From Eubacterium sp. (lineage in GTDB: Bacteria; Bacillota; Clostridia; Lachnospirales; Lachnospiraceae): a DNA stretch of 64,000 nt. The notes beneath the pieces were generated by a model. That model had not been told where the DNA came from. It ran no database searches and was given only the letters and a program-made list of their open reading frames with translations. Position numbers and translations under genes: made by a program. Location of the stretch: assembly GCA_024683035.1 (NCBI GenBank), contig JAIKYQ010000127.1, positions 3,821-67,820 of the forward strand. The letters run 5' to 3'. Positions 1 through 64,000 of the stretch are shown here, in pieces. Positions within the stretch are counted from its first letter, which is position 1, and the number at the start of each line of letters is the position of its first letter.

Positions 1-468
1 CGGGTATTTCAGCGGTTTGTCATCGCCTTCCGGAACGGAAAGGACCGTGATATTGGCAGCCGCGCCTGTATCGAATTCAGCAGGGCAGACCAGATTCCCG
101 ACATTTTCCAGGATCACGAGGTCATATGCCGCGCTGTTCAGTTCCTTCAGCCCCTGCCGGGTCATATCCGCATCCAGATGGCACATGCCGCCCGTATGGA
201 TCTGAATGGAGTCCACGCCGGCCTCCCGCATAGCCCGGGCATCCACGTCAGAATCAATATCCGCCTCCATGACGGCAAAGCGCAGCACCCCTTCGAATTC
301 CTTCGCCAGCTTTTTCAGGAGCGTCGTCTTGCCGGCCCCGGGGGACGCCATCATGTTGAGCAGCACGGTGCCTTCTTCCTGCAGCTGTCTGCGCAGTTCC
401 TCTGCGTCTGCATCATTATCGGCAAAGACACTTTGTTTTACTTCAATGATCCGTATGTCTTCCGTCAT
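1..468 (-). CDS. hypB: Hydrogenase/urease nickel-incorporation GTPase HypB, runs off the window at its 3' end
   Basis: Manual translation from ATG at 468: MTEDIRIIEVKQSVF...MMASPGAGKTTLL...EADIDSDVDA...HTGGMCHLDA...ENVGNLVCPAEFDTG...LSVPEGDDKPLKYP, which are the HypB motifs. The start overlaps the upstream stop (ATGA). Absent from the ORF track. Confidence 0.93.
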   Translation of the reverse strand, partial: MTEDIRIIEVKQSVFADNDADAEELRRQLQEEGTVLLNMMASPGAGKTTLLKKLAKEFEGVLRFAVMEADIDSDVDARAMREAGVDSIQIHTGGMCHLDADMTRQGLKELNSAAYDLVILENVGNLVCPAEFDTGAAANITVLSVPEGDDKPLKYP

Positions 469-1559
469 GGCTGCACCTCTTCGTCTTCTTTTCCCAGTTT
501 GAGATCCAGATTGTACTCTTTCCGGAAATACTCCTGAATGTCCCGGCGCATGGGCATGGTCTGCCGGATCTGGATGGCATCGTGTCCGCAGCGGGAGCGG
601 CACACGCCGCAGCCCACACAGTGTTCCCGGTCGATGATCATCTTACCGTCCTCTCCGGGCGTAAGCGCCTCTACCGGGCAGCCGTTCCGGCCCTGGATAC
701 AGTCGCCGCAGCCCACACATTTGGCGGGGTCCACGACCGCCGTCCAGCCGGAAGGATGGAACCGATGGCGTTCCTTTTCCGTTGCGTTTCTCGCCAGCCT
801 CATGGCAATGCAGCAGCAGGGACAGCAAAAACAGATCTCCATAAAGTGATCCATCAGATCATTCGGAACACCCCAGAGCATCTGCTCCACCTCGATCCAT
901 ACCGCCTGTCCGATCAGGCCTTCTTTTGCCGCTTCATCCACCCTTGCGCAGGCTTCCTCGTAGGTAAACCGTCTTCCCAGCTCGTGCTTCACCACGATCT
1001 TTGCCGCTTCTCCGAGGAACAGGCAGCCAAGGTCATGCGGATACTCTTTGCAGTCATTCGCATCACGACAGAGGCATTTGTCCATACCGGCTATATACTC
1101 CACACGCTTCAGGGATTCCTTGATCATATCCAGCGGGACTACTGTCTTCCGGCTTTGATCCGTGATATCGACCTGCAGCGGCATCACGACGGTGCCGGTC
1201 GGCCGCACCTTGTCCGGATACAGTCTGATGGCCTTTTTGTACAGTCTGGCTTTCCAGCCTCCTACCTTCATCCAGACAGAGTATTTTACAAACAGATGGT
1301 ACAGCTTCAGTGCCAGCGGCCATCTCTTTTTGCTCATGTACAGGATGTTTTTCAGGATCCAGTTATAGATCCCCAGCCCGTTCGGCCTGTTCTGATACGG
1401 CGGAAATCCCACGACCTTCCTGTCCAGAAGCTCGTGATCCAATTCCAGGAGTTCCTGATCTGATTCCGGAAGTTCCTGATCTGATTCCAGGAGTTCCTGA
1501 TCCAGTTCCAGAATCTGTTCTTCCTGATCCCGGTTTTTCTGCTGTTCTGTGTTACCCAT
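465..1559 (-). CDS. 4Fe-4S dicluster-domain protein
   Basis: C-terminal CVGCGDC...CP and CVGCGVCRSRC ferredoxin motifs, plus CLCR...C...C and ICFCCPCCC cysteine clusters. Confidence 0.85.
   Translation of the reverse strand: MGNTEQQKNRDQEEQILELDQELLESDQELPESDQELLELDHELLDRKVVGFPPYQNRPNGLGIYNWILKNILYMSKKRWPLALKLYHLFVKYSVWMKVGGWKARLYKKAIRLYPDKVRPTGTVVMPLQVDITDQSRKTVVPLDMIKESLKRVEYIAGMDKCLCRDANDCKEYPHDLGCLFLGEAAKIVVKHELGRRFTYEEACARVDEAAKEGLIGQAVWIEVEQMLWGVPNDLMDHFMEICFCCPCCCIAMRLARNATEKERHRFHPSGWTAVVDPAKCVGCGDCIQGRNGCPVEALTPGEDGKMIIDREHCVGCGVCRSRCGHDAIQIRQTMPMRRDIQEYFRKEYNLDLKLGKEDEEVQP
1430..1512 (-). repeat. Degenerate 21-bp in-frame tandem repeat (ELDQELL/ESDQELP/ESDQELL/ELDHELL) at the N-terminus of the Fe-S protein
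   Basis: TCCAGGAGTTCCTGATC-type units recur at 21-nt spacing. Confidence 0.8.
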
Positions 1560-1560
1560 A

Positions 1561-1812
1561 CTACTTCCCCTGATATCCTATATCTTTAATGATCAGTCTT
1601 TTACCGCGGACCATGCTGATCCGGAGCTCTGTATCTTTCAGCAGCGGAAAGGCATCCGCCGCTACCGGGAACAGCTTTTTCATATACAGCGGCACAACCC
1701 CGGAGCCTTCGCCCACTTCGAGCGTGATGTGCCGGATAGCCGCTATGCTGTTTTTCTCCGCCACTCGTCCCACGATCTTCACGATCTGCCGGAGTATCCC
1801 GAGTTCATGCAT
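1561..1812 (-). CDS. hypA: Short HypA-like nickel metallochaperone (83 aa) lacking the Zn-finger insert
   Basis: Begins MHELGI (HypA MHE Ni-binding motif) and has ITLEVGEGSGVVP and RGKRLIIKDI. The likely start is the ATG at 1812 after a GGGGAAA RBS, not 1947. Confidence 0.75.
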   Translation of the reverse strand: MHELGILRQIVKIVGRVAEKNSIAAIRHITLEVGEGSGVVPLYMKKLFPVAADAFPLLKDTELRISMVRGKRLIIKDIGYQGK

Positions 1813-2254
1813 CTTTTTCCCCTTCTTCCTGGTTCTGCAGTTCTTTTTCCGCGTTGTCACAGATCTGTGCAAATACCTGTTTGATCTGCAGCAGTTCTTC
1901 TTCGGAAAACCCGGCGAACAGGCAGCCGGTATACTGCTTTTCGGCATGTTCGGCTTCCTGCAGGATCTCCTCTGCCTGTTCCGTAAGCCTGAGATGAATG
2001 GTTTTATTATTGTTTCCCAGATATTCTTTTGTGATCAGTTCCCGCTTTTCCAGATCTTTGATGGCTGCCGAGACCTGAGATTTGGCAAACTGGCTGATCT
2101 GCACGATCGAAGCGGCCGTGTCATGCGCGGGGTTTCTGTGCAGGAACATCAGAACCGAATAGGCCATCGGCGTCAGGTCGTGTTTCATCCTTACCGGTCT
2201 GGCGTACATATCGTATAAGGCTTTTATCTTTTTCTGTTTTTCCCAGTAAAACAT
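1805..2254 (-). CDS. MarR-family transcriptional regulator
   Basis: 149 aa wHTH pattern: LTPMAYSVLMFL...AKSQVSAAIKDLEKRELI...IHLRLTEQA. Confidence 0.88.
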   Translation of the reverse strand: MFYWEKQKKIKALYDMYARPVRMKHDLTPMAYSVLMFLHRNPAHDTAASIVQISQFAKSQVSAAIKDLEKRELITKEYLGNNNKTIHLRLTEQAEEILQEAEHAEKQYTGCLFAGFSEEELLQIKQVFAQICDNAEKELQNQEEGEKDA

Positions 2255-2271
2255 CGCAGTCTCCGAAAATT

Positions 2272-2294
2272 GTTCTATTTTGAACTATATTATA
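2272..2294 (-). promoter_or_regulatory. Promoter -10 (TATAAT) and palindromic candidate MarR operator GTTC-N6-GAAC
   Basis: ATTATA at 2289-2294 reads TATAAT on the minus strand. GTTCTATTTTGAAC at 2272-2285 lies between it and the RBS. Confidence 0.5.
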
Positions 2295-2359
2295 GAATAT
2301 AAGAAGCCTTCCGTAAACCCTCAGCGATCCCGCCTTTTCCGACGCCGGCAAGACACAAA

Positions 2360-2391
2360 AACCGGAAGCCGTATACCAACGACTTCCGGTT
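2360..2391 (-). terminator. Intrinsic terminator, probably the native tRNA-Ser terminator displaced by the insertion
   Basis: AACCGGAAG...CTTCCGGTT hairpin directly outside the duplicated tRNA 3' end, followed by a T-run on the minus strand. Confidence 0.7.
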
Positions 2392-2394
2392 AAA

Positions 2395-2415
2395 GCGCAG
2401 CGGGAGGGATTCGAA
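2395..2415. repeat. att core (duplicated tRNA-Ser 3' end) GCGCAGCGGGAGGGATTCGAA
   Basis: Identical to 22102-22122. Confidence 0.95.
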
Positions 2416-2496
2416 GCCTCCCGCAACCCACATCACGAACCTGTAAACCCGCATAAACATTGACTTTTTTGAGTATTCAAAATACCAAAAATTCGG

Positions 2497-2520
2497 TGGG
2501 GGACAAAATGGGGGACAAAA
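2497..2520. repeat. Tandem TGGGGGACAAAA x2, putative integrase arm-type sites (left end)
   Basis: The same 12-mer occurs twice at the right end (21998-22009, 22019-22030). Confidence 0.75.
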
Positions 2521-2615
2521 ACCCCAAAACTATAATAACTACACTTAATTATCAGAAAGGAGGTCAGTCTACACTCTCTCTGCTATTGTCCCTCGATCCT
2601 TAAAACCTTTTATCA

Positions 2616-3659
2616 TTATGCCACACGTATATCGAAGTATCTCTCTACAATCCCGTCTAATTGCGACTTAATCAGAGTAAAATCACAATCTAGATTAAGA
2701 GTACGAACTTCTATTCTATTACCACTCATTTGGTATTGGTTCTCAGGATAAACATCCTCATTTGTCTTTGCATAAAGCAACATCCCAGATACTTCATGAG
2801 GTCTATCGGTCAATTCCGCTTCCTTATTCTTCACATAAGTGAAAATCTGATAAAGGTTGCTAGAATGGAGAGTATGTTTGTCATACTGTATTTGCGTCGA
2901 ATGTGCGTAATACTTTGCATCTATGATTAGAATCTTCTCTCCATATGAGAGCATTATATCGGTCTGCATCACCGGCAGCATGGCGCTCATATGATCATCC
3001 AGCTGCCAAGGAATCTGGTAGGCATTGGCTGTTATTTGAGGGTATTCCTTCCGATAATATTCCAGAATGAATTTTTCATACAGCCGATACATTCTCTGCT
3101 CATCAAAAAAATCCATGAGCTTCATTGTACCATCAGACTGCGTCTGGAGCAAACCCTTTACTATCAGATAGCAAATGGAAATCAGCATCCGGTATGTCTG
3201 ATTATTCCTGTTAAACTGCATATTCCAATTTACGGAGTACAGATCAATGACATCCACATCAGCGAAAAACATCAGCAACTTCCGCAGCTCCTTTTTCCGG
3301 GCCTTCGTGATATCTGAACGAAGCAGGAGCAGCATAGTGGATTTGATGATCTGGTTCATACGGGAATTAACCGAGAACTCATCATATGAGCAGACCAGTT
3401 GCTTTCGCTGAAGAGCCTGCGTTTTGATGGACTCATTAATATCAATCTTGCCTCGAAGGGAGGATAGCACCTCTGTTCGCGGTATGTACTCTTTGCCAAG
3501 TCCGCGTTTTATCTGAGTGCTGACGCCACGGACAAGAATAGCCGCGCACAGCTCTGCAGTATTGTCGAAGTCTTCTGTGGCGATATTCCTATAGCCCTGC
3601 TCGTTCAATACTTGGAACGCATAAGCCAACATATAGTAAATGTTCTGTATTCGAATCAC
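2616..3659 (-). CDS. mcrC: McrC nuclease subunit of McrBC type IV restriction
   Basis: IQNIYYMLAYAF N-terminus, LYEKFILEYY, PD-(D/E)xK-type MQTDIML...IIDAKYY and NLYQIFTY. Overlaps the mcrB stop. Confidence 0.93.
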   Translation of the reverse strand: MIRIQNIYYMLAYAFQVLNEQGYRNIATEDFDNTAELCAAILVRGVSTQIKRGLGKEYIPRTEVLSSLRGKIDINESIKTQALQRKQLVCSYDEFSVNSRMNQIIKSTMLLLLRSDITKARKKELRKLLMFFADVDVIDLYSVNWNMQFNRNNQTYRMLISICYLIVKGLLQTQSDGTMKLMDFFDEQRMYRLYEKFILEYYRKEYPQITANAYQIPWQLDDHMSAMLPVMQTDIMLSYGEKILIIDAKYYAHSTQIQYDKHTLHSSNLYQIFTYVKNKEAELTDRPHEVSGMLLYAKTNEDVYPENQYQMSGNRIEVRTLNLDCDFTLIKSQLDGIVERYFDIRVA

Positions 3660-5824
3660 TTTATAGCGCTCCTCAGACTATCAGCCCAGTTCTTTACCTT
3701 TACTGGCTCGTCAAACCAGTACTCTTTCAACAACGGAATGAGTTCATATTCCACGATAGCGGACAGTGCCTGATCGTTAACTTCTGTCAGATTGCAGAAA
3801 TAGCTATGTCCGATGCAGAAGCCTTCACCAAGAGATTCATCCCCGGCAATCGCTACATTCAGCTGCTCCACGCACTGAATCAGGTTGTCAAACTTGATGT
3901 TGTTTAATCCTATACGATACTTGCGGAAGCCTTCGGCATTGAAGCCCGGCTTCATCTCGTAAAAAGCAAAACGTCGACGCAGGGCGTAGTCCAGCATCGC
4001 AAGACTACGGTCTGCAGTATTCATCATCCCGATAATATAGACGTTATCCGGAACGGAAAACTTCTCGTCAGAATACAGGAGCTGAAGTTCAACACCGCGC
4101 TTATCACTTTCAATGAGCATAAACAGCTCTCCGAAAATCTTACTCAGATTGCCACGGTTGATCTCATCGATAATGAAGAAGTATTCATTTTCACTGTCGA
4201 TCTCTGCATCCTTGCAGAAGTTGTAGAAGGCTCCGCGTTTAAGCTCAAATCCCTTTTCTGAAGGACGGAATCCCATGATGAAATCTTCATAGGAATAGCT
4301 CTGATGGAACTGGACCATCATGACCCGATGCGGGTCTTTCACTTCCATTATGGAGTACGCCAATCGCTTTGCAGCAAAAGTCTTTCCTACACCTGGTACT
4401 CCCTGCAGAATCACGTTCTTCTTATTCAGGACAAGCCCCACCAACGTATTGTAGCTAGCTTCATCCATGTATACTTCATCAAGGAATTTCTCTTTGCTGT
4501 AGGACGGGTAGATAACTTCCTCAGCTTCTACGTCATCAACCTGGTCACTTTCAAACAGGGCATTCAATTTTTCAACATAATCTGTATAAGAAGTGATATC
4601 AGTAAGGGTTTTCATAGCCGCTTGTCCCGGATGCGGCCACTCGCCCTTATGCGTCCAGTTAACCTTACGCACGTTTTTATTATCATCACGAGAGTCGTCA
4701 AATTCATAATCCGATATGACAACACCCCGTCCAATCACAGTGCCTCTTCCTTTTTTAGCAAAGACAATATCTCCGGGCTTCATTTCATGCGCAAATTGCC
4801 ATGTCGCATGGGCAGCCATCGTATAAGGCTTATCAGGATCGATGTGTTCCTTCATAGCCAGTTTCATTTCAGTCTTGCTGGCATACTGTTGCAAGTCACC
4901 GATCTTATCCCAGCCTATGGCCATGATTTCGTTTTCACAGCACTCATCCCAGATTCCAGCACCCTCACCGGGAGAGTAAATCCAGTAGTGGGTAGTCTCA
5001 ACATCCTCGTCTGCCATCGCAGCGCCTCTTGCTTCACGCTTTGTCTGCGCTTTTTCCTGACGTTTTTCTTCGTTTACCTGTTCAGAATAGCGCCAAGCCT
5101 CTGCGCTCAACTCCATGAAGTCTTTCAATTCACTGGCATCGCTCTGCAGGTAATTGCGTAGTTTTTCGACTATATCAAAATACTTGGATGCAGCAATCTT
5201 AGCTTCAATTTTAGGAAGTGTCTCTACCAGTGATGCAGGCATCTTTCCGGATTCGTATATATACCAAGTGTTTCTCTGATCCAGATTCAGGAACGCGTTA
5301 GGCGCGATCCAGTACAAACCCATCGTGATTTTGCTGTTTCCATTGCCTTTCTTGTTGATAGCCAGATCAAAGTATTTGGACAAGGCTTCTCGCTTGTCAG
5401 CCGTAGGAAAAGCAGCATACGCCAACGCGGACTCAAACAAGCTCCAGAGATCATCAATATCGCACTCTTTTCGATTCCCGACGAAGTGATAAAACGTTGC
5501 ATTCTGGTTGTTTAAAACCGGAATGCTATCGAAAGATGTAGGGATTGAAGCGTTAATGCCAAGAAGGTCCGCGACTGCGGTGATGATCTTCACACGGTTG
5601 GCTTCTTTCATAGAACTTTTGTTGAAAAGACCAAATACTGTGAATGGATCAATGTCAACAAGCTGATTATCCTTTTCAAGGGTTGGCATGTTGATTCCAG
5701 TATCAGCAAAAACCTGCTTGACCTTAGCAACCAACTCCTGCCGATTGTCTTTATAACCCAGAAGATTTTCGGCCAATTCCTTATAAAAACCCATCCAATC
5801 AAATTGGCTCGTGTTTTGTGACAT
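3656..5824 (-). CDS. mcrB: McrB AAA+ GTPase with long N-terminal region including a probable EVE/PUA-like domain
   Basis: GVPGVGKT, QFHQSYSYEDF, IIDEINRG, MNTADRSLAMLDYALRRRF, IGHSYF. Start at 5824 follows GGAGGAG. Confidence 0.93.
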   Translation of the reverse strand: MSQNTSQFDWMGFYKELAENLLGYKDNRQELVAKVKQVFADTGINMPTLEKDNQLVDIDPFTVFGLFNKSSMKEANRVKIITAVADLLGINASIPTSFDSIPVLNNQNATFYHFVGNRKECDIDDLWSLFESALAYAAFPTADKREALSKYFDLAINKKGNGNSKITMGLYWIAPNAFLNLDQRNTWYIYESGKMPASLVETLPKIEAKIAASKYFDIVEKLRNYLQSDASELKDFMELSAEAWRYSEQVNEEKRQEKAQTKREARGAAMADEDVETTHYWIYSPGEGAGIWDECCENEIMAIGWDKIGDLQQYASKTEMKLAMKEHIDPDKPYTMAAHATWQFAHEMKPGDIVFAKKGRGTVIGRGVVISDYEFDDSRDDNKNVRKVNWTHKGEWPHPGQAAMKTLTDITSYTDYVEKLNALFESDQVDDVEAEEVIYPSYSKEKFLDEVYMDEASYNTLVGLVLNKKNVILQGVPGVGKTFAAKRLAYSIMEVKDPHRVMMVQFHQSYSYEDFIMGFRPSEKGFELKRGAFYNFCKDAEIDSENEYFFIIDEINRGNLSKIFGELFMLIESDKRGVELQLLYSDEKFSVPDNVYIIGMMNTADRSLAMLDYALRRRFAFYEMKPGFNAEGFRKYRIGLNNIKFDNLIQCVEQLNVAIAGDESLGEGFCIGHSYFCNLTEVNDQALSAIVEYELIPLLKEYWFDEPVKVKNWADSLRSAIK

Positions 5825-5879
5825 TTTATCTCCTCCATTATCCAAAGCCCATCAGGAATCAGCCAGCTGCGTAACACAT

Positions 5880-7367
5880 CTATTCTTCACTCTTCAATTT
5901 TTCACATAACGACAGCAATTCCTCCAACCTATCAACAATACGCTTTTGCTCAGCAAGCGGCGGAATCGGAATGAATACTGTTTTATATTTATCCTGAGAA
6001 ATGTTTACCTGTTGCTTGTCCATTCCTGACATTAATCCCATAATAATCTGTCTGATCTGTGGAGAATTCAAAACCATTACGATAAAATCTTTATAAACAT
6101 ATTTATCTGTCATATTGATACGTAATGTCTTATCAGAAAGGATCAGATTGCGATTGATGTTTTTGACTAGGCATGCTATCCCAGTCCTATTTGTTGGCCC
6201 AGCACGAGTTATAAGAATGTCACCATCCTTAACTTGCATGGAGTCATTCACTTTAAACGACTCTGGAAGAACTTTGTTCTTATTCTCATCGAAAAAGCCC
6301 CGTTGAATAGCTGTTGTAGTAATAACACCCCATTCTCCACCTTTAACTGATACTTTCTGACAGTTTGGGCTTTTCCCGGCATCAAGAAACCATGCCATTT
6401 CCCCTAACTTTGCCCATGCCCAACTTTCTGGAATTTCAAATGGGATATCGTCCTCTGCAATCTCCGGTAATGTCTTCCCTTTTTTTATCTTCCCAGCTTT
6501 AATAAGTTCCTGCTTTTCAGCCTGTATCTGCTTATAAAGCTCCTCTCCAGTACCTTCTTCCGGACACTGTTCCACCAACTTGCCCTGAATAGCCATCTGC
6601 AATATGGACTTCTGCATATCCTCCGGGAAGCGTTTGTTAAAGTCTTCCAGACGGCTCCACGCCGCCTCATAGCGGTCGATCAGTGGTAAAAGTTCTTCGA
6701 TCTTGGCTACGATGCGCTTTTGCTCGGCCAGCGGAGGGAACGGAAAAGCAATGTCTATCAGATTTAGCTTGCTAATTCTAAATCGTGTTGTCCCTCTGCC
6801 AAGAGATTTTACCTTCCTCTGGAAATCGCTTGATGTTAACACATACATCAAGTACTGCAGGTCATAAATCTCATCATTGGGTGCAATCCAACATACATCG
6901 ACAGCAGTCATTAGAATGCCATCTATCGGAGGGAGGATACAGGCAAGCATTCTATCCCCGATGAGGCGATTAACAAGCAAATATCCACTGTAGATTTGAC
7001 GACCATTCAGTTCGTGAAAACGCTCCTCTGTTAAGTATTTGAAGCCTTTATCCTTATACTTACAGTTGCCAATACTGCCTAGTTGAATGAGCTTTACCGG
7101 ACCATCTATTGCCATGTTTTTCGACAAGACCCAGTTTCCATCATTTAATGATTCATCTGAAGTTATTTCTGACAATTTAGCCCATGTCCATGATTCCGGA
7201 AGATCAAGTGTGTAATCCTCGTTTGAATATGACGCTCTGACAGAGTGCACGGTTTTGATAGCTTTCTTAAGGGCCTCATCACCAGTTCCATCTTCAGTAA
7301 CATGCTCGGTAACTTTTCCCAGCAGCGCTAATTGAATAATGCTATCTTTCAGTTCCTGGGGCGTCAT
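5880..7367 (-). CDS. hsdS: Type I restriction-modification specificity subunit, two TRDs
   Basis: Two PPLAEQKRIV conserved regions and two (L/I)PESW-W motifs flank two variable TRDs. Confidence 0.95.
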   Translation of the reverse strand: MTPQELKDSIIQLALLGKVTEHVTEDGTGDEALKKAIKTVHSVRASYSNEDYTLDLPESWTWAKLSEITSDESLNDGNWVLSKNMAIDGPVKLIQLGSIGNCKYKDKGFKYLTEERFHELNGRQIYSGYLLVNRLIGDRMLACILPPIDGILMTAVDVCWIAPNDEIYDLQYLMYVLTSSDFQRKVKSLGRGTTRFRISKLNLIDIAFPFPPLAEQKRIVAKIEELLPLIDRYEAAWSRLEDFNKRFPEDMQKSILQMAIQGKLVEQCPEEGTGEELYKQIQAEKQELIKAGKIKKGKTLPEIAEDDIPFEIPESWAWAKLGEMAWFLDAGKSPNCQKVSVKGGEWGVITTTAIQRGFFDENKNKVLPESFKVNDSMQVKDGDILITRAGPTNRTGIACLVKNINRNLILSDKTLRINMTDKYVYKDFIVMVLNSPQIRQIIMGLMSGMDKQQVNISQDKYKTVFIPIPPLAEQKRIVDRLEELLSLCEKLKSEE

Positions 7368-8842
7368 AATTCAGCCCCTCCCAGCTTTGCTGTGATTTCT
7401 GCCAGTACCCGATCGATCTCAGCATTCAGGGAAGCACGTTCTTCCTGATAACGCTGAATCAGATCCATAGGAGCAAGGATCTCCTCTTCCTCATGTGGAT
7501 ATCCGCACTGATCCAGATTGTACCCCAGATCTTCCGAAAGCTCTTTTGCTGTGAACTTTTTTGCTTTGTCAAAACCATCTTCATTTATCTCCACACGATC
7601 ATTCCACCATTCCAATACCGGAGCAAAATGCTCCAGTTTCATGGGTTTGGTCTTGCTGAAATGCTTGTATCCCTCTGGCATGTCCAGACGGTAGAACCAT
7701 GTCTCCTCTGTCGCCCCTGTACGCTCAAAGAATAAGATGTTCGTAGTGATAGATGTATACGGGGAGAACACGCTCCCCGGCATGCGCACAACTGTGTGAA
7801 GGTTGAACTCTGACAAGAGTTTTTTCTTGATGTTAACTTTTGCATTATCAGTACCAAACAGGAAACCATCTGGCAAGATCACAGAAGCTCGTCCATTTTT
7901 CTTCAGCCGATACATGATTACGGACATAAAAAGATCTGCCGTCTCAGAGCTGGCAAGATCCGCCGGGAAGTGATTCTTGACCTCAGCCTTTTCGCTGCCG
8001 CCATAAGGGGGATTCATTAGGATCACATCGAACTGATCACCTTCGGTATAATCCAGTACATCCCTCAGCAGACTGTTGTCATGAAACACCTGCGGCACAT
8101 CCAAATCATGCAGCAGCATATTTGTAATGCAGAGCATGTACGGAAACTGCTTCTTTTCGATACCATAGATAGACTGACCAAAGGCTTCCCGATCTTCAGT
8201 AGTTTTGATCTTCTTTTCCAGTTCTTTCAACCAGCTCGTTAGGAAGCCTCCTGTTCCGCAGGCAAAATCAGCCATCTTTTCCCCGATCTGAGGCTTTATC
8301 ATCTGTGCCATAAATTGCGTAACGGCACGTGGTGTATAGAACTCACCGGCAGACCCCGCGCTTTGTAACTCTTTCAGGATTGCCTCATAGATTTCTCCAA
8401 AAGCATGACTCTCTTCATAATCAGAAAGATCCAGTTCATCAATCACGTTTATGACCTGACGCAGCAGAACGCCATCCTTCATATAGTTGTTGGCATCAGC
8501 GAAGGTGGTCTGAACGATAGCTTTCTTAATGGGCGTGGAGGCATCCACAGGAAGCTTTTTCAGCGTGGGAAACAACGTATTGTTCACAAAGTCCAACAAA
8601 CGTTCACCGGTCATTGCCTTGCCAGATTTATCATCATGCGCCCAGTTTGCCCAGCGGCATTCCTCCGGGATAATAGAGACATAGTTTTCATCATCCCACT
8701 CCCAGTCCTGCTCCTTTGCGTCATATACCTTCAAAAACAGCATCCATGCGATCTGTTCGATACGCTGAGCATCACCGTTAATCCCAGCGTCGTTGCGCAT
8801 GATGTCACGTAACCGTTTTACAAACCCTGACAGATTTGCCAT
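7364..8842 (-). CDS. hsdM: Type I R-M N6-adenine methyltransferase
   Basis: GEFYTPR, DFACGTGGFL (motif I), NPPY (motif IV). Confidence 0.96.
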   Translation of the reverse strand: MANLSGFVKRLRDIMRNDAGINGDAQRIEQIAWMLFLKVYDAKEQDWEWDDENYVSIIPEECRWANWAHDDKSGKAMTGERLLDFVNNTLFPTLKKLPVDASTPIKKAIVQTTFADANNYMKDGVLLRQVINVIDELDLSDYEESHAFGEIYEAILKELQSAGSAGEFYTPRAVTQFMAQMIKPQIGEKMADFACGTGGFLTSWLKELEKKIKTTEDREAFGQSIYGIEKKQFPYMLCITNMLLHDLDVPQVFHDNSLLRDVLDYTEGDQFDVILMNPPYGGSEKAEVKNHFPADLASSETADLFMSVIMYRLKKNGRASVILPDGFLFGTDNAKVNIKKKLLSEFNLHTVVRMPGSVFSPYTSITTNILFFERTGATEETWFYRLDMPEGYKHFSKTKPMKLEHFAPVLEWWNDRVEINEDGFDKAKKFTAKELSEDLGYNLDQCGYPHEEEEILAPMDLIQRYQEERASLNAEIDRVLAEITAKLGGAEL

Positions 8843-8845
8843 ATC

Positions 8846-11191
8846 TTATCCTACCTCATCATAAATTGCGTCTTCTAATTCCTGCACTGCTTTTAAATAT
8901 CCGTCTTTTCCGCCAAAATAGGATGATATCTTTGCGGGTTTACCGTATTTCTGGAATGGATCGAGTCTCAAAATCTCTGCTTTGTCGATTTCATATATGC
9001 CAAGATTCATATACTTGTCCAGCAGAGCTTCCAGAATCTCGCGTGCTACGCCGCTGTATTTACTGAGGAAGTCCCGCTTCTTGACATTGTTTGCCCTCTC
9101 TTTCCGGGTAAGCGGTTTCTTATCATAGGCCACATGGCAGATGAAATCAAAATCATCCACATCCGTCATACCTTGCTCATCTTTCATCAGATCCAGATCG
9201 ATCCCGCGCTCCCGGAGCATATCGCGGATCTTTTCCTTCTTAGGATCATTCCGCCACTCCCGTATGAATTTATCCAGAGTGGCATATTCTCCACGGATGT
9301 TTGCCTTGGTGTAATCTGTAATACTCTCCTGACGGAGCAGCTTTCCGTTAGCATCATAAACAGAAACTGTTTTATGAATGATCTCTACCCGGCACCCGTT
9401 TTTATCGACTACAGGTTTGATCTTTGGTTCAGGAGGATCAATTGGAGGCACGGGTGGAAAAGGCGGCTCCGGACCCGGTCCCGGACCTGGCTTAGGTGGA
9501 AATCCCGGATAGACTTCGATGGGACCGTCCCATTCAGGATCCGAAAACAACCGCGTAACATTACGGAAGTCCATGACCATGAAGTGTGTCTTGCCTTCTT
9601 TCTCCCTAAGACGTGTGCCTCGTCCTATGATCTGCTTGAATTCCGTCATAGAGCCGATCATTTCATCCAACACGATCAGCTTTGTCATTTTGCAGTCCGC
9701 ACCTGTAGAGAGCAGCTTTGATGTCGTAGCAATGACTGGATACGGAGTGGATACAGATATAAAGTAGCCCAGCTTGCTCTTTCCGTAGACATCACTTCCA
9801 GTTATTCTGACCACATAGTCCGGGTTCTTCTTGACCATGTCTGCATTCAGATTTACAAGAGCAATCCTCATACGCTCAGCAGCATCCTCTGTGGCACAGA
9901 AAACAATGGTCTTTGCCATACGGTCTGTAGCTTTGAGATACTTGGTGATCTCGGAAGCCACCTGCTGAATACGATCTTCGATAATAATGTTGTAATCGTA
10001 ATCGCTGTTGGTATAGACACGATCCTCGATGAGGTTTCCGTATTTGTCACGTTGGCCTTTGCGTGGTCGCCATCCATCGCCGATATCCGTCGTGATATTG
10101 ATGACTTTGAACGGAGCAAGGAAGCCATCCTCGATGCCCTCTTTCAGACTGTATGTATAGATCGGATCTCCAAAATAGGTAATGTTGGAAATGTACTTAG
10201 TCTCCTTCGGAGTAGCGGTCATGCCAATCTGCGTAGCAGAACTGAAGTATTCCAAAATCCTGCGCCAACGACTTTCTTCTTTTGCAGAACCACGATGGCA
10301 CTCGTCCACAATAATGAGGTCGAAAAAATCTGGATTGAACAATTCGGAGAAGTGCTCCTGTTCATCATCTCCGACAAGCTGCTGATACAGTGAAAAGTAG
10401 ACTTCATGAGATGTAATCGTGCTCCGATCATCCTTTGCAACGTTGATCTTATGGATCACTTTTTCCAACGGTGCAAAATCCTGCTGAATGGACTGATCCA
10501 CAAGAATATTTCGATCGGCCAAATATAAAACCTTTCGCTTCATTCCACTCTGGAGCAGGCGATATACAATCTGGAATGCAGTATAAGTTTTACCGGTACC
10601 TGTTGCCATGACAAGTAAAATCCGGTTCTGCCCCTGGGCAATAGCATCAAGCGTGCGGTTAATAGCAATACGCTGATAATACCGGGGCGGATATGTACTC
10701 TGACTGCTGTAATATGGCTGATCCAGTATTTTTTCCTGATTAGGCGTTATACCACTACCCCCGTTACGTTCAGCCTTGTAACGGGCAATCAGCTCTTTCT
10801 CAGTAGGAAACTCATCGAGACCGATTTCCTGTTCTTTTCCAGTCAGAAAATCATGCTCCATAAACCCATCGCCATTGGAGCTATATGCAAAGGGAAGATC
10901 CAGCATCTGCGCATAGGTCATGGCTTGCTGCAGGCCAAAGGATATGCTGTGGTTATTATCTTTTGCCTCAATCACTGCAATGGGATTGTTTGCGTTCAGG
11001 TAAAGCAGGTAGTCAGCACGCTTCGGCGTTTCCCGGAAGACAAAGTTACCCTTGAGATTGATTCGTCCATCTGTGATCTGCGTCTCCATCGTAATCTTAT
11101 GGATATCCCATTTGGAAGTAACCGCCGGAGTGATATATTGAAGCTTGATATCTTCTTCTGACATCTGCTTTTTGGAAAGAATTGTACTCAT
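8846..11191 (-). CDS. hsdR: Type I restriction endonuclease subunit R (EcoAI / type IB-like)
   Basis: ADYLL...VIEAK nuclease motif, MATGTGKT, DECHRGS, GMTATP, QIIGRGTR. Start at 11191 after GAGGAGG. Confidence 0.95.
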   Translation of the reverse strand: MSTILSKKQMSEEDIKLQYITPAVTSKWDIHKITMETQITDGRINLKGNFVFRETPKRADYLLYLNANNPIAVIEAKDNNHSISFGLQQAMTYAQMLDLPFAYSSNGDGFMEHDFLTGKEQEIGLDEFPTEKELIARYKAERNGGSGITPNQEKILDQPYYSSQSTYPPRYYQRIAINRTLDAIAQGQNRILLVMATGTGKTYTAFQIVYRLLQSGMKRKVLYLADRNILVDQSIQQDFAPLEKVIHKINVAKDDRSTITSHEVYFSLYQQLVGDDEQEHFSELFNPDFFDLIIVDECHRGSAKEESRWRRILEYFSSATQIGMTATPKETKYISNITYFGDPIYTYSLKEGIEDGFLAPFKVINITTDIGDGWRPRKGQRDKYGNLIEDRVYTNSDYDYNIIIEDRIQQVASEITKYLKATDRMAKTIVFCATEDAAERMRIALVNLNADMVKKNPDYVVRITGSDVYGKSKLGYFISVSTPYPVIATTSKLLSTGADCKMTKLIVLDEMIGSMTEFKQIIGRGTRLREKEGKTHFMVMDFRNVTRLFSDPEWDGPIEVYPGFPPKPGPGPGPEPPFPPVPPIDPPEPKIKPVVDKNGCRVEIIHKTVSVYDANGKLLRQESITDYTKANIRGEYATLDKFIREWRNDPKKEKIRDMLRERGIDLDLMKDEQGMTDVDDFDFICHVAYDKKPLTRKERANNVKKRDFLSKYSGVAREILEALLDKYMNLGIYEIDKAEILRLDPFQKYGKPAKISSYFGGKDGYLKAVQELEDAIYDEVG

Positions 11192-11477
11192 CGGCACAAG
11201 CCTCCTCAATATAAAACACATAGATATTTTATTATATCATATTCTTTGTATAGTATGCTTTGCCTTTTAGTGCGAATTTCATCGTCTCTACGCCGATGAT
11301 TGCATCTATAATCCCCCTTGGCCTCCGACTGCTGACTGCAAATGTACGAGCCCATTCCCCCAAGGGAAATAGCAAGGTTTTCATGGCGATCTCAATCGCT
11401 GTCCGATTATTTCTGATATCAATTCTCCCTCTGAATTTTATTTACGGAGCATGCATCGACTGCTTAACTGGCACGAT

Positions 11478-11560
11478 AGCGCAGAACCGGAAACAGGGCG
11501 CGTCAAGGGTCACGATAAACGGCCCATGGCCGCCCTTGTACGCTTTTCCGAACCTGCGCT
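11478..11560. promoter_or_regulatory. Long imperfect hairpin upstream of the ssb cluster, candidate single-stranded-DNA promoter or origin
   Basis: Nested arms AGCGCAG/CTGCGCT, CGGAAA/TTTCCG, CAAGGG/CCCTTG. Confidence 0.5.
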
Positions 11561-11627
11561 TTTACGTGGCCATCGCAGCCACGAAGCTGCAGCACCTTGA
11601 AAATAAAAAATCCACGGGAGGAAGCTT

Positions 11628-11915
11628 ATGTTTATCGAAATAACCGGCTACGCGATCATCGATCGCAGGTACATCGTAGTGGAATCCATCGACGTTAGTG
11701 AGATGCAGCTGATGCGTCTTGAACGGCGGGATGACGGATGTGAACGTGAAATCACATTCATGTTTGACACCAAGGATCCAAAAGCCTCTGCGTATATTTA
11801 CAGATGGTTACGAAAGCATAAAAGCAAAGATGCAAGCACGCTCGGAGAGAGTCTCCGCTCAGTTGTAGGTCGTGTTTGTGAATTATCAGGATACTATAGG
11901 GTCTGGGACGAGTAA
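11628..11915 (+). CDS. Hypothetical protein (95 aa)
   Basis: Strong GGGAGGA RBS and ATG. First gene of the plus-strand cluster. Confidence 0.7.
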   Translation: MFIEITGYAIIDRRYIVVESIDVSEMQLMRLERRDDGCEREITFMFDTKDPKASAYIYRWLRKHKSKDASTLGESLRSVVGRVCELSGYYRVWDE

Positions 11916-11940
11916 GTCCCGGACCTTTAGTAGTGCAGCC

Positions 11941-12065
11941 GATGTGTTGACAGCAGGAACCCGGCGGTGTGACAGCAGGCCATTTGGACAGCCGTACAGC
12001 CATAAAGGCATTGGCCGGCTGGCCAAACAAGCCTATCACACCGCATTACCTACTATCAACACATC
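11941..12065. promoter_or_regulatory. 125-nt imperfect hairpin directly upstream of ssb, candidate Frpo-like ssDNA promoter
   Basis: GATGTGTTGA/TCAACACATC, GCGGTGTGA/TCACACCGC, TTTGG/CCAAA, CAGCCG/CGGCTG. TTGACA lies within the stem. Confidence 0.55.
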
Positions 12066-12103
12066 TTTTTACATACCTTGTAATGCAAAGAAAGGAGAGA
12101 ACC

Positions 12104-12466
12104 ATGTATAACCCGAACAACTTTGGAGTCCTCACAGGCCGCGTAAGCACCGCACCAAAAATCTTCCCCTGTGCGACAGGCAGTATCATGATCCTGACCG
12201 TTGCAAGCCGCAGGAATTATGGCGAAAGGATATCAGACTTCATTTCATTCCGTCAGTATTTCCCGGAGGATGTAACTTGGTATACGGATATCAACGTTGG
12301 TGATAAGGTCACTGTCACATACCAGATGCAATCCGGCACAAGGGACACTGAGGAAGGAAAACAGTACTTCCAGAACTGCGTTATTACTCATCTGGAATTC
12401 GTCGAACCGAGATCAACACGGGATGCCAGAAGAAAGGAGAAGGCAAAAAAGAAGAATCACCGTTGA
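12104..12466 (+). CDS. ssb: Single-stranded DNA-binding protein (OB fold, no acidic tail)
   Basis: NNFGVLTGRV...LTVASRRNY...SDFI...VGDKVTV...LEFVE pattern. AAAGGAGA RBS before ATG 12104. Confidence 0.75.
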   Translation: MYNPNNFGVLTGRVSTAPKIFPCATGSIMILTVASRRNYGERISDFISFRQYFPEDVTWYTDINVGDKVTVTYQMQSGTRDTEEGKQYFQNCVITHLEFVEPRSTRDARRKEKAKKKNHR

Positions 12467-12482
12467 TAGTACCCATTGTTGC

Positions 12483-12520
12483 GAGCGCGATTGGAGAACT
12501 GGTCGCGCTCCTTTGTTTTC
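12483..12520 (+). terminator. Intrinsic terminator after ssb
   Basis: GAGCGCGA...TCGCGCTC followed by CTTTGTTTT. Confidence 0.6.
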
Positions 12521-12553
12521 ACAGGCCAAATAGTAGAAAGAGAGGAACGATTG

Positions 12554-13402
12554 ATGAACACCGCAATTATAGCTAAAACAGATGAAGTAAACTCCATTCT
12601 CGCAGAACACGGATCAGACATCCGGCTGGTTATTCAGAAAAACAGCAATAAGGACGTATGCAGACAAGGTATCATCGTCCAGAATGGAATGGCAAAGCAA
12701 AATCCCGTTATATATCCAAGTATGGATTTTTTGACCGGCAACGCTGAAGAGATTGCGAAACAGGTGCAGGATTTCTATGACACGCATGCTATCACGATCA
12801 ATGTGAAGCCACTTTTAGAGGCAGGGCATATCCGATCTGCTATCCGTCCAAGACTGCTGTCTATAGACAATCGATCGGATCTGCAGAACAGGAACCTGGC
12901 TCTTACTGAGTATGTGGGGGGACTGGTAATAGCCTTTTATCTGCCCACCGGCGATAATGGATACCTGCAGATTACAAATGCCATCCTGGAACAAGCGGGA
13001 ATGAGCGTTGAACAAGCACTTGCGTGTGCCGTGCAAAACATTGAACCAGATATCACGTTTCAGCCACTAAGCGAAAAACTGGGGGAGCTGTCCGAGATGG
13101 ATCCATCACTTTACACCAGCCCTCTGTGGATCCTTTCAACCTCGGATTCGTATAACGGTGCCGCAGCGATCCTGTCTGATCCATGGCGCAAAAAAATCTC
13201 TACACAACTCGGTGGTGATTTTTTCGTTTTACCGTCCAGCCGACATGAGATGCTTGTCTTCCGGGATGATGGTTGGACAGATGCCGCCATGCTGTATAAT
13301 ATGGTGTCTGAAATCAATCTGTCGCTGCTGCAGGCAGAGGACTTCTTGATCGACCAGGTGTTTTATTACTCGGTAAAGACAGGCTTACAAGGCTTGTTTT
13401 AA
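12554..13402 (+). CDS. DUF5688-like protein
   Basis: LWILS...YNGAAAIL...GGDFFVLPSSRHEML...MVSEIN...L.DQVFYY pattern recalled for this family. Confidence 0.75.
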   Translation: MNTAIIAKTDEVNSILAEHGSDIRLVIQKNSNKDVCRQGIIVQNGMAKQNPVIYPSMDFLTGNAEEIAKQVQDFYDTHAITINVKPLLEAGHIRSAIRPRLLSIDNRSDLQNRNLALTEYVGGLVIAFYLPTGDNGYLQITNAILEQAGMSVEQALACAVQNIEPDITFQPLSEKLGELSEMDPSLYTSPLWILSTSDSYNGAAAILSDPWRKKISTQLGGDFFVLPSSRHEMLVFRDDGWTDAAMLYNMVSEINLSLLQAEDFLIDQVFYYSVKTGLQGLF

Positions 13403-13417
13403 TTCAGCCAAATATCA

Positions 13418-13445
13418 AGCGGAGCCCTGAAAGGGGCTCCGTTTC
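13418..13445 (+). terminator. Hairpin after the DUF5688-like gene
   Basis: GCGGAGCCC-TGAAAG-GGGCTCCGT followed by a short T-run. Confidence 0.55.
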
Positions 13446-13463
13446 AATGATAAGGAGTATAAC

Positions 13464-13922
13464 ATGAATCCGTATAAAAAGCTTAGAGATGAACAACAAG
13501 ATGAGGTAAACTCGTTCCCTTTGGGAGTCGCTTTTGGAAACAAACAATTCGTGGATATGATGCGTAAATGGGATTTGTGTCATGGTTCTGATGGTCAACC
13601 GACAGATGACGATTATAAACAAATCGCCTCGGTCGGCGCAGGGGTCTTTATTCTTAAAAAGGATGCTGCAGACCTGAAGCAGATGATGTCCCGGCACAAG
13701 GACGAGCTGGAAGCAGCTATCGCTGCGGATCATGACGGCTGTGGTTTTATCAAGGACATGTTTATATATGAGTTGCAGAATCACGAATACCCATATACTG
13801 GAGATCCTGAAGATGCGCTGGAAGCATGTGGCCTGACATACCATCAGGTAATGCAAGACGAACGATTACGAAAAGGATTTTTATTAGCCAGAAGCGAGGT
13901 CCTGGCAGACGAGGAGTGGTAA
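13464..13922 (+). CDS. Conserved hypothetical protein typical of Firmicutes mobile elements
   Basis: AAGGAG RBS; motifs FPLGVAFGNKQF, GAGVF, MFIYELQNHEY. Confidence 0.75.
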   Translation: MNPYKKLRDEQQDEVNSFPLGVAFGNKQFVDMMRKWDLCHGSDGQPTDDDYKQIASVGAGVFILKKDAADLKQMMSRHKDELEAAIAADHDGCGFIKDMFIYELQNHEYPYTGDPEDALEACGLTYHQVMQDERLRKGFLLARSEVLADEEW

Positions 13923-14384
13923 ATGATCAATGAATATGTTATGGAACTCTCAGATCTGAAATGCCCTACGCTGGTTCTGGAGAATATGTATGACTATGAC
14001 TCCGACCATCTGGATACTGCTGGCAAGGCCGTTGCTATGCTTAGACAGTGTGTGCGTCTGGACAAACGCTGTGAAGAACACGTGTATATGATATGCTTTG
14101 ATACCCAAAAATCCGTGATAGCGGTTTTTGAAATATCACACGGTACAGTCGCTGCAACGCTGTGTGAAAGAAGAGAAATCCTTATGCGGATTTTGATATG
14201 TGGAGCCAGCTCATATACCATTGTACACAACCACCCTTCGGGCGATCCACATCCCAGCCAGCAGGATCATGCTGCATGTAATTTGATCAAAAATGCATCA
14301 GACATTATTGGGATCCCAATGCTTGACTTCATCATCATAGGTCGGAATTCACACTATTCATTTTATGAAGAATCCTGGATATGA
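13923..14384 (+). CDS. RadC-like JAB/MPN domain protein (standalone)
   Basis: EEHVY...SHGTV...REIL...VHNHPSGDPHPSQQD...GIPMLDFIIIG, an intact JAMM motif. Confidence 0.9.
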   Translation: MINEYVMELSDLKCPTLVLENMYDYDSDHLDTAGKAVAMLRQCVRLDKRCEEHVYMICFDTQKSVIAVFEISHGTVAATLCERREILMRILICGASSYTIVHNHPSGDPHPSQQDHAACNLIKNASDIIGIPMLDFIIIGRNSHYSFYEESWI

Positions 14385-14385
14385 A

Positions 14386-14412
14386 AAGGAGCTGCCAGCA
14401 TGGCAGCTCCTT
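14386..14412. terminator. Hairpin between convergent genes, probably a bidirectional terminator
   Basis: AAGGAGCTGCC-AGCAT-GGCAGCTCCTT. Confidence 0.65.
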
Positions 14413-14427
14413 AGAAAAGAAATGAAC

Positions 14428-14877
14428 TTAATCAATATTTACATAAACCAGTATGTCACATTTGAGTTCCCGTGCAGCAACAAAACGATGGCGCCCATCC
14501 GTACCGGAGTAAATGAATCCGTTACGTTTGCACTGAACCGTTACCGGGTTTTTGATCCATATGTCCAGAGAGCGCACCTTGATATCAGCAATTGCTTTTT
14601 TATCGTATTCGCTTGTATCTATATACCGTTTGCTATAGATATAATAATAGGGATCGTTCACAGGAATTTTTCCACTGAGAACATTCCGGAAATAGGGCTG
14701 GGAGTTTAAAAGCAATTGTTCATACTCGTATTTGCTTTTCCGCCCATAATAAAAGTCTGGTTCCTTTTCTCCGGGGACAAGCCCCCGGAGAATGGAACCA
14801 TTAACAACAGCGTAGTATCCGCCGGACGATTCGTCGGATACGCGCACTGCCTTTTCCCTAGATTTGAATAAATCCAT
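14428..14877 (-). CDS. Small protein with a C-terminal ParB/Srx-like motif
   Basis: IKNPVTV...YSGTDGRHRFVAARELK matches the PIxV...DG(R/H)HR..A core. GGAGGA RBS just after the relaxase stop. Confidence 0.6.
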   Translation of the reverse strand: MDLFKSREKAVRVSDESSGGYYAVVNGSILRGLVPGEKEPDFYYGRKSKYEYEQLLLNSQPYFRNVLSGKIPVNDPYYYIYSKRYIDTSEYDKKAIADIKVRSLDIWIKNPVTVQCKRNGFIYSGTDGRHRFVAARELKCDILVYVNID

Positions 14878-14892
14878 TGTATTATCCTCCTA

Positions 14893-16101
14893 TTAGTTTT
14901 TGATTTGTTGTTTTTGTAACTCTTCTATTTCTTGTTTGACTTTCAAGCTAAGTGATATGGATGCGGTAACTGCATTCTTCTGCCAAGCCGATGCAAGCGC
15001 TCGAGAGCTAAACCCACCCTTTATCGTTTGATAGACACCGTCCCGGTTTTCTGCGACACGATACATTCCAGGTGAATCAAGATCAGGAAGAATACGATAG
15101 TTTCTTGGATTGCTGATCTCTACATCCTGTCGCATGGACACGATGCTTTGAAGGACTCTGGAGTCTGGATATTCTGGAATCGACTCTGTCGGTTTTACAT
15201 CATATCCGATCGACTTCAGAATCCGGGAGCCGATTTTCTCAGTAATATCATCCAGTTCCCTGGTCAGATCTGAAACGCTCCCTTTCAACTGCTGCGCTTC
15301 TGTCTGCAATTGATCAACCAACCTGCTTTTATCCGTCAGCTCCGCAGCAAGGGCTTTGTTCTCTGTCATCAGGTGCTTATACTCTGGAAGGCTGGGTGCC
15401 GCAGTTATATGGACAATTTCTTTTTCCTGCTGCTGTACAAGCTCCTGCCGTTGCCTGATCATCTCCTCTTTGAATTGGATTTCTGTCAAGTGCTTTTTCA
15501 TGGACTCATGAACATAAGGCTCAAGCTTTTCAATTTGATTATCCGGATTAAAAGCATTCCATACTTCGATCCAGGCAAGTGTGAAATCCTGTCCGTCTTG
15601 CTGTAATTGTTGCAGAAACGATTTTGTAATTACGTTTTTAGCCTGTAATCTTCCTTCTTTTATCGGCATCCAGGCATATGTGGCATGAGGAGTGGTTTCG
15701 TCCAGATGGACAACCAACGACAGCAGCGCATCATTATCTACATGTCCGACAGTGCAGAGATAATCCCGGAACCATTTCGCCTTGTCCATAAAATATCGTC
15801 TGCATGTGTTGTTATCCCAACTGCGTGGGACGGATTCCACTGCCGAGCACAGAACAACTGCGTCCTTACGCACAGCGCGTCCCGTTATCTTTGACATGCT
15901 TTCTTTTGCTGCTTTGATTTCCGCCTGCCAGTCACACCCGGTGCCATCAGAATGCATGCCCACGTAAAGGTTTTCTTTTGATAACTCAGGCTGAACGTTA
16001 TTGCGGTACTGCTCATCATTCTTATATTCCCGGAACTGTTCTTTCCTAATACCGCCAATATCCGCTTGTTTGTATTTTTCGATATGCCAGTTGTATTGCA
16101 T
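14893..16101 (-). CDS. MOB-V (Mob_Pre) family relaxase, atypical motifs
   Basis: RAVRKDAVVL, VVHLDETTPH, MPIKEGRLQAK, LQQLQ and a coiled-coil C-terminus. AGGAGGAGG RBS before ATG 16101. oriT directly upstream. Confidence 0.85.
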   Translation of the reverse strand: MQYNWHIEKYKQADIGGIRKEQFREYKNDEQYRNNVQPELSKENLYVGMHSDGTGCDWQAEIKAAKESMSKITGRAVRKDAVVLCSAVESVPRSWDNNTCRRYFMDKAKWFRDYLCTVGHVDNDALLSLVVHLDETTPHATYAWMPIKEGRLQAKNVITKSFLQQLQQDGQDFTLAWIEVWNAFNPDNQIEKLEPYVHESMKKHLTEIQFKEEMIRQRQELVQQQEKEIVHITAAPSLPEYKHLMTENKALAAELTDKSRLVDQLQTEAQQLKGSVSDLTRELDDITEKIGSRILKSIGYDVKPTESIPEYPDSRVLQSIVSMRQDVEISNPRNYRILPDLDSPGMYRVAENRDGVYQTIKGGFSSRALASAWQKNAVTASISLSLKVKQEIEELQKQQIKN

Positions 16102-16140
16102 AACCTCCTCCTTTCTCACGATAGAGGTGTGTGGCCTTTG

Positions 16141-16168
16141 GTAAAGTATAGCCCAATATACTTCACAT
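16141..16168 (-). other. oriT / RSA-type nick region
   Basis: AAGTATA-GCCCAA-TATACTT inverted repeat; minus strand AAGTATATTGGGCTATACTTTAC resembles the pMV158/Tn4451-type RSA site. About 40 bp upstream of the relaxase start. Confidence 0.8.
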
Positions 16169-16260
16169 CCGCGAAGTAGTGGGCCCTGCCGGGGGCTGCC
16201 TCCAGCAGGGCTCCTACGCGGAGAGCGCTTCCTTTTCAAAAAAGGAAGCAAATTTGCGGA

Positions 16261-16584
16261 TCACCAGGGGTTATCCGCCTCTGCTTTATCCTCTGCGGAT
16301 AAAGCCGTTTTAGAAACCGTGTCCGCACTTGTTGCAGCGAAATGCTTCTGACACAGCTTAATGATCTGCTGATCGCTGGAAATCCATTCATACAAAGTAT
16401 CTGCATCAACCCCCATTTTTTCGGCAAATATCTGCCATCTGTCTTCTAAATTCCAACGATGCATCAATTCACTCTTGCGCGAGTCTGCTTCATGCAGAAA
16501 CTCCTCCTCTGCACGTGCTACACGTTTGGCTTTCGCCTGCAAATCCAACAGGAGTTTCCGCTCGCGTTCTGACATTCTTTCCAT
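16261..16584 (-). CDS. Hypothetical protein, possible mobilization accessory factor
   Basis: AAAGGAGA RBS, helical charged protein between the coupling protein and oriT. Confidence 0.65.
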   Translation of the reverse strand: MERMSERERKLLLDLQAKAKRVARAEEEFLHEADSRKSELMHRWNLEDRWQIFAEKMGVDADTLYEWISSDQQIIKLCQKHFAATSADTVSKTALSAEDKAEADNPW

Positions 16585-16663
16585 GTAATTTCTCCTTTCT
16601 GTCTGACACGGAGTTTATATGGCATAAGACATGATCGGTGATTCGTGTCAGACATACTTGTTG

Positions 16664-18310
16664 TTATTCAACAGGTTCTCGTATTTCATTTCTGGAAACC
16701 AACTCCTTCGACTTGTCGTACAGCAGTGGAATTTTATAATACGGCGCCACTGGTGCTGTGAACCATGTGCCTTCTGTATAGACAAGCACTTCTTTTCGTT
16801 CTTCCAAACTATAGATATCAGACACGTCCAGAACGCGCCTGTGCTCCTCCGATATAGACTCTGTGCTCACTGAATTACCCGACAGCTGTTTGGAAGTTTT
16901 CCTTTCGTCATACTCTCCCGCCCACTTGCTGAACCTCTCCGCTGACTGTATATCACTGCAGGAAAAAACAATGTGGGTCCTTGCTGTTTGTGAAATCGTT
17001 CGTGCAGTTTGTACTCCATACGTATCTTCCAACTGCGAGTAGCTTTGCAGCACAAGAGTCACAGCAATTTTTTTTGACCGGCCCGTGGCCATAATATGTG
17101 CAAGATCTGGAATCGGCCCGACATTCCCAACCTCGTCCAACAAAAACCATATTGGATTATTATTCTTAGTTTCGCTTTCGGGAACTGATAACAGAAATGT
17201 CATGGTTAGTGAAATAACCATGCGGAATACATCAGCATAAGTCGTAAGCAGATGGTCAGGAATTGCCAGGAAAACAGACCGCCCGGCAAGAAGAACGGAC
17301 GGATCGATCCGCCAAATATTGTCTGAAGAAAAAAAACTGACAACAGACTCCTGCATAAAGATGCTCAATGAGGTCATCAGCGTCATGCTTATGTCCTGCA
17401 TGGCATCGGAGGTTTTTCCCTCGAAACTACGGATATTCGCGTGTATTCTCGTGTGCGTCGTTACATCCGGATCTGATATGATCTGAGCAATCAGATCCTC
17501 TGTCGGTATCGTTAGTATTTCAGATATGGCCGATGGGAAATCAATATCCTTGTAAAAGAAGTAAGTTAGAAAACCGGTCAGGAGCTTTCTTGCGTTTTCC
17601 GAGAAAAAAACATTTTTCTCCGCCTGTTTGATCAATGCGCGTGCGATAAGATGCATGCGAGTGTATACATCATCATCCGACACATCTTTATCCAAACCGA
17701 AATACGGGTCAAATCCGACAGAATGCATCTCTGATGGATTCAGGATATATACTTCCGTCTCATCAACAGCTCGTATAGATATGTCGGGTTTTACATCTAA
17801 CCCAAATACTGCATGCATCCTTTCCTCGACCTTTGCAAAATTGAAGTTCCAGATTAGCGAGTTGAGAATAACAGTTGTTTTGTTTGATCCTGGTGCCCCG
17901 TATATAATTTGATGCAACGGACTTCGTAAAAAAGGGATCCGCACATACCTACCATGACCCAATTGGCCAACAGTCAGCCCATCTGGAGTTCTTGATAGAA
18001 AACGTTTTGGAATCGGACGATGCTGTGCTGTCGTTTTATCCTCACTAATCTCATATGCCGCCTTCCTTTTCCGTATAGGCCCGTAACTCCGTTCTCCACG
18101 TATGTATCGCCGTATGTTCGCGGTCAGTATCATTAATACTGTAAAGGCTACGGAAATCGCAACGATCTGCCAATCCGCAATTACCGTGTATTGTCTCCCA
18201 GTCAGGACAGGATCCAGGATCACTCTCTTGGCATATACCAGTACGAATCCGATCAATGCCCCTAACGGCGCTGCCCATAAACCCGAAAACTCAAATACTG
18301 TTTTCACCAT
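16664..18310 (-). CDS. VirD4/TraG-like type IV coupling protein
   Basis: Two N-terminal TM helices, Walker A-like GAPGSNKT, FDPY, WFLLDEVGN (Walker B), MATGRSKKI...LQSYSQLEDTYG. AAAGGAGA RBS before ATG 18310. Confidence 0.88.
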   Translation of the reverse strand: MVKTVFEFSGLWAAPLGALIGFVLVYAKRVILDPVLTGRQYTVIADWQIVAISVAFTVLMILTANIRRYIRGERSYGPIRKRKAAYEISEDKTTAQHRPIPKRFLSRTPDGLTVGQLGHGRYVRIPFLRSPLHQIIYGAPGSNKTTVILNSLIWNFNFAKVEERMHAVFGLDVKPDISIRAVDETEVYILNPSEMHSVGFDPYFGLDKDVSDDDVYTRMHLIARALIKQAEKNVFFSENARKLLTGFLTYFFYKDIDFPSAISEILTIPTEDLIAQIISDPDVTTHTRIHANIRSFEGKTSDAMQDISMTLMTSLSIFMQESVVSFFSSDNIWRIDPSVLLAGRSVFLAIPDHLLTTYADVFRMVISLTMTFLLSVPESETKNNNPIWFLLDEVGNVGPIPDLAHIMATGRSKKIAVTLVLQSYSQLEDTYGVQTARTISQTARTHIVFSCSDIQSAERFSKWAGEYDERKTSKQLSGNSVSTESISEEHRRVLDVSDIYSLEERKEVLVYTEGTWFTAPVAPYYKIPLLYDKSKELVSRNEIREPVE

Positions 18311-18483
18311 AAACTTGTTTCTCCTTTCTATTCGATTGTCAATGTTCAAAAACTCTGCAGCCCTCAAAGGCGGACATGCATGTCCGCCTTCATGTATAGT
18401 ATGGTTGATAACACATCTCGATCATCAAACTTTCATATTTGATACTTGTGGCAGTGAAAAGTTCCGGCGGCAATATGACTTGG

Positions 18484-18651
18484 CTACTTGACTGGGAATA
18501 TTAAGATGTACTTGCTGGTTACGATAACGGACAGTTTATCTCCTACTTGATATCCAAGCCTTGCTAGATAAGCGCCCTGCGTCTGAATTTTGGGGATGTT
18601 TTGCTTGCGACCGCAAGCTGCTTGAATGGTTAGAATTTTAGTTTTCTTCAT
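18484..18651 (-). CDS. SymE-like small protein (55 aa), putative type I toxin / AbrB-like fold
   Basis: Manual translation MKKTKILTIQAACGRKQNIPKIQTQGAYLARLGYQVGDKLSVIVTSKYILIFPVK fits the SymE pattern PxIxxxGxxLxxxG(F/Y)xxGxxxxV. GGAG RBS and an upstream TGTTATAAT. Confidence 0.7.
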   Translation of the reverse strand: MKKTKILTIQAACGRKQNIPKIQTQGAYLARLGYQVGDKLSVIVTSKYILIFPVK

Positions 18652-18748
18652 CTGTGCTCCGATCCGCCGCCGGAACCATCTACATTATAACACAGGTAAA
18701 GTCTTCACCTTACTTTTTATTACAATTTTCCTTATTTCAAAATAAAAC

Positions 18749-18782
18749 GCCCCAGACGATATTTGATATGATCGTCTGGGGC
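18749..18782 (-). terminator. Intrinsic terminator after the HExxH gene
   Basis: GCCCCAGACGAT...ATCGTCTGGGGC followed by GTTTTATTTT on the minus strand. Confidence 0.75.
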
Positions 18783-18807
18783 ATCTACCCGGTTTGGAAT
18801 CCGAATA

Positions 18808-19455
18808 CTACTTACATTTCTCTTCATTCGGTACGTATGTTTCTTTCGTAGTTTTCGTAACAGTGTGTGAAAGCATCTCGCGGAATATCCGTTCACTAAA
18901 TGTATCTTCTTCCCCGCACACGAAAAGGGCTGCTTTTTCCACCGGGACACCCATCAAAACCATGGTGGATATTGCAAACAGATTTGCATCGATTTCAAAT
19001 GGATTTTCCTCATAGGAGTCATACTCTTCATAGTAAGTATCCATCGAAATGATATCACGTTCGATCTGCCACACATGGCGCAGTTCATGAAGCAGTGTAG
19101 CTATCATCACCGGCCATGGCCAGTTTTCAAGCCGTCCATCGGGAGTTGTATGTTGCACATACAGCTCGATCAGGGGGCGTTTCAGATATTTGCAGATCCG
19201 AGGATCCCATGTCCTGCCTCCAATTAACGTTTCGCTCGAAGGATCCTCATCCTCAAAACACCGTTGGATTGCAAGATCTGGAATACCGATACCAAGCATA
19301 AAGCACGTACTGACAACTATCGGCAGAAGGAATGCATATGCAATACCGATCAATATCGGTGGCATTTCCCCTGTCTGATTCTTGAAGTCTTCTTCCGTCC
19401 ACACTTTGACCACGCTTGTACCAATCTGATCATTACCTACAATAACTTTCTTCAT
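18808..19455 (-). CDS. Zincin-like HExxH metallopeptidase-domain protein
   Basis: ATLLHELRHVWQ...YEENPFEIDANLFA. AAGGAGA RBS before ATG 19455. Confidence 0.7.
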   Translation of the reverse strand: MKKVIVGNDQIGTSVVKVWTEEDFKNQTGEMPPILIGIAYAFLLPIVVSTCFMLGIGIPDLAIQRCFEDEDPSSETLIGGRTWDPRICKYLKRPLIELYVQHTTPDGRLENWPWPVMIATLLHELRHVWQIERDIISMDTYYEEYDSYEENPFEIDANLFAISTMVLMGVPVEKAALFVCGEEDTFSERIFREMLSHTVTKTTKETYVPNEEKCK

Positions 19456-19630
19456 AGTTTTCTCCTTTTGATTGTGTTGGTCTTCCTGTTGTTCTGTTTT
19501 CAAGGTGCATTTCGTTCCGAGTGCTCACGGTTTCGTGCACAGAAATACACGAAACCATGTTTGAAAACGCGCGCTTTAATAGCATTGAAAACTGCACATT
19601 TTATGCACAATTTCTTCCTTTGCGTTATTC

Positions 19631-19784
19631 GCCATTTATATGGTTGAAAACGTGCATCTTTTTGTTTTTGTATATAGAGAAAATTTGCTCTCTATAATCT
19701 GCCTGTTTTTCATTTCCGCGCCGTTTGCCATATATATGGTTGAAAACGCGCAAAACTTCAGTTTTGTATATAGAGAAAATTTGC
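19631..19784. repeat. Two 58-bp direct repeats at 96-bp spacing (19631-19688, 19727-19784)
   Basis: GCCATwTATATGGTTGAAAACGyGCA...TTTTGTATATAGAGAAAATTTGC. Partial TTGAAAAC copies near 19561 and 19585. Confidence 0.85.
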
Positions 19785-20144
19785 GCGTCATAAACGCACA
19801 TTCGGTTTGCGTAATAATGGGCATACAAAAAGACCGCGTCCAACATAAAAGTGAATGCGGCCTTTCTGCATGCCCAATGTATGCGTGCTTTGCGAATAAT
19901 ACTGTTATGACTTTGTCATATAATCAAAGCTGTGTTCTTGGAATAGTAGCGACAGGAGGATCCGATATCGGATCTCCCATTTTGACCAGGATCCCAGCAA
20001 GGCTTGTAGCCCATAAACACCGTGTCCTGTAGAAGTCTGAAAGACATATGAATCGCCGTATACCGAACAGTATGTACGGCAATATAAAGGGCGGGTTAAT
20101 CACCCGCCCACTCGATCGATCTCATATTTACATGCTAATGATAG

Positions 20145-20384
20145 TCATTCGTGATCGGAGGTGGCTTCCTCTCCATCAGCGCTATCCTGATCAACCCCTT
20201 CCGAATCCCACTTAAATACGGATAATCCGTAGTCCAGCATCCGAAGTATTACATCGTTCATCCTTATGCCCGCCTGCTGTTTTATTTCATCCAACTTGTC
20301 GTATACATCTTTTGGCATCCTCACATTAACTCTTTTGAAATTTTCTTTTTTTGTGAAGCGTAATTCATTTCTATCTTCTTCCAT
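20145..20384 (-). CDS. Ribbon-helix-helix (CopG/Arc-like) DNA-binding protein
   Basis: FKRVNVRMPKDVYDKLDEIKQQAGIRMNDVILRMLDYGL. Divergent from the integrase. Confidence 0.75.
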   Translation of the reverse strand: MEEDRNELRFTKKENFKRVNVRMPKDVYDKLDEIKQQAGIRMNDVILRMLDYGLSVFKWDSEGVDQDSADGEEATSDHE

Positions 20385-20577
20385 GCCATTCTTTTCCTTT
20401 TCTAATCGTTTCACTTGGGTGTCAAGTAACGGTTTGATCTGCTTCTTATTGTACCATGATAACCCTTTCAATCAACATTAAGTTAGTTTCCGATTTCGCC
20501 ATTTTTTACCCATCTCGACAACCACATAGATGGATGAAACATCTTCATCATTGCACATGGTTACGAGAGGTTATTAT

Positions 20578-22074
20578 ATGAAGAGACTTGATCCAAAAAA
20601 ACTGGAAACGGCCAAAGAGCAGATAAACGCGATCCTTTTGAATATTCTAAATGTACGTCGTTCCTTGGCATGTGATACAATAAATACCATCAGCAGAGAG
20701 AGTTTGCAGACAAGCATCACTATGATGGAGGATCAGATCTATGATACGATAAAATCGATTCACAACGCACCCATTGGGCCGCATCCCGATACCGACAGGA
20801 CAGGAAGAACCAGAATCAGATGGATCACGCGCGTTCCTGATAGCACCAGAAAAACTGGTTCAAGGAAAATCTCTGCCACAACAGAAAAGGGGTTGTTGGA
20901 CAAGCTGGGCTCTTTTTACGGCATATTCGTACAGTATGATCGTAACAATCCTCCGCCAGACTCTTTACTCTCGTTATATAAAGGATGGCGGAAGCACAGA
21001 CTTACCACAATAAAAGCAGCAACTGTAAAACGGGACGATAATACGTGGAAACGATATTTCAAAAACGATGAAATCATCTATGAGTCATTGTCATCTATGA
21101 CTCCTGCCGATATCCAGCGCTGGTTTAATCAACACTTTGCCGGTAAGATAACCCGCCGGGAATGGAAAAGAATCAGGTCCCTGTGGTTCCGCATCGAAAA
21201 GTGGGGCTTAATCCAAGGATGCATTTCTTCTCCGAAGGTCTCATTTATTGATGCTCCTATCGGTTTACTCACTGGTACGCAAAAGCGTTGGAATACGCAC
21301 ACCTATACGCCAGAAGAGCTCAACGCGATATACAATGCAGCTGTGCAGCTTTATGCCAAGTCATACCACAATCGTGCCTATCTGGCCGTTGCCATTAGCG
21401 CATATCTTGGTTTTCGCGTTGGTGAGCTTGCTGCTGTTCGCTGGGATGGATATCATCCCGAGGCACATTATCTGGAGATTTGGCAGCAATGCCTGCAGGA
21501 ATTTCGTATAACTGAGGATGATAATATTGTTCGTGACGGCTATGCGATGGAAGATGGGTTAAAAAAAGAAAAGCCCGAGCGGATCGTGTCGACCTGCCCG
21601 ACCGTTGAGAATATGCTCGATTGGATTCGGACAGAAAACGCACAGCTAGGCATCAATTCTCCGTATGTTTTTACCAATGCCCGCCGGCAGCCAACGAGCA
21701 GCGAAGCCCTGAATGCGGCTTGGAGAAAAGTGTTGACTTTCCTGGGATGGCGGTATTATGACGATAAGCAGAGTAAATGGGTTTGTACAAAAAGAACCGG
21801 TAACCACACAGCTCGCTTCTCCTTCGTCACAAACCTTCGGAAAAATGAACGTTGTTCAGGCCGGGAAGTTCAAGGGCTGGTTGGACATGCATCTCTCGAT
21901 ACAACGGAAGATGTCTACAATGTCTTTGCACCAGTTCCTCCACAGAACATGGGCGAAAGAATTGAAGAAATTCTCGGAAGCCATAGAATGCAGGCAATGG
22001 GGGACAAAAACATGCAATTGGGGGACAAAAAACAGTTCCCCAACAAAAACAGAAAAGCCTGCAAACCTGCATAA
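20578..22074 (+). CDS. Tyrosine recombinase / integrase
   Basis: YTPEEL, LGFRVGELAAVRW (R), GLKK (K), HTARFSF (HxxR), LVGHAS (H), TEDVY (Y). Adjacent to att and tRNA. Confidence 0.93.
   Translation: MKRLDPKKLETAKEQINAILLNILNVRRSLACDTINTISRESLQTSITMMEDQIYDTIKSIHNAPIGPHPDTDRTGRTRIRWITRVPDSTRKTGSRKISATTEKGLLDKLGSFYGIFVQYDRNNPPPDSLLSLYKGWRKHRLTTIKAATVKRDDNTWKRYFKNDEIIYESLSSMTPADIQRWFNQHFAGKITRREWKRIRSLWFRIEKWGLIQGCISSPKVSFIDAPIGLLTGTQKRWNTHTYTPEELNAIYNAAVQLYAKSYHNRAYLAVAISAYLGFRVGELAAVRWDGYHPEAHYLEIWQQCLQEFRITEDDNIVRDGYAMEDGLKKEKPERIVSTCPTVENMLDWIRTENAQLGINSPYVFTNARRQPTSSEALNAAWRKVLTFLGWRYYDDKQSKWVCTKRTGNHTARFSFVTNLRKNERCSGREVQGLVGHASLDTTEDVYNVFAPVPPQNMGERIEEILGSHRMQAMGDKNMQLGDKKQFPNKNRKACKPA
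21998..22030. repeat. TGGGGGACAAAA x2, putative arm-type sites inside the integrase 3' end
   Basis: Match the left-end pair at 2497-2520. Confidence 0.75.
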
Positions 22075-22095
22075 ATGCTGGATTTACAGACTTCT
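22051..22095 (-). terminator. Element-supplied terminator for tRNA-Ser
   Basis: Minus strand AGTCTGTAAATC...GGTTTGCAGGCT pairs fully when G-U is allowed and is followed by TTTCTGTTTTT. Confidence 0.6.
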
Positions 22096-22102
22096 CAACT
22101 CG

Positions 22103-22188
22103 CGCAGCGGGAGGGATTCGAACCCCCGTGGGGTTGCCCCCAAACGGTTTTCAAGACCGCCTCGTTATGACCACTTCGATACCGCTGC
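22103..22188 (-). tRNA. tRNA-Ser(TGA)
   Basis: GCAGCGG acceptor stem, anticodon arm GCGGT-CTTGAAA-ACCGT, long variable arm, GGTTCGAATCC T arm, G discriminator; CCA not encoded. Confidence 0.96.
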
Positions 22189-22240
22189 AGTTTTCGTTCA
22201 CGGCATATACTGTATCACACGCCGTTCTCTTTTTCAAGCC

Positions 22241-22282
22241 ACAGAAATGCCGGCGGTGTTCCTGCCGCCGGCTTTCTGTTTT
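22241..22282 (-). terminator. Terminator after the SH3-domain gene
   Basis: ACAGAAATGCCGGCGG...CCGCCGGCTTTCTGT. Confidence 0.6.
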
Positions 22283-22351
22283 CTTCGTTATCTTTTACTC
22301 GATACGGTCTCTGCCTGTCCTGTTCTCCTGTTTTCCTGTCCGGATTACGGT

Positions 22352-23626
22352 TCAGGACGGATCCTGCGGATTATAGGTATCGGAGTAAGTTGCACCGTCA
22401 TCGTCTGCGAAGGTACCGTCACCCTGGTCATAGTACTCGTTGCCTTCCGCATCGAAGTACCCTTCGTCTGTTTCGGTGATCACGGTCGGACGTCCGGATC
22501 CATCTGAATAAACCGGATAGACATTGCCTTCTTCCATCGGAACCGGCTCGTAATAGATCGTTGAGCCGTCCGATCCGCTGTAGGTACCGTTTCCGTTGTC
22601 CCAGTACTGGACCCAGGTATCGGTCGAGTAGTAGTTGCCGTCGCTGAACATCGCCAGTGTAATAGGTGCCCCGTTCAGCCAGTAGGCTGTGATCGCGCCT
22701 CCGATCGGATAGATCCCGGTTTCTTCATAAGAGACGGGTTTGTTTACGGAGTACATCTCGCTTCCGCCGATGTGGGCGAACTCATAGGTCGTGACCCAGC
22801 TGTACTGGTTTCCTGAGCCGTCATACCAGTATCCGTCTGCGGATTCATAGACCGTTATGGCGTTGCCTGCTGCGTCATAGATCGTTTTGGCCACTCCGGT
22901 GAAGGTATTCTTCGCTGTTTCCTGCGCCTGCGCCGGTGCTGTTTCTGTCAGGAAGGCGGCTGATGCAAAGCCGGTGCCTCCGTTGATCTCAATCTGATAC
23001 CATCCCAGGTCCTGTCCGTTCTGCGTTGCTTTACCCAGCACTTTCACCTGCGCTCCTTTGGCAAGGCCCGCGATGACCGGATCGGAGATCGAGCATCCGC
23101 TTCTTACATTGATGCCCTCTGTGGTGTACATCGTTTTGTTGACCGGCTCAATTTTGATATCACCGGAATTGACACTCGTTTTGTTCACCGCCTGCTTGGT
23201 ATCGTAGATCAGCACTCTGAGCGACATGATCATGTTGCAGATCTCCTGATTCTTTGCTGCATCCACCGCAGAACCGGTGACGACGAAGACCTCGTTCTGT
23301 GTGGAAAAGACTGCCTGGTACACATTGACGTAATGATCATTGGCTACCGCTGTCTCCGGAAGGTTTTCCCCGTTGGAAAAATGATCGATCGTGATCACGT
23401 TTGCACCGTCGCTCAGGACGATCCAGTGTGTCATATCCTGCATCTCTTTCCAGTTCTCACTCGCCAGCTCGATGGAGAGGATCCCGTCGGAAGAAGTAAA
23501 CGTGTTTCCCGTTGTTTCCTGTGCCGTTTCCGTCGGCGCCGCTTCCTCAGCCGCTGCCGGCAGGGCGGTCCCGACTACCATCACTGATGCTACTGCTACT
23601 GCCAGCCATTTCCAAATCTTTTTCAT
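22352..23626 (-). CDS. Secreted protein with a bacterial SH3 domain and acidic Tyr/Gly/Asp-rich C-terminal repeats
   Basis: Signal peptide ending AAA; MYTTEGINVRSG...LAKGAQVKVLG...WYQIEINGGTGF. Confidence 0.8.
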   Translation of the reverse strand: MKKIWKWLAVAVASVMVVGTALPAAAEEAAPTETAQETTGNTFTSSDGILSIELASENWKEMQDMTHWIVLSDGANVITIDHFSNGENLPETAVANDHYVNVYQAVFSTQNEVFVVTGSAVDAAKNQEICNMIMSLRVLIYDTKQAVNKTSVNSGDIKIEPVNKTMYTTEGINVRSGCSISDPVIAGLAKGAQVKVLGKATQNGQDLGWYQIEINGGTGFASAAFLTETAPAQAQETAKNTFTGVAKTIYDAAGNAITVYESADGYWYDGSGNQYSWVTTYEFAHIGGSEMYSVNKPVSYEETGIYPIGGAITAYWLNGAPITLAMFSDGNYYSTDTWVQYWDNGNGTYSGSDGSTIYYEPVPMEEGNVYPVYSDGSGRPTVITETDEGYFDAEGNEYYDQGDGTFADDDGATYSDTYNPQDPS

Positions 23627-23787
23627 ATCTTTTTCCTTTCTCCGGTCCTTTTCTGCTGTTTGTGAACCCTGTTCCTTTTCTCTGAAGTTTTCCTTTTCCT
23701 TCTGCCTTTTCAGACGAAACAGTGTCTGTCTCTGCTGAAGTTCTTCTTTACGTGTTTAACAATACAGCATCGTTCATCACAAAAACA

Positions 23788-24690
23788 TCACACAACTCTC
23801 AAAAAGCGGAAATCTTTATATTTTACGCAAAGCCGCAGAGCGCGGGACCGTATGGCGGCTTTCGCTTCTTTCTCCCCGTACCAGTTCCCGTAAAAAACGC
23901 CGGCATCCTTTGCAAAGATACGAAATCGTTCCAGCGCCTGCTGCGCCGTTCCTTTTTCCGTTCCGGAAAAGTTCTGTTCCAGCGTGATCCCCGGCAGCAT
24001 TCCTGCACGGCAGACGCATGCGGCGCGCAGCCGGCAGATCATGTCAAAGTCTGCAAAATCCAGGAACAGACGCTCGTCATACCGCAGCTTCCTGTCTGCA
24101 AAAAGGTGCAGACGCAGTGCCAGGCCGGTGTTGATAAAGAAGGCATCCCGGCAGGCTGCTTCGTCCGGCCGGTCTGCTTCCAGCGGAAGAAACCGGGGGC
24201 CGGCTTTCCGGCAGGGAGACAGTCTCTTTTCTCCGGCCCTGACCTCCGGTACCAGGAGATCACAGACGGTATGGGCGGCTTCTTTTGTCAGAACAGACAG
24301 GTACGTCTCCGGAAAAACGGTGTCCTGATCCGTCAGCACGATCCAGCCGTCCTGGTTTTCCAGGCTTTCCCGTGTCAATTCCCCGCTGCCGTTTTTTTCC
24401 AGTAGGATCTTTTCAACAGCCCGGTTATAGGCAGCGGGAATCCCTTTGTTCCCCTGCATGGGAAGATAGAGGACTCCGTACGTTTCTGCCGTCCGGCGGT
24501 TAGCCGCAAGGATCGCGTCATCCGTGGAATTATCCGCAAGGATCACCCGGATCCTCTCTTTCTTCTTTCCTTCCGGACCTGCACCGGTGCGGCTGCCTTC
24601 CTCCTGCAGTGCCGGAAAAAGCAGGGTCTGCCAGACGGCACTTGCGTCGACAACCTGATTATACAACACAGAAACGATGGAGACCATCAT
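23788..24690 (-). CDS. Glycosyltransferase family 2 (rhamnosyltransferase-like)
   Basis: ILADNS, GNKGIPAAYN, LTDQDT, INTG, YDERLFLDFADFD. Confidence 0.85.
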   Translation of the reverse strand: MMVSIVSVLYNQVVDASAVWQTLLFPALQEEGSRTGAGPEGKKKERIRVILADNSTDDAILAANRRTAETYGVLYLPMQGNKGIPAAYNRAVEKILLEKNGSGELTRESLENQDGWIVLTDQDTVFPETYLSVLTKEAAHTVCDLLVPEVRAGEKRLSPCRKAGPRFLPLEADRPDEAACRDAFFINTGLALRLHLFADRKLRYDERLFLDFADFDMICRLRAACVCRAGMLPGITLEQNFSGTEKGTAQQALERFRIFAKDAGVFYGNWYGEKEAKAAIRSRALRLCVKYKDFRFLRVV

Positions 24691-25418
24691 AACAGTGCCT
24701 CCGCCATCAGCAGATCCTCCGGCGTCGTGATCTTGATATTGCGGTAGCTGCCGGTGAACATGTGCACCTCTGCGCCCATGCTTTCTGCTACCATCGCATC
24801 ATCCGTGATGCTTTTTCGTCCGGCCGGCTTCCCTTCCCCGTCTGTCTCCCGGTTTTCTGCAGAGAACATACGATCATACGCCTTTCGGATCAGGCTATAC
24901 GAAAAGATCTGCGGGGTCTGTACGATCCAGAGGCGGTCCCGGGAAGGGGTATCCAGCACCTTTCCTTGCGGATCCGTGATCTTGATCGTATCCTTTGCCG
25001 GCATGCCGCAGATGGCCGAACCGTACCGCTGCACGGTTTCCCAGCCGCGCTGCAGGATCTCTTCCGTGACAAACGGACGGACGGCATCCTGGATAAACAC
25101 ATAGTCTGCGTCTTCGCAGTGCAGCAGACCCTGATACACGGATTCATACCGCTCGGTCCCGCCGGCTGCGACAGCCGTCACTTTGGAGAACCCGTACCGC
25201 CGGACAATGTCTTCCCGCACATACGGGATATCTTCTTTTCCGGTGACCACCACGATCGCGTCGATGCAGGCAGAGTCCTGAAACACCTGCAGGGTATGCG
25301 CCAGGATCGGCCGGTCCTGCAGTTCCAGGAACTGCTTGTGCGTATCCGTGCCCATTCTCTTTCCGGCACCTGCCGCCACCAGAAGTGCGGTATTCTTTTT
25401 CTTCCGGCTCTCTGTCAT
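24687..25418 (-). CDS. ispD: 2-C-methyl-D-erythritol 4-phosphate cytidylyltransferase
   Basis: AAGAGKRMG...KQFL, GGTERYESV, IQDAVRPF, QTPQ, ITDDA, NIKITTPEDL. Confidence 0.95.
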   Translation of the reverse strand: MTESRKKKNTALLVAAGAGKRMGTDTHKQFLELQDRPILAHTLQVFQDSACIDAIVVVTGKEDIPYVREDIVRRYGFSKVTAVAAGGTERYESVYQGLLHCEDADYVFIQDAVRPFVTEEILQRGWETVQRYGSAICGMPAKDTIKITDPQGKVLDTPSRDRLWIVQTPQIFSYSLIRKAYDRMFSAENRETDGEGKPAGRKSITDDAMVAESMGAEVHMFTGSYRNIKITTPEDLLMAEALL

Positions 25419-25574
25419 ACTCCCGTTTACCTGTTTTCTGTCCGTACCCGGACACTCTCCGTTTCTTCTTTATTTCTCTTTCTCTTCTCGCTGACTTCTC
25501 TTGTTTTTCTTTGGCTTATTTTTTGGGGGCTGCGCGGTTTCGCTGCTGTCCGGCCGCCTGCCCTGCCGCAGATC

Positions 25575-26636
25575 TCAGCGCTGCCCCAGCTTCAGATTCG
25601 GAACGGCATTCAGATCCCATCCGCTGGTCCGGCCTTTTTTCCATTCATGCCAGGCCGCCACACCGATCATTGCCGCATTATCCGTACAGTAAATGGGAGA
25701 CGGTATATACAGCTTCATGCCCCGTTCCTCACAAGCCCGCTGCATGGCAGCGCGCAGCGCCGAATTGGAAGCCACGCCTCCGGCCAGTGCCAGTTTGTCG
25801 GCCTGCCTCTCCTCAGCAGCGCGCATGGCATTGTCCACCAGCGTATCCACGACCGCGGCCTGAAACGAAGCAGCCACATCTTCCTGCTTCCAGATTTCTC
25901 CGGTCATCCGGCATTTGTTCAGATAATTCAAAACCGCCGATTTGAGCCCGCTGAAGCTGAAATCATACGGACCGGTTTCCTGTGAACCCCGGGCATAGGT
26001 CAGCGTACTTCTGCCTGCCTGCACGATATGGGTCCGCGGAAACGCCATGGCTTCCGGATCGCCCTGCTTCGCCGCCTGGTCGATCTTCGGTCCGCCCGGA
26101 TAACCCAGCCCGATCGCCCGGGCCACTTTGTCAAAGGCCTCCCCGGCCGCATCATCCCGCGTCCTGCCCAGGATCTCGAATGTGTCATAATCCTGCACGA
26201 TCACCAGATGCGTATGCCCCCCGGAGATCACCTCGCACAGAAACGGCGGTTCCAGGTCCGGATGTTCGATATAATTTGCCGCGATATGCCCTTCTATATG
26301 ATGCACCCCGATCAGCGGCAGCTTTCTGGCGTAAGCAATGGCCTTGGCTTCCGCCACGCCGACCAGCAGCGCGCCCACCAGTCCGGGCCCGTACGTCACG
26401 CCGACCGCCGACAGGTCGTCCCATGTCACTCCTGCTTCCTGCAGGGCCATGGTAATGACCGGATCGATCTTTTCGATATGCTTCCGGGATGCGATCTCCG
26501 GCACGACCCCGCCGTACAGCGTGTGCAGCGCGATCTGCGAAGAGATCACATTCGACAGCACCTCCCGGCCGTTTTTCACAACCGCCGCCGCTGTCTCGTC
26601 ACAGGAAGTTTCTATTGCAAGGATTAAGTCGTTCAT
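25575..26636 (-). CDS. tsaD: tRNA N6-adenosine threonylcarbamoyltransferase TsaD
   Basis: [45 protein letters not shown]. Confidence 0.97.
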
Positions 26637-26645
26637 GTTCTCTGT

Positions 26646-27554
26646 CTATTCTTCAAATCTCAGTTCTCTGTACTTTCCGTCTTCTCCCAGCTCTGCAGCC
26701 GGGAAGATCTTCCGGATCTTCTTCAGATACCACTCCGGATGCATCATGGACGGTGAATAATGCGTCAGCCAAAGCTCTGCCGGCTTTGCTTTTGCCGCCA
26801 GAGAAGCGGCTTCGTATACGGTCATGTGCCGGTGCTCCATGGCTTTTTCTTCTTTTTCTTCGTCTCCATACATGCCTTCGCAGATAAAAAGATCGGCTCC
26901 TTCTGCCTGCGCGGCGATGACCGGCGCCGGCCGGCTGTCCGTACAATACACGACCTTCAGTCCCTTCCGGTCTGCGCCCAGCACCATATCCGGCGTATAG
27001 ACCCTGCCGCCGTCTTCGATCGTTTCGCCCTTCTGCAGCGGATTCCAGAATCGCAGCGGAATGCCCTGCTCCCTGGCGCGCTCCACGTCAAAACGGCCGC
27101 AGCGGAGGATCTCCAGCTTGTAGCCGTAGCAGATCATATTGTGCTGCACCCGGAAGGCCGTGATCCGGTATCCGTTCTGTTCAAAAACCTGTTCCCGCTC
27201 CGTGATCTCCAGCAGACGGATCGGAAACGGCAGTTCGGGTGCGATCACCCGCAGCCCCGTCACCACCCGGTTAAGGCCCTTCGGCCCGATCATCGTCAGC
27301 GGCTCGGTCCGGTCGGAATTGGCCATGGCCAATAAAATACCAGGCAGACCACTGATATGGTCCGCATGGTAGTGTGTAAAGCATATGGTATCGATGGATT
27401 TAAACGACCAGCCGTTCTTTTTCAGCGTGATCTGCGTTCCTTCCCCGCAGTCGATCAGCAGGCTGCTGCCGTTGTATCTCGCAAGAAGAGAGGTCAGAAA
27501 CCGCTGCGGCAGCGGCATCATGCCTCCCGTTCCCAGCAAACAAATGTCCAGCAC
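26646..27554 (-). CDS. rnz: Ribonuclease Z
   Basis: LLGTGG...P, DCGEGTQ, THYHADH, THYSP. GTG start at 27554 after AAGGGGAG. Confidence 0.93.
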   Translation of the reverse strand: MLDICLLGTGGMMPLPQRFLTSLLARYNGSSLLIDCGEGTQITLKKNGWSFKSIDTICFTHYHADHISGLPGILLAMANSDRTEPLTMIGPKGLNRVVTGLRVIAPELPFPIRLLEITEREQVFEQNGYRITAFRVQHNMICYGYKLEILRCGRFDVERAREQGIPLRFWNPLQKGETIEDGGRVYTPDMVLGADRKGLKVVYCTDSRPAPVIAAQAEGADLFICEGMYGDEEKEEKAMEHRHMTVYEAASLAAKAKPAELWLTHYSPSMMHPEWYLKKIRKIFPAAELGEDGKYRELRFEE

Positions 27555-27589
27555 GAATTTCTCCCCTTGTCTATCCGTTCCGCTGCTCT

Positions 27590-28366
27590 TTACAGTCCTG
27601 TTTCGCGGTGATACTCCCGCACCCATCCGCGCAGCGTTTCATCTACATTCTCCGGCTCCTCGTCCGAATCGAGGGCCTGCATCTCCTGATCCAGCTGTTC
27701 CCGCATCGCTTCGTCCGCACCCAGTTCATCGGCCAGCTTCCGGCAGGCCTCCTCCCCTTCCTGGCAGCGTACACAAAACAGATAATCGTGCAGGATCTGC
27801 GAAGTATGGATCAGGCTGTATGCCTGCTTCATACAGGCAATGGCTTCTTCCATCTGGAACAGTCTGGCATAGACTACACCCATGTTGTGGCTGACGGAAG
27901 CGGCAAAAGCCTTGCCCAGCTTCTCGGTCTGCTTCATAGTCAGGATCAGCTCGTAGGTCCGGATGGCCCGCGTGTATTTCCGATAGGTGATCAGCATATC
28001 CGCTTTCTGTTTCATACGGACGGCTACCGGCTGTTCGTCGATGGCCCGCAGTTCATCCCGCATGGCCCGTTCTTCCTCTGCATTCAGCCAGCCGGCTTCC
28101 TGCATCACCGGCAGGATCAGCTCCATCAGCTTCGGATCCGGGACTTCGGTCAGGATATGGTGCAGCGTCTGCGCCAGCCGGACCGCCCCCAGTTCTCCTT
28201 CGATCCAGTCCAGCAGATGCATGCTGAAAAAGGTAATATCCACCAGCGGCAGATGATTCTGCAGATAGTAGCACAGCTCTTCGATCGAGCCGATGTGCAT
28301 GTCCACATCTTCCAGATAAAACGGATTTTCTGCCCGTGCCACCTGGCACAACATCGTCGTACTCAT
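27590..28366 (-). CDS. Hypothetical protein with TPR-like repeats
   Basis: KYTRAIRTYE...HNMGVVYARLFQMEEAIACMKQAY. Confidence 0.75.
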   Translation of the reverse strand: MSTTMLCQVARAENPFYLEDVDMHIGSIEELCYYLQNHLPLVDITFFSMHLLDWIEGELGAVRLAQTLHHILTEVPDPKLMELILPVMQEAGWLNAEEERAMRDELRAIDEQPVAVRMKQKADMLITYRKYTRAIRTYELILTMKQTEKLGKAFAASVSHNMGVVYARLFQMEEAIACMKQAYSLIHTSQILHDYLFCVRCQEGEEACRKLADELGADEAMREQLDQEMQALDSDEEPENVDETLRGWVREYHRETGL

Positions 28367-28369
28367 CGG

Positions 28370-29536
28370 TCAGCCCTCCCAGATCTCACGCCAGACCCTG
28401 CCCGAGGAAGGGAAGAATTCTCCGAATCCCAGATCTTCTACCTCAATCACACAGCGCTTGGGCGATGCATAGGAAAGGTGCATCCGGATCCGCGTCGTTT
28501 TGGGCGGGCGTTCCGGCATTCCGTTCAGTTTCATGCGGGAGAGCCTTTTGACCCCGTCCTCCAGACTGCTGATCGTAAAGACCAGCTCCGGCGGCCCGGT
28601 CAGCAGACATTCGCATTCTTTCTCTGTCTCGTACCAGTTGACGCCGGCCGAGATCAGCGGGTAATACGTCTCCGCCCCCTGGATGTTCATATCCATACCG
28701 ATATTGGTACGGATCAGTTCTTCTCCGTAGAACAGATAATCTCCCAGCCGCCGGCTGTCTGTTTTCTCCCTGGCCGCATAACAGGCCCCGCGGGCAAACA
28801 GGTTGTCCACCACGAACACCTTGCGTCCGCCCCGGCACAGCAGACTGATCGAACGGCTGGCCCAGCTCTTGTCAAAGGTATCTCCCATCAGGAAAATACT
28901 CGTGTACATATTCTGGCGGAGAGAAGCATTGGCCATGTTATAGAACTGTTCATCCCAGCGGCGTCTGTCTTCGGAAAGCCGGATCGTGATCCCCTCCTCG
29001 ATCATCACTTTGATCGGACGGGCCATATGGTCCATGCCCATCGAGAAAAACGTCACATCCCGGCCGGAAAACTGGAAAAACCCGACGTTCCGGAACCAGA
29101 GTTCCTGTTTCTGATACAGGGTATGGTAATAAATGCTTTCTCTGTAATCCTGTATAAAGGCTTTGTCCTTATCGAATCCCAGCTGACGGTACATCTCCTG
29201 GATCAGGGTGACCAGCGGGCGCGTCAGCGTTTCGGCCGTGACCATGATCCCGCAGATCTGGGCAGCCGGATCCTGGATCCCCAGGGTCGTGAAGGCCCCT
29301 TTCAGGAGCTCGGCGGCCTGCGTTTCCAGCGACCGCATGTTTTCCTCCCGTTTGGTGTCGGACAGGGTCGTGCTGACGGTCATCTCTTCGAGCTGTTCCA
29401 GGATCTCCTGAAAAGACATGCCCTCGCTGCCGCTTTTGAGCGGCGCCGTCTGTGTGTCTTTTGTGGCTGTGTCGTAGTAGCAGATCTGCGGTGCTTTCCG
29501 ATTCAGATCAATGCCTACGATGATATTCCCCCTCAT
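28370..29536 (-). CDS. DUF5716-like protein with a divergent Hsp70/actin-like fold
   Basis: IVGIDL N-terminus, NLFARGACY, LNGMPERPPKTTRI...EDLGFGEFFP. Confidence 0.75.
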   Translation of the reverse strand: MRGNIIVGIDLNRKAPQICYYDTATKDTQTAPLKSGSEGMSFQEILEQLEEMTVSTTLSDTKREENMRSLETQAAELLKGAFTTLGIQDPAAQICGIMVTAETLTRPLVTLIQEMYRQLGFDKDKAFIQDYRESIYYHTLYQKQELWFRNVGFFQFSGRDVTFFSMGMDHMARPIKVMIEEGITIRLSEDRRRWDEQFYNMANASLRQNMYTSIFLMGDTFDKSWASRSISLLCRGGRKVFVVDNLFARGACYAAREKTDSRRLGDYLFYGEELIRTNIGMDMNIQGAETYYPLISAGVNWYETEKECECLLTGPPELVFTISSLEDGVKRLSRMKLNGMPERPPKTTRIRMHLSYASPKRCVIEVEDLGFGEFFPSSGRVWREIWEG

Positions 29537-32500
29537 GATTCTTCCGGCTCCCCTTGTATGCTTTCCATACCGCTCTCGGTCTGCGGTATTTCACGGATCA
29601 GCTGAAGGCTCTTTTCCACGGCCGCTTCCTGCCCGCAGTACTGCTTCCAGGTTTTGCGGAGTTCTTCTTCCTCCCCGTGGTCCTGTGCTTCCAGCATATG
29701 ATTCAGCAGTTTATAGCGTGTATTGCCGGCGGTATCCATATCCGCCAGAGTGATCTCATACGTATCGGTATTCCGGATCGCGCCGTTCTGCATGATCCGC
29801 AGATAATACGTCAGCGTCTCCCCGTAAAACAGCAGGAATTCCTTGACAAAAATCCCGCCGAATACGTGACGCACCGGCTCACTGATCCATTCCCCGGGTT
29901 CCTGATTCTGCTCTTTGCGCTGATAGTGCAGGATCACGCGGGAATCCGGTGTCAGCTGTTCTTCAATAAAGACTTTATCTTCGACCTGGTAGGCCTGCGT
30001 GATCTTTGCCGGCAGCTTCCGGTAGAATTCAAACCGGTAGCCTTTGTCATTCATCTGTTTCAGCAGGTCCCTGGCCATATCGATCGGCGCCGGCTTCCTG
30101 CCGGCCAGCGTACGATTCTCCACACCGGCTTCTGCATAATGTTTCAGCAGCGCCAGCTTGCAGACATCTTCTTCCAGATCTCCCTGCCGGATGGCCTGTT
30201 CCACGGCGGCAAACACCGCGCCGGCCGTCTGACGGCCGCCCAGGAAATAGTATTCGGAAAGATACGTCAGATACGCGGCGATCACATCCTGCCGTCCCGG
30301 CTGGCTGATGTAGCTGCGCAGGATCTCGGTTTCATGATCCGGGAACTGACGGGTCTCCATGGACTGCAGCAGGATCTTTTCCTCGAGCGGAAGCAGCTCC
30401 AGCTGGAAGCCGCGGAGGCATTCCCAGAGGATGCAGAGTCCGTGCACTGACCCTTCGTAATACATAGAAAGGTAACGAAGCATGACCTCATCGTATTTGC
30501 CCTGCCAGAACACATAGGCCGTCAAGCAGAGCAGTTCTTCGTCGTACGCATACTCCTTCTGCAGGATCAGCCGGCTGGCCAGACGGAGCATCAGTTCCAC
30601 CGGAACCTGCTCGTAACCGTATTCGGACACAACATAAAAGGCATCGTCATATCGGCTTTCCCGGATCAGCAGCTGGGCCGTAGCCGCACGGTCTGCTTTG
30701 GCAAAGACATCAATCTTGCCCTGCGGCAGGGCATCCGGCGCCATCTCGCGGTCCGGATACTCCAGATCATATTCGAGCAGCTTGCGCCGCACGATGTTCC
30801 GGTAGTTGTCCGTAAACGCCGGGTTGCGCTCCGCCATCCGGTAATCTTCCACCGAACGGCTGTTGACATCCATCTGGAAAGCTTTTTCCTTGCACAGATA
30901 CAGTTCCAGCCCGGGATCGTCGACAGCCTGGTACATGCAGGCCTGTGCAATATCGCGGATATGGAACAGCGGTTCCCTGGTACAGGTGATACTGGAAGCG
31001 AAGCGGCGGTGCCGCTCATCTTCAAAGAGCAGGCAGGCGTCTTCCGTATAAATGCGCGGATACGAAACGCCGTCCTTGATTGGGAAATACTCCTCTTTTT
31101 TCAGCGCATGATGGCAGACCACGATCTGCCGCACGTCTTTTTCCGACACGGTCACACGCTGCACAAACAGCATGCGGGTCATCAGCGACGCGATCTCCGG
31201 CGTTTCCGGTTTGCTGAAAAAGTGCTCATACAGCACCGCATAGTTCCGGTCGATCTTCCCGCGCCGCAGCGACTCCAGCGCATAATCGCGCATGTGCCGG
31301 GTATAGTTCGCATAGCCCGTCGGATCTTCCTCCTGATGCAGGATCACGCTGGCATACAGCAGCGCCCGCTTTTTCTCCCCGAGCGTATGGATATTCGTCG
31401 CAAAGTACATGCGTACCGGCAGCGGAAGCACTTCGCTCGCCGGTGCGTCGTAAGTTTCCATGTAGTATTCGTACAGACGGGTGATCCGCAGATCGCGCTC
31501 GATCGCCCGGGCATACCAGGGGAAGCATTCCTTCCGGATGGGATCCCCCTTGATCAGCAGCTGACAGATCGCTTCGAGAATTTCATCTTCCGGACATTCC
31601 TCATACCCGCGGCTGAGCAGCCGGTAGACCGTGCCGCTCCAGGTCTTCAGATTGGCAGAAAGAAAAGCCGAACGCTTCAGCAGGCCGTTCGTCATCAGGC
31701 CCTGTTTCTGGCCGAAGCAGAGTACCTGCACCATAAACGGAGAAAGCCGGCGCAGCAGCGCTTCTTCCTTGGTCAGCATCTCCCAGGCATCTTCATACAG
31801 GAACGGGCTGATACAGCCGGCATCAAAACAGTCTTCCAGCTGCTGCAGGCGTTCCGAAGGTGCCGCCTTGTCGGCGCCGGTCTCCTGCTGCAGCAGCCAC
31901 AGCAGCGTATAGTTATCCGGTTCCTGCCGGTAAAACCGCCGCAGTTCCGGTTCCAGATTGCGGCTTTCCTGCGGGAGCAGGCCGACTTTTTTGGCCAGCC
32001 AGAGATAAATGGCTTCCTGCTCGATGGTTTCTGTCAGGATGCTGCCGTCTTTGATCGGCCAGAGCGCTTCCAACGCCTTGGCATTATCGTCGTGTGTATA
32101 ATACAGATAGGCTTTATAGAGGAATGCCAGCACATCCCGCGGATCTTCCTCGAGCATTTCCCCCACTGTCAGCGCCGAGGTGTCCTGCCAGGTCCGGTAA
32201 TCCAGCCGGCGCTGCCTGAGTTTCAGGAAATCGCGGATCAGCCAGGAAATCCGGCGGCTGCGCACCGCAGCGGGACGGATTTCGGATTCGTCCCGTGAAG
32301 AAGCTTCTACTTCATAGACCAGCTCCTGATGGATCGTCCGGATGCGGATCTTGCCGAATGCCCGGCCGCTGCCGATCTGATCCCGGTGTACCATATATTC
32401 CAGACCGTACACTTTGCCAATGAAATCATCGGTCGTCAGAGAGGTCTTGTCGACTTCCAGGAAATCCCCTTCCACCTCTATGGAAATATGGAGCCAGCCC

Positions 32501-33150
32501 CAGTTGTTTTTGTAAATATACAGCGTATCCTTCTGGGACACGTCCAGATGATAGACTGCCTTCTGCTGTTTATCCAGAGAAAGCAGGATCGGTTCTTTTT
32601 TCCCGCTGCTGATTAGAAATTCTTCCAGATGCTGGTAACTGACCGGATTGCGTACCATCCCCTTATACAGGGGCAGATAGACTACATTTTTTCCGTTCAG
32701 GATTTTGGGAAAGGACGGATTCGTAAACAGACGGAAGCCTTCCCGCATGTTCTTACGGCAAAGCTGTTCAAAGTCTTCCAGGGTCCTGATCTGAGGGTCG
32801 AAGCTGTCCCCGGACGCATCGATGATGATTGCGTCGACCGGGACCGTATACTCTGCATAGTTGCTGCTGATCAGGATCGAGCCGTGGATCTCGTCCTCCG
32901 GCTTCAGGCCTTTGGTGTCGACCCCGAAGAGTATCTCGGACTCTTCTCCGCCGAATTCGCCCGTCGCCAGCAGGATCCTGTGGTCGTCGGAGGAGACTCT
33001 GCCGAACACTTCGCTTCCGTCCGCCGCCCGGATCGTAAACGAAGATTTCCATTGTTCCCCGCGGGGTATGCGCAGCGAAAAGGACTCCTCGGAAAGCAGG
33101 AGTTTGGGAAGGTCATATACAAAATATGGTGTTTTTCGTGACTTACTCAT
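29533..33150 (-). CDS. DUF5717-like large protein (1205 aa)
   Basis: Long ORF translationally coupled to the DUF5716-like gene; ITRLYEYYM and GIFVKEFLLFYGE motifs recalled for the family. Confidence 0.75.
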   Translation of the reverse strand: MSKSRKTPYFVYDLPKLLLSEESFSLRIPRGEQWKSSFTIRAADGSEVFGRVSSDDHRILLATGEFGGEESEILFGVDTKGLKPEDEIHGSILISSNYAEYTVPVDAIIIDASGDSFDPQIRTLEDFEQLCRKNMREGFRLFTNPSFPKILNGKNVVYLPLYKGMVRNPVSYQHLEEFLISSGKKEPILLSLDKQQKAVYHLDVSQKDTLYIYKNNWGWLHISIEVEGDFLEVDKTSLTTDDFIGKVYGLEYMVHRDQIGSGRAFGKIRIRTIHQELVYEVEASSRDESEIRPAAVRSRRISWLIRDFLKLRQRRLDYRTWQDTSALTVGEMLEEDPRDVLAFLYKAYLYYTHDDNAKALEALWPIKDGSILTETIEQEAIYLWLAKKVGLLPQESRNLEPELRRFYRQEPDNYTLLWLLQQETGADKAAPSERLQQLEDCFDAGCISPFLYEDAWEMLTKEEALLRRLSPFMVQVLCFGQKQGLMTNGLLKRSAFLSANLKTWSGTVYRLLSRGYEECPEDEILEAICQLLIKGDPIRKECFPWYARAIERDLRITRLYEYYMETYDAPASEVLPLPVRMYFATNIHTLGEKKRALLYASVILHQEEDPTGYANYTRHMRDYALESLRRGKIDRNYAVLYEHFFSKPETPEIASLMTRMLFVQRVTVSEKDVRQIVVCHHALKKEEYFPIKDGVSYPRIYTEDACLLFEDERHRRFASSITCTREPLFHIRDIAQACMYQAVDDPGLELYLCKEKAFQMDVNSRSVEDYRMAERNPAFTDNYRNIVRRKLLEYDLEYPDREMAPDALPQGKIDVFAKADRAATAQLLIRESRYDDAFYVVSEYGYEQVPVELMLRLASRLILQKEYAYDEELLCLTAYVFWQGKYDEVMLRYLSMYYEGSVHGLCILWECLRGFQLELLPLEEKILLQSMETRQFPDHETEILRSYISQPGRQDVIAAYLTYLSEYYFLGGRQTAGAVFAAVEQAIRQGDLEEDVCKLALLKHYAEAGVENRTLAGRKPAPIDMARDLLKQMNDKGYRFEFYRKLPAKITQAYQVEDKVFIEEQLTPDSRVILHYQRKEQNQEPGEWISEPVRHVFGGIFVKEFLLFYGETLTYYLRIMQNGAIRNTDTYEITLADMDTAGNTRYKLLNHMLEAQDHGEEEELRKTWKQYCGQEAAVEKSLQLIREIPQTESGMESIQGEPEES

Positions 33151-33212
33151 ACTATTTCCAGTATATACTACATCGAAGCGGAATTCAATGTGGCTTGCGA
33201 TATTATAGAATA

Positions 33213-33435
33213 GTTTCTAAGACGGACGATTTCTGCATACAATATATTTTTCCTCCACACCAGGGCAACGCAGCTTCCAAGCTAAGTGCCAACTGCGACT
33301 AAGGTTCTTATGTGTCTCAAAGAGCCACAACGAACCTAAGTCTTCGTAGACACTGGATCTTGTAAGTCTGCTAAAAACGCCCCTTAAAAGTGTTCCGGAA
33401 AAACACATTGTATGCGGAAATCTGTTTTAGCAAAC
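33213..33435. repeat. Long imperfect hairpin element, copy A
   Basis: GATTTCTGCATACAATATATTTTTCC / GGAAAAACACATTGTATGCGGAAATC outer arms; GACTAAGGTTC / GAACCTAAGTC inner arms. Confidence 0.8.
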
Positions 33436-33473
33436 GGCTGCAAAGGGCATCCCTGCTCGATACAGCCTCTATC

Positions 33474-33643
33474 CCCCATGCTTTTGCCGCTTGCCTGAAC
33501 CACTTCGCTGAGCTAACGGTTCACTCCGACTAAGTGTCCGGAATATTCATGAAGGCTGTATTCATATCCCGGACACTAAGTCTGCGTAAACCGTGGATCT
33601 CAGCTTCGTTCCATTCAGAATGCGCGCTTACAAAAGCACGGGG
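33474..33643. repeat. Long imperfect hairpin element, copy B
   Basis: TGCTTTTG/CAAAAGCA, GCTGAG/CTCAGC, GACTAAGTGTCCGG/CCGGACACTAAGTC. Inverted homologue at 44384-44574. Confidence 0.85.
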
Positions 33644-33666
33644 CCATCGGCTCAAACCCTCAGCAT

Positions 33667-33878
33667 CCCGGTCGGATACAGAACCTTACAAGTCGACTGT
33701 CGGAGCATGGCCGGTCCTTAGCGAGTTCCGACCCGCCGGGCTACTAAGTTTACTAAAGCTCACTAAGGGCCCGGCATGCATCGCACGTAAGCTTCGCACT
33801 TCGTTGCACTCGTGCTCAGCAAGTGCTCATAACGAAGCGCGAGCGTGTCGACGGTGAGGTTACTGTGATCCGGACGGG
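33667..33878. repeat. Branched hairpin element downstream of fbp
   Basis: Outer CGGAT-ACAG-AACC-TTAC-GTCGAC / GTCGAC-GTGA-GGTT-CTGT-ATCCG enclosing two inner hairpins. Confidence 0.65.
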
Positions 33879-33899
33879 GGCGTCCGGCAGGCTATACCG

Positions 33900-35855
33900 T
33901 CAGCGCTCTGCGATCAGGCCGCTGCGGTAGGCGGTCAGCAATTCCTTCAGTTCTTCTATGCGTTCCTGCAGTTTCTTGCCGGTATCGGTGTCGGCCACAT
34001 ACATGCGGTGCGGCGCCAGCATGACACTGATCTTTTCAGAATGGATGTCGGTCTCCCGGTCGATGGCATCTTCGGTGGACGTAAACGGTTTATGGGCCAC
34101 CAGGCGCATGCCGTAGGAATTGTAGATCAGCGTGTAGCCGGCAATGCCGGTCGTACCCTGATAGGCTTTGGAGAAGCCGCCGTCGATGACGAGGACTTTG
34201 CCGCCGCACTTGACTGGGCTTTCCCCCTTCTTCTGTTTTACGGGGACATGCCCGTTTACGATATGGGCATGCTTATCCAGCCCGAATTCCCCAAGGATGT
34301 TGTCCATCACCGCTGCGTTGTCGATCAGCTTGTAATACGGATTCTTCTTCTCTTCGTGCGTTTCTTTTTCTGCCAGGAAATACCGTTCAAAGGTTGCCAT
34401 TTTGGTCTTCCCGAACAGCGGGGATTTCGGTCCGCTCCAGATATACCACAGGATGTCGCGCCCTTTGTCGCGCTCCTTTTCGTCGACGGCAAAAAAAGCT
34501 TTGCGCACATGGGCTTCCAGCTCCTGATAGAGCTTCTTCCCGGCATATTTCTTTCCGTAAATGTTCACGGAGAGCAGTTTTCCGTTTTCATCCAGCGGCA
34601 TGCAGCCGTGATACAGCAGGTTGTTGTTATAGACCAGATACAGGCTGCCCTTGTTGAGCAGGAAATTCATATGGCTGTGCAGTTTGTCGCAGTGCAGGAA
34701 CGCGGTCTGCAGCTTGTCCATGATCATCTTTTCGATCGGGGAAAGTTTGTAAGGATCCTTTGGATCCACGGTCGGGAAGTTCTTATCCAGCAATTCGTAT
34801 TCTTTCCCGTCGATCCGGATCGTGCCTTTTTCATAATCGATCTTATCGAGCAGGAGACGGTCGTCCATGTCGAAGCTGCGGCGCCGTTTGATCAGCTGGC
34901 CTTCCAGCTTGAACTGGATGATTGATATGGCCTTGTGCATTTTTTCGTTCATGGTCGCCTGGATCTGGTCGATGGACGGCCCGCCCTTGCTGTGGAACTC
35001 CGTACACGGATCATTGCCATAGGTCTCCATAGCAAAAGTGGCCAGCGGCAGCATATTGATGCCGTAGCTGTCTTCCAGAATATCCAGGTTGCCGTAGCGG
35101 GAACAGATCCGGACCACGGTAGCGATACAGGCCAGTGAGCCGGCCGCCGCCCCCATCCAGAGGATGTCGTGATTGCCCCACTGGATATCAAGGGAATGAT
35201 AGCTCATCAGCCGGTCCATGATCCGGTCCGGGCTCGGACCTCTGTCGTAGATATCTCCCAGGATGTGCAGATGGTCCACGACCAGACGCTGGATCAGATA
35301 ACTCAGGGCGATCACGAACGGTTCTCCCCGCCCGGTATCTATGATCGCGTCGATGATGGTGTTGTAGTATTCTTCCTTGTTCAGAACCTCCGGTTTTTCC
35401 GTGATCAGTTCTTCAATCACAAAGGCAAAGTCTTCCGGAAGCGCTTTGCGCACTTTGGAGCGTGTGTATTTGGAGGAAGTCTGCTTGCAGACCTCGATCA
35501 GACGGTACAGCGTGATCCGGTACCAGTCGTCCATGTTTTTTTCGGTCTTCTTGATCTGCGCAATCTTTTCCTGCGGATAGTAGATCAGTGTAGCCAAGGC
35601 CTGTTTGGATTTTTCCGAGAAGGTGTGCCCGAACACTTCATCGATCTTCTTTTTCACCGATCCCGAACCGTTGCGCAGCACATGGGAAAACGCCTCGTAT
35701 TCTCCGTGTATGTCGGTAATGAAATGCTCGGTTCCTTTCGGCAGACGCAGGATTGACTCTAAATTGATGATCTCCGTCGATGCTTTGGCAATCGACGGAT
35801 ACAGTTCCGCCAGCCGCTCCAGATAATGTAAATCCAATGTGATCTGCTTGTTCAT
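33900..35855 (-). CDS. fbp: Fructose-1,6-bisphosphatase class III
   Basis: LPKGTEHFITDIHGEY, GDIYDRG, QWGNHD, NGHVPVK, IDGGFSKAY. Confidence 0.96.
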   Translation of the reverse strand: MNKQITLDLHYLERLAELYPSIAKASTEIINLESILRLPKGTEHFITDIHGEYEAFSHVLRNGSGSVKKKIDEVFGHTFSEKSKQALATLIYYPQEKIAQIKKTEKNMDDWYRITLYRLIEVCKQTSSKYTRSKVRKALPEDFAFVIEELITEKPEVLNKEEYYNTIIDAIIDTGRGEPFVIALSYLIQRLVVDHLHILGDIYDRGPSPDRIMDRLMSYHSLDIQWGNHDILWMGAAAGSLACIATVVRICSRYGNLDILEDSYGINMLPLATFAMETYGNDPCTEFHSKGGPSIDQIQATMNEKMHKAISIIQFKLEGQLIKRRRSFDMDDRLLLDKIDYEKGTIRIDGKEYELLDKNFPTVDPKDPYKLSPIEKMIMDKLQTAFLHCDKLHSHMNFLLNKGSLYLVYNNNLLYHGCMPLDENGKLLSVNIYGKKYAGKKLYQELEAHVRKAFFAVDEKERDKGRDILWYIWSGPKSPLFGKTKMATFERYFLAEKETHEEKKNPYYKLIDNAAVMDNILGEFGLDKHAHIVNGHVPVKQKKGESPVKCGGKVLVIDGGFSKAYQGTTGIAGYTLIYNSYGMRLVAHKPFTSTEDAIDRETDIHSEKISVMLAPHRMYVADTDTGKKLQERIEELKELLTAYRSGLIAER

Positions 35856-35893
35856 GCTCTCCCTCCTCGTAAGTTATGATGTATTTCAAAATC

Positions 35894-35970
35894 GATCATG
35901 CGCGCCCCAAGTACACTCGCCCACTTGCTAGCGAGCTTGCGTGGACTCGGTACTTTTGGCCGCTGTGATC
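35894..35970. repeat. REP-like imperfect hairpin between polC and fbp
   Basis: GATCA...AAGTAC-ACTCG-CCCAC...GTGG-ACTCG-GTACTT...TGATC. Confidence 0.65.
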
Positions 35971-38900
35971 ATGTAATATCAAACAGACTGATCTGATCCG
36001 ACTCCGGTATGCCCTTCAGGATCCCGAATCGATCCAGCGTATCGGTGATGGTCCTGCCCGCTTTGGCTCTTCTCCGGAAATCGTCTTTGGACAGGAACTG
36101 CCCTTCCCGGGCGGCTATGACAATACTGTCGGCCGCTTTATCCCCCAGCCCTTCGATGGCATCCAGCGACGGCATCAGGCCTCCGTCCACGATCTGGAAC
36201 CGATGGGCATCGACCCGGTACAAGTCGATCGGCACGAAGGAGAATCCGCGGGCATACATTTCCTGTACGATCTTCATGTCTTTGATGGTTTCTTTTTCCT
36301 GACTGGTCAGCGAGTCTTTCCGGCTCCTGTACTCCCGCAGGTATGCTTCCAGCTGGTTCCTTCCCAGGCACATCTTTTCATAGGAAAAAGCAGACGCCCG
36401 GATGGAAAAATAGGCTGCGTAATAAGCCAGCGGATAATAGATCTTATACCACGCGATCCGGTAAGCCATCATGACATACGCCACGGCATGGGCCTTCGGG
36501 AACATATACTTGATCCGTTTGCAGGACCAGATGTACCAGTCCGGCACGTCATGTGCCCGCATTTCGGACTCCCATTCGGGCTTCAGGCCTTTGCCTTTCC
36601 GCACGCTTTCCATGATGGTAAAGGACTGTTCACTTTCGAGCCCGCAGCCGATCAGATAGGCCATGATGTCATCACGCGTGCAGATCGCGGTCGAGATCGT
36701 GCATTTGTTTTCATCGATCAGGGTCTTGGCATTGCCGATCCAGACGTCCGTGCCATGGGACAGACCGGAGATCCGGATCAGGTCCGAAAAGCTTTTGGGC
36801 TTTGTATCCAGCAGCATCTGGATAACGAAATCCGTGCCGAACTCCGGAACACCCAGACAGCCGAGCGGGCAGCCGTCGATATCGTCCGGGGTGATGCCGA
36901 GCGCACTGGTGTCCTTAAACAGGGTCATGACCTTTGGTTCGTCCAGCCGCACTTTCGTGGCGTCTGTCCCGGTCAGGTCCTCCAGCATACGGATCATCGT
37001 CGGATCATCATGCCCGAGGATGTCCAGCTTCAGCAGGTTGGCATCGATGGAATGATAATCAAAATGCGTGCTGATGATATCGGATTCCGGATCGTCCGCC
37101 GGATGCTGCACCGGTGTAAACGCGTTGATATCCTCTCCGATCGGCAGTACGATGATCCCGCCGGGATGCTGGCCGGTTGTCCGGCGGATCCCGACGCAGC
37201 CCTGTACGATCCGGTCGATCTCGCAGCTGCGTTTATAGCTGTTCTGTTCTTCGTAATAATTTTTGACAAACCCGTAGGCCGTTTTGTCCGCCATCGTACC
37301 GATGGTCCCGGCCCGGAATGTCTGGCCGTCGCCGAAGATGACTTCGGTATATTTGTGCGCCTTGGTCTGATATTCCCCGGAAAAATTCAGGTCGATATCC
37401 GGCTCCTTATTTCCCTTGAATCCCAGAAATGTCTCGAACGGAATGTTGAATCCCAGCTTTTGCAGCGGTTCGCCGCAGACCGGACAGACCCGGTCCGGCA
37501 GGTCGCAGCCGACACGGCCTTCTTTGACTGCCTGACGGACAGTATCTGAGTCGAAATCCACATAGTGGCACTTTCCGCAGAGATAATGCGGCGCCAGCGG
37601 GTTGACTTCCGTGATCCCGGACATGGTGGCTACGAAAGACGAGCCGACCGATCCCCGGGAACCGACCAGATATCCGTCTTCATTGCACTTCCATACCAGC
37701 TTCTGCGCAATGATGTACATGACGGCATACCCGTTTGAGATAATGGAAGTCAGTTCTCTTTCGAGCCGTTTTGCCACGATATCCGGGAGCTCGGAACCGT
37801 AGATCTCATGCGCACGCCGTTCACAGATCTCCCGCAGCTGTTTGTCGGAATCCTGAATGACCGGCGGGAATTTGCCTGCCCGGATCGGACTGATCTTTTC
37901 TATACTGTCGGCGATGCGCCGCGGGGTTTCCAGCACGACTTCCCGGGCCTTATCCTCGCCGAGGTACGAAAAAGCTTCCAGCATTTCTTCCGTTGTCCTG
38001 AAAAAACAGGCCAGGCCGTCATGCTCATCCAGGTCTTTCCTCTTTTTGCCGCGCATGATGATCCGTCTGTATTCCACATCCTCCGGATCCATGTAATGCA
38101 CATCCCCGGTCGCAGCGACCGGTTTTTGGAACTGTCCGCCGAGTTTTACGATCCGGCGTCCGATCTCCTGCAGATCCTCCAGACTCTGAATAGCTTCTTC
38201 GTTTTCGTCTTCTATCAGATGCCGGTCATTTTCCGGTGGCTGGATCTCCAGATAATCATAGAAGGAGACCAGGCGGGCCAGCTCTTCTTCCGCGATCCCG
38301 GAAAGCAGGCCCTGGAAAACTTCTCCTTCGGAACAGCCGGAACCCACCAGAATACCCTCCCGGTACCGGTTGACAAGGCTCTTGGGGAGCTTGGGCTTAT
38401 TCTGGATATACTGCAGATGTGAGGCGGATACCAGCCGGTACAGGTTGACCCGGCCCGTCTCATTCTGCGCCAGCAGGACGGCATGATGAGCCCGCAGCTT
38501 CCGGACCGCATTCGTATCCATGGCACCCTGTGTATTCATCTCTTCCAGCGTACTGATCCCGCGGTCTTCCAGCATCTGCACAAAACGGACAAAAATCTCC
38601 GCCGTACAGGCTGCGTCATCTACCGCGCGATGATGATGTCCGAGCGGTACCTGCACCGCTTTGGCGACTGTCTCCAGTTTGAACCGGGAGAGCTGCGGCA
38701 GCAGATACTGTGCCAGAGCCACGGTATCGATCCGGGTAAAATCGTGCGGTATGCCCTGGTCCTCGCAGGCTTTCTGGATAAAGCCTACGTCAAAATCGGC
38801 ATTGTGTGCCACCAGGACATCCTTCCCGCAGAATGCCAGAAACTCGGGCAGAACCTCACGGATCGTCGGCGCATCTTCGACCATGGAATCCGAGATCCCG

Positions 38901-40507
38901 GTCAGCTGTTCGATCCGGAACGGAATCGGCACTTCCGGATTCACGAACGTGGAAAACCGGTCTGCGATCTCGCCGTTCCGGACACGGACGGCTCCGATCT
39001 CGATGATCCGGCAGGTCAGATTGGAAAGACCGGTCGTCTCAATATCGAAAACAACAAACGAATCCTGCAGGGTCTGTCCTTTAGTGTTCACCGCGATCCC
39101 GCGCAGATCGTCGACCAGGTATACCTCACAGCCGTACAGTACCTTAAAAGGAGCCGAGACTTTTTTCAGTTCCTCTTTGGACGCGTCCGGATGTTCTTTG
39201 CCATAGGCCTCTCTGTATTCTTTATCGATCCCCTGCATGGCCTTGTTGGCATCCGGAAATGCCTGGACGCCGCCGTGATCCGTGACCGCTATGGCCGGAT
39301 GGCCCCATTTCCAGGCCCGCCGGATCAGGTCTTTGACATCGCTCACACCGTCCATCTCACTCATTTTGGTGTGCGCGTGCAGCTCCACCCGTTTGACCGG
39401 CCAGGTATCCATACGCGTTTCCCTGAAATCCCTGCTTTTCCGGATTCCCTGAATACCGGAAATGATCAGTTCATGTTCATAGGCATCCAGCATGGCCCGT
39501 CCGCGCACACGGACAAAGGCTCCGGTTTTCAGACCTTTTTTAAGAGGCTCCGCCTGTTCGGGATCCGCAAAGATCTTACCGCGGATGGTATCGGTGAAAT
39601 CGGTAATGGCAAACAGCAGCAAATGCTTGCCGCTTTTGAGTTCCCGTGTTTCCTGCGCCGTGATCTGACCGCGCAGGATCACGTCGCCGCTGGTTTCATC
39701 CAGCTCTGCGATCGGCGTGCTGTCCCCGTCGAAGTTCCTTCCGTACAGCAGATCCGGATCCTGCCGGGAATCGAACGATGCTGCCTGTTCTTTTCTGCCG
39801 CCCTTTGCTTTTGTCTTCTTTGTTTTTCCGGCTGCCGGCGCTGCTTCTGCTCCCCGGTCCGTACCGGCATCCCAGGGTACCTCGACCGACTCGGCAGAAG
39901 ATCCTGCCTGTTCTTCTTCTCCATGTCCGGATCCGGCAAAAATACGTCTTGCTTCTTCCCGGAAGCCGGCTTCTTCCTCTTCTTTATGGATGTTTTTTTT
40001 CAGTGGCTGCCACTTTATCACAACCCGGACCGGCAGATGACACCGGTCTTCAAAGATCTGTGTCAGATACAGAAACAGCTCTTTCTGTTTTTCATGTCCG
40101 GTCAGCGTATCTTCCAGGGAAACTTCCAGTACGTCCGGCTGTGGAAAGGATACGGAAGCCGTCTGCAGTACATGGCAGAGCAGCCGGTCCTGCTCCCGGC
40201 ATTCCTGCAGCATGCTGGATCTGTAATCTTCATAGAATCGTTCCGGCGTATACTGGCCGGAAAGAAAGAACTGTTCTTTGATGCGGACACGGATATCCGT
40301 ATCCGAAAAAAGCTGGCGTCCGATCTCGTCCTCCAGCCTGTAAATATACTTTTTATGGATCCAGCGGCTGCTTGCGAGCTGCACATGCAGACGATGCGTT
40401 TTCCGGTCGATCGCGACATGCTCTACCCTGGCAGGCGACAGATACTCCTGCATCGCGCCTTCCAGTTTAAGATGCGGAAACACTTCCGCGATCGGTTTTC
40501 CACGCAT
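35969..40507 (-). CDS. polC: DNA polymerase III PolC-type
   Basis: ELHAHTKMS (PHP), VFDIETTG (exonuclease), GSRGSVGSS, PDIDLNFS, YMFPKAHA. The ATG at 40507 overlaps the ispG stop. Confidence 0.97.
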   Translation of the reverse strand: MRGKPIAEVFPHLKLEGAMQEYLSPARVEHVAIDRKTHRLHVQLASSRWIHKKYIYRLEDEIGRQLFSDTDIRVRIKEQFFLSGQYTPERFYEDYRSSMLQECREQDRLLCHVLQTASVSFPQPDVLEVSLEDTLTGHEKQKELFLYLTQIFEDRCHLPVRVVIKWQPLKKNIHKEEEEAGFREEARRIFAGSGHGEEEQAGSSAESVEVPWDAGTDRGAEAAPAAGKTKKTKAKGGRKEQAASFDSRQDPDLLYGRNFDGDSTPIAELDETSGDVILRGQITAQETRELKSGKHLLLFAITDFTDTIRGKIFADPEQAEPLKKGLKTGAFVRVRGRAMLDAYEHELIISGIQGIRKSRDFRETRMDTWPVKRVELHAHTKMSEMDGVSDVKDLIRRAWKWGHPAIAVTDHGGVQAFPDANKAMQGIDKEYREAYGKEHPDASKEELKKVSAPFKVLYGCEVYLVDDLRGIAVNTKGQTLQDSFVVFDIETTGLSNLTCRIIEIGAVRVRNGEIADRFSTFVNPEVPIPFRIEQLTGISDSMVEDAPTIREVLPEFLAFCGKDVLVAHNADFDVGFIQKACEDQGIPHDFTRIDTVALAQYLLPQLSRFKLETVAKAVQVPLGHHHRAVDDAACTAEIFVRFVQMLEDRGISTLEEMNTQGAMDTNAVRKLRAHHAVLLAQNETGRVNLYRLVSASHLQYIQNKPKLPKSLVNRYREGILVGSGCSEGEVFQGLLSGIAEEELARLVSFYDYLEIQPPENDRHLIEDENEEAIQSLEDLQEIGRRIVKLGGQFQKPVAATGDVHYMDPEDVEYRRIIMRGKKRKDLDEHDGLACFFRTTEEMLEAFSYLGEDKAREVVLETPRRIADSIEKISPIRAGKFPPVIQDSDKQLREICERRAHEIYGSELPDIVAKRLERELTSIISNGYAVMYIIAQKLVWKCNEDGYLVGSRGSVGSSFVATMSGITEVNPLAPHYLCGKCHYVDFDSDTVRQAVKEGRVGCDLPDRVCPVCGEPLQKLGFNIPFETFLGFKGNKEPDIDLNFSGEYQTKAHKYTEVIFGDGQTFRAGTIGTMADKTAYGFVKNYYEEQNSYKRSCEIDRIVQGCVGIRRTTGQHPGGIIVLPIGEDINAFTPVQHPADDPESDIISTHFDYHSIDANLLKLDILGHDDPTMIRMLEDLTGTDATKVRLDEPKVMTLFKDTSALGITPDDIDGCPLGCLGVPEFGTDFVIQMLLDTKPKSFSDLIRISGLSHGTDVWIGNAKTLIDENKCTISTAICTRDDIMAYLIGCGLESEQSFTIMESVRKGKGLKPEWESEMRAHDVPDWYIWSCKRIKYMFPKAHAVAYVMMAYRIAWYKIYYPLAYYAAYFSIRASAFSYEKMCLGRNQLEAYLREYRSRKDSLTSQEKETIKDMKIVQEMYARGFSFVPIDLYRVDAHRFQIVDGGLMPSLDAIEGLGDKAADSIVIAAREGQFLSKDDFRRRAKAGRTITDTLDRFGILKGIPESDQISLFDIT

Positions 40508-41571
40508 CACTTCTTCCAATGCAGCAGTTCCTCCCGGAGCGCCTCCAGCAGTTGATCCTCCGGTACTTTCCGGATGATCTCTCCCTGCCGGATCAGCAGT
40601 CCTTCTCCTATCCCGCCTGCAATGCCGAGATCGGCTTCCCGCGCTTCTCCCGGTCCATTCACGACACAGCCCATCACCGCCACTTTGATATCCAGCGGCA
40701 TATCCCGCACCATATCCTGCACCTGTTCCGCCAGACGGATCAGATCGATCTGTGTTCTGCCGCAGGTCGGACAGGACACGACCTCGACGCCTCCTTTTCC
40801 GAGGCCTGCCGCTTTCAGGATCGCTTTGGCCGCCCGGATTTCTTCCAGCGGGTCTCCGGTCAGCGACACCCGCAGGGTATCTCCGATCCCTTCATGAAGC
40901 AGGATCCCCAGGCCTACCGCTGATTTGACGGTGCCCTCATAGGGTGTTCCGGCTTCGGTGATGCCGATATGCAGCGGATAATCGGCCTTTTCCGCCAGGA
41001 GTTCATACGCCTGCACACACAGAGATACGTCGGATGCTTTGATGCTGATGACGATATCGGAAAACTGCATCCCTTCCAGGACCGCTGCCTGCTCCAGGGC
41101 ACTTTCCACCAGAGCCTCCGCAGTTACACCGCCGTATTTTTCCAGCAGCCGTTTTTCCAGCGAGCCGCTGTTCACGCCAATCCGGATCGGGATGCCGCGC
41201 TCTCTGGCCGCATCGGCCACGGCACGCACTTTGTCCGCACTGCCGATATTTCCCGGATTGATCCGCACTTTGTCGACGCCGCTTTCGATAGAAGCCAGGG
41301 CCAGCCGGTAATCGAAATGGATATCTGCCACCAGCGGAATGTGAATGCGGCGGCGGATCTCCCGCAGCGCTCCTGCCGCTTCCTGCGTGGGCACCGCACA
41401 CCGGATGATCTCGCAGCCGGCGTCTTCCAGCGCCAGGATCTGCTGCACGGTTGCTTCTACGTCTTCGGTTTTTGTATTTGTCATGGACTGGATCGCGATA
41501 GGGGCACCGCCGCCGATCACGACCCCGCCGATCACGACCTGCCGGGTGTTTCTTACCAACGTCTTTTTCAT
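40507..41571 (-). CDS. ispG: HMB-PP synthase IspG
   Basis: [41 protein letters not shown]. Confidence 0.97.
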
Positions 41572-41760
41572 AAACTGATGTACCTGTCCTTAAGCCAACC
41601 GGTGCTGCCGGGCGCGCACGCGCCGCATTTCTATTATAGCACAGATACATGCCCGGGGACTATACTTCCGGAAATGCAAAACAGGCTGCGGACAGATATC
41701 CCCGGCGCTCCCTTTTGCGGGAACGCCGGTGATAGCTGGTCCACAGCCTGCCGGATTTAT

Positions 41761-42252
41761 TCATTGTTTTCTTCGATACGTCCGGAACGTGAATTCCATG
41801 TTGTGGCAGGTCTGCTCCTCACTCTCTTCGGTCAGCTCCCACTCCGGCATGTCATCCAGATTCGGAAAGAAGGCATCTGCCTGATACGCATAATCGACCC
41901 TGGTCACATACGCGGTGTCGCAGTATGGCAGAAGCAGCCGGTAGATCTCGGCTCCGCCGATCACATATACTCTGTCCGTTTCGATATCCCGGATCAGCTG
42001 CTGCAGCTCTTCCACGCTGTGTACCACGGCTGCGCCTTTCACGGAGAAAGACGGATCCCGTGACAGGATAATGTTGTCCCGGTCTGCCAGCGGTCTGCCG
42101 CCGGGCAGGCTTTCCAGTGTTTTCCTGCCCATGACGACCACATTGCCTGTGGTGTGTTCACGGAAAAACCGCATATCTGACGGGATATGTACCAGAAGCC
42201 TGTTCTGGAAACCGATCCCCCAGTTTCTGTCTGCATTCAGGATCGCGCGCAT
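41761..42252 (-). CDS. folA: Dihydrofolate reductase
   Basis: MRAILNAD.NWGIG, VVMGRKT.ESLP, RPL, VIGGAEIY, DAFFP. Confidence 0.95.
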   Translation of the reverse strand: MRAILNADRNWGIGFQNRLLVHIPSDMRFFREHTTGNVVVMGRKTLESLPGGRPLADRDNIILSRDPSFSVKGAAVVHSVEELQQLIRDIETDRVYVIGGAEIYRLLLPYCDTAYVTRVDYAYQADAFFPNLDDMPEWELTEESEEQTCHNMEFTFRTYRRKQ

Positions 42253-42262
42253 CGGTTCCCCT

Positions 42263-43675
42263 TTATACTGTCTGTTCAGCAGTTTCTTCTTCAGCCGTAT
42301 CTTCGCCGTTCCAGGCAGTGTCTTCCACGCCCAGCTGGGAAGAAGTGTCGATCTCGCCCTGATCGGTCGTGTAGGTGACACCGTAAGACTCCGGAATGAT
42401 CTGGATCATGGTCTTGCCCGGATTCAGATACAGCGGGGAGCCGTCTCCGGCAAAGTAATGGGTGCGGTCCTGCTCCGAGTCTTTCTTCCAGGTGATCGGG
42501 ATCGCTTTTCCGTCGGTAAAGTACATACCGCGGCCTTCCGAGAACATGTTCAGCTCCAGCAGCGGTGTCTCGGGAATGATCTCCTGATCCACGAACTGTA
42601 CCAGCACGTTCTTGAACTTCAGCTGTTCGCCGGTCTCCATGTCCACATGCGGTGCGCTGTACTCAAAACGATAGTACAGACGATCTTCCGGATTGTATTC
42701 AAACCACGGATTGTTGACCGGATACGGCAGCTGGATCGCCGTCGCATTCACGCCGGCCGCCAGTTCTGTGTCTGCCACATTGAAATGCAGGTTCGGCGTG
42801 TAGCCTTCCGGATAGCTGCGGTCCACACCGAGGCTGTCAGCGATGTCTTCCAGCCCCTGGCCCGTGACATAGGCATTGTGCGGCGCCACACGGTCGGATG
42901 TCCGGAAGAAGCCCATGCTTCCGTCATAGAACATACCGTTGATCGTTGTACGGCCTTCTCTGTTGATCAGATCTTCCGCAACAAAGCTCCATCCGAAATG
43001 TGTATAAACCGCTTCGTTGTCATCGGACATGAACAGATAGTAATGACGGCAGCTGCGGACCGGTCCAATCTTTTCCAGATCGCGCGGTTCCTGGAAAACA
43101 GCCATCATACGTGTGATATCCGATTCTACGAAGGCTTCGTACAGGATATCCGCATAGATGATACCAGACTGCGGAACAGCCGGATCCAGGTTGTTGATCA
43201 TAACAGCGAAAGGACGCTGTTCGCCAATGGCTTTATCGATCGGTTCTCCGGTCAGATAACTGTACATCTGTCCTTCCGGAAGGGCCGGCTTTTCTGCTTC
43301 TGCTGCCGGTGCCGCTTCCGGTGCCGGTTCTGCTTCCGGTGCCGGTTCTGCTTCTGCTGCCGGTTCTGCTTCCTGCGCCGGTGCTGCTTCCGCTGTGAGC
43401 GGGGCGGCTTCTGCTGCAGGGGCGGCTTCTGCTGCCGGGGCGGCTTCCGCTGCCGGAGCTGCTTCTGCTGCCGGTGCCGCTTCTACTGCCGGCGCCGCTT
43501 CCTGTACCGGTGCCGCTTCCGCTACCGGTGCCGGCACCTCTTCAGCTGCTGCCTTCGGCGCAGCCACTGCCGATACTTTTTCCACCGGTTCTACCTGTAC
43601 CTGATTTGCGCATCCGGCCAGAATGGATGCTCCCAAAATCAGGCAAAGCATACTGCTGAGTAGTTTTTTCTTCAT
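42263..43675 (-). CDS. DUF3048-like lipoprotein with an Ala/Glu/Pro linker
   Basis: LAGC lipobox; RPFAVMINN...PQSG...YE..VE..ITR...GPVRSCR...R.APHN. Confidence 0.85.
   Translation of the reverse strand: MKKKLLSSMLCLILGASILAGCANQVQVEPVEKVSAVAAPKAAAEEVPAPVAEAAPVQEAAPAVEAAPAAEAAPAAEAAPAAEAAPAAEAAPLTAEAAPAQEAEPAAEAEPAPEAEPAPEAAPAAEAEKPALPEGQMYSYLTGEPIDKAIGEQRPFAVMINNLDPAVPQSGIIYADILYEAFVESDITRMMAVFQEPRDLEKIGPVRSCRHYYLFMSDDNEAVYTHFGWSFVAEDLINREGRTTINGMFYDGSMGFFRTSDRVAPHNAYVTGQGLEDIADSLGVDRSYPEGYTPNLHFNVADTELAAGVNATAIQLPYPVNNPWFEYNPEDRLYYRFEYSAPHVDMETGEQLKFKNVLVQFVDQEIIPETPLLELNMFSEGRGMYFTDGKAIPITWKKDSEQDRTHYFAGDGSPLYLNPGKTMIQIIPESYGVTYTTDQGEIDTSSQLGVEDTAWNGEDTAEEETAEQTV
43290..43560 (-). repeat. 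18-bp coding tandem repeats (AEAAPA / AEAEPA)
   Basis: Visible in both the DNA and the translation. Confidence 0.85.
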
Positions 43676-43732
43676 AGATACCCCCTTTTGGTTCAGTGAT
43701 CCTGCCCAGTATACCATAAATTTTTCGTGCAG

Positions 43733-43774
43733 AAAAGACTGCCGTCATCCGAAAGGGACATCCGGCAGTCTTTT
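43733..43774 (-). terminator. Terminator after mscL
   Basis: AAAAGACTGCCG...CGGCAGTCTTTT. Confidence 0.7.
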
Positions 43775-43789
43775 CCAGTGTCTTCTCTG

Positions 43790-44215
43790 TTATTCTTTAA
43801 GCTCAGACGTGCAGTGCGGGCAGCGGGTGGCGGAAACCGGAATCTCGGTTTTGCAGAACGGACACTCTTTGGTTGTGACCTCTTCCGCCACTTCCTCTTT
43901 CTTTCTCAACTCCGCTGCACGGTTCATGGCACGGATGATCAGGAAAATAACCAGTGCGATCAGCAGGAAGTTGATGATCGCCGCCACAAACGTACCCAGT
44001 CCGAGTACCGGCGCCTCTTCGCCGGAACCCATGACGATGTTCCACTGTTCAAAGCTGATGCCGCCGAAAATAGCAGATATGACAGGCATGATGATGTTGT
44101 CCACCAGGGCTGTGACTATCGCCGTGAACGCACCGCCGATGATGATACCGACTGCCATATCCATCACGTTGCCGCGAGAGATGAATTCCTTAAATTCTTT
44201 TGCAAAGCTGCTCAT
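43790..44215 (-). CDS. mscL: Large-conductance mechanosensitive channel with C-terminal zinc ribbon
   Basis: KEFKEFISRGNVMDMAVGIIIGGAF, INFLLIA, CPFC...CPHC. Confidence 0.95.
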   Translation of the reverse strand: MSSFAKEFKEFISRGNVMDMAVGIIIGGAFTAIVTALVDNIIMPVISAIFGGISFEQWNIVMGSGEEAPVLGLGTFVAAIINFLLIALVIFLIIRAMNRAAELRKKEEVAEEVTTKECPFCKTEIPVSATRCPHCTSELKE

Positions 44216-44383
44216 GTTGTACTCCCCTTTCCCGGACAAAGAGATCTGTCCTGCTGGTCCCGCCGGACACCGCCTGTCCTGAAACATTAAATTTTTATAA
44301 ATACATAGTCAGTATACCACGAATCCCCGCCGCAGGAAACCTTCATTTCCGGAATTGGCGGGGATTTTTTCAAAACGTAACCA

Positions 44384-44574
44384 GCAGCCGGCAGACACAT
44401 ACTTTTACAAGCGCGCATCTGAATGGAACGAAGCTGAGATACACTGCTTACGCAGACCAGGCGGACGGGATGAGAATAAATCATTCATGAACATCCCGGC
44501 CGCCCGGTCGAAGTTAGCAGTAAGCTCAGCGGAGTGGTTCAGGCAAGCGGTAAAAGCATGCGTCCGCCGGCTGC
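44384..44574. repeat. Long imperfect hairpin element, copy C (inverted relative to B)
   Basis: GCTCAGCGGAGTGGTTCAGGCAAGCGGTAAAAGCATG and AAGCGCGCATCTGAATGGAACGAAGCTGAGAT match the reverse complement of copy B. Confidence 0.85.
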
Positions 44575-44613
44575 GTCATATTCTATTAAAACCTATATCC
44601 GATCATTCCGTGA

Positions 44614-46227
44614 TCAAAGCTTCGGGCCGGCTGCTACCAGTGCTTTTCCGGCTTCGTTGCCTTCGTACTTGGCGAAGTTCTTGATGAAGCGCTCAGCCAG
44701 GTCTTTGGCTTTTTCATTCCATTCTTCCGGAGTGGCGTAGGTATCGCGCGGATCGAGAATGGCGGGATCTACACCCGGAAGCTCTGTCGGGACTTCCAGA
44801 TTGAACATCGGGATCTGTTTTGTAGGAGCTTTCAGCACATCGCCGTTCAGGATAGCGTCAATGATGCCGCGAGTATCCTTGATGGAGATCCGCTTGCCGG
44901 TTCCGTTCCAGCCTGTATTGACCAGATAGGCCTTGGCGCCGCACTTCTCCATTCTCTTGACCAGCTCTTCCGCATATTTGGTCGGATGCAGCTCCAGGAA
45001 AGCCTGTCCGAAGCAAGCAGAGAAAGTCGGAGTCGGCTCGGTGATGCCGCGTTCCGTACCGGCCAGTTTGGCTGTGAAACCGGACAGGAAGTAATACTTG
45101 GTCTGTTCCGGTGTCAGAATGGAAACCGGCGGCAGCACGCCGAACGCATCCGCTGAAAGGAAGATGACGTTTTTGGCATCCGGTCCTGCGGAGATGGGGC
45201 GTACGTTTTTGACGATCTTTTCGATATGCTCGATCGGATAAGATACACGGGTATTCTCCGTGACGCTCTTATCGGCAAAATCGATCTTGCCTTCTGCATC
45301 CAGTGTAACATTTTCCAGCAGGGCATTCCGTTTGATGGCGTTATAGATATCCGGTTCGGATTCTTTGTCCAGGTTGATGACCTTCGCATAGCAGCCGCCC
45401 TCAAAGTTGAAGACACCGTTGTCATCCCAGCCGTGCTCGTCATCCCCGATCAGCAGTCTCTTCGGGTCTGTGGAAAGCGTGGTCTTGCCGGTTCCGGAAA
45501 GGCCGAAGAAGATGGCCGTGTTTTCGCCGTTCATATCGGTGTTGGCGGAGCAGTGCATGGAAGCAATGCCCTTCAGCGGCAGGTAGTAGTTCATCATCGA
45601 GAACATACCTTTTTTCATCTCGCCGCCGTACCAGGTGTTGATGATGACCTGCTCACGGCTGGTGATGTTGAATGCTGCCACTGTCTCGGAATTCAGACCG
45701 TAATCCTTATAGTTTTCCACTTTAGCCTTGGACGCATTGTAAACCACAAAATCCGGCTCGAAGGTTTCCAGTTCTTCTTCGGTCGGAATGATGAACATAT
45801 TTTTGATGAAATGAGCCTGCCAGGCAACTTCCATGATGAAGCGGATCGCCATGCGCGTATCTTTATTGGTTCCGCAGAACGCATCCATGACAAACAGTCG
45901 CTTGTTGGACAGCTGTTCCTGCGCGATCTTTTTCATGTCAGCCCAGGTCGCTTCGCTCATCGGATGGTTGTCGTTCTTGTATTCGTCGGTTGTCCACCAG
46001 ACCGTATCTTTGGAATTTTCGTCCATCACGATGTATTTATCTTTGGGTGAACGTCCCGTATAAATACCTGTCATGACGTTCACTGCGCCGAGTTCACTGA
46101 TCTGCCCCTTCTCATAGCCTGTCAGATCCGGGCGGATCTCTTCCTCATACAGGAACTCAAAAGAAGGATTATGCACGATTTCTGTTGTTCCCGTAATACC
46201 GTATTTACTCAAATCCAGATTTGCCAT
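44614..46227 (-). CDS. pckA: Phosphoenolpyruvate carboxykinase (ATP)
   Basis: [43 protein letters not shown]. Confidence 0.97.
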
Positions 46228-46401
46228 GTTTCACCTCTTACTTTCCTAAGTTTGATAACCATTTCACATTCCCTTATTATACATGGATTTTCCGGATTGT
46301 CATCCCTTTTTTGCGAAATGAGGCTGCCGCACAAAAAAGAAGGTGTGCAGAACGCGTTTCCGCGCTCCGTACACCCCCCGGTTTATCTCACGCCTGCTGA
46401 C

Positions 46402-48003
46402 TTACTGCATCTGCAGTGTGCTGATAGCGTCCTGTGTTCCCAGCGTGACGGTCAGCGTTATTTCTTTATACTCCCCGTTGTCCGCCCGCAGGACTGTCAT
46501 CTCTACTTCTTCTCCGGATTTGTAATACTGGATCTCGTTCAGCATCTCATCCACCGAGTTGATGTTTTTCCCGTTGAACTCCGTCAGGATGTCGCCCTTC
46601 ATCGCGCCGGCTTTTGCTGCCGGGCTGTCTTCTGCCACTTCCGCGAAACCGACTCCCTGCGGTGTGCCGTACAGCTGTGCGAACTCATTGCTGATATTGA
46701 CCAGGGAAACACCCAGATATCCCTGCTCCTCTTCGGAGTATTTTTCACGAGTGGCCTGATTCATCAGCTCTTCCAGGATCGGCTGGGCTTTGGCCATGGG
46801 GATCGCATATCCGATGCTGTCTACCGTTACGCCGGAAGAGCTGTAGGACGATTTTGCTTCGTTGATCCCGATCAGCTCGCCTTTCATATTCAGCAGCGCG
46901 CCGCCGCTGTTGCCGGAATTGATCGCGGCATCGGTCTGGATCAGGCCGGAAGAGGTAAAGCTAGAAAAGCCATCGCTCAGATCCAGTTCTCTGTTGAAGG
47001 CACTGACCACACCGGTCGTCACGGACTGACCGTATCCCAGCGCATTGCCGATCGCCACGACCTGCTCGCCCAGAACCAGGTCATCTGAATTCCCGATCAC
47101 GGCGATCTTGATCTGATCCATGGTTTCGTCCGGGATATCTTCTTTATTCACAGCTACGATCGCCAGGTCTGTGGACGAGTCGGTGCCTTTGATCTGTGCT
47201 TCCACGACCGTTTCATCAATAAACCCGATGGAAACTTCCTGTGCACCTTCCACCACATGGTTGTTCGTGGCGACCAGAAGTTCTGTATCATTTTCACCGA
47301 CGATGACGCCGGTGCCGGCTCCCTGCGCCTCAAACTGCTGGGCACCGAAGAAGCTGATCATTTCCTGTACCGACATGGTTGAGATCGTAACCAGTGAAGG
47401 CATGGCATCCGCAGCCACCTGTGCGACGCTGCCGATTCCCATCGAAGTCACATGGGATTCTGCCGAATCTCCTGTATTCACTGTGGCCAGCTGGACACGT
47501 CCCTGCACCGCTTCCGGCTCCACGCTTGCGGAGGCTTCCGCCTCTGTCTGTGCCGGGAACAGATACGAGGCTGCCCGGTTTATGCCAAAGGCTGCGGTCC
47601 CTGCGATCAGGCCAAATACCAGGGCCATGGCTACCACCGCACTCCAGCGGCTTCCCGTTCCGGATTTTTGTTTTCCCGCCGCATGCTGTGCCTGCTGCTG
47701 CGCCTGCTGACGCTGGTAATAGTTGTAATGCGTCCGCTGCTGATAATCGCCGGCCTGCTGCTGACGCTGATAGGACTGTCCGTATGTCTGGCGGCCGGTC
47801 TGCCCCGCCTGCCCGTACGGATGATCACCGGTCTGTCCGTATACCCGTTTTTCATTCTGCGGCTCTGCTGCTTCGGCGGACAGTACCTGCCGGGCACCCG
47901 CTGCCTGCTCCGGCTGCTCCTGTACCGGTCTGGCTGTCTCTGTATCCGGCTGCGCCGCTGTATCTTCTGTCACCCTGTTTTCGCTGTCGTTGTATTCACT
48001 CAT
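46402..48003 (-). CDS. htrA: HtrA/DegP-like membrane serine protease with PDZ domain
   Basis: TM helix, TNNHV, DLA, QTDAAINSGNSGGAL, C-terminal PDZ. Confidence 0.92.
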   Translation of the reverse strand: MSEYNDSENRVTEDTAAQPDTETARPVQEQPEQAAGARQVLSAEAAEPQNEKRVYGQTGDHPYGQAGQTGRQTYGQSYQRQQQAGDYQQRTHYNYYQRQQAQQQAQHAAGKQKSGTGSRWSAVVAMALVFGLIAGTAAFGINRAASYLFPAQTEAEASASVEPEAVQGRVQLATVNTGDSAESHVTSMGIGSVAQVAADAMPSLVTISTMSVQEMISFFGAQQFEAQGAGTGVIVGENDTELLVATNNHVVEGAQEVSIGFIDETVVEAQIKGTDSSTDLAIVAVNKEDIPDETMDQIKIAVIGNSDDLVLGEQVVAIGNALGYGQSVTTGVVSAFNRELDLSDGFSSFTSSGLIQTDAAINSGNSGGALLNMKGELIGINEAKSSYSSSGVTVDSIGYAIPMAKAQPILEELMNQATREKYSEEEQGYLGVSLVNISNEFAQLYGTPQGVGFAEVAEDSPAAKAGAMKGDILTEFNGKNINSVDEMLNEIQYYKSGEEVEMTVLRADNGEYKEITLTVTLGTQDAISTLQMQ

Positions 48004-48106
48004 TGTGTTACCCCCTGTCTCTATGCCTGCTGCGGAAACGAATTGTTGTTTCCGGTTTCTTCTGATCCGTCCGGACATTCCTTCTCTATAGTCCCTGACG
48101 ATTGTC

Positions 48107-48140
48107 AGTGTACAGAGGAATTGTGTTCAAATTGTGAAAA
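48107..48140 (-). promoter_or_regulatory. htrA promoter with an OmpR-family (CssR-like) direct repeat
   Basis: Minus strand TTTTCACAATTTGAACACAATT has CACAATT twice at an 11-bp period, followed by a TACACT -10. Confidence 0.5.
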
Positions 48141-48160
48141 GGATACGAAGAATCTGTGTA

Positions 48161-48190
48161 AAAAAGCCGCACCTTTGCGGCGCGGCTTTT
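48161..48190 (-). terminator. Terminator after cdaR
   Basis: AAAAGCCGC...GCGGCTTTT. Confidence 0.7.
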
Positions 48191-48193
48191 CGT

Positions 48194-49534
48194 TTAATCT
48201 TCTTCCTGTTCCCCGGTGTCTTCGCTAGATGCCTCCTGGGTTACGATTTCTTTCAGGCTGACGTCGATCGTCACCTCTTCATCCAGCGACACGCCGGAAG
48301 GCATTGTGAACATAACCGGTACGGTGACTTCTCCGGTCGTCTGGCCCTTCAGGTCGATCGACGCTGTGATGTCTTCTTCCGTTACGTTTTCAATAACGCT
48401 GCCGTACCCGCGGACTCGGATCGGCAGTTCTGCCTGCCCGTACGATACCGTCAGATTCGGGTTCAGGTTTTCTACCTGGATAGTGTCTACGTCGAGAGAC
48501 AGTTCCTTTGTCTGGTCTGACAGGATGGTGATCGTAACCGTAGCCTCTTCCGCCGTATTGCGGGCCAGACGGGTGTTCGGCGGCAGCACTTCGGCCAGTT
48601 CGATCACGGCTGTCACATTGTCTGTCGCCCCTTCCACCGAAATGGTGCCGGTATCAATATGGATCGTATTGGCATCCAGGGTCAGATTCTGCAGGGCTTC
48701 TGTGTTGCCGACGACCGTGATGGTCTCCGGCGTTGTGGCAACACCAGCCACATAATACCCGCTTGCCGGTTCTCCGGAGTAGGCGATTTCCATCTTCACA
48801 TCGCTGCGCCTTCTCCACAGTTCCACATAGACCGTGATGTTGGGCGTTCCGCCGTCGACGGCCCCTTCAAATGTCAGGTCATCGCTGATCGTATCTTCCG
48901 AAATCTCGTTCTGGTTTTTATCCAGCAGGATCAGTTTGGCTGTGCGGGTACTATCGATCGTCATACCCGTCACATCGATCTGCGCCACCGCCGAATCGAT
49001 CTGGTTGATGATCGATTCCGGACCCTTGACCACGATCTGATCCGGACTGACGGTCATCCTGCCCACTTCGTATTCCTCACTGGGCATGGATTCCCCGGTA
49101 TCCACCGCTACAGCCAAAGACTTGGATGCGATCGTCTCGATGGTGATCGGTATCGCCGTCTTTGACAGGGTGATGTTGGAGGCCGGAATCGATTTGCAGG
49201 CCGCCGTCAGGGGGACCATGACCGGATCCCTGTCCATATCTACGATCTGTGTCAGATCGGCTGTGACCGTGATATTGTCTTCTTTGATATTTTTCAGCGT
49301 AGAACGGTTGGCCTTAAGCGTCACCCCCACCGTCTTGTTTGCGTCGTCAATATGATAAATCTGCTTTCCGTTTGCAATATAGGCTTCATTTTCCACGGTG
49401 ACCTTGACGGTATAGGTGGCCGTCTCCACCGGGTCATTGATATCCACGACCATGTACCAGATCACGATCGCCACCAGGATGGAGATCAGTTTCAGGCCGA
49501 TATTGTTGCGGAAACTTCCCAGTATCTTTTTCAT
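48194..49534 (-). CDS. cdaR: CdaR / YbbR-like diadenylate cyclase regulator
   Basis: NNIGLKLISILVAIVIW TM helix, repeated YbbR-like beta domains, coupled to cdaA. Confidence 0.88.
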   Translation of the reverse strand: MKKILGSFRNNIGLKLISILVAIVIWYMVVDINDPVETATYTVKVTVENEAYIANGKQIYHIDDANKTVGVTLKANRSTLKNIKEDNITVTADLTQIVDMDRDPVMVPLTAACKSIPASNITLSKTAIPITIETIASKSLAVAVDTGESMPSEEYEVGRMTVSPDQIVVKGPESIINQIDSAVAQIDVTGMTIDSTRTAKLILLDKNQNEISEDTISDDLTFEGAVDGGTPNITVYVELWRRRSDVKMEIAYSGEPASGYYVAGVATTPETITVVGNTEALQNLTLDANTIHIDTGTISVEGATDNVTAVIELAEVLPPNTRLARNTAEEATVTITILSDQTKELSLDVDTIQVENLNPNLTVSYGQAELPIRVRGYGSVIENVTEEDITASIDLKGQTTGEVTVPVMFTMPSGVSLDEEVTIDVSLKEIVTQEASSEDTGEQEED

Positions 49535-50391
49535 ACTGTTCTGCCTCCTTTCTGCCGTCCGCTTCTCCTGCGGATGTACAGCTGCGCATCCAGAAGCATC
49601 TCCCGCAGCTCGCTCGGTGTGACCGCACTTCTGATCCGGCCGCTTTCGGCATAGGAAACATGACCGGTTTCTTCCGAGACCACGATCGTCAGGGAATCCG
49701 TCACTTCACTGATACCGACAGCCGCACGATGGCGTGTCCCCAGTTTTTTGCTCAGGTCCATATTATCGGAAAGCGGCAGATAACAGGTGGCTGCCGCGAC
49801 ACGGTCATTCCGGATCAGCACCGCCCCGTCATGCAGCGGGGTATTGTGTTCAAAGATATTGACCAGCAGCTGGCTGGATACCACGGCATCGATCGGAATG
49901 CCGGTTTTTTCATATTCTTCCAGCGGAATATCCCGCTCCAGCACGATCAGGGCACCGGTCCTCTCTTCGCTCATTTCATAGCAGGCACGTACCAGTTCAT
50001 TCAGCGTATGATCGCTGAACCGCTTGTTTTCGTCTTCGTTCCGGTTGATGGAGAAAATGGATGACATCAGATTGCTCTGCCCCACACGCTCCAACATGCG
50101 GCGCAGTTCCGGCTGAAAAATGATGATGATGGCCGTAATAGCCACGACGCCGACGTTCTGCAGGAGCCAGACAATGACTTCCATCTTGAATACATTCGCC
50201 AGAACGACAAACGCTATGACAAACACGATGCCCTTCAGCAGCGTGTAGGATCTTGTGTTTTTCATCCACAGGATCAGCCTGTAGACCAGAAATGCCAACA
50301 GCAGGACCTGAATGACGTCGATCACGCCGATCGGTTTCGGCGGAACGAGCCATTTCAGCACATCCAGCAGCCAGTTTTTAAGGCTATCCAC
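49531..50391 (-). CDS. cdaA: Diadenylate cyclase CdaA
   Basis: Three TM helices, FQPELRR, TPLHDGA, GTRHRAA, VSEETG. Confidence 0.96.
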   Translation of the reverse strand: MDSLKNWLLDVLKWLVPPKPIGVIDVIQVLLLAFLVYRLILWMKNTRSYTLLKGIVFVIAFVVLANVFKMEVIVWLLQNVGVVAITAIIIIFQPELRRMLERVGQSNLMSSIFSINRNEDENKRFSDHTLNELVRACYEMSEERTGALIVLERDIPLEEYEKTGIPIDAVVSSQLLVNIFEHNTPLHDGAVLIRNDRVAAATCYLPLSDNMDLSKKLGTRHRAAVGISEVTDSLTIVVSEETGHVSYAESGRIRSAVTPSELREMLLDAQLYIRRRSGRQKGGRTV

Positions 50392-50507
50392 GATGCTTCC
50401 TCCCCTTTATTTATTCTTCCTCCCCTTTGCGGCAGCGCAGCCCCTTCCGCTGCGCGCCGTATCTTTTCATGACTGCGATGATCCGTTCAGCCATTTCTGC
50501 TTCTTCT

Positions 50508-51941
50508 TTACACGGTATCGTCATCGGCCTGCGCCGCCGCTTCCGCAGCCGCCGCCTCAACCAGTGTCATTTCCACGACCGGCATATCAAAGACCTGCGT
50601 TTCTGCCATTGCCGCTGCCACGGCAGATTCTTCCCTGCCTGTCTCCTCTTCCGGCGAGGCTTCTTCCAACGGCATTTCCTCCGCCGGGATCTTTTCCAGA
50701 AGCTCCTCGCCCGGTTCTGTCCAGAGCGGTGCTTCTTTGGGCAGTTCCGCCTTTACCGGCGCTTCTTTCGGCAGTTCTTCCTTCACCGGTGCTTCTTCAG
50801 GCATTCTGTCCTGTGCCGGTTTCGCGGTGCTTTCTTCCGCCGCTTCCGGTGTGCCGGCAGCCTCTGCTCTTTCTTCCGCCTCTTCTCCGTGTGCAAAATT
50901 CCGCAGCTTGCGTTCCAGTACGGACTGCAGATTGATCCCCTGGAATTTCAGTTTCTGTTCCATTTCTTCTTCCTGCAGCTTACGGAAGCGTTTGGCTTCA
51001 ATATACGGCATCTCCTCTTCCGGTTCCGGCTCCAGCAGTTCGCCGGTCTTGCTGTCGACCGGATTCAGTTTCGGGATCACCTTGACCCGGTAGTAATACC
51101 GGTCGTCTTCAAAGATCAGCCGTTCGCTGGCGGCATAATCCGCATTGAAATAGAAAATCTTCAGGAAGAAAGCGATCAGCAGCGATCCGACTGCACAGAT
51201 CAGGATCTCTGTAAAATCTACTTCCAGGTCCATCCAGCGGCCGCCGATGATCTGCAGGAACAAATACACGATGGCGCCGACCACGATCCCGACTTCATGC
51301 GCATAATCGCTGCCCAGTCTCCGGAGAGCAGCCACGATCAGGAATACGACGACAAAGATGATGCACTGGAGGATCGTCTCTGCCGTCAGCAGGGCATTCG
51401 GCATGGCCTGCAGAATATCCAGAAGAGACGTGTCCGGTACGCTTTTCAGCGGTTCGATCACCGCGGGCACCGATTTGATGAACTGCCAGGAGATCAGGCC
51501 GAACACGATCGAGATTGACGAAAGACCTCCCCGGATCTGTCCCAGTCCCAGAGGGATCGCCGCCGGCACACGGCAGACAAACGCCACCGGCGTCAGCAGG
51601 ATCGCCAGCGCATCCCGCGAAGCAAAGCGGAAATACAGCAGCAGCATGAGCAGATACAGGATCGCCGCAAAACCGCCGACTTCCATCCCCAGGCCAAAAC
51701 AGTGCGCCACGATCAGAAGCGTGCCGATCAGCACCATGCCGTTCAGCGGCAGGATCGCACAGATCACAGCCAGGACGATCAGTACAAACAGGTTGTTCAG
51801 GGCACTCAGATAGCCCAGTTCCTTATTGATGATCATGAAGATCAGAACCGCCAGGCCGAATTTCAGCACCGGCCGGATCACCAGATCGTAATCCGCGTAA
51901 ATTTCTCTGCATTTATCTCTCAGTCCGAGTAAAAAATTCAT
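50508..51941 (-). CDS. Multi-pass membrane protein with acidic low-complexity tail
   Basis: Many hydrophobic segments, FEDDRYYYRVKVIPK, tail repeats EEAPVKEELPKEAPVKAELPKEAP. Confidence 0.8.
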   Translation of the reverse strand: MNFLLGLRDKCREIYADYDLVIRPVLKFGLAVLIFMIINKELGYLSALNNLFVLIVLAVICAILPLNGMVLIGTLLIVAHCFGLGMEVGGFAAILYLLMLLLYFRFASRDALAILLTPVAFVCRVPAAIPLGLGQIRGGLSSISIVFGLISWQFIKSVPAVIEPLKSVPDTSLLDILQAMPNALLTAETILQCIIFVVVFLIVAALRRLGSDYAHEVGIVVGAIVYLFLQIIGGRWMDLEVDFTEILICAVGSLLIAFFLKIFYFNADYAASERLIFEDDRYYYRVKVIPKLNPVDSKTGELLEPEPEEEMPYIEAKRFRKLQEEEMEQKLKFQGINLQSVLERKLRNFAHGEEAEERAEAAGTPEAAEESTAKPAQDRMPEEAPVKEELPKEAPVKAELPKEAPLWTEPGEELLEKIPAEEMPLEEASPEEETGREESAVAAAMAETQVFDMPVVEMTLVEAAAAEAAAQADDDTV

Positions 51942-51949
51942 GTCAGTCT

Positions 51950-52387
51950 TTATTCCTCCCCGTCTTCCTCTTCTTCATCCATGCCGCTGAGCAGCCTGTC
52001 TTCTTCCCGATAGATCCGGCTCAGCCGGTTCAGTTCCCGCCCGTACTGATGTACGCCGTTGGCGGCACGGGTGTAGCGCAGCCGCGCCATCGTATACGCG
52101 ATGACGGTATAGACACCGAGCATGATGAAATACCCCAGGATCAGCACCGCCAGAAGAGGCGTGAAATTCAGGTTGTTCAGATTGCTCAGCCAGAAATCCA
52201 TATTATACATGACGATCACCGTCAGCAGCAGCACATAGGCGATCGTGGTAAGCAGGAAATTGCGGATCAGTGCATAGGAAACGAAGTCCTGTTCGTAACT
52301 TTTGTTGATCCGCAGCGCTTTGTCTTCATTTTTTTTCTCGAATCTCGCCAGGGCGATCATCCGGTATAGTTTATCATTATCGACCAT
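51950..52387 (-). CDS. Hypothetical membrane protein (two TM helices)
   Basis: GGAGGAG RBS, in operon with the downstream membrane protein. Confidence 0.75.
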   Translation of the reverse strand: MVDNDKLYRMIALARFEKKNEDKALRINKSYEQDFVSYALIRNFLLTTIAYVLLLTVIVMYNMDFWLSNLNNLNFTPLLAVLILGYFIMLGVYTVIAYTMARLRYTRAANGVHQYGRELNRLSRIYREEDRLLSGMDEEEEDGEE

Positions 52388-52456
52388 ATCCAGTCTCCTC
52401 CGATGCTAAGTGTACCATAAAACCGCTTTTCTGCAAAGAAAAAGAGAGAAGTTGGT

Positions 52457-53113
52457 TCATTCCCCCGCCCGGTCATCTTTGCCGGCCCGGCAGATGCAGA
52501 CAGCCGGTATCCTGTCGGCTCCGTGTGTCTGCAGCAGCCTGCGTATCTCTGCGATTGTACTCCCGGTCGTATAGATGTCGTCCACCAGAAGGATCCGTTT
52601 CGGCACCGCCGCGCCCTTGCGGATCGCAAAGGCGTCTGCCACATTTCTCTGCCGCTCCTCCGGCGTCAAATCGTTCTGCGGATGTGTATTTCTCCGTCTG
52701 ACGACCAGACGGCTGTCACAGCGGATCTGCAGCTCTTCTGCCAGACAGCGGGCCAGCTCCTCTGCCTGGTTGTAGCCGCGTTCCAGCATCCGCTTCCTGT
52801 GAATCGGTACGGGAATGATCACATCCGGCTTCCACTGTACCAGTCTGTCCCGGCACACGGTCAGGATGGCAGCCGCAAAAAACGGGGCATATTCCGCCCT
52901 GCCGCCATATTTGAAACGATGCACGGCCTCCCGGTAGATTCCCTGATACAAAAAAGGGGCGACGCCGTCCGGCAGCAGGTATCCGCTGCAGGACACGCTC
53001 TGTCTGCATGCCCGGCACAGCATCCTTTCCTGCCGGGTCAGAATGCTGTCGCAAAGCGGACAATGTGCCGGAAAAAGCCACCGCCATCGTATGCTGTTCT
53101 TCTTTTTACTCAC
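52457..53113 (-). CDS. comFC: ComF-family phosphoribosyltransferase-like competence protein
   Basis: CPLC...CRAC, PVPIH...RGYNQAE, LLVDDIYTTGST. Confidence 0.9.
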   Translation of the reverse strand: MSKKKNSIRWRWLFPAHCPLCDSILTRQERMLCRACRQSVSCSGYLLPDGVAPFLYQGIYREAVHRFKYGGRAEYAPFFAAAILTVCRDRLVQWKPDVIIPVPIHRKRMLERGYNQAEELARCLAEELQIRCDSRLVVRRRNTHPQNDLTPEERQRNVADAFAIRKGAAVPKRILLVDDIYTTGSTIAEIRRLLQTHGADRIPAVCICRAGKDDRAGE

Positions 53114-55341
53114 ATGATATCCCGGATGCGTTCCGCCAGTGTCGTATACCGGCGCTCTTCCGTTTCATTCGCGGCCATGTTCCGAAAAACCTGTGCGTCC
53201 CCCGTCAGCACCACACATTGCCGCGCTCTGGTCACAGCCGTGTACAGCAGGTTTTTGGTCTGAAGCATATGCGGCACGCCCAGCAGCGGGATCACCACGG
53301 CCGGGTACTCGCTTCCCTGTGCCTTGTGTACGGTGACCGCGTATGCCAGTTCCAGCTCGTCCAGCTGCCGGAACGTATAATCCACCATCCTGCCCTCATC
53401 AAATTCCACTGTCAGCAGTTCGGCCTCCGGTACGATCTGCCGGATCCTTCCCATATCCCCGTTGAAGACACCCTGCCCCTGCTGGGCGACGATGCCGTAT
53501 TTCCCGCGGATCTCCCAGATCATCTGGTAATCGTTGCGGATCTGCATGACTTTATCTCCTTCGCGGAGGATCCCGGCACCCGTCTCTTTTTCTCTTTTAT
53601 CCGGTCCCGGCGGATTGATGTACTGCTGCAGAAATACATTCAGGTTTTCTACGCCCAGCACCCCTTTGCGGGTCGGTGACAGTACCTGGATATCGAACGG
53701 ATCCGCGCTGACATACCGGGGCAGCCTGTCCGTTACCAACATGAGGATGATCTTCTGAATGACACGGACATCCTCCCGCTGCAGAAAGAAAAAGTCCCTG
53801 CTCTGATTGTCCAGAAGAACTTCCTGCCCCGCCTGGATCTTATGCGCATTGACGATGATATCGCTTTCCTGTGCCTGCCGGAAAATCCGCGACAGCTCCA
53901 CCACGGGGAACTGTTCCGAACGGATGATGTCCCGGAGTACACTGCCCGGCCCGACGCTGGGCAGCTGATTCCGGTCTCCCACCAGGATCAGGCGGGTACC
54001 CGGCACGATCGCTTCCAGCAGGGCATGCATCAGCCAGATATCCACCATGGACATCTCATCAATGATGATCACTTCTACATCCAGCGGATTGTCCGCATTT
54101 CTGGCAAACCGGCCTTCCCGGCCGGAATCATCCACCGTTCCCGAAACCTCCAGAAGCCGGTGGATCGTGGAGGCTTCACAGCCTGTCGTTTCCGTCATGC
54201 GTTTGGCTGCCCTTCCTGTGGGCGCCGCCAGCGCGATACTCCGGCGTTCGCGTTCGAAAAGCCGGATCATGGTATTGATGGTCGTGGTTTTTCCCGTACC
54301 CGGCCCGCCGGTCAGGATCATGAGGCCGTGCTCCGCCGCTGTCAGAACAGCTTCCTTCTGCATCGGATCCAATTCCCGCCCGTCTTCTTTTTCCAGCCGG
54401 CTGATCTCTTTCCGGATCATGTCCCGGTCCTGCGGCAGGGATACATCCAGTTCGCGCAGCATTCTGGCCGTGTTGAGTTCCAGGAAAAACGCCTGTGCCG
54501 TATACACACATACTGTTTCGGTCCCGTCCTGCAGCGTCTCGCAGCGCCGGACCAGCTTTCGGGCCAGTGTCAGATCCGTCAGACAGGTTTCCATCTGTTC
54601 CCGGTCTGCTCCCAGCAGTTCCCCCGCCTGCTCCAGAAGCTCTTCTTCAGGCAGAAAAAGATGCCCCTGCGCCGAGGCCTGTGTCAGGGTATAATACAAG
54701 CCGCTCCGGATGCGGTATTCCGAATCCGGGCGGATCCCGACCCGTTCGGCGATCTCATCTGCGATGCGGAAGCCGACTCCCCGGATCGTTTCTGCCAGTT
54801 CATAGGGGTTTTCTTTCAGAACGGCATACAGGCGGTCCTGATAATACTCATAGATCCGGATGCCCAATGCCAGAGAAATGCCGTATTGTGATAAAAAGAT
54901 CAGCGCATTCTGCATCATGGAACGTTCTTCGATCTGCTGACCGATTTCCTGTGCCTTGCGCATACTGATGCCTTTGACTTCTGCCAGGCGTTCCGGTTCT
55001 TCTTCCAGAATACGCAGAGAGTCCTCCCCGAAACGCTTCAGAATGCGGGAAGCCAATGCCTGTCCGATCCCTTTAATGGCGCCGCTGGCCAGATAGCGCT
55101 CCAGCGCCGCCGCGTCTGCCGGGATCGTAATCTGTACGCGCTCCGCCCGGAACTGCTGGCCGTAGGTCGGATGCAGCCGGTATTCGCCCTCTGCCTCCAG
55201 GAACTCGCCTGCATGGACCGCAGATATCTGACAGACGACCGTAAGCTCCTCTCCCGCTGCGCTCATCGTCAAAACGGTATATCCGTTTTCTTCATTATGA
55301 TAAATGATGTGTTCTACATATCCGCTTATTTTTTCGCTCAT
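53110..55341 (-). CDS. recD2: ATP-dependent RecD2-like DNA helicase
   Basis: HhH repeats, GGPGTGKTT, APTGRAAKR, IIDEMSM, GD..QLPSVG, AYAVTVHKAQGSEY, YTAVTRA. Confidence 0.95.
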   Translation of the reverse strand: MSEKISGYVEHIIYHNEENGYTVLTMSAAGEELTVVCQISAVHAGEFLEAEGEYRLHPTYGQQFRAERVQITIPADAAALERYLASGAIKGIGQALASRILKRFGEDSLRILEEEPERLAEVKGISMRKAQEIGQQIEERSMMQNALIFLSQYGISLALGIRIYEYYQDRLYAVLKENPYELAETIRGVGFRIADEIAERVGIRPDSEYRIRSGLYYTLTQASAQGHLFLPEEELLEQAGELLGADREQMETCLTDLTLARKLVRRCETLQDGTETVCVYTAQAFFLELNTARMLRELDVSLPQDRDMIRKEISRLEKEDGRELDPMQKEAVLTAAEHGLMILTGGPGTGKTTTINTMIRLFERERRSIALAAPTGRAAKRMTETTGCEASTIHRLLEVSGTVDDSGREGRFARNADNPLDVEVIIIDEMSMVDIWLMHALLEAIVPGTRLILVGDRNQLPSVGPGSVLRDIIRSEQFPVVELSRIFRQAQESDIIVNAHKIQAGQEVLLDNQSRDFFFLQREDVRVIQKIILMLVTDRLPRYVSADPFDIQVLSPTRKGVLGVENLNVFLQQYINPPGPDKREKETGAGILREGDKVMQIRNDYQMIWEIRGKYGIVAQQGQGVFNGDMGRIRQIVPEAELLTVEFDEGRMVDYTFRQLDELELAYAVTVHKAQGSEYPAVVIPLLGVPHMLQTKNLLYTAVTRARQCVVLTGDAQVFRNMAANETEERRYTTLAERIRDIM

Positions 55342-55371
55342 GTATCCTTTTCCGGAGCCGCTGCCCTGCCG

Positions 55372-56373
55372 TTACCGCTCCTGTTCCAGCCGTACCATCT
55401 GGCGGATGTACTGTCCCGTTCCGCGGGCTACGGCTGTCTGCGGATCCTCGCAGAGGATCGTCGTGATCCCGGTAAGCCTTTCAATCGCTTTGTCCAGTCC
55501 GGCCAGCTGTGCGCCGCCGCCTGTCAGCACAATGCCTCTGGCCGCAATATCCGTGGCCAGATCCGGCGGGGTCTTCTCGATGATCGTCCGGACGGCTTCC
55601 ACGATCTGACGCACTTTGCCCGAAACGGCCTCACGTACCTGGTCCGGCGTCAACGTGACCGTACGGGGGAAGCCCGCGTCGATATCCCGGCCGCGCACTT
55701 CCATCCGGGTCAGTACATCGCCGCGCCGCCTGCTGGAACCGATGCCGATCTTGATCTTTTCCGCTGTGGTCACATCGATATACAGACCGTGTGCGTCCCT
55801 GACATACTGCACGATGGCTTCATTGAAAGCATCCCCGGCCACTTTGATGGTCTGGGAGACCACGACGCCGCCCAGAGAAAGCGACGCAATCTCCGTAATG
55901 CCGCCGCCGACGTCCACGATCATGTTGCCGTTGGCCCTGAGGATATCCAGTCCCGCTCCCATCGCTGCCACGACCGGCGCCCTGACGATCACGGCATCCC
56001 GTGCGCCTGTGCGGTATGTGATCTCTTCCACCGCATGTTTTTCGATATCCGTTACGCCGCTCGGCATACAGATGACGATCCGGGGCTTCAGGAAGTTCCG
56101 GTGCCCCATGGACTTCCGGATAAAATACTGCAGCATCTGCTCCGCTACCGTAAAGTCCGTGATCACGCCGTCCCGCATGGGGCGGATCGCCATAATGTTG
56201 CCGGTGGCGCGGCCGATCGTATGCTCGGCTTCCTCTCCGACTGCCCGGATGATATTCCGGTCTCTGTCGTATGCGACCAGACAGGGCTCCTGCAGCAGGA
56301 TCCCCTTTCCTTTCACATAAACGATGACTGTCGATGTTCCCAGATCTATACCAATATCGGTTACGGCCGGCAT
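55372..56373 (-). CDS. mreB: Rod shape-determining protein, MreB/Mbl-like
   Basis: IGIDLGT, RPMRDGVI, DVGGG, LTGGGAQL. Confidence 0.88.
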   Translation of the reverse strand: MPAVTDIGIDLGTSTVIVYVKGKGILLQEPCLVAYDRDRNIIRAVGEEAEHTIGRATGNIMAIRPMRDGVITDFTVAEQMLQYFIRKSMGHRNFLKPRIVICMPSGVTDIEKHAVEEITYRTGARDAVIVRAPVVAAMGAGLDILRANGNMIVDVGGGITEIASLSLGGVVVSQTIKVAGDAFNEAIVQYVRDAHGLYIDVTTAEKIKIGIGSSRRRGDVLTRMEVRGRDIDAGFPRTVTLTPDQVREAVSGKVRQIVEAVRTIIEKTPPDLATDIAARGIVLTGGGAQLAGLDKAIERLTGITTILCEDPQTAVARGTGQYIRQMVRLEQER

Positions 56374-56482
56374 TCCGACACCTCCTGTTTTCTTTCCTGT
56401 GCTGTTTCCGGCAGCTGTGATCGTATGATTTTCACCTGCCGGCATGCAAGCATGCCGCTGGTTCGAACTTTGGGAGCTGTGA

Positions 56483-59317
56483 TCACAACATCTGTTTCAG
56501 AAAATGCCCGGTATAAGAGCAGGGGTTCTGCGCCACTTCTTCCGGCGTGCCTTCTGCGATCACCGTACCGCCGCGGTCGCCGCCCTCCGGGCCCATATCT
56601 ATAATATAATCCGCCGTTTTGATCACGTCCAGATTATGCTCGATCACAACGACCGTATTGCCGCCTTCCGCCAGCCGCTGCAGGATCCGGATGAGCTTGT
56701 CCACATCCGCAAAATGCAGGCCGGTGGTCGGTTCGTCCAGAATATAGATCGTGCTCCCCGTGCTCCGTTTGGACAGCTCGGCTGCCAGCTTGATGCGCTG
56801 TGCTTCCCCGCCGGAAAGCTCTGTGGACGGCTGTCCCAGCCGGATATAGGAAAGCCCGACATCGTACAGTGTCTGGATCTTTCGTTTGACCGAAGGAATG
56901 TGATCAAAAAACGTCAGTGCCTCTTCGACGGTCATATTCAGGACATCGTAAATGGATTTTCCTTTGTAATGCACTTCCAGGGTCTCCCGGTTATACCGTT
57001 TCCCGCCGCAGACCTCGCAGGGTACATAGACATCCGGAAGGAAGTGCATTTCAATTTTGATGATCCCGTCTCCGGAACAGGCTTCGCACCGCCCGCCCTT
57101 GACATTAAAGCTGAACCGTCCTTTTTTATAGCCGCGTGCCTTCGCATCCTGCGTAGACGCAAACAGATCACGGATCAGGTCGAATACACCGGTGTATGTG
57201 GCCGGATTGGAACGGGGCGTTCTGCCGATCGGCGACTGGTCGATCGCGATCACTTTATCCAGCTGTTCCTCTCCTTCGATCCCCTTATGTTTGCCGGGTA
57301 TGACCAGTGCCCGGTTCAGGTCACGCTGCAGCCGCTTGAACAGGATCTCGTTGACCAGGGAGCTTTTCCCCGACCCGGAAACCCCGGTCACGCTGGTCAT
57401 GACTCCCAGCGGAAAACGGACATCGATGTTTTTCAGATTGTGTTCCTGTGCGCCGCGGACAGTCAGCCAGCCGGCCGGTTTTTTCCGCTGCTGCGGCACG
57501 GGGATCTTCTTTCTGCCGGATAAGTACGCGCCGGTAATAGACCTTTCGCAGGCAATCACATCGGCAACCGTGCCGTATGCCACGACTTCTCCGCCGTGTT
57601 CCCCGGCTCCCGGACCGATATCCACAAGATAATCCGCCGCCCGCATGGTGTCTTCGTCATGTTCCACCACGATGACGGTATTTCCCAGATCCCGCAGGTG
57701 GCGCAGAGTTCCCAGCAGTTTTTCATTGTCCCGCTGATGGAGCCCGATGCTTGGTTCATCCAGTATATAAGCTACGCCGACCAGGCCGGAACCGATCTGG
57801 GTTGCCAGTCGGATCCGCTGTGCTTCCCCGCCGGACAGGGATCCTGTGGCGCGGGAAAGAGTCAGATAGTTCAGCCCGACTTCCACCAGAAAGCTGACCC
57901 GGGAGCGGATCTCCTTCAGGATCTGCCTGCCGATCAGCAGCTGCTGTTCGCTGAGCTGCATATCCTCCAGAAATGCTGCCAGTTTTTCAATCGAAAGATT
58001 GGTGATCTCATAGATGTTTTTATCCGCCACGGTCACCGCCAGGGAGGTCGGTTTCAGCCTCTGACCCCGGCATTCCGGGCAGGGTGTGATCCGCATGAAG
58101 GTTTCGTATTCCTGTTTGCTCGAATCCGAATAGGTCTCTCTATAGCGGCGCTCCACGTTGCGGATCAGGCCTTCGAATGCCACATCATAGACCCCTTCCC
58201 CGCGCTGTCCTTTATAACGGACCTTAACCGATTCTCCTTTGGTGCCGTAGATCAGAATGTCATGGATCTTTTTCGGATACTGTTCAAACGGTGTATCCAG
58301 ACGGAAATGATACTGTTCCGCCAGCGCTTCCAGGATCGCCCGGGTAAAGCTGCCTTTCTGATTGCTGGACTGCCAGCCCATGACAGCGATACAGCCTTCG
58401 TCGATGGAAAGAGAAGGATCCGGGATCATCAGTTCTTCCGCAAATTCCATCTTGAACCCAAGACCGGCGCAGACCGGGCAGGCTCCGAACGGATTGTTGA
58501 AAGAAAAGCTGCGCGGTTCGATCTCGTCTATGCTGATGCCGCAGTCGGGACAGGAAAAGCTCTGACTGAAGCTCATGGTATGCCCGTCCATCGTATCTAC
58601 CAGCAGAAGTCCGTTGGACAGACCCAAAACCGTTTCCACCGAATCGGTCATGCGTTTTTCGATGCCCGGCCGGACGATCAGACGATCGACGATGATCTCG
58701 ATGTTGTGCTTGAGGTTTTTGTCCAGGGCGATCTCTTCCGACAGCTCGTACTGACTGCCGTCCACCATCACGCGGACATAGCCGGAGCGTTTGGCCTGCT
58801 CCAGTACTTTTTCATGTCTGCCTTTTCTGCCGCGCACCACCGGCGCCAGCAGCTGGATCCGGCTGCCTTCCGGCAGTTTCAGGATCTGGTCCACCATCTG
58901 GTCGACGGTCTGCCGGCTGATCTCGCGCCCGCACTGCGGACAGTGCGGGATCCCGATCCGTGCGTACAGCAGTCGGAAATAGTCGTAGATCTCCGTGACG
59001 GTCCCGACAGTGGAACGGGGATTCCGGTTGGTCGATTTCTGATCGATCGATATGGCCGGCGGAAGCCCTTCAATACTTTCCACATCCGGCTTTTCCATCT
59101 GGCCCAGGAACTGCCTGGCATAAGACGACAGACTCTCCATATAGCGGCGCTGTCCTTCGGCATAAATGGTATCGAAGGCCAGAGAACTCTTGCCGGATCC
59201 GGAAAGTCCTGTCAGGACGACGAGCTGATCCCGCGGGATCTCCAGGTCGATATTTTTGAGATTGTTTTCTGCCGCGCCCCGGATTCGGATAAAGGGGCGC
59301 TGCGTGGGATTGATCAT
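56483..59317 (-). CDS. uvrA: Excinuclease ABC subunit A
   Basis: [14 protein letters not shown], two LSGGEAQR signatures, zinc fingers. Confidence 0.97.
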
Positions 59318-59468
59318 ATGAAAAGCTCCTTGAAGCAACATAAATGCCTGGTGCCTGCCCTGTTTCTTTTTTCCGGCACCAGTCAGTCTCTGCATCATGA
59401 TAACAGGTTTGCCGCGGCATTACAAACATTTCGGCTGCATCGGTCTGGTGGAGAAACGGCAGCCGGAT

Positions 59469-60710
59469 TCAGAGAAAATCCGCCATAACCGTGTTAGATA
59501 CAGAAACACCTTCCGCAGAGAGTCTGATCCGTCCGTTTTCCCGTATCAGGAGTCCCATCTGCTCATACCTGCGCAGTGTGTCTCCGTAAGAAGTGTCGAT
59601 GGCATGCCCGAAGCGCCGCACAAACGCCGCCTCTTCGACGCCGTCCGTCATACGCAGGCCCAGGATCATGCATTCCGCCTCCAGATCCTTTTGCGTCAGG
59701 ATCTGATACTCCGCCGGCTCCCGGCTCCCTGCCAGATAGGCCGGCAGCTGCTCCGTGTTCTTATACCGGATCCAGCCATCCTGCCCTGTTTCCGGCGTAT
59801 GCCGCGGCAGAAAACCGGCGGCGCCCAGTCCAAAGCCGATATAGGGCACGCCGGTCCAGTAGCCGATATTGTGCCGGCAGGCAAAGCCTTCTTTCGCATA
59901 GTTGGATATTTCGTACTGGCGGAAACCGGCTTCTGCCAGGATTTCTCCGGTGCGTTCGTACATACGGCGTTCTGTATCTTCATCGGGAAGCGGCGGCCAG
60001 GTACGGCCGCTGTCCGGCATGCTTTTACCGGCTGTATTCCCGTTTTCCTCAGCCGAGTCCCCGTAGTGCTCGTAAAACAGGGTGCCCTCTTCGATGATCA
60101 GACTGTATGCCGAGATATGTTCCGGCCCGAGAGCGATAGCCTGACGCAGGGTATTCTCCCAGGCTTCCGCCGTCTGCCCGGGCAGTCCGCTCATCAGGTC
60201 CAGATTGATATTGGCAAACCCGGCTTCACGTGCCAGGGCCACGCTTTCCCGGATCTGCGCCGCACTGTGGATCCGTCCCAGCAGCTGCAGTTCTTCTTCC
60301 TGAAAAGACTGGCCTCCGAAACTGATCCTGTTTATGCCGGCCTGCCTCCAGACCTGCAGTTTTTCCGCATCCACACTTCCGGGATTGGCTTCGATCGTGA
60401 TCTCGGCATCTGCCTCAACAGAAAAGCAGGCATGCACCGTATCCAGGATCTCGGCGATCCAGGCTGCCGGCAGCACGGAAGGTGTTCCTCCGCCGATGAA
60501 GATCGTCGGTACGGAGACCTCTGTCTGTGCCTGCCGTATTTCGGCTTCCCGTGTCTGCCATATTTCGTCTGTCTGCGGCTGCCGTATTTCTTCCAACAGC
60601 ACATCCACATACTGTCTCTGCACCTCCCGATACGCCGGCAAACTCAGAAAATCGCAGTATGCGCATTTCTTTTTACAGAACGGGATATGGATATAAAGCT
60701 CAGTTTTCAT
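59469..60710 (-). CDS. hemW: Radical SAM heme chaperone HemW
   Basis: [37 protein letters not shown]. Follows lepA. Confidence 0.92.
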
Positions 60711-62514
60711 CCAGCTTCAGTACGCTCATAAACGCTTTCTGCGGAATCTCGACACTGCCCACCTGGCGCATGCGCTTCTTTCCTTCTTTCTGCTTCTCCA
60801 GCAGCTTCTTCTTTCGGGTGATGTCACCGCCGTAGCATTTGGCAAGCACGTCTTTACGCAGGGCCTTGACGGTTTCCCGCGCGATGATCTTGGATCCGAC
60901 GGCTGCCTGGATCGGGATATCGAACAGCTGCCGCGGAATTTCCTGTTTCAGTTTCTCACACATCTTCCTGCCGCGTTCGTAAGCCGAATCCGTGAAGACG
61001 ATAAAGGACAGGGCATCCACCTGTTCATGATTGACCAGGATATCCAGCTTGATCAGATCACTGCGCTTATAACCCAGGAGCTCATAGTCCAGGGAGGCAT
61101 AGCCGCGCGAACGCGATTTCAGGGCATCGAAGAAATCATAGATGATCTCGTTCAGCGGCAGGTGATACCGCAGCACGGCACGTGTCTGTTCCATGTATTC
61201 CATTCCCTGATACTCGCCGCGGCGCTCTTCGCAGAGCTGCATGATCGATCCGACAAACTCGGTCGTGACCATGATTTCCGCGCTGACCATCGGTTCCTCC
61301 ATATAATCGATCTCTGCCGGATCCGGCAGATTGGACGGATTCGTCAGCTCCATCACCGAGCCGTCCGTTTTATGCACTTTATAGACAACCCCGGGCGCCG
61401 TCGTGACCAGGTCCAGGTTGTATTCTCTTTCCAGTCTTTCCTGAATGATCTCCAGATGCAGCAGCCCCAGGAACCCGCAGCGGAATCCAAAGCCGAGTGC
61501 GGCCGAAGTCTCCGGCTCATAGAACAGGGACGCATCATTCAGCTGCAGCTTTTCGAGTGCATCCCGCAGATCCGGATACCGGGCGCTGTCCGCCGGGTAC
61601 AGGCCGCAGTACACCATGGACTGTACTTTTTTGTAGCCGGGAAGCGGCTCGGCTGCCTTCCGGTTTGCCAGCGTGACGGTATCTCCGACCTGTGTGGAAG
61701 CCACGTTCTTGATACTGGCCGTGATGTAGCCGACCATCCCGGCCTCCAGCTTCTCACAGGGGATGAACTGGCCGGCGCCGAAATATCCGACCTCCACCAC
61801 TTCTTCTTCCGCCCCGGTAGCCATCATGTAGATCTTGTCGCCCCGCCGGACAGTGCCTTCCATCAGACGGATGGACACGATAACGCCTTTATACGAGTCA
61901 TAGACCGAATCAAAGATCAGGGCCCGCAGCGGCGCTTCCGGATCGCCGGTCGGCGCCGGGATCTTCTGCGCGATCGTCTCCAGCACCTGCTCGATGTTTT
62001 CTCCCGTCTTGGCCGAGATCCGCGGCGCATCTTCCGCTTCCAGTCCGATGATGTCCTCGATCTCACTGATGACACGGTCCGGATCCGCACTGGGCAGATC
62101 GATCTTGTTGATCACCGGGAACACTTCCAGATCATGATCCAACGCCAGATACACATTGGCCAGTGTCTGCGCCTCGACTCCCTGCGCCGCGTCCACAACG
62201 AGGATCGCTCCGTCACAGGCTGCCAGCGACCGGGATACTTCGTAATTGAAGTCCACATGTCCCGGTGTATCGATCATGTTGAAGATGTATTCCTGCCCGT
62301 CCTGCGCCCGGTAGACTGTGCGGCAGGCCTGCGCCTTGATCGTGATCCCGCGCTCCCGCTCCAGATCCATGTTGTCAAGGACCTGGCTCTGCATTTCCCG
62401 GTCTGTCAGCAGGCCGGTCCGTTCGATGATCCGGTCGGCAAGCGTGGATTTCCCGTGATCGATATGTGCAATAATGCAGAAATTCCGGATTCTGCTCTGT
62501 TCCGCTGCTGTCAA
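60700..62514 (-). CDS. lepA: Elongation factor 4
   Basis: [43 protein letters not shown]. Confidence 0.98.
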
Positions 62515-62619
62515 TGTATTTCCTCCCTGTCTGTCCGTGCTTTTGCAGGATTTCTTCGATTATACATAAAAACAGGAACCGGAGCAACCGGCTCCTGCCA
62601 CAGAATTTGTTTTCACCCG

Positions 62620-62648
62620 TTGACAAATAACGCCAAGTATCCTATGAT
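62620..62648 (+). promoter_or_regulatory. SigA promoter of rpsT
   Basis: TTGACA-N17-TATGAT. Confidence 0.75.
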
Positions 62649-62728
62649 AATGAAGCGCGTTTCAAAAGGGAATTGTGTCAGCCTGTAAAGTCTCGCGCTG
62701 CAAAAGAATCTATAAGGAGGTGTACAGT

Positions 62729-62992
62729 TTGGCTAATATCAAATCCGCAAAAAAGCGCATTCTGGTGAACCAGAAAAAAGCCGATCGGAACAAAGCGATC
62801 AAATCTGCTGTTAAGACTTCGATCAAACATGTGGAAGCTGCTGTTGCAGCCGGCGATAAAGAAGCTGCCGAAAAGGCATTGCTTAAAGCGACATCTGCGA
62901 TCGATAAAGCTGAAAGCAAGGGCGTGTATCACAAAAACAACGCCAGCCGGAAAGTATCCCGGATCAGCAAAGCTGTCAACACTCTGAAGTAA
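62729..62992 (+). CDS. rpsT: 30S ribosomal protein S20
   Basis: TTG start after AAGGAGG; ANIKSAKKRI...KGVYHKNNASRK. Confidence 0.97.
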   Translation: MANIKSAKKRILVNQKKADRNKAIKSAVKTSIKHVEAAVAAGDKEAAEKALLKATSAIDKAESKGVYHKNNASRKVSRISKAVNTLK

Positions 62993-63020
62993 ACAGCGCG
63001 CTGTCAGCAAAATAAAAAAC

Positions 63021-63054
63021 AAACTGACCGGAGTCGTCGCCGGTCAGTTTTTTT
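63021..63054. terminator. Bidirectional terminator between rpsT and holA
   Basis: AAACTGACCGG...CCGGTCAGTTTTTTT. Confidence 0.85.
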
Positions 63055-63068
63055 ATGCTTCGTTCCTT

Positions 63069-64000
63069 TTATGCGCTGAGCCGCACGATGGCCAGCTCCA
63101 CACTCAGCCGCTCGTCCAGCCGTCCTGTTTTTACTTCTTCTTCCGCCCTTGTCAGATCCTCCAGAATACCCCGGAGCTGCACCCCGGAATACTGCCGCAG
63201 CAGGCCGAGAGACCGCCGTACCACAAACGGAGGAACGCCGGCTTTCGATGCGATCTCCTGCTGGGGCATACCTTCCCGGCTCATGACTTCGATCTGCAGC
63301 AGCTGGTTATACTGCCTGGCGATCAGATACAGGATCCGCATCGGCTTTTCCTTCAGAGCCAGCAGATCATAATAGAGATCCAGCGCATCCTTCTGTCTGT
63401 GTTCGGTGACGGCACGGATCATATCAAAAATCTGATTGGAGATCTGTGGTGCACAGACGGCATCGATATCGCGTCCGGTGATCACTTCTTTTTCTGCACA
63501 GTAGGAAAGCAGCTTTTCCAGTTCGTTGTCGATATTGGCCATGTCCGTGCCGGTTACGGCCAGAAAGCGCTGCATATCTGACGCCGTGATCTTTTTACCC
63601 TCTTTTTTCATCCGGGCAAAGATCCAGCGGACCAGCGCATCTTCCTTCTGTGTGGCAAATTCAGCCACATGCCCCTTATTCTGCACCAGTTTAAACAGGC
63701 GGGTGCGTTTATCCGCCTCTTCTTCTGAAAAGATCAGGACCAGGTACTCCGGCAGCTTCTCCAGCCAGGCTGCAAGGGCTTCCGCCTTATTCCGGAAAAA
63801 GCCTGTATCCTCTACCAGGATGACACGGCGTTCGGAAAAAAACGGCAAGGTCTCTCCCTGTGAGATGATGGCGTCCTCTTCCGTGTCTTTGCCGGAAAAG
63901 CGGGTGAAGTTCATCTCTTCTCCCTCCGGCACCAGTGCCCGGATCAGGTCTTTCAGAAAGCGGGCACGCAGCCATGCTTCCGGACCGTACAGGAGATATA
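63069..64000 (-). CDS. holA: DNA polymerase III delta subunit, start lies beyond the window
   Basis: The frame continues to the window edge (YLLYGPE...), with TLPFFSERR, ELEKL, IFDM, VKTG. Convergent with rpsT. Confidence 0.93.
   Translation of the reverse strand, partial: YLLYGPEAWLRARFLKDLIRALVPEGEEMNFTRFSGKDTEEDAIISQGETLPFFSERRVILVEDTGFFRNKAEALAAWLEKLPEYLVLIFSEEEADKRTRLFKLVQNKGHVAEFATQKEDALVRWIFARMKKEGKKITASDMQRFLAVTGTDMANIDNELEKLLSYCAEKEVITGRDIDAVCAPQISNQIFDMIRAVTEHRQKDALDLYYDLLALKEKPMRILYLIARQYNQLLQIEVMSREGMPQQEIASKAGVPPFVVRRSLGLLRQYSGVQLRGILEDLTRAEEEVKTGRLDERLSVELAIVRLSA

Follow-up and report, generated by a model that had tools for sequence, protein, structure and literature searches.

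A family of structure-constrained palindromic repeats dispersed between core genes in Lachnospiraceae

Three long hairpins in the window (the whole 64,000-nt stretch of DNA that was analysed), here called A, B, and C, are copies of a real, multicopy, gene-less palindromic repeat that some Lachnospiraceae of gut and rumen carry scattered among their core genes. Though the kind of repeat is familiar (REP/ERIC/MITE-like), the family itself is uncatalogued. Its copies are constrained in structure, present or absent at orthologous sites, neutral in orientation, packed at gene ends, and used as landing pads by insertion sequences (ISs). On balance, we think it probable that this non-coding family, confined to Lachnospiraceae, is selfish, non-autonomous mobile DNA whose core is read as folded DNA by a protein acting in trans.

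Results

Copy A (33213..33435, forward strand) is the hairpin module of its subtype, with a core at 33257-33392. The locus (G000:C60:37079-37205) scored 58.4 bits with our covariance model R1 and 68.8 bits with R2. The initial annotation described A as sharing the core of B and C with unrelated outer arms; its outer arms are indeed unlike those of B and C, and A belongs to a subtype of its own, one often seen in the sister species G018. A short linker hairpin (33436..33473, forward strand; alignments with flanks and direct reading) lies between A and B and is similar to the left flank of a second hairpin module, H2. Copy B (33474..33643, forward strand; core 33489-33628, R1 155.5 bits) is a hairpin module of type H1. 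Beyond it, module BLAST, alignment, and sequence identified an H2 module with a long apical insert, H3b, followed by the terminal repeat that closes the composite B element on its 3' side (together 33662..33896, forward strand; DNA fold z −3.7). The end of this element lies 3 nt from the stop codon of fbp (33900-33902).

Copy C (44384..44574, reverse strand; core 44410-44548, R1 154.1 bits) is an H1 module, belongs to the most abundant subtype, and lacks an H2 module; thirteen other copies are 89–94 per cent identical to it. Its 5' terminal inverted repeat (44574..44597, reverse strand), found by a terminal-repeat search and alignments, begins 16 nt past the stop codon of pckA (44614-44616), in the same orientation as that gene, which was identified by Pfam (PEPCK). 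The genes around copies are housekeeping genes, including the pairs DUF5717-fbp and pckA-mscL, genes for SecA and glycogen synthase, and others. Six copies seemed to share an upstream gene of ~483 aa; this was rejected, as the genes there are unrelated housekeeping genes.

The sequences of A, B, and C and their shared core read as first annotated, and all three fold as long hairpins. With RNA parameters each forms one long hairpin (z −7.0 for A, −6.1 for B, −10.6 for C), and none of 200 shuffles was as stable. With DNA parameters, folds of both strands of the three cores gave z between −3.6 and −5.8 in five of six strands; the sense strand of the A core gave z −1.8, with 9 of 200 shuffles folding as well.

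The hairpin is one module of a composite element that also includes terminal inverted repeats and second and third hairpin modules. Inverted termini of 10–25 nt enclose the composite unit in this MAG, where the second and third hairpin modules are optional and a single hairpin linked to an unrelated H2 module is the predominant form. In G018, G072, G117, and other genomes, copies as a rule form inverted doublets. Other genera have different termini, and it is the central hairpin that is conserved. Internally deleted, decayed, and module variants of the repeat are also present.

The core spans ~115–140 nt within whole hairpins of 170–220 nt. Its inner stem of 4–5 bp varies in sequence among copies while pairing is kept, and the unpaired stretches that flank it are conserved. 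This pattern, first noticed in three copies, held across eighty-two distinct sequences: 94.1 per cent of cells were paired, compared with 71.2 per cent in shuffles and 30–38 per cent with partners slid, and changes had occurred on both sides at 32 of 34 pairs. An independent replicate of sixty-four sequences from other genera gave 93.2 per cent paired cells against 75.8 per cent in shuffles. What had been described as loops are two symmetric motifs, each CTNCG opposite CTNCG, in which two conserved pyrimidine–pyrimidine mismatches surround one partly covarying pair. The mismatches were unpaired in 72–76 of 80 cells, and the enclosed pair was standard in 59 of 79. A small asymmetric loop of the core is also fixed. 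The initial annotation further held that mismatches do not favour G-U, and the larger sample agrees: non-Watson–Crick cells included 35 G.T and 55 A.C, and the G.T share of 19 per cent is close to the ~17 per cent expected by chance. In the inner motif, 27 of 79 cells at the N-N' pair were G.T; there, RNA would fit too.

We scanned this 2.2-Mb MAG, which is 82 per cent complete, with R1 and found thirty-three sense-strand loci (~30–163 bits), the lowest-scoring of which are internally deleted copies; the reverse strands scored ~22–48 bits. One subtype accounts for fourteen copies with a mutual identity of 89–100 per cent. These loci, together with further copies in relatives, bear out the earlier claim that A, B, and C belong to a family. 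Outside this MAG, the repeat core turned up in one of twenty further species of its genus and in 11 of the 150 other Lachnospiraceae genera searched (7 per cent), and in none of 113 genomes from thirty-three other families of the order. Carrier genomes hold from one to more than thirty copies. Sequence collections contain at least 120 stretches with the exact motif, nearly all from named Lachnospiraceae, with Blautia and Dorea among the carriers. A search of PLSDB plasmids gave no match, and literature searches found no description of the hairpin repeat family.

Rfam 15 at gathering thresholds identified only a tRNA in the whole window. At E up to 10, the region 33100-33950 had only chance miRNA and snoRNA matches, far below threshold. 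The repeat matches no Rfam family, including Clostridiales-1 (RF01699), HEARO, IS605-orfB, and the RAGATH motifs, and a further carrier locus (L232) gave no match either. The original view of a structure-selected element with no partner gene in the window is supported.

Copies have been gained and lost between species. At G000:C166:41706 an operon spacer of 17 nt corresponds to a 505-nt doublet at the same place in G018. The polC-fbp spacer (35856..35968) is empty in this MAG and holds an inverted A-type/B-type doublet in G018. The spacer downstream of fbp shows the opposite, being filled in this MAG and without the repeat in G018. Copy B and a G018 copy are 95.6 per cent identical over 91 nt, while the adjoining fbp gene is 80 per cent identical. 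Filled and empty sites were seen between species, but no strain-level empty site was found in a metagenome pattern scan or in ENA contigs. Two short ENA contigs were uninformative, their sequence breaking off within the repeat or beginning 12 nt ahead of the junction. At the genus level, the pckA-mscL spacer has diverged too far for an empty site to be recognized. No target-site duplication was established: the composite unit has TA at either end, which may belong to the terminal repeats, and the empty and filled orthologous sites are too diverged to align. In this MAG, the hairpin is the insertion target of an IS110 element.

Orientation was neutral by two measures. In tandem gene spacers across genomes, twenty-three copies were sense and twenty-nine antisense. 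Relative to the GC-skew strand, the counts were 48 and 49 overall and 40 and 41 for single copies. These counts bear on whether the repeat acts as RNA. The family could be a repeated structured ncRNA, whose copies would be transcribed, either by read-through or from a promoter of their own, into a folded RNA that binds a protein through its conserved internal loops or acts on the adjacent mRNA. Stabilization of 3' ends and translational effects on neighbouring mRNA have been described for REP and ERIC. The strong covariation and conserved unpaired nucleotides would suit such a role, as would the strand asymmetry of the motif (150–163 bits sense, 30–48 reverse) and the tolerance of G.U at the inner N-N' position. 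In addition, about a third of the copies in this MAG (~11–13 of 33) start 0–10 nt past a co-oriented stop codon and hence would be transcribed. The helices, however, show no G-U enrichment, copies lie in random orientation to their flanking genes, the units yielded no conserved signal for a promoter or a terminator, and the Rfam searches were negative. An inverted doublet would also place one sense and one antisense copy in each transcript. We consider a repeated ncRNA unlikely. Because complementarity is restricted to Watson–Crick pairs and there is no orientation bias with respect to transcription, a role at the DNA level is better supported than one at the RNA level. Watson–Crick-only covariation, conserved strand-specific mismatches, and the lack of strand bias together are a clear example of selection acting on folded DNA, which points to a structure-reading protein.

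The initial annotation had suggested a REP- or attC-like element recognized by a protein such as an HUH nuclease or a recombinase encoded elsewhere; the DNA-level part of this proposal stood up better than its RNA alternative, and the specific RAYT or IS200-type HUH partner is unsupported. A REP/REPIN-like or IS200/IS605-derived (PATE-like) element would be moved as folded ssDNA by a Y1 HUH enzyme (RAYT/TnpA). The pattern of complementarity fits a hairpin recognized as DNA, the inverted doublets in other genera recall REPINs, and Y1_Tnp (PF01797) is present in three of five carriers, namely this MAG and two others. Y1_Tnp was not found, however, in G117, which is 99 per cent complete and holds at least eleven copies, nor in G018. 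Only one of six Y1 loci has a copy of the repeat within 1.5 kb, and the ends of the IS200/IS605 element in carrier G072 do not resemble the core. For IS200/IS605, as for ssDNA transposons, strand-biased insertion is expected, whereas the repeat shows no bias between leading and lagging strands. The unit is also four to six times the length of a REP and lacks the REP-type conserved 5' tetranucleotide. Movement by a Y1 enzyme is therefore, in our view, very unlikely.

Other candidate enzymes fared no better. A search of five carriers for IS630-type DDE_3 found none, and we rejected both Y1_Tnp and DDE_3 as consistent partners; neither tracks the repeat. No enzyme gene recurred within 3 kb of ~140 copies; clustering of the neighbours yielded only histidine-kinase and ABC-ATPase paralogues, at about chance frequency (estimated by hand). 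No gene flanked by the terminal repeats was found in this MAG, at its completeness of 82 per cent. A 2.2-kb interval between two inverted copies in G166 was examined and rejected, as it holds a methionine aminopeptidase and an HTH gene and no transposase.

That no linked transposase was found also fits a host-serving DNA site, a hairpin or cruciform bound by a chromosomal protein in nucleoid organization or in the control of replication or recombination. Such a site would have spread by recombination, with IS landing being secondary. The loop motifs are conserved across genera, the two-fold symmetric motif suits a dimeric DNA-binding protein, and orientation is neutral. The distribution is very patchy, though, with the repeat in one of twenty species of the genus and in 7 per cent of genera, and copy number ranges widely. 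Near-identical subfamilies indicate recent bursts, decayed and internally deleted copies exist, and positions differ between sister species. Patchiness, bursts, decay, and shifting positions are typical of selfish spread and not of an essential host site, and we regard this alternative as very unlikely.

Discussion

We return to selfish, non-autonomous mobile DNA as the preferred reading. The stems appear free to change provided that the arms stay Watson–Crick complementary, while the CTNCG/CTNCG motifs and the small loop are held fixed. Most likely a protein acting in trans recognizes the core, which it would see as folded DNA (a hairpin or cruciform arm) and not as RNA. In this MAG the core is packaged with short terminal inverted repeats and optional hairpin modules, and in other genera it occurs as inverted doublets. 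Movement of the repeat itself by an enzyme in trans, the nature of that enzyme, and the recognition of a DNA form are what we infer from these patterns. A purely selfish MITE would not usually have a core conserved from one genus to another, and this conservation could instead reflect a host function.

A more specific, and tentative, possibility is that the core is a new type of folded-DNA recognition site: a hairpin with two two-fold-symmetric CTNCG/CTNCG mismatch boxes, read by a Lachnospiraceae enzyme that is neither a Y1 HUH nor an IS630-type DDE protein and copied or moved without strand bias. We think this unlikely. If true, it would represent a structure-guided mobility or recombination system without a described counterpart.

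Few interspersed palindromic repeats are known from Firmicutes, and this family is a well-defined addition for which there are two covariance models. It is carried by Lachnospiraceae that are abundant in gut and rumen, cultured Blautia among them. The repeats form insertion hot spots for IS110 and IS3 and are natural multicopy targets of a bridge-RNA recombinase. They also break MAG assemblies, and we advise masking or annotating them to avoid their being reported as novel ncRNAs.

Among known systems, ERIC/IRU and YPAL of Enterobacteria are imperfect palindromes of ~127 to ~168 bp. Like this repeat, they are palindromic over their whole length, within the range of 120–200 bp; they are intergenic, often near gene ends, and very unequal in copy number between related species. 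Both they and this repeat enlarge by insertions at internal sites, and no transposase is known for either. ERIC/IRU and YPAL differ in belonging to another phylum and in having no sequence relation to this repeat, which in many genera keeps both its covarying stems and its defined mismatch motifs and has no orientation bias relative to transcription.

Correia/NEMIS, RUP, and BOX are hairpin MITEs (IS630-type, with TA duplication) that share short terminal inverted repeats and TA-TA ends with our elements. They also share insertion polymorphism between species, internal deletions, and insertion beside or overlapping stop codons. In contrast to these MITEs, no parent insertion sequence was found for this repeat, and its conserved part is the central hairpin and not the termini.

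Integron attC sites, to which the initial annotation likened the hairpins, are imperfect palindromes with conserved structure, two paired boxes, and unpaired bases that mark one strand, and they act as folded DNA. The analogy fails on context, because attC sites lie in cassette arrays and the present copies are dispersed singly between core genes. The loop sequences of this repeat are also strongly conserved, and lengths and box layout differ.

REP, BIME, and REPIN sequences with RAYT (PMC3116915) are multicopy extragenic palindromes, as here, and inverted doublets occur in several genera carrying our repeat. REP/REPIN units are 20–40 nt long with a 5' tetranucleotide, whereas this unit is 115–190 nt long with two internal symmetric mismatch motifs, and the co-occurring RAYT gene that is typical there has no equivalent association here. 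REP sites are favoured by the IS110-family elements IS621, ISPpu9, and ISPpu10 (PMC11208160, PMC12288879, bioRxiv 10.64898/2026.03.19.712850); REP and this repeat share the property of being favoured landing sites for IS110-family elements.

The window hairpins

The hairpin repeats at 33213-33435 (A), 33474-33643 (B) and 44384-44574 on the minus strand (C) belong to a family that is real, statistically solid and uncatalogued, and that groups with the REP/ERIC/MITE-like palindromic repeats. Direct reading of the window recovered all three stretches and their common core, as the initial annotation had described them. Folded as RNA, each forms a single long hairpin with no shuffle as stable (A: -79.6 kcal/mol, z -7.0; B: -68.8 kcal/mol, z -6.1; C: -111.5 kcal/mol, z -10.6). 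With DNA parameters the three cores fold on both strands, the complement of the motif strand slightly better.

The gene neighbours place all three copies between core genes, as had been proposed. A DUF5717 gene and the gene for class-3 fructose-1,6-bisphosphatase (fbp) flank A and B, which together take up most of the intervening spacer, and the unit following B extends to 33896, 3 nt short of the fbp stop codon. C is in the pckA/mscL spacer, and an extra copy lies just beyond the window end (G000:C60:67899-68090, on the same contig). The Rfam comparison that had been suggested matched no family to the hairpins: a tRNA was the only match in the whole window, and the A/B region gave chance matches only. 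Adjoining copy C, at 44325-44372 on the plus strand, a GC-rich stem with a T-run after it resembles a terminator in the 'wrong' orientation, as pckA and mscL are both on the minus strand.

Structural constraint

Among 82 distinct sequences, standard pairs fill 94.1% of cells; shuffling the partners lowers this to 71.2% and sliding them to 30-38%. Both-sided changes are found in 32 of the 34 pairs, bearing out the earlier claim of covarying stems, and none of 500 shuffles attains any of five pairing measures. Partner shuffles ignore relatedness and hence do not give probabilities; the slid controls preserve it and are equally clear. RNAalifold finds 29/34 pairs compensatory in the seed alignment. 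An independent set of 64 distinct sequences from other genera, chosen by the right-arm motif and with no role in model building, gives 93.2% standard pairs (75.8% shuffled), with 26/34 compensatory.

The conserved loops are one motif used twice, reading CTNCG on both arms of the sense strand. When folded, CTNCG faces CTNCG, with C-G and G-C pairs enclosing a T.C and a C.T mismatch and with N-N' at the centre; both motifs have two-fold symmetry. At the mismatch positions, 72-76 of 80 cells are unpaired in the inner motif and 54 of 65-66 in the outer one, and the central N-N' is standard-paired in 59/79 and 38/67 cells, respectively. On either arm the two motifs are some 22 nt apart; between them come the covarying stem of 5 bp and an asymmetric loop that is conserved.

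A composite, multicopy unit

A covariance model of the family in this metagenome-assembled genome (R1, seeded with 30 sequences) sustained the claim of a family, extending it well beyond A, B and C. BLAST and R1 together give 33 sense-strand loci in the 2.24-Mb, 82%-complete assembly. Scores are about 55-163 bits for full-length copies and lower for those with internal deletions; the reverse strands at these loci score just 22-48 bits, and the motif is therefore strand-specific. The C subtype has fourteen copies (89-100% identity), and stems differ among B, A and a third subtype.

The hairpin with the shared core (H1) is just one module of a larger unit. Alignments that include the flanks show H1 bordered by short inverted termini, and most copies run from H1 to a second hairpin (H2), its apex optionally carrying an insert (H3a or H3b), and then to the right terminus. 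Variant units have H1 only, H2 only, apical deletions or, in one case, H1 cut down to its basal 7 bp. The loci retrieved from other genomes showed neither H2 nor H3. Roughly 11-13 of the 33 copies begin 0-10 nt past the stop codon of a co-oriented gene, which in two cases is supplied by the element terminus itself; others have their 3' end directly against a convergent stop codon.

Two further arrangements were observed. Over the approximately 50 nt that were compared, G000:C134:1-130 and G000:C150:10022-10151 share their flanking sequence and differ in what adjoins it: a full element's 5' end in one contig, the 3' end of an inverted, 5'-truncated element in the other. These alternative junctions may reflect strain heterogeneity, re-insertion in the opposite orientation at one site, or an assembly alternative. 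At G000:C208:2399-2442, a solo inverted left terminal repeat and a full element's left end meet head-to-head, making a small palindrome centred on TATA.

Gain, loss and distribution

Copies have been gained and lost between this genome and its sister species, G018. An inverted doublet of 505 nt in G018 occupies the position where two operon genes are separated here by 17 nt (G000:C166:41706). The polC-fbp spacer of G018 contains an inverted A-type/B-type doublet, compared with an element-free 113-nt spacer here (35856-35968); on the opposite side of fbp, this genome has A and B, and G018 lacks a copy and has an extra gene. B and its G018 counterpart are 95.6% identical over 91 nt, and fbp is 80% identical. 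The extra gene, between DUF5717 and fbp, encodes 390 aa (L186:529-1701). The polC-fbp spacer in the window has no H1-family copy but does include an imperfect palindrome of another kind or origin (35890-35962).

BLAST found the family in one of 20 other species of the genus. A second model, R2, seeded with 65 sequences from other genera, found it in 11 of the 150 other Lachnospiraceae genera covered (multicopy in five) and had no match in 113 genomes representing 33 further families of the order. A scan of one genome per species yielded at least 120 exact-motif stretches, nearly all from Lachnospiraceae; carriers among the matches listed include cultured Blautia schinkii, B. faecis, B. hominis, B. 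celeris and B. glucerasea, and Dorea and Acetatifactor MAGs. Four IMG/VR contigs match the motif, none scoring with R1 at the threshold used, and PLSDB plasmids gave no motif match.

RNA or DNA, and a partner enzyme

Structured RNA is expected to tolerate G-U. In the helices, G.T (35 cells) is not commoner than A.C (55 cells) and makes up 19% of non-Watson-Crick cells, about its chance share, in agreement with the initial annotation, which saw no G-U preference among mismatches. Across about 120 loci from many genomes, tandem gene spacers hold 23 sense and 29 antisense copies, convergent spacers 17 and divergent spacers 10, and no promoter or terminator pattern was associated with the units. 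A non-coding RNA family is unlikely given these results. Relative to local GC skew, the motif lies on the G-rich strand in 48 cases and on the C-rich strand in 49 (18 vs 13 in this MAG). We conclude that the constraint is one of DNA complementarity plus a strand-specific motif, and that insertion is neutral with respect to transcription and replication. Together these argue against an RNA role that depends on host transcripts and against single-strand transposition of the IS200/IS605 type.

The searches turned up no partner enzyme, and the HUH partner that had been suggested is not supported. Its domain, Y1_Tnp, occurs in three of five carriers; one that lacks it is 99% complete and has no fewer than 11 copies. 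Only one of six Y1 loci is near a copy, and the IS200/IS605 ends in another genome, G072, are unrelated to the repeat. With the even skew counts, this makes mobilisation as an HUH-dependent REP-like element improbable. A search of five carriers for the IS630-type DDE_3 domain, prompted by the TA-TA ends, gave no match. The MAG has no terminal-repeat-flanked gene, and clustering of all ORFs lying up to 3 kb from some 140 copies recovered just histidine-kinase and ABC-ATPase paralogues. That the repeat is a DNA site serving the host seems improbable to us as well. We lean, with modest confidence, towards non-autonomous mobile DNA: the repeat would move with functions supplied elsewhere, and a putative protein would recognise the hairpin core as folded DNA.

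Insertions at the repeat

Other sequences lie between inverted H1 copies in other genomes. In MAG MGBC116940, an IS3-family transposase (rve, HTH_21; L209:152-1342) sits between copies at about 1-60 and 1905-2029, and is probably a further insertion sequence that landed within a doublet. In Lachnospiraceae bacterium isolate A13_5.CF.DSS (CAJTAL010000035.1), two inverted copies bound 3.1 kb (L232:2175-5338) with no ORF of at least 60 aa, no Rfam match and no tandem repeats. GC falls to 25% mid-stretch, and the stretch may be decayed cargo or a large non-coding insert.

In this MAG, three H1 copies carry a 1603-bp IS110-family element at an identical point of their outer stem. The element is complete at G000:C227:~394-1996 (PF01548 and PF02371), and the same junction is found at contig ends at G000:C199:41808-41933 and G000:C94:5-130; a variant occupies a different, non-H1 site (G000:C90:11-136). 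A CT dinucleotide is repeated at both junctions. The element has a structured 269-nt leader, an 11-nt stretch of which agrees by eye with the left target flank at nine positions, and this likeness makes the leader a candidate bridge-RNA guide. The IS110 elements IS621, ISPpu9 and ISPpu10 home to REP-type repeats (PMC11208160, PMC12288879, bioRxiv 10.64898/2026.03.19.712850). Taken with the insertion in H1, this known homing makes H1 REP-like as a target: it shares with REP-type repeats the role of a landing site for IS110 elements.
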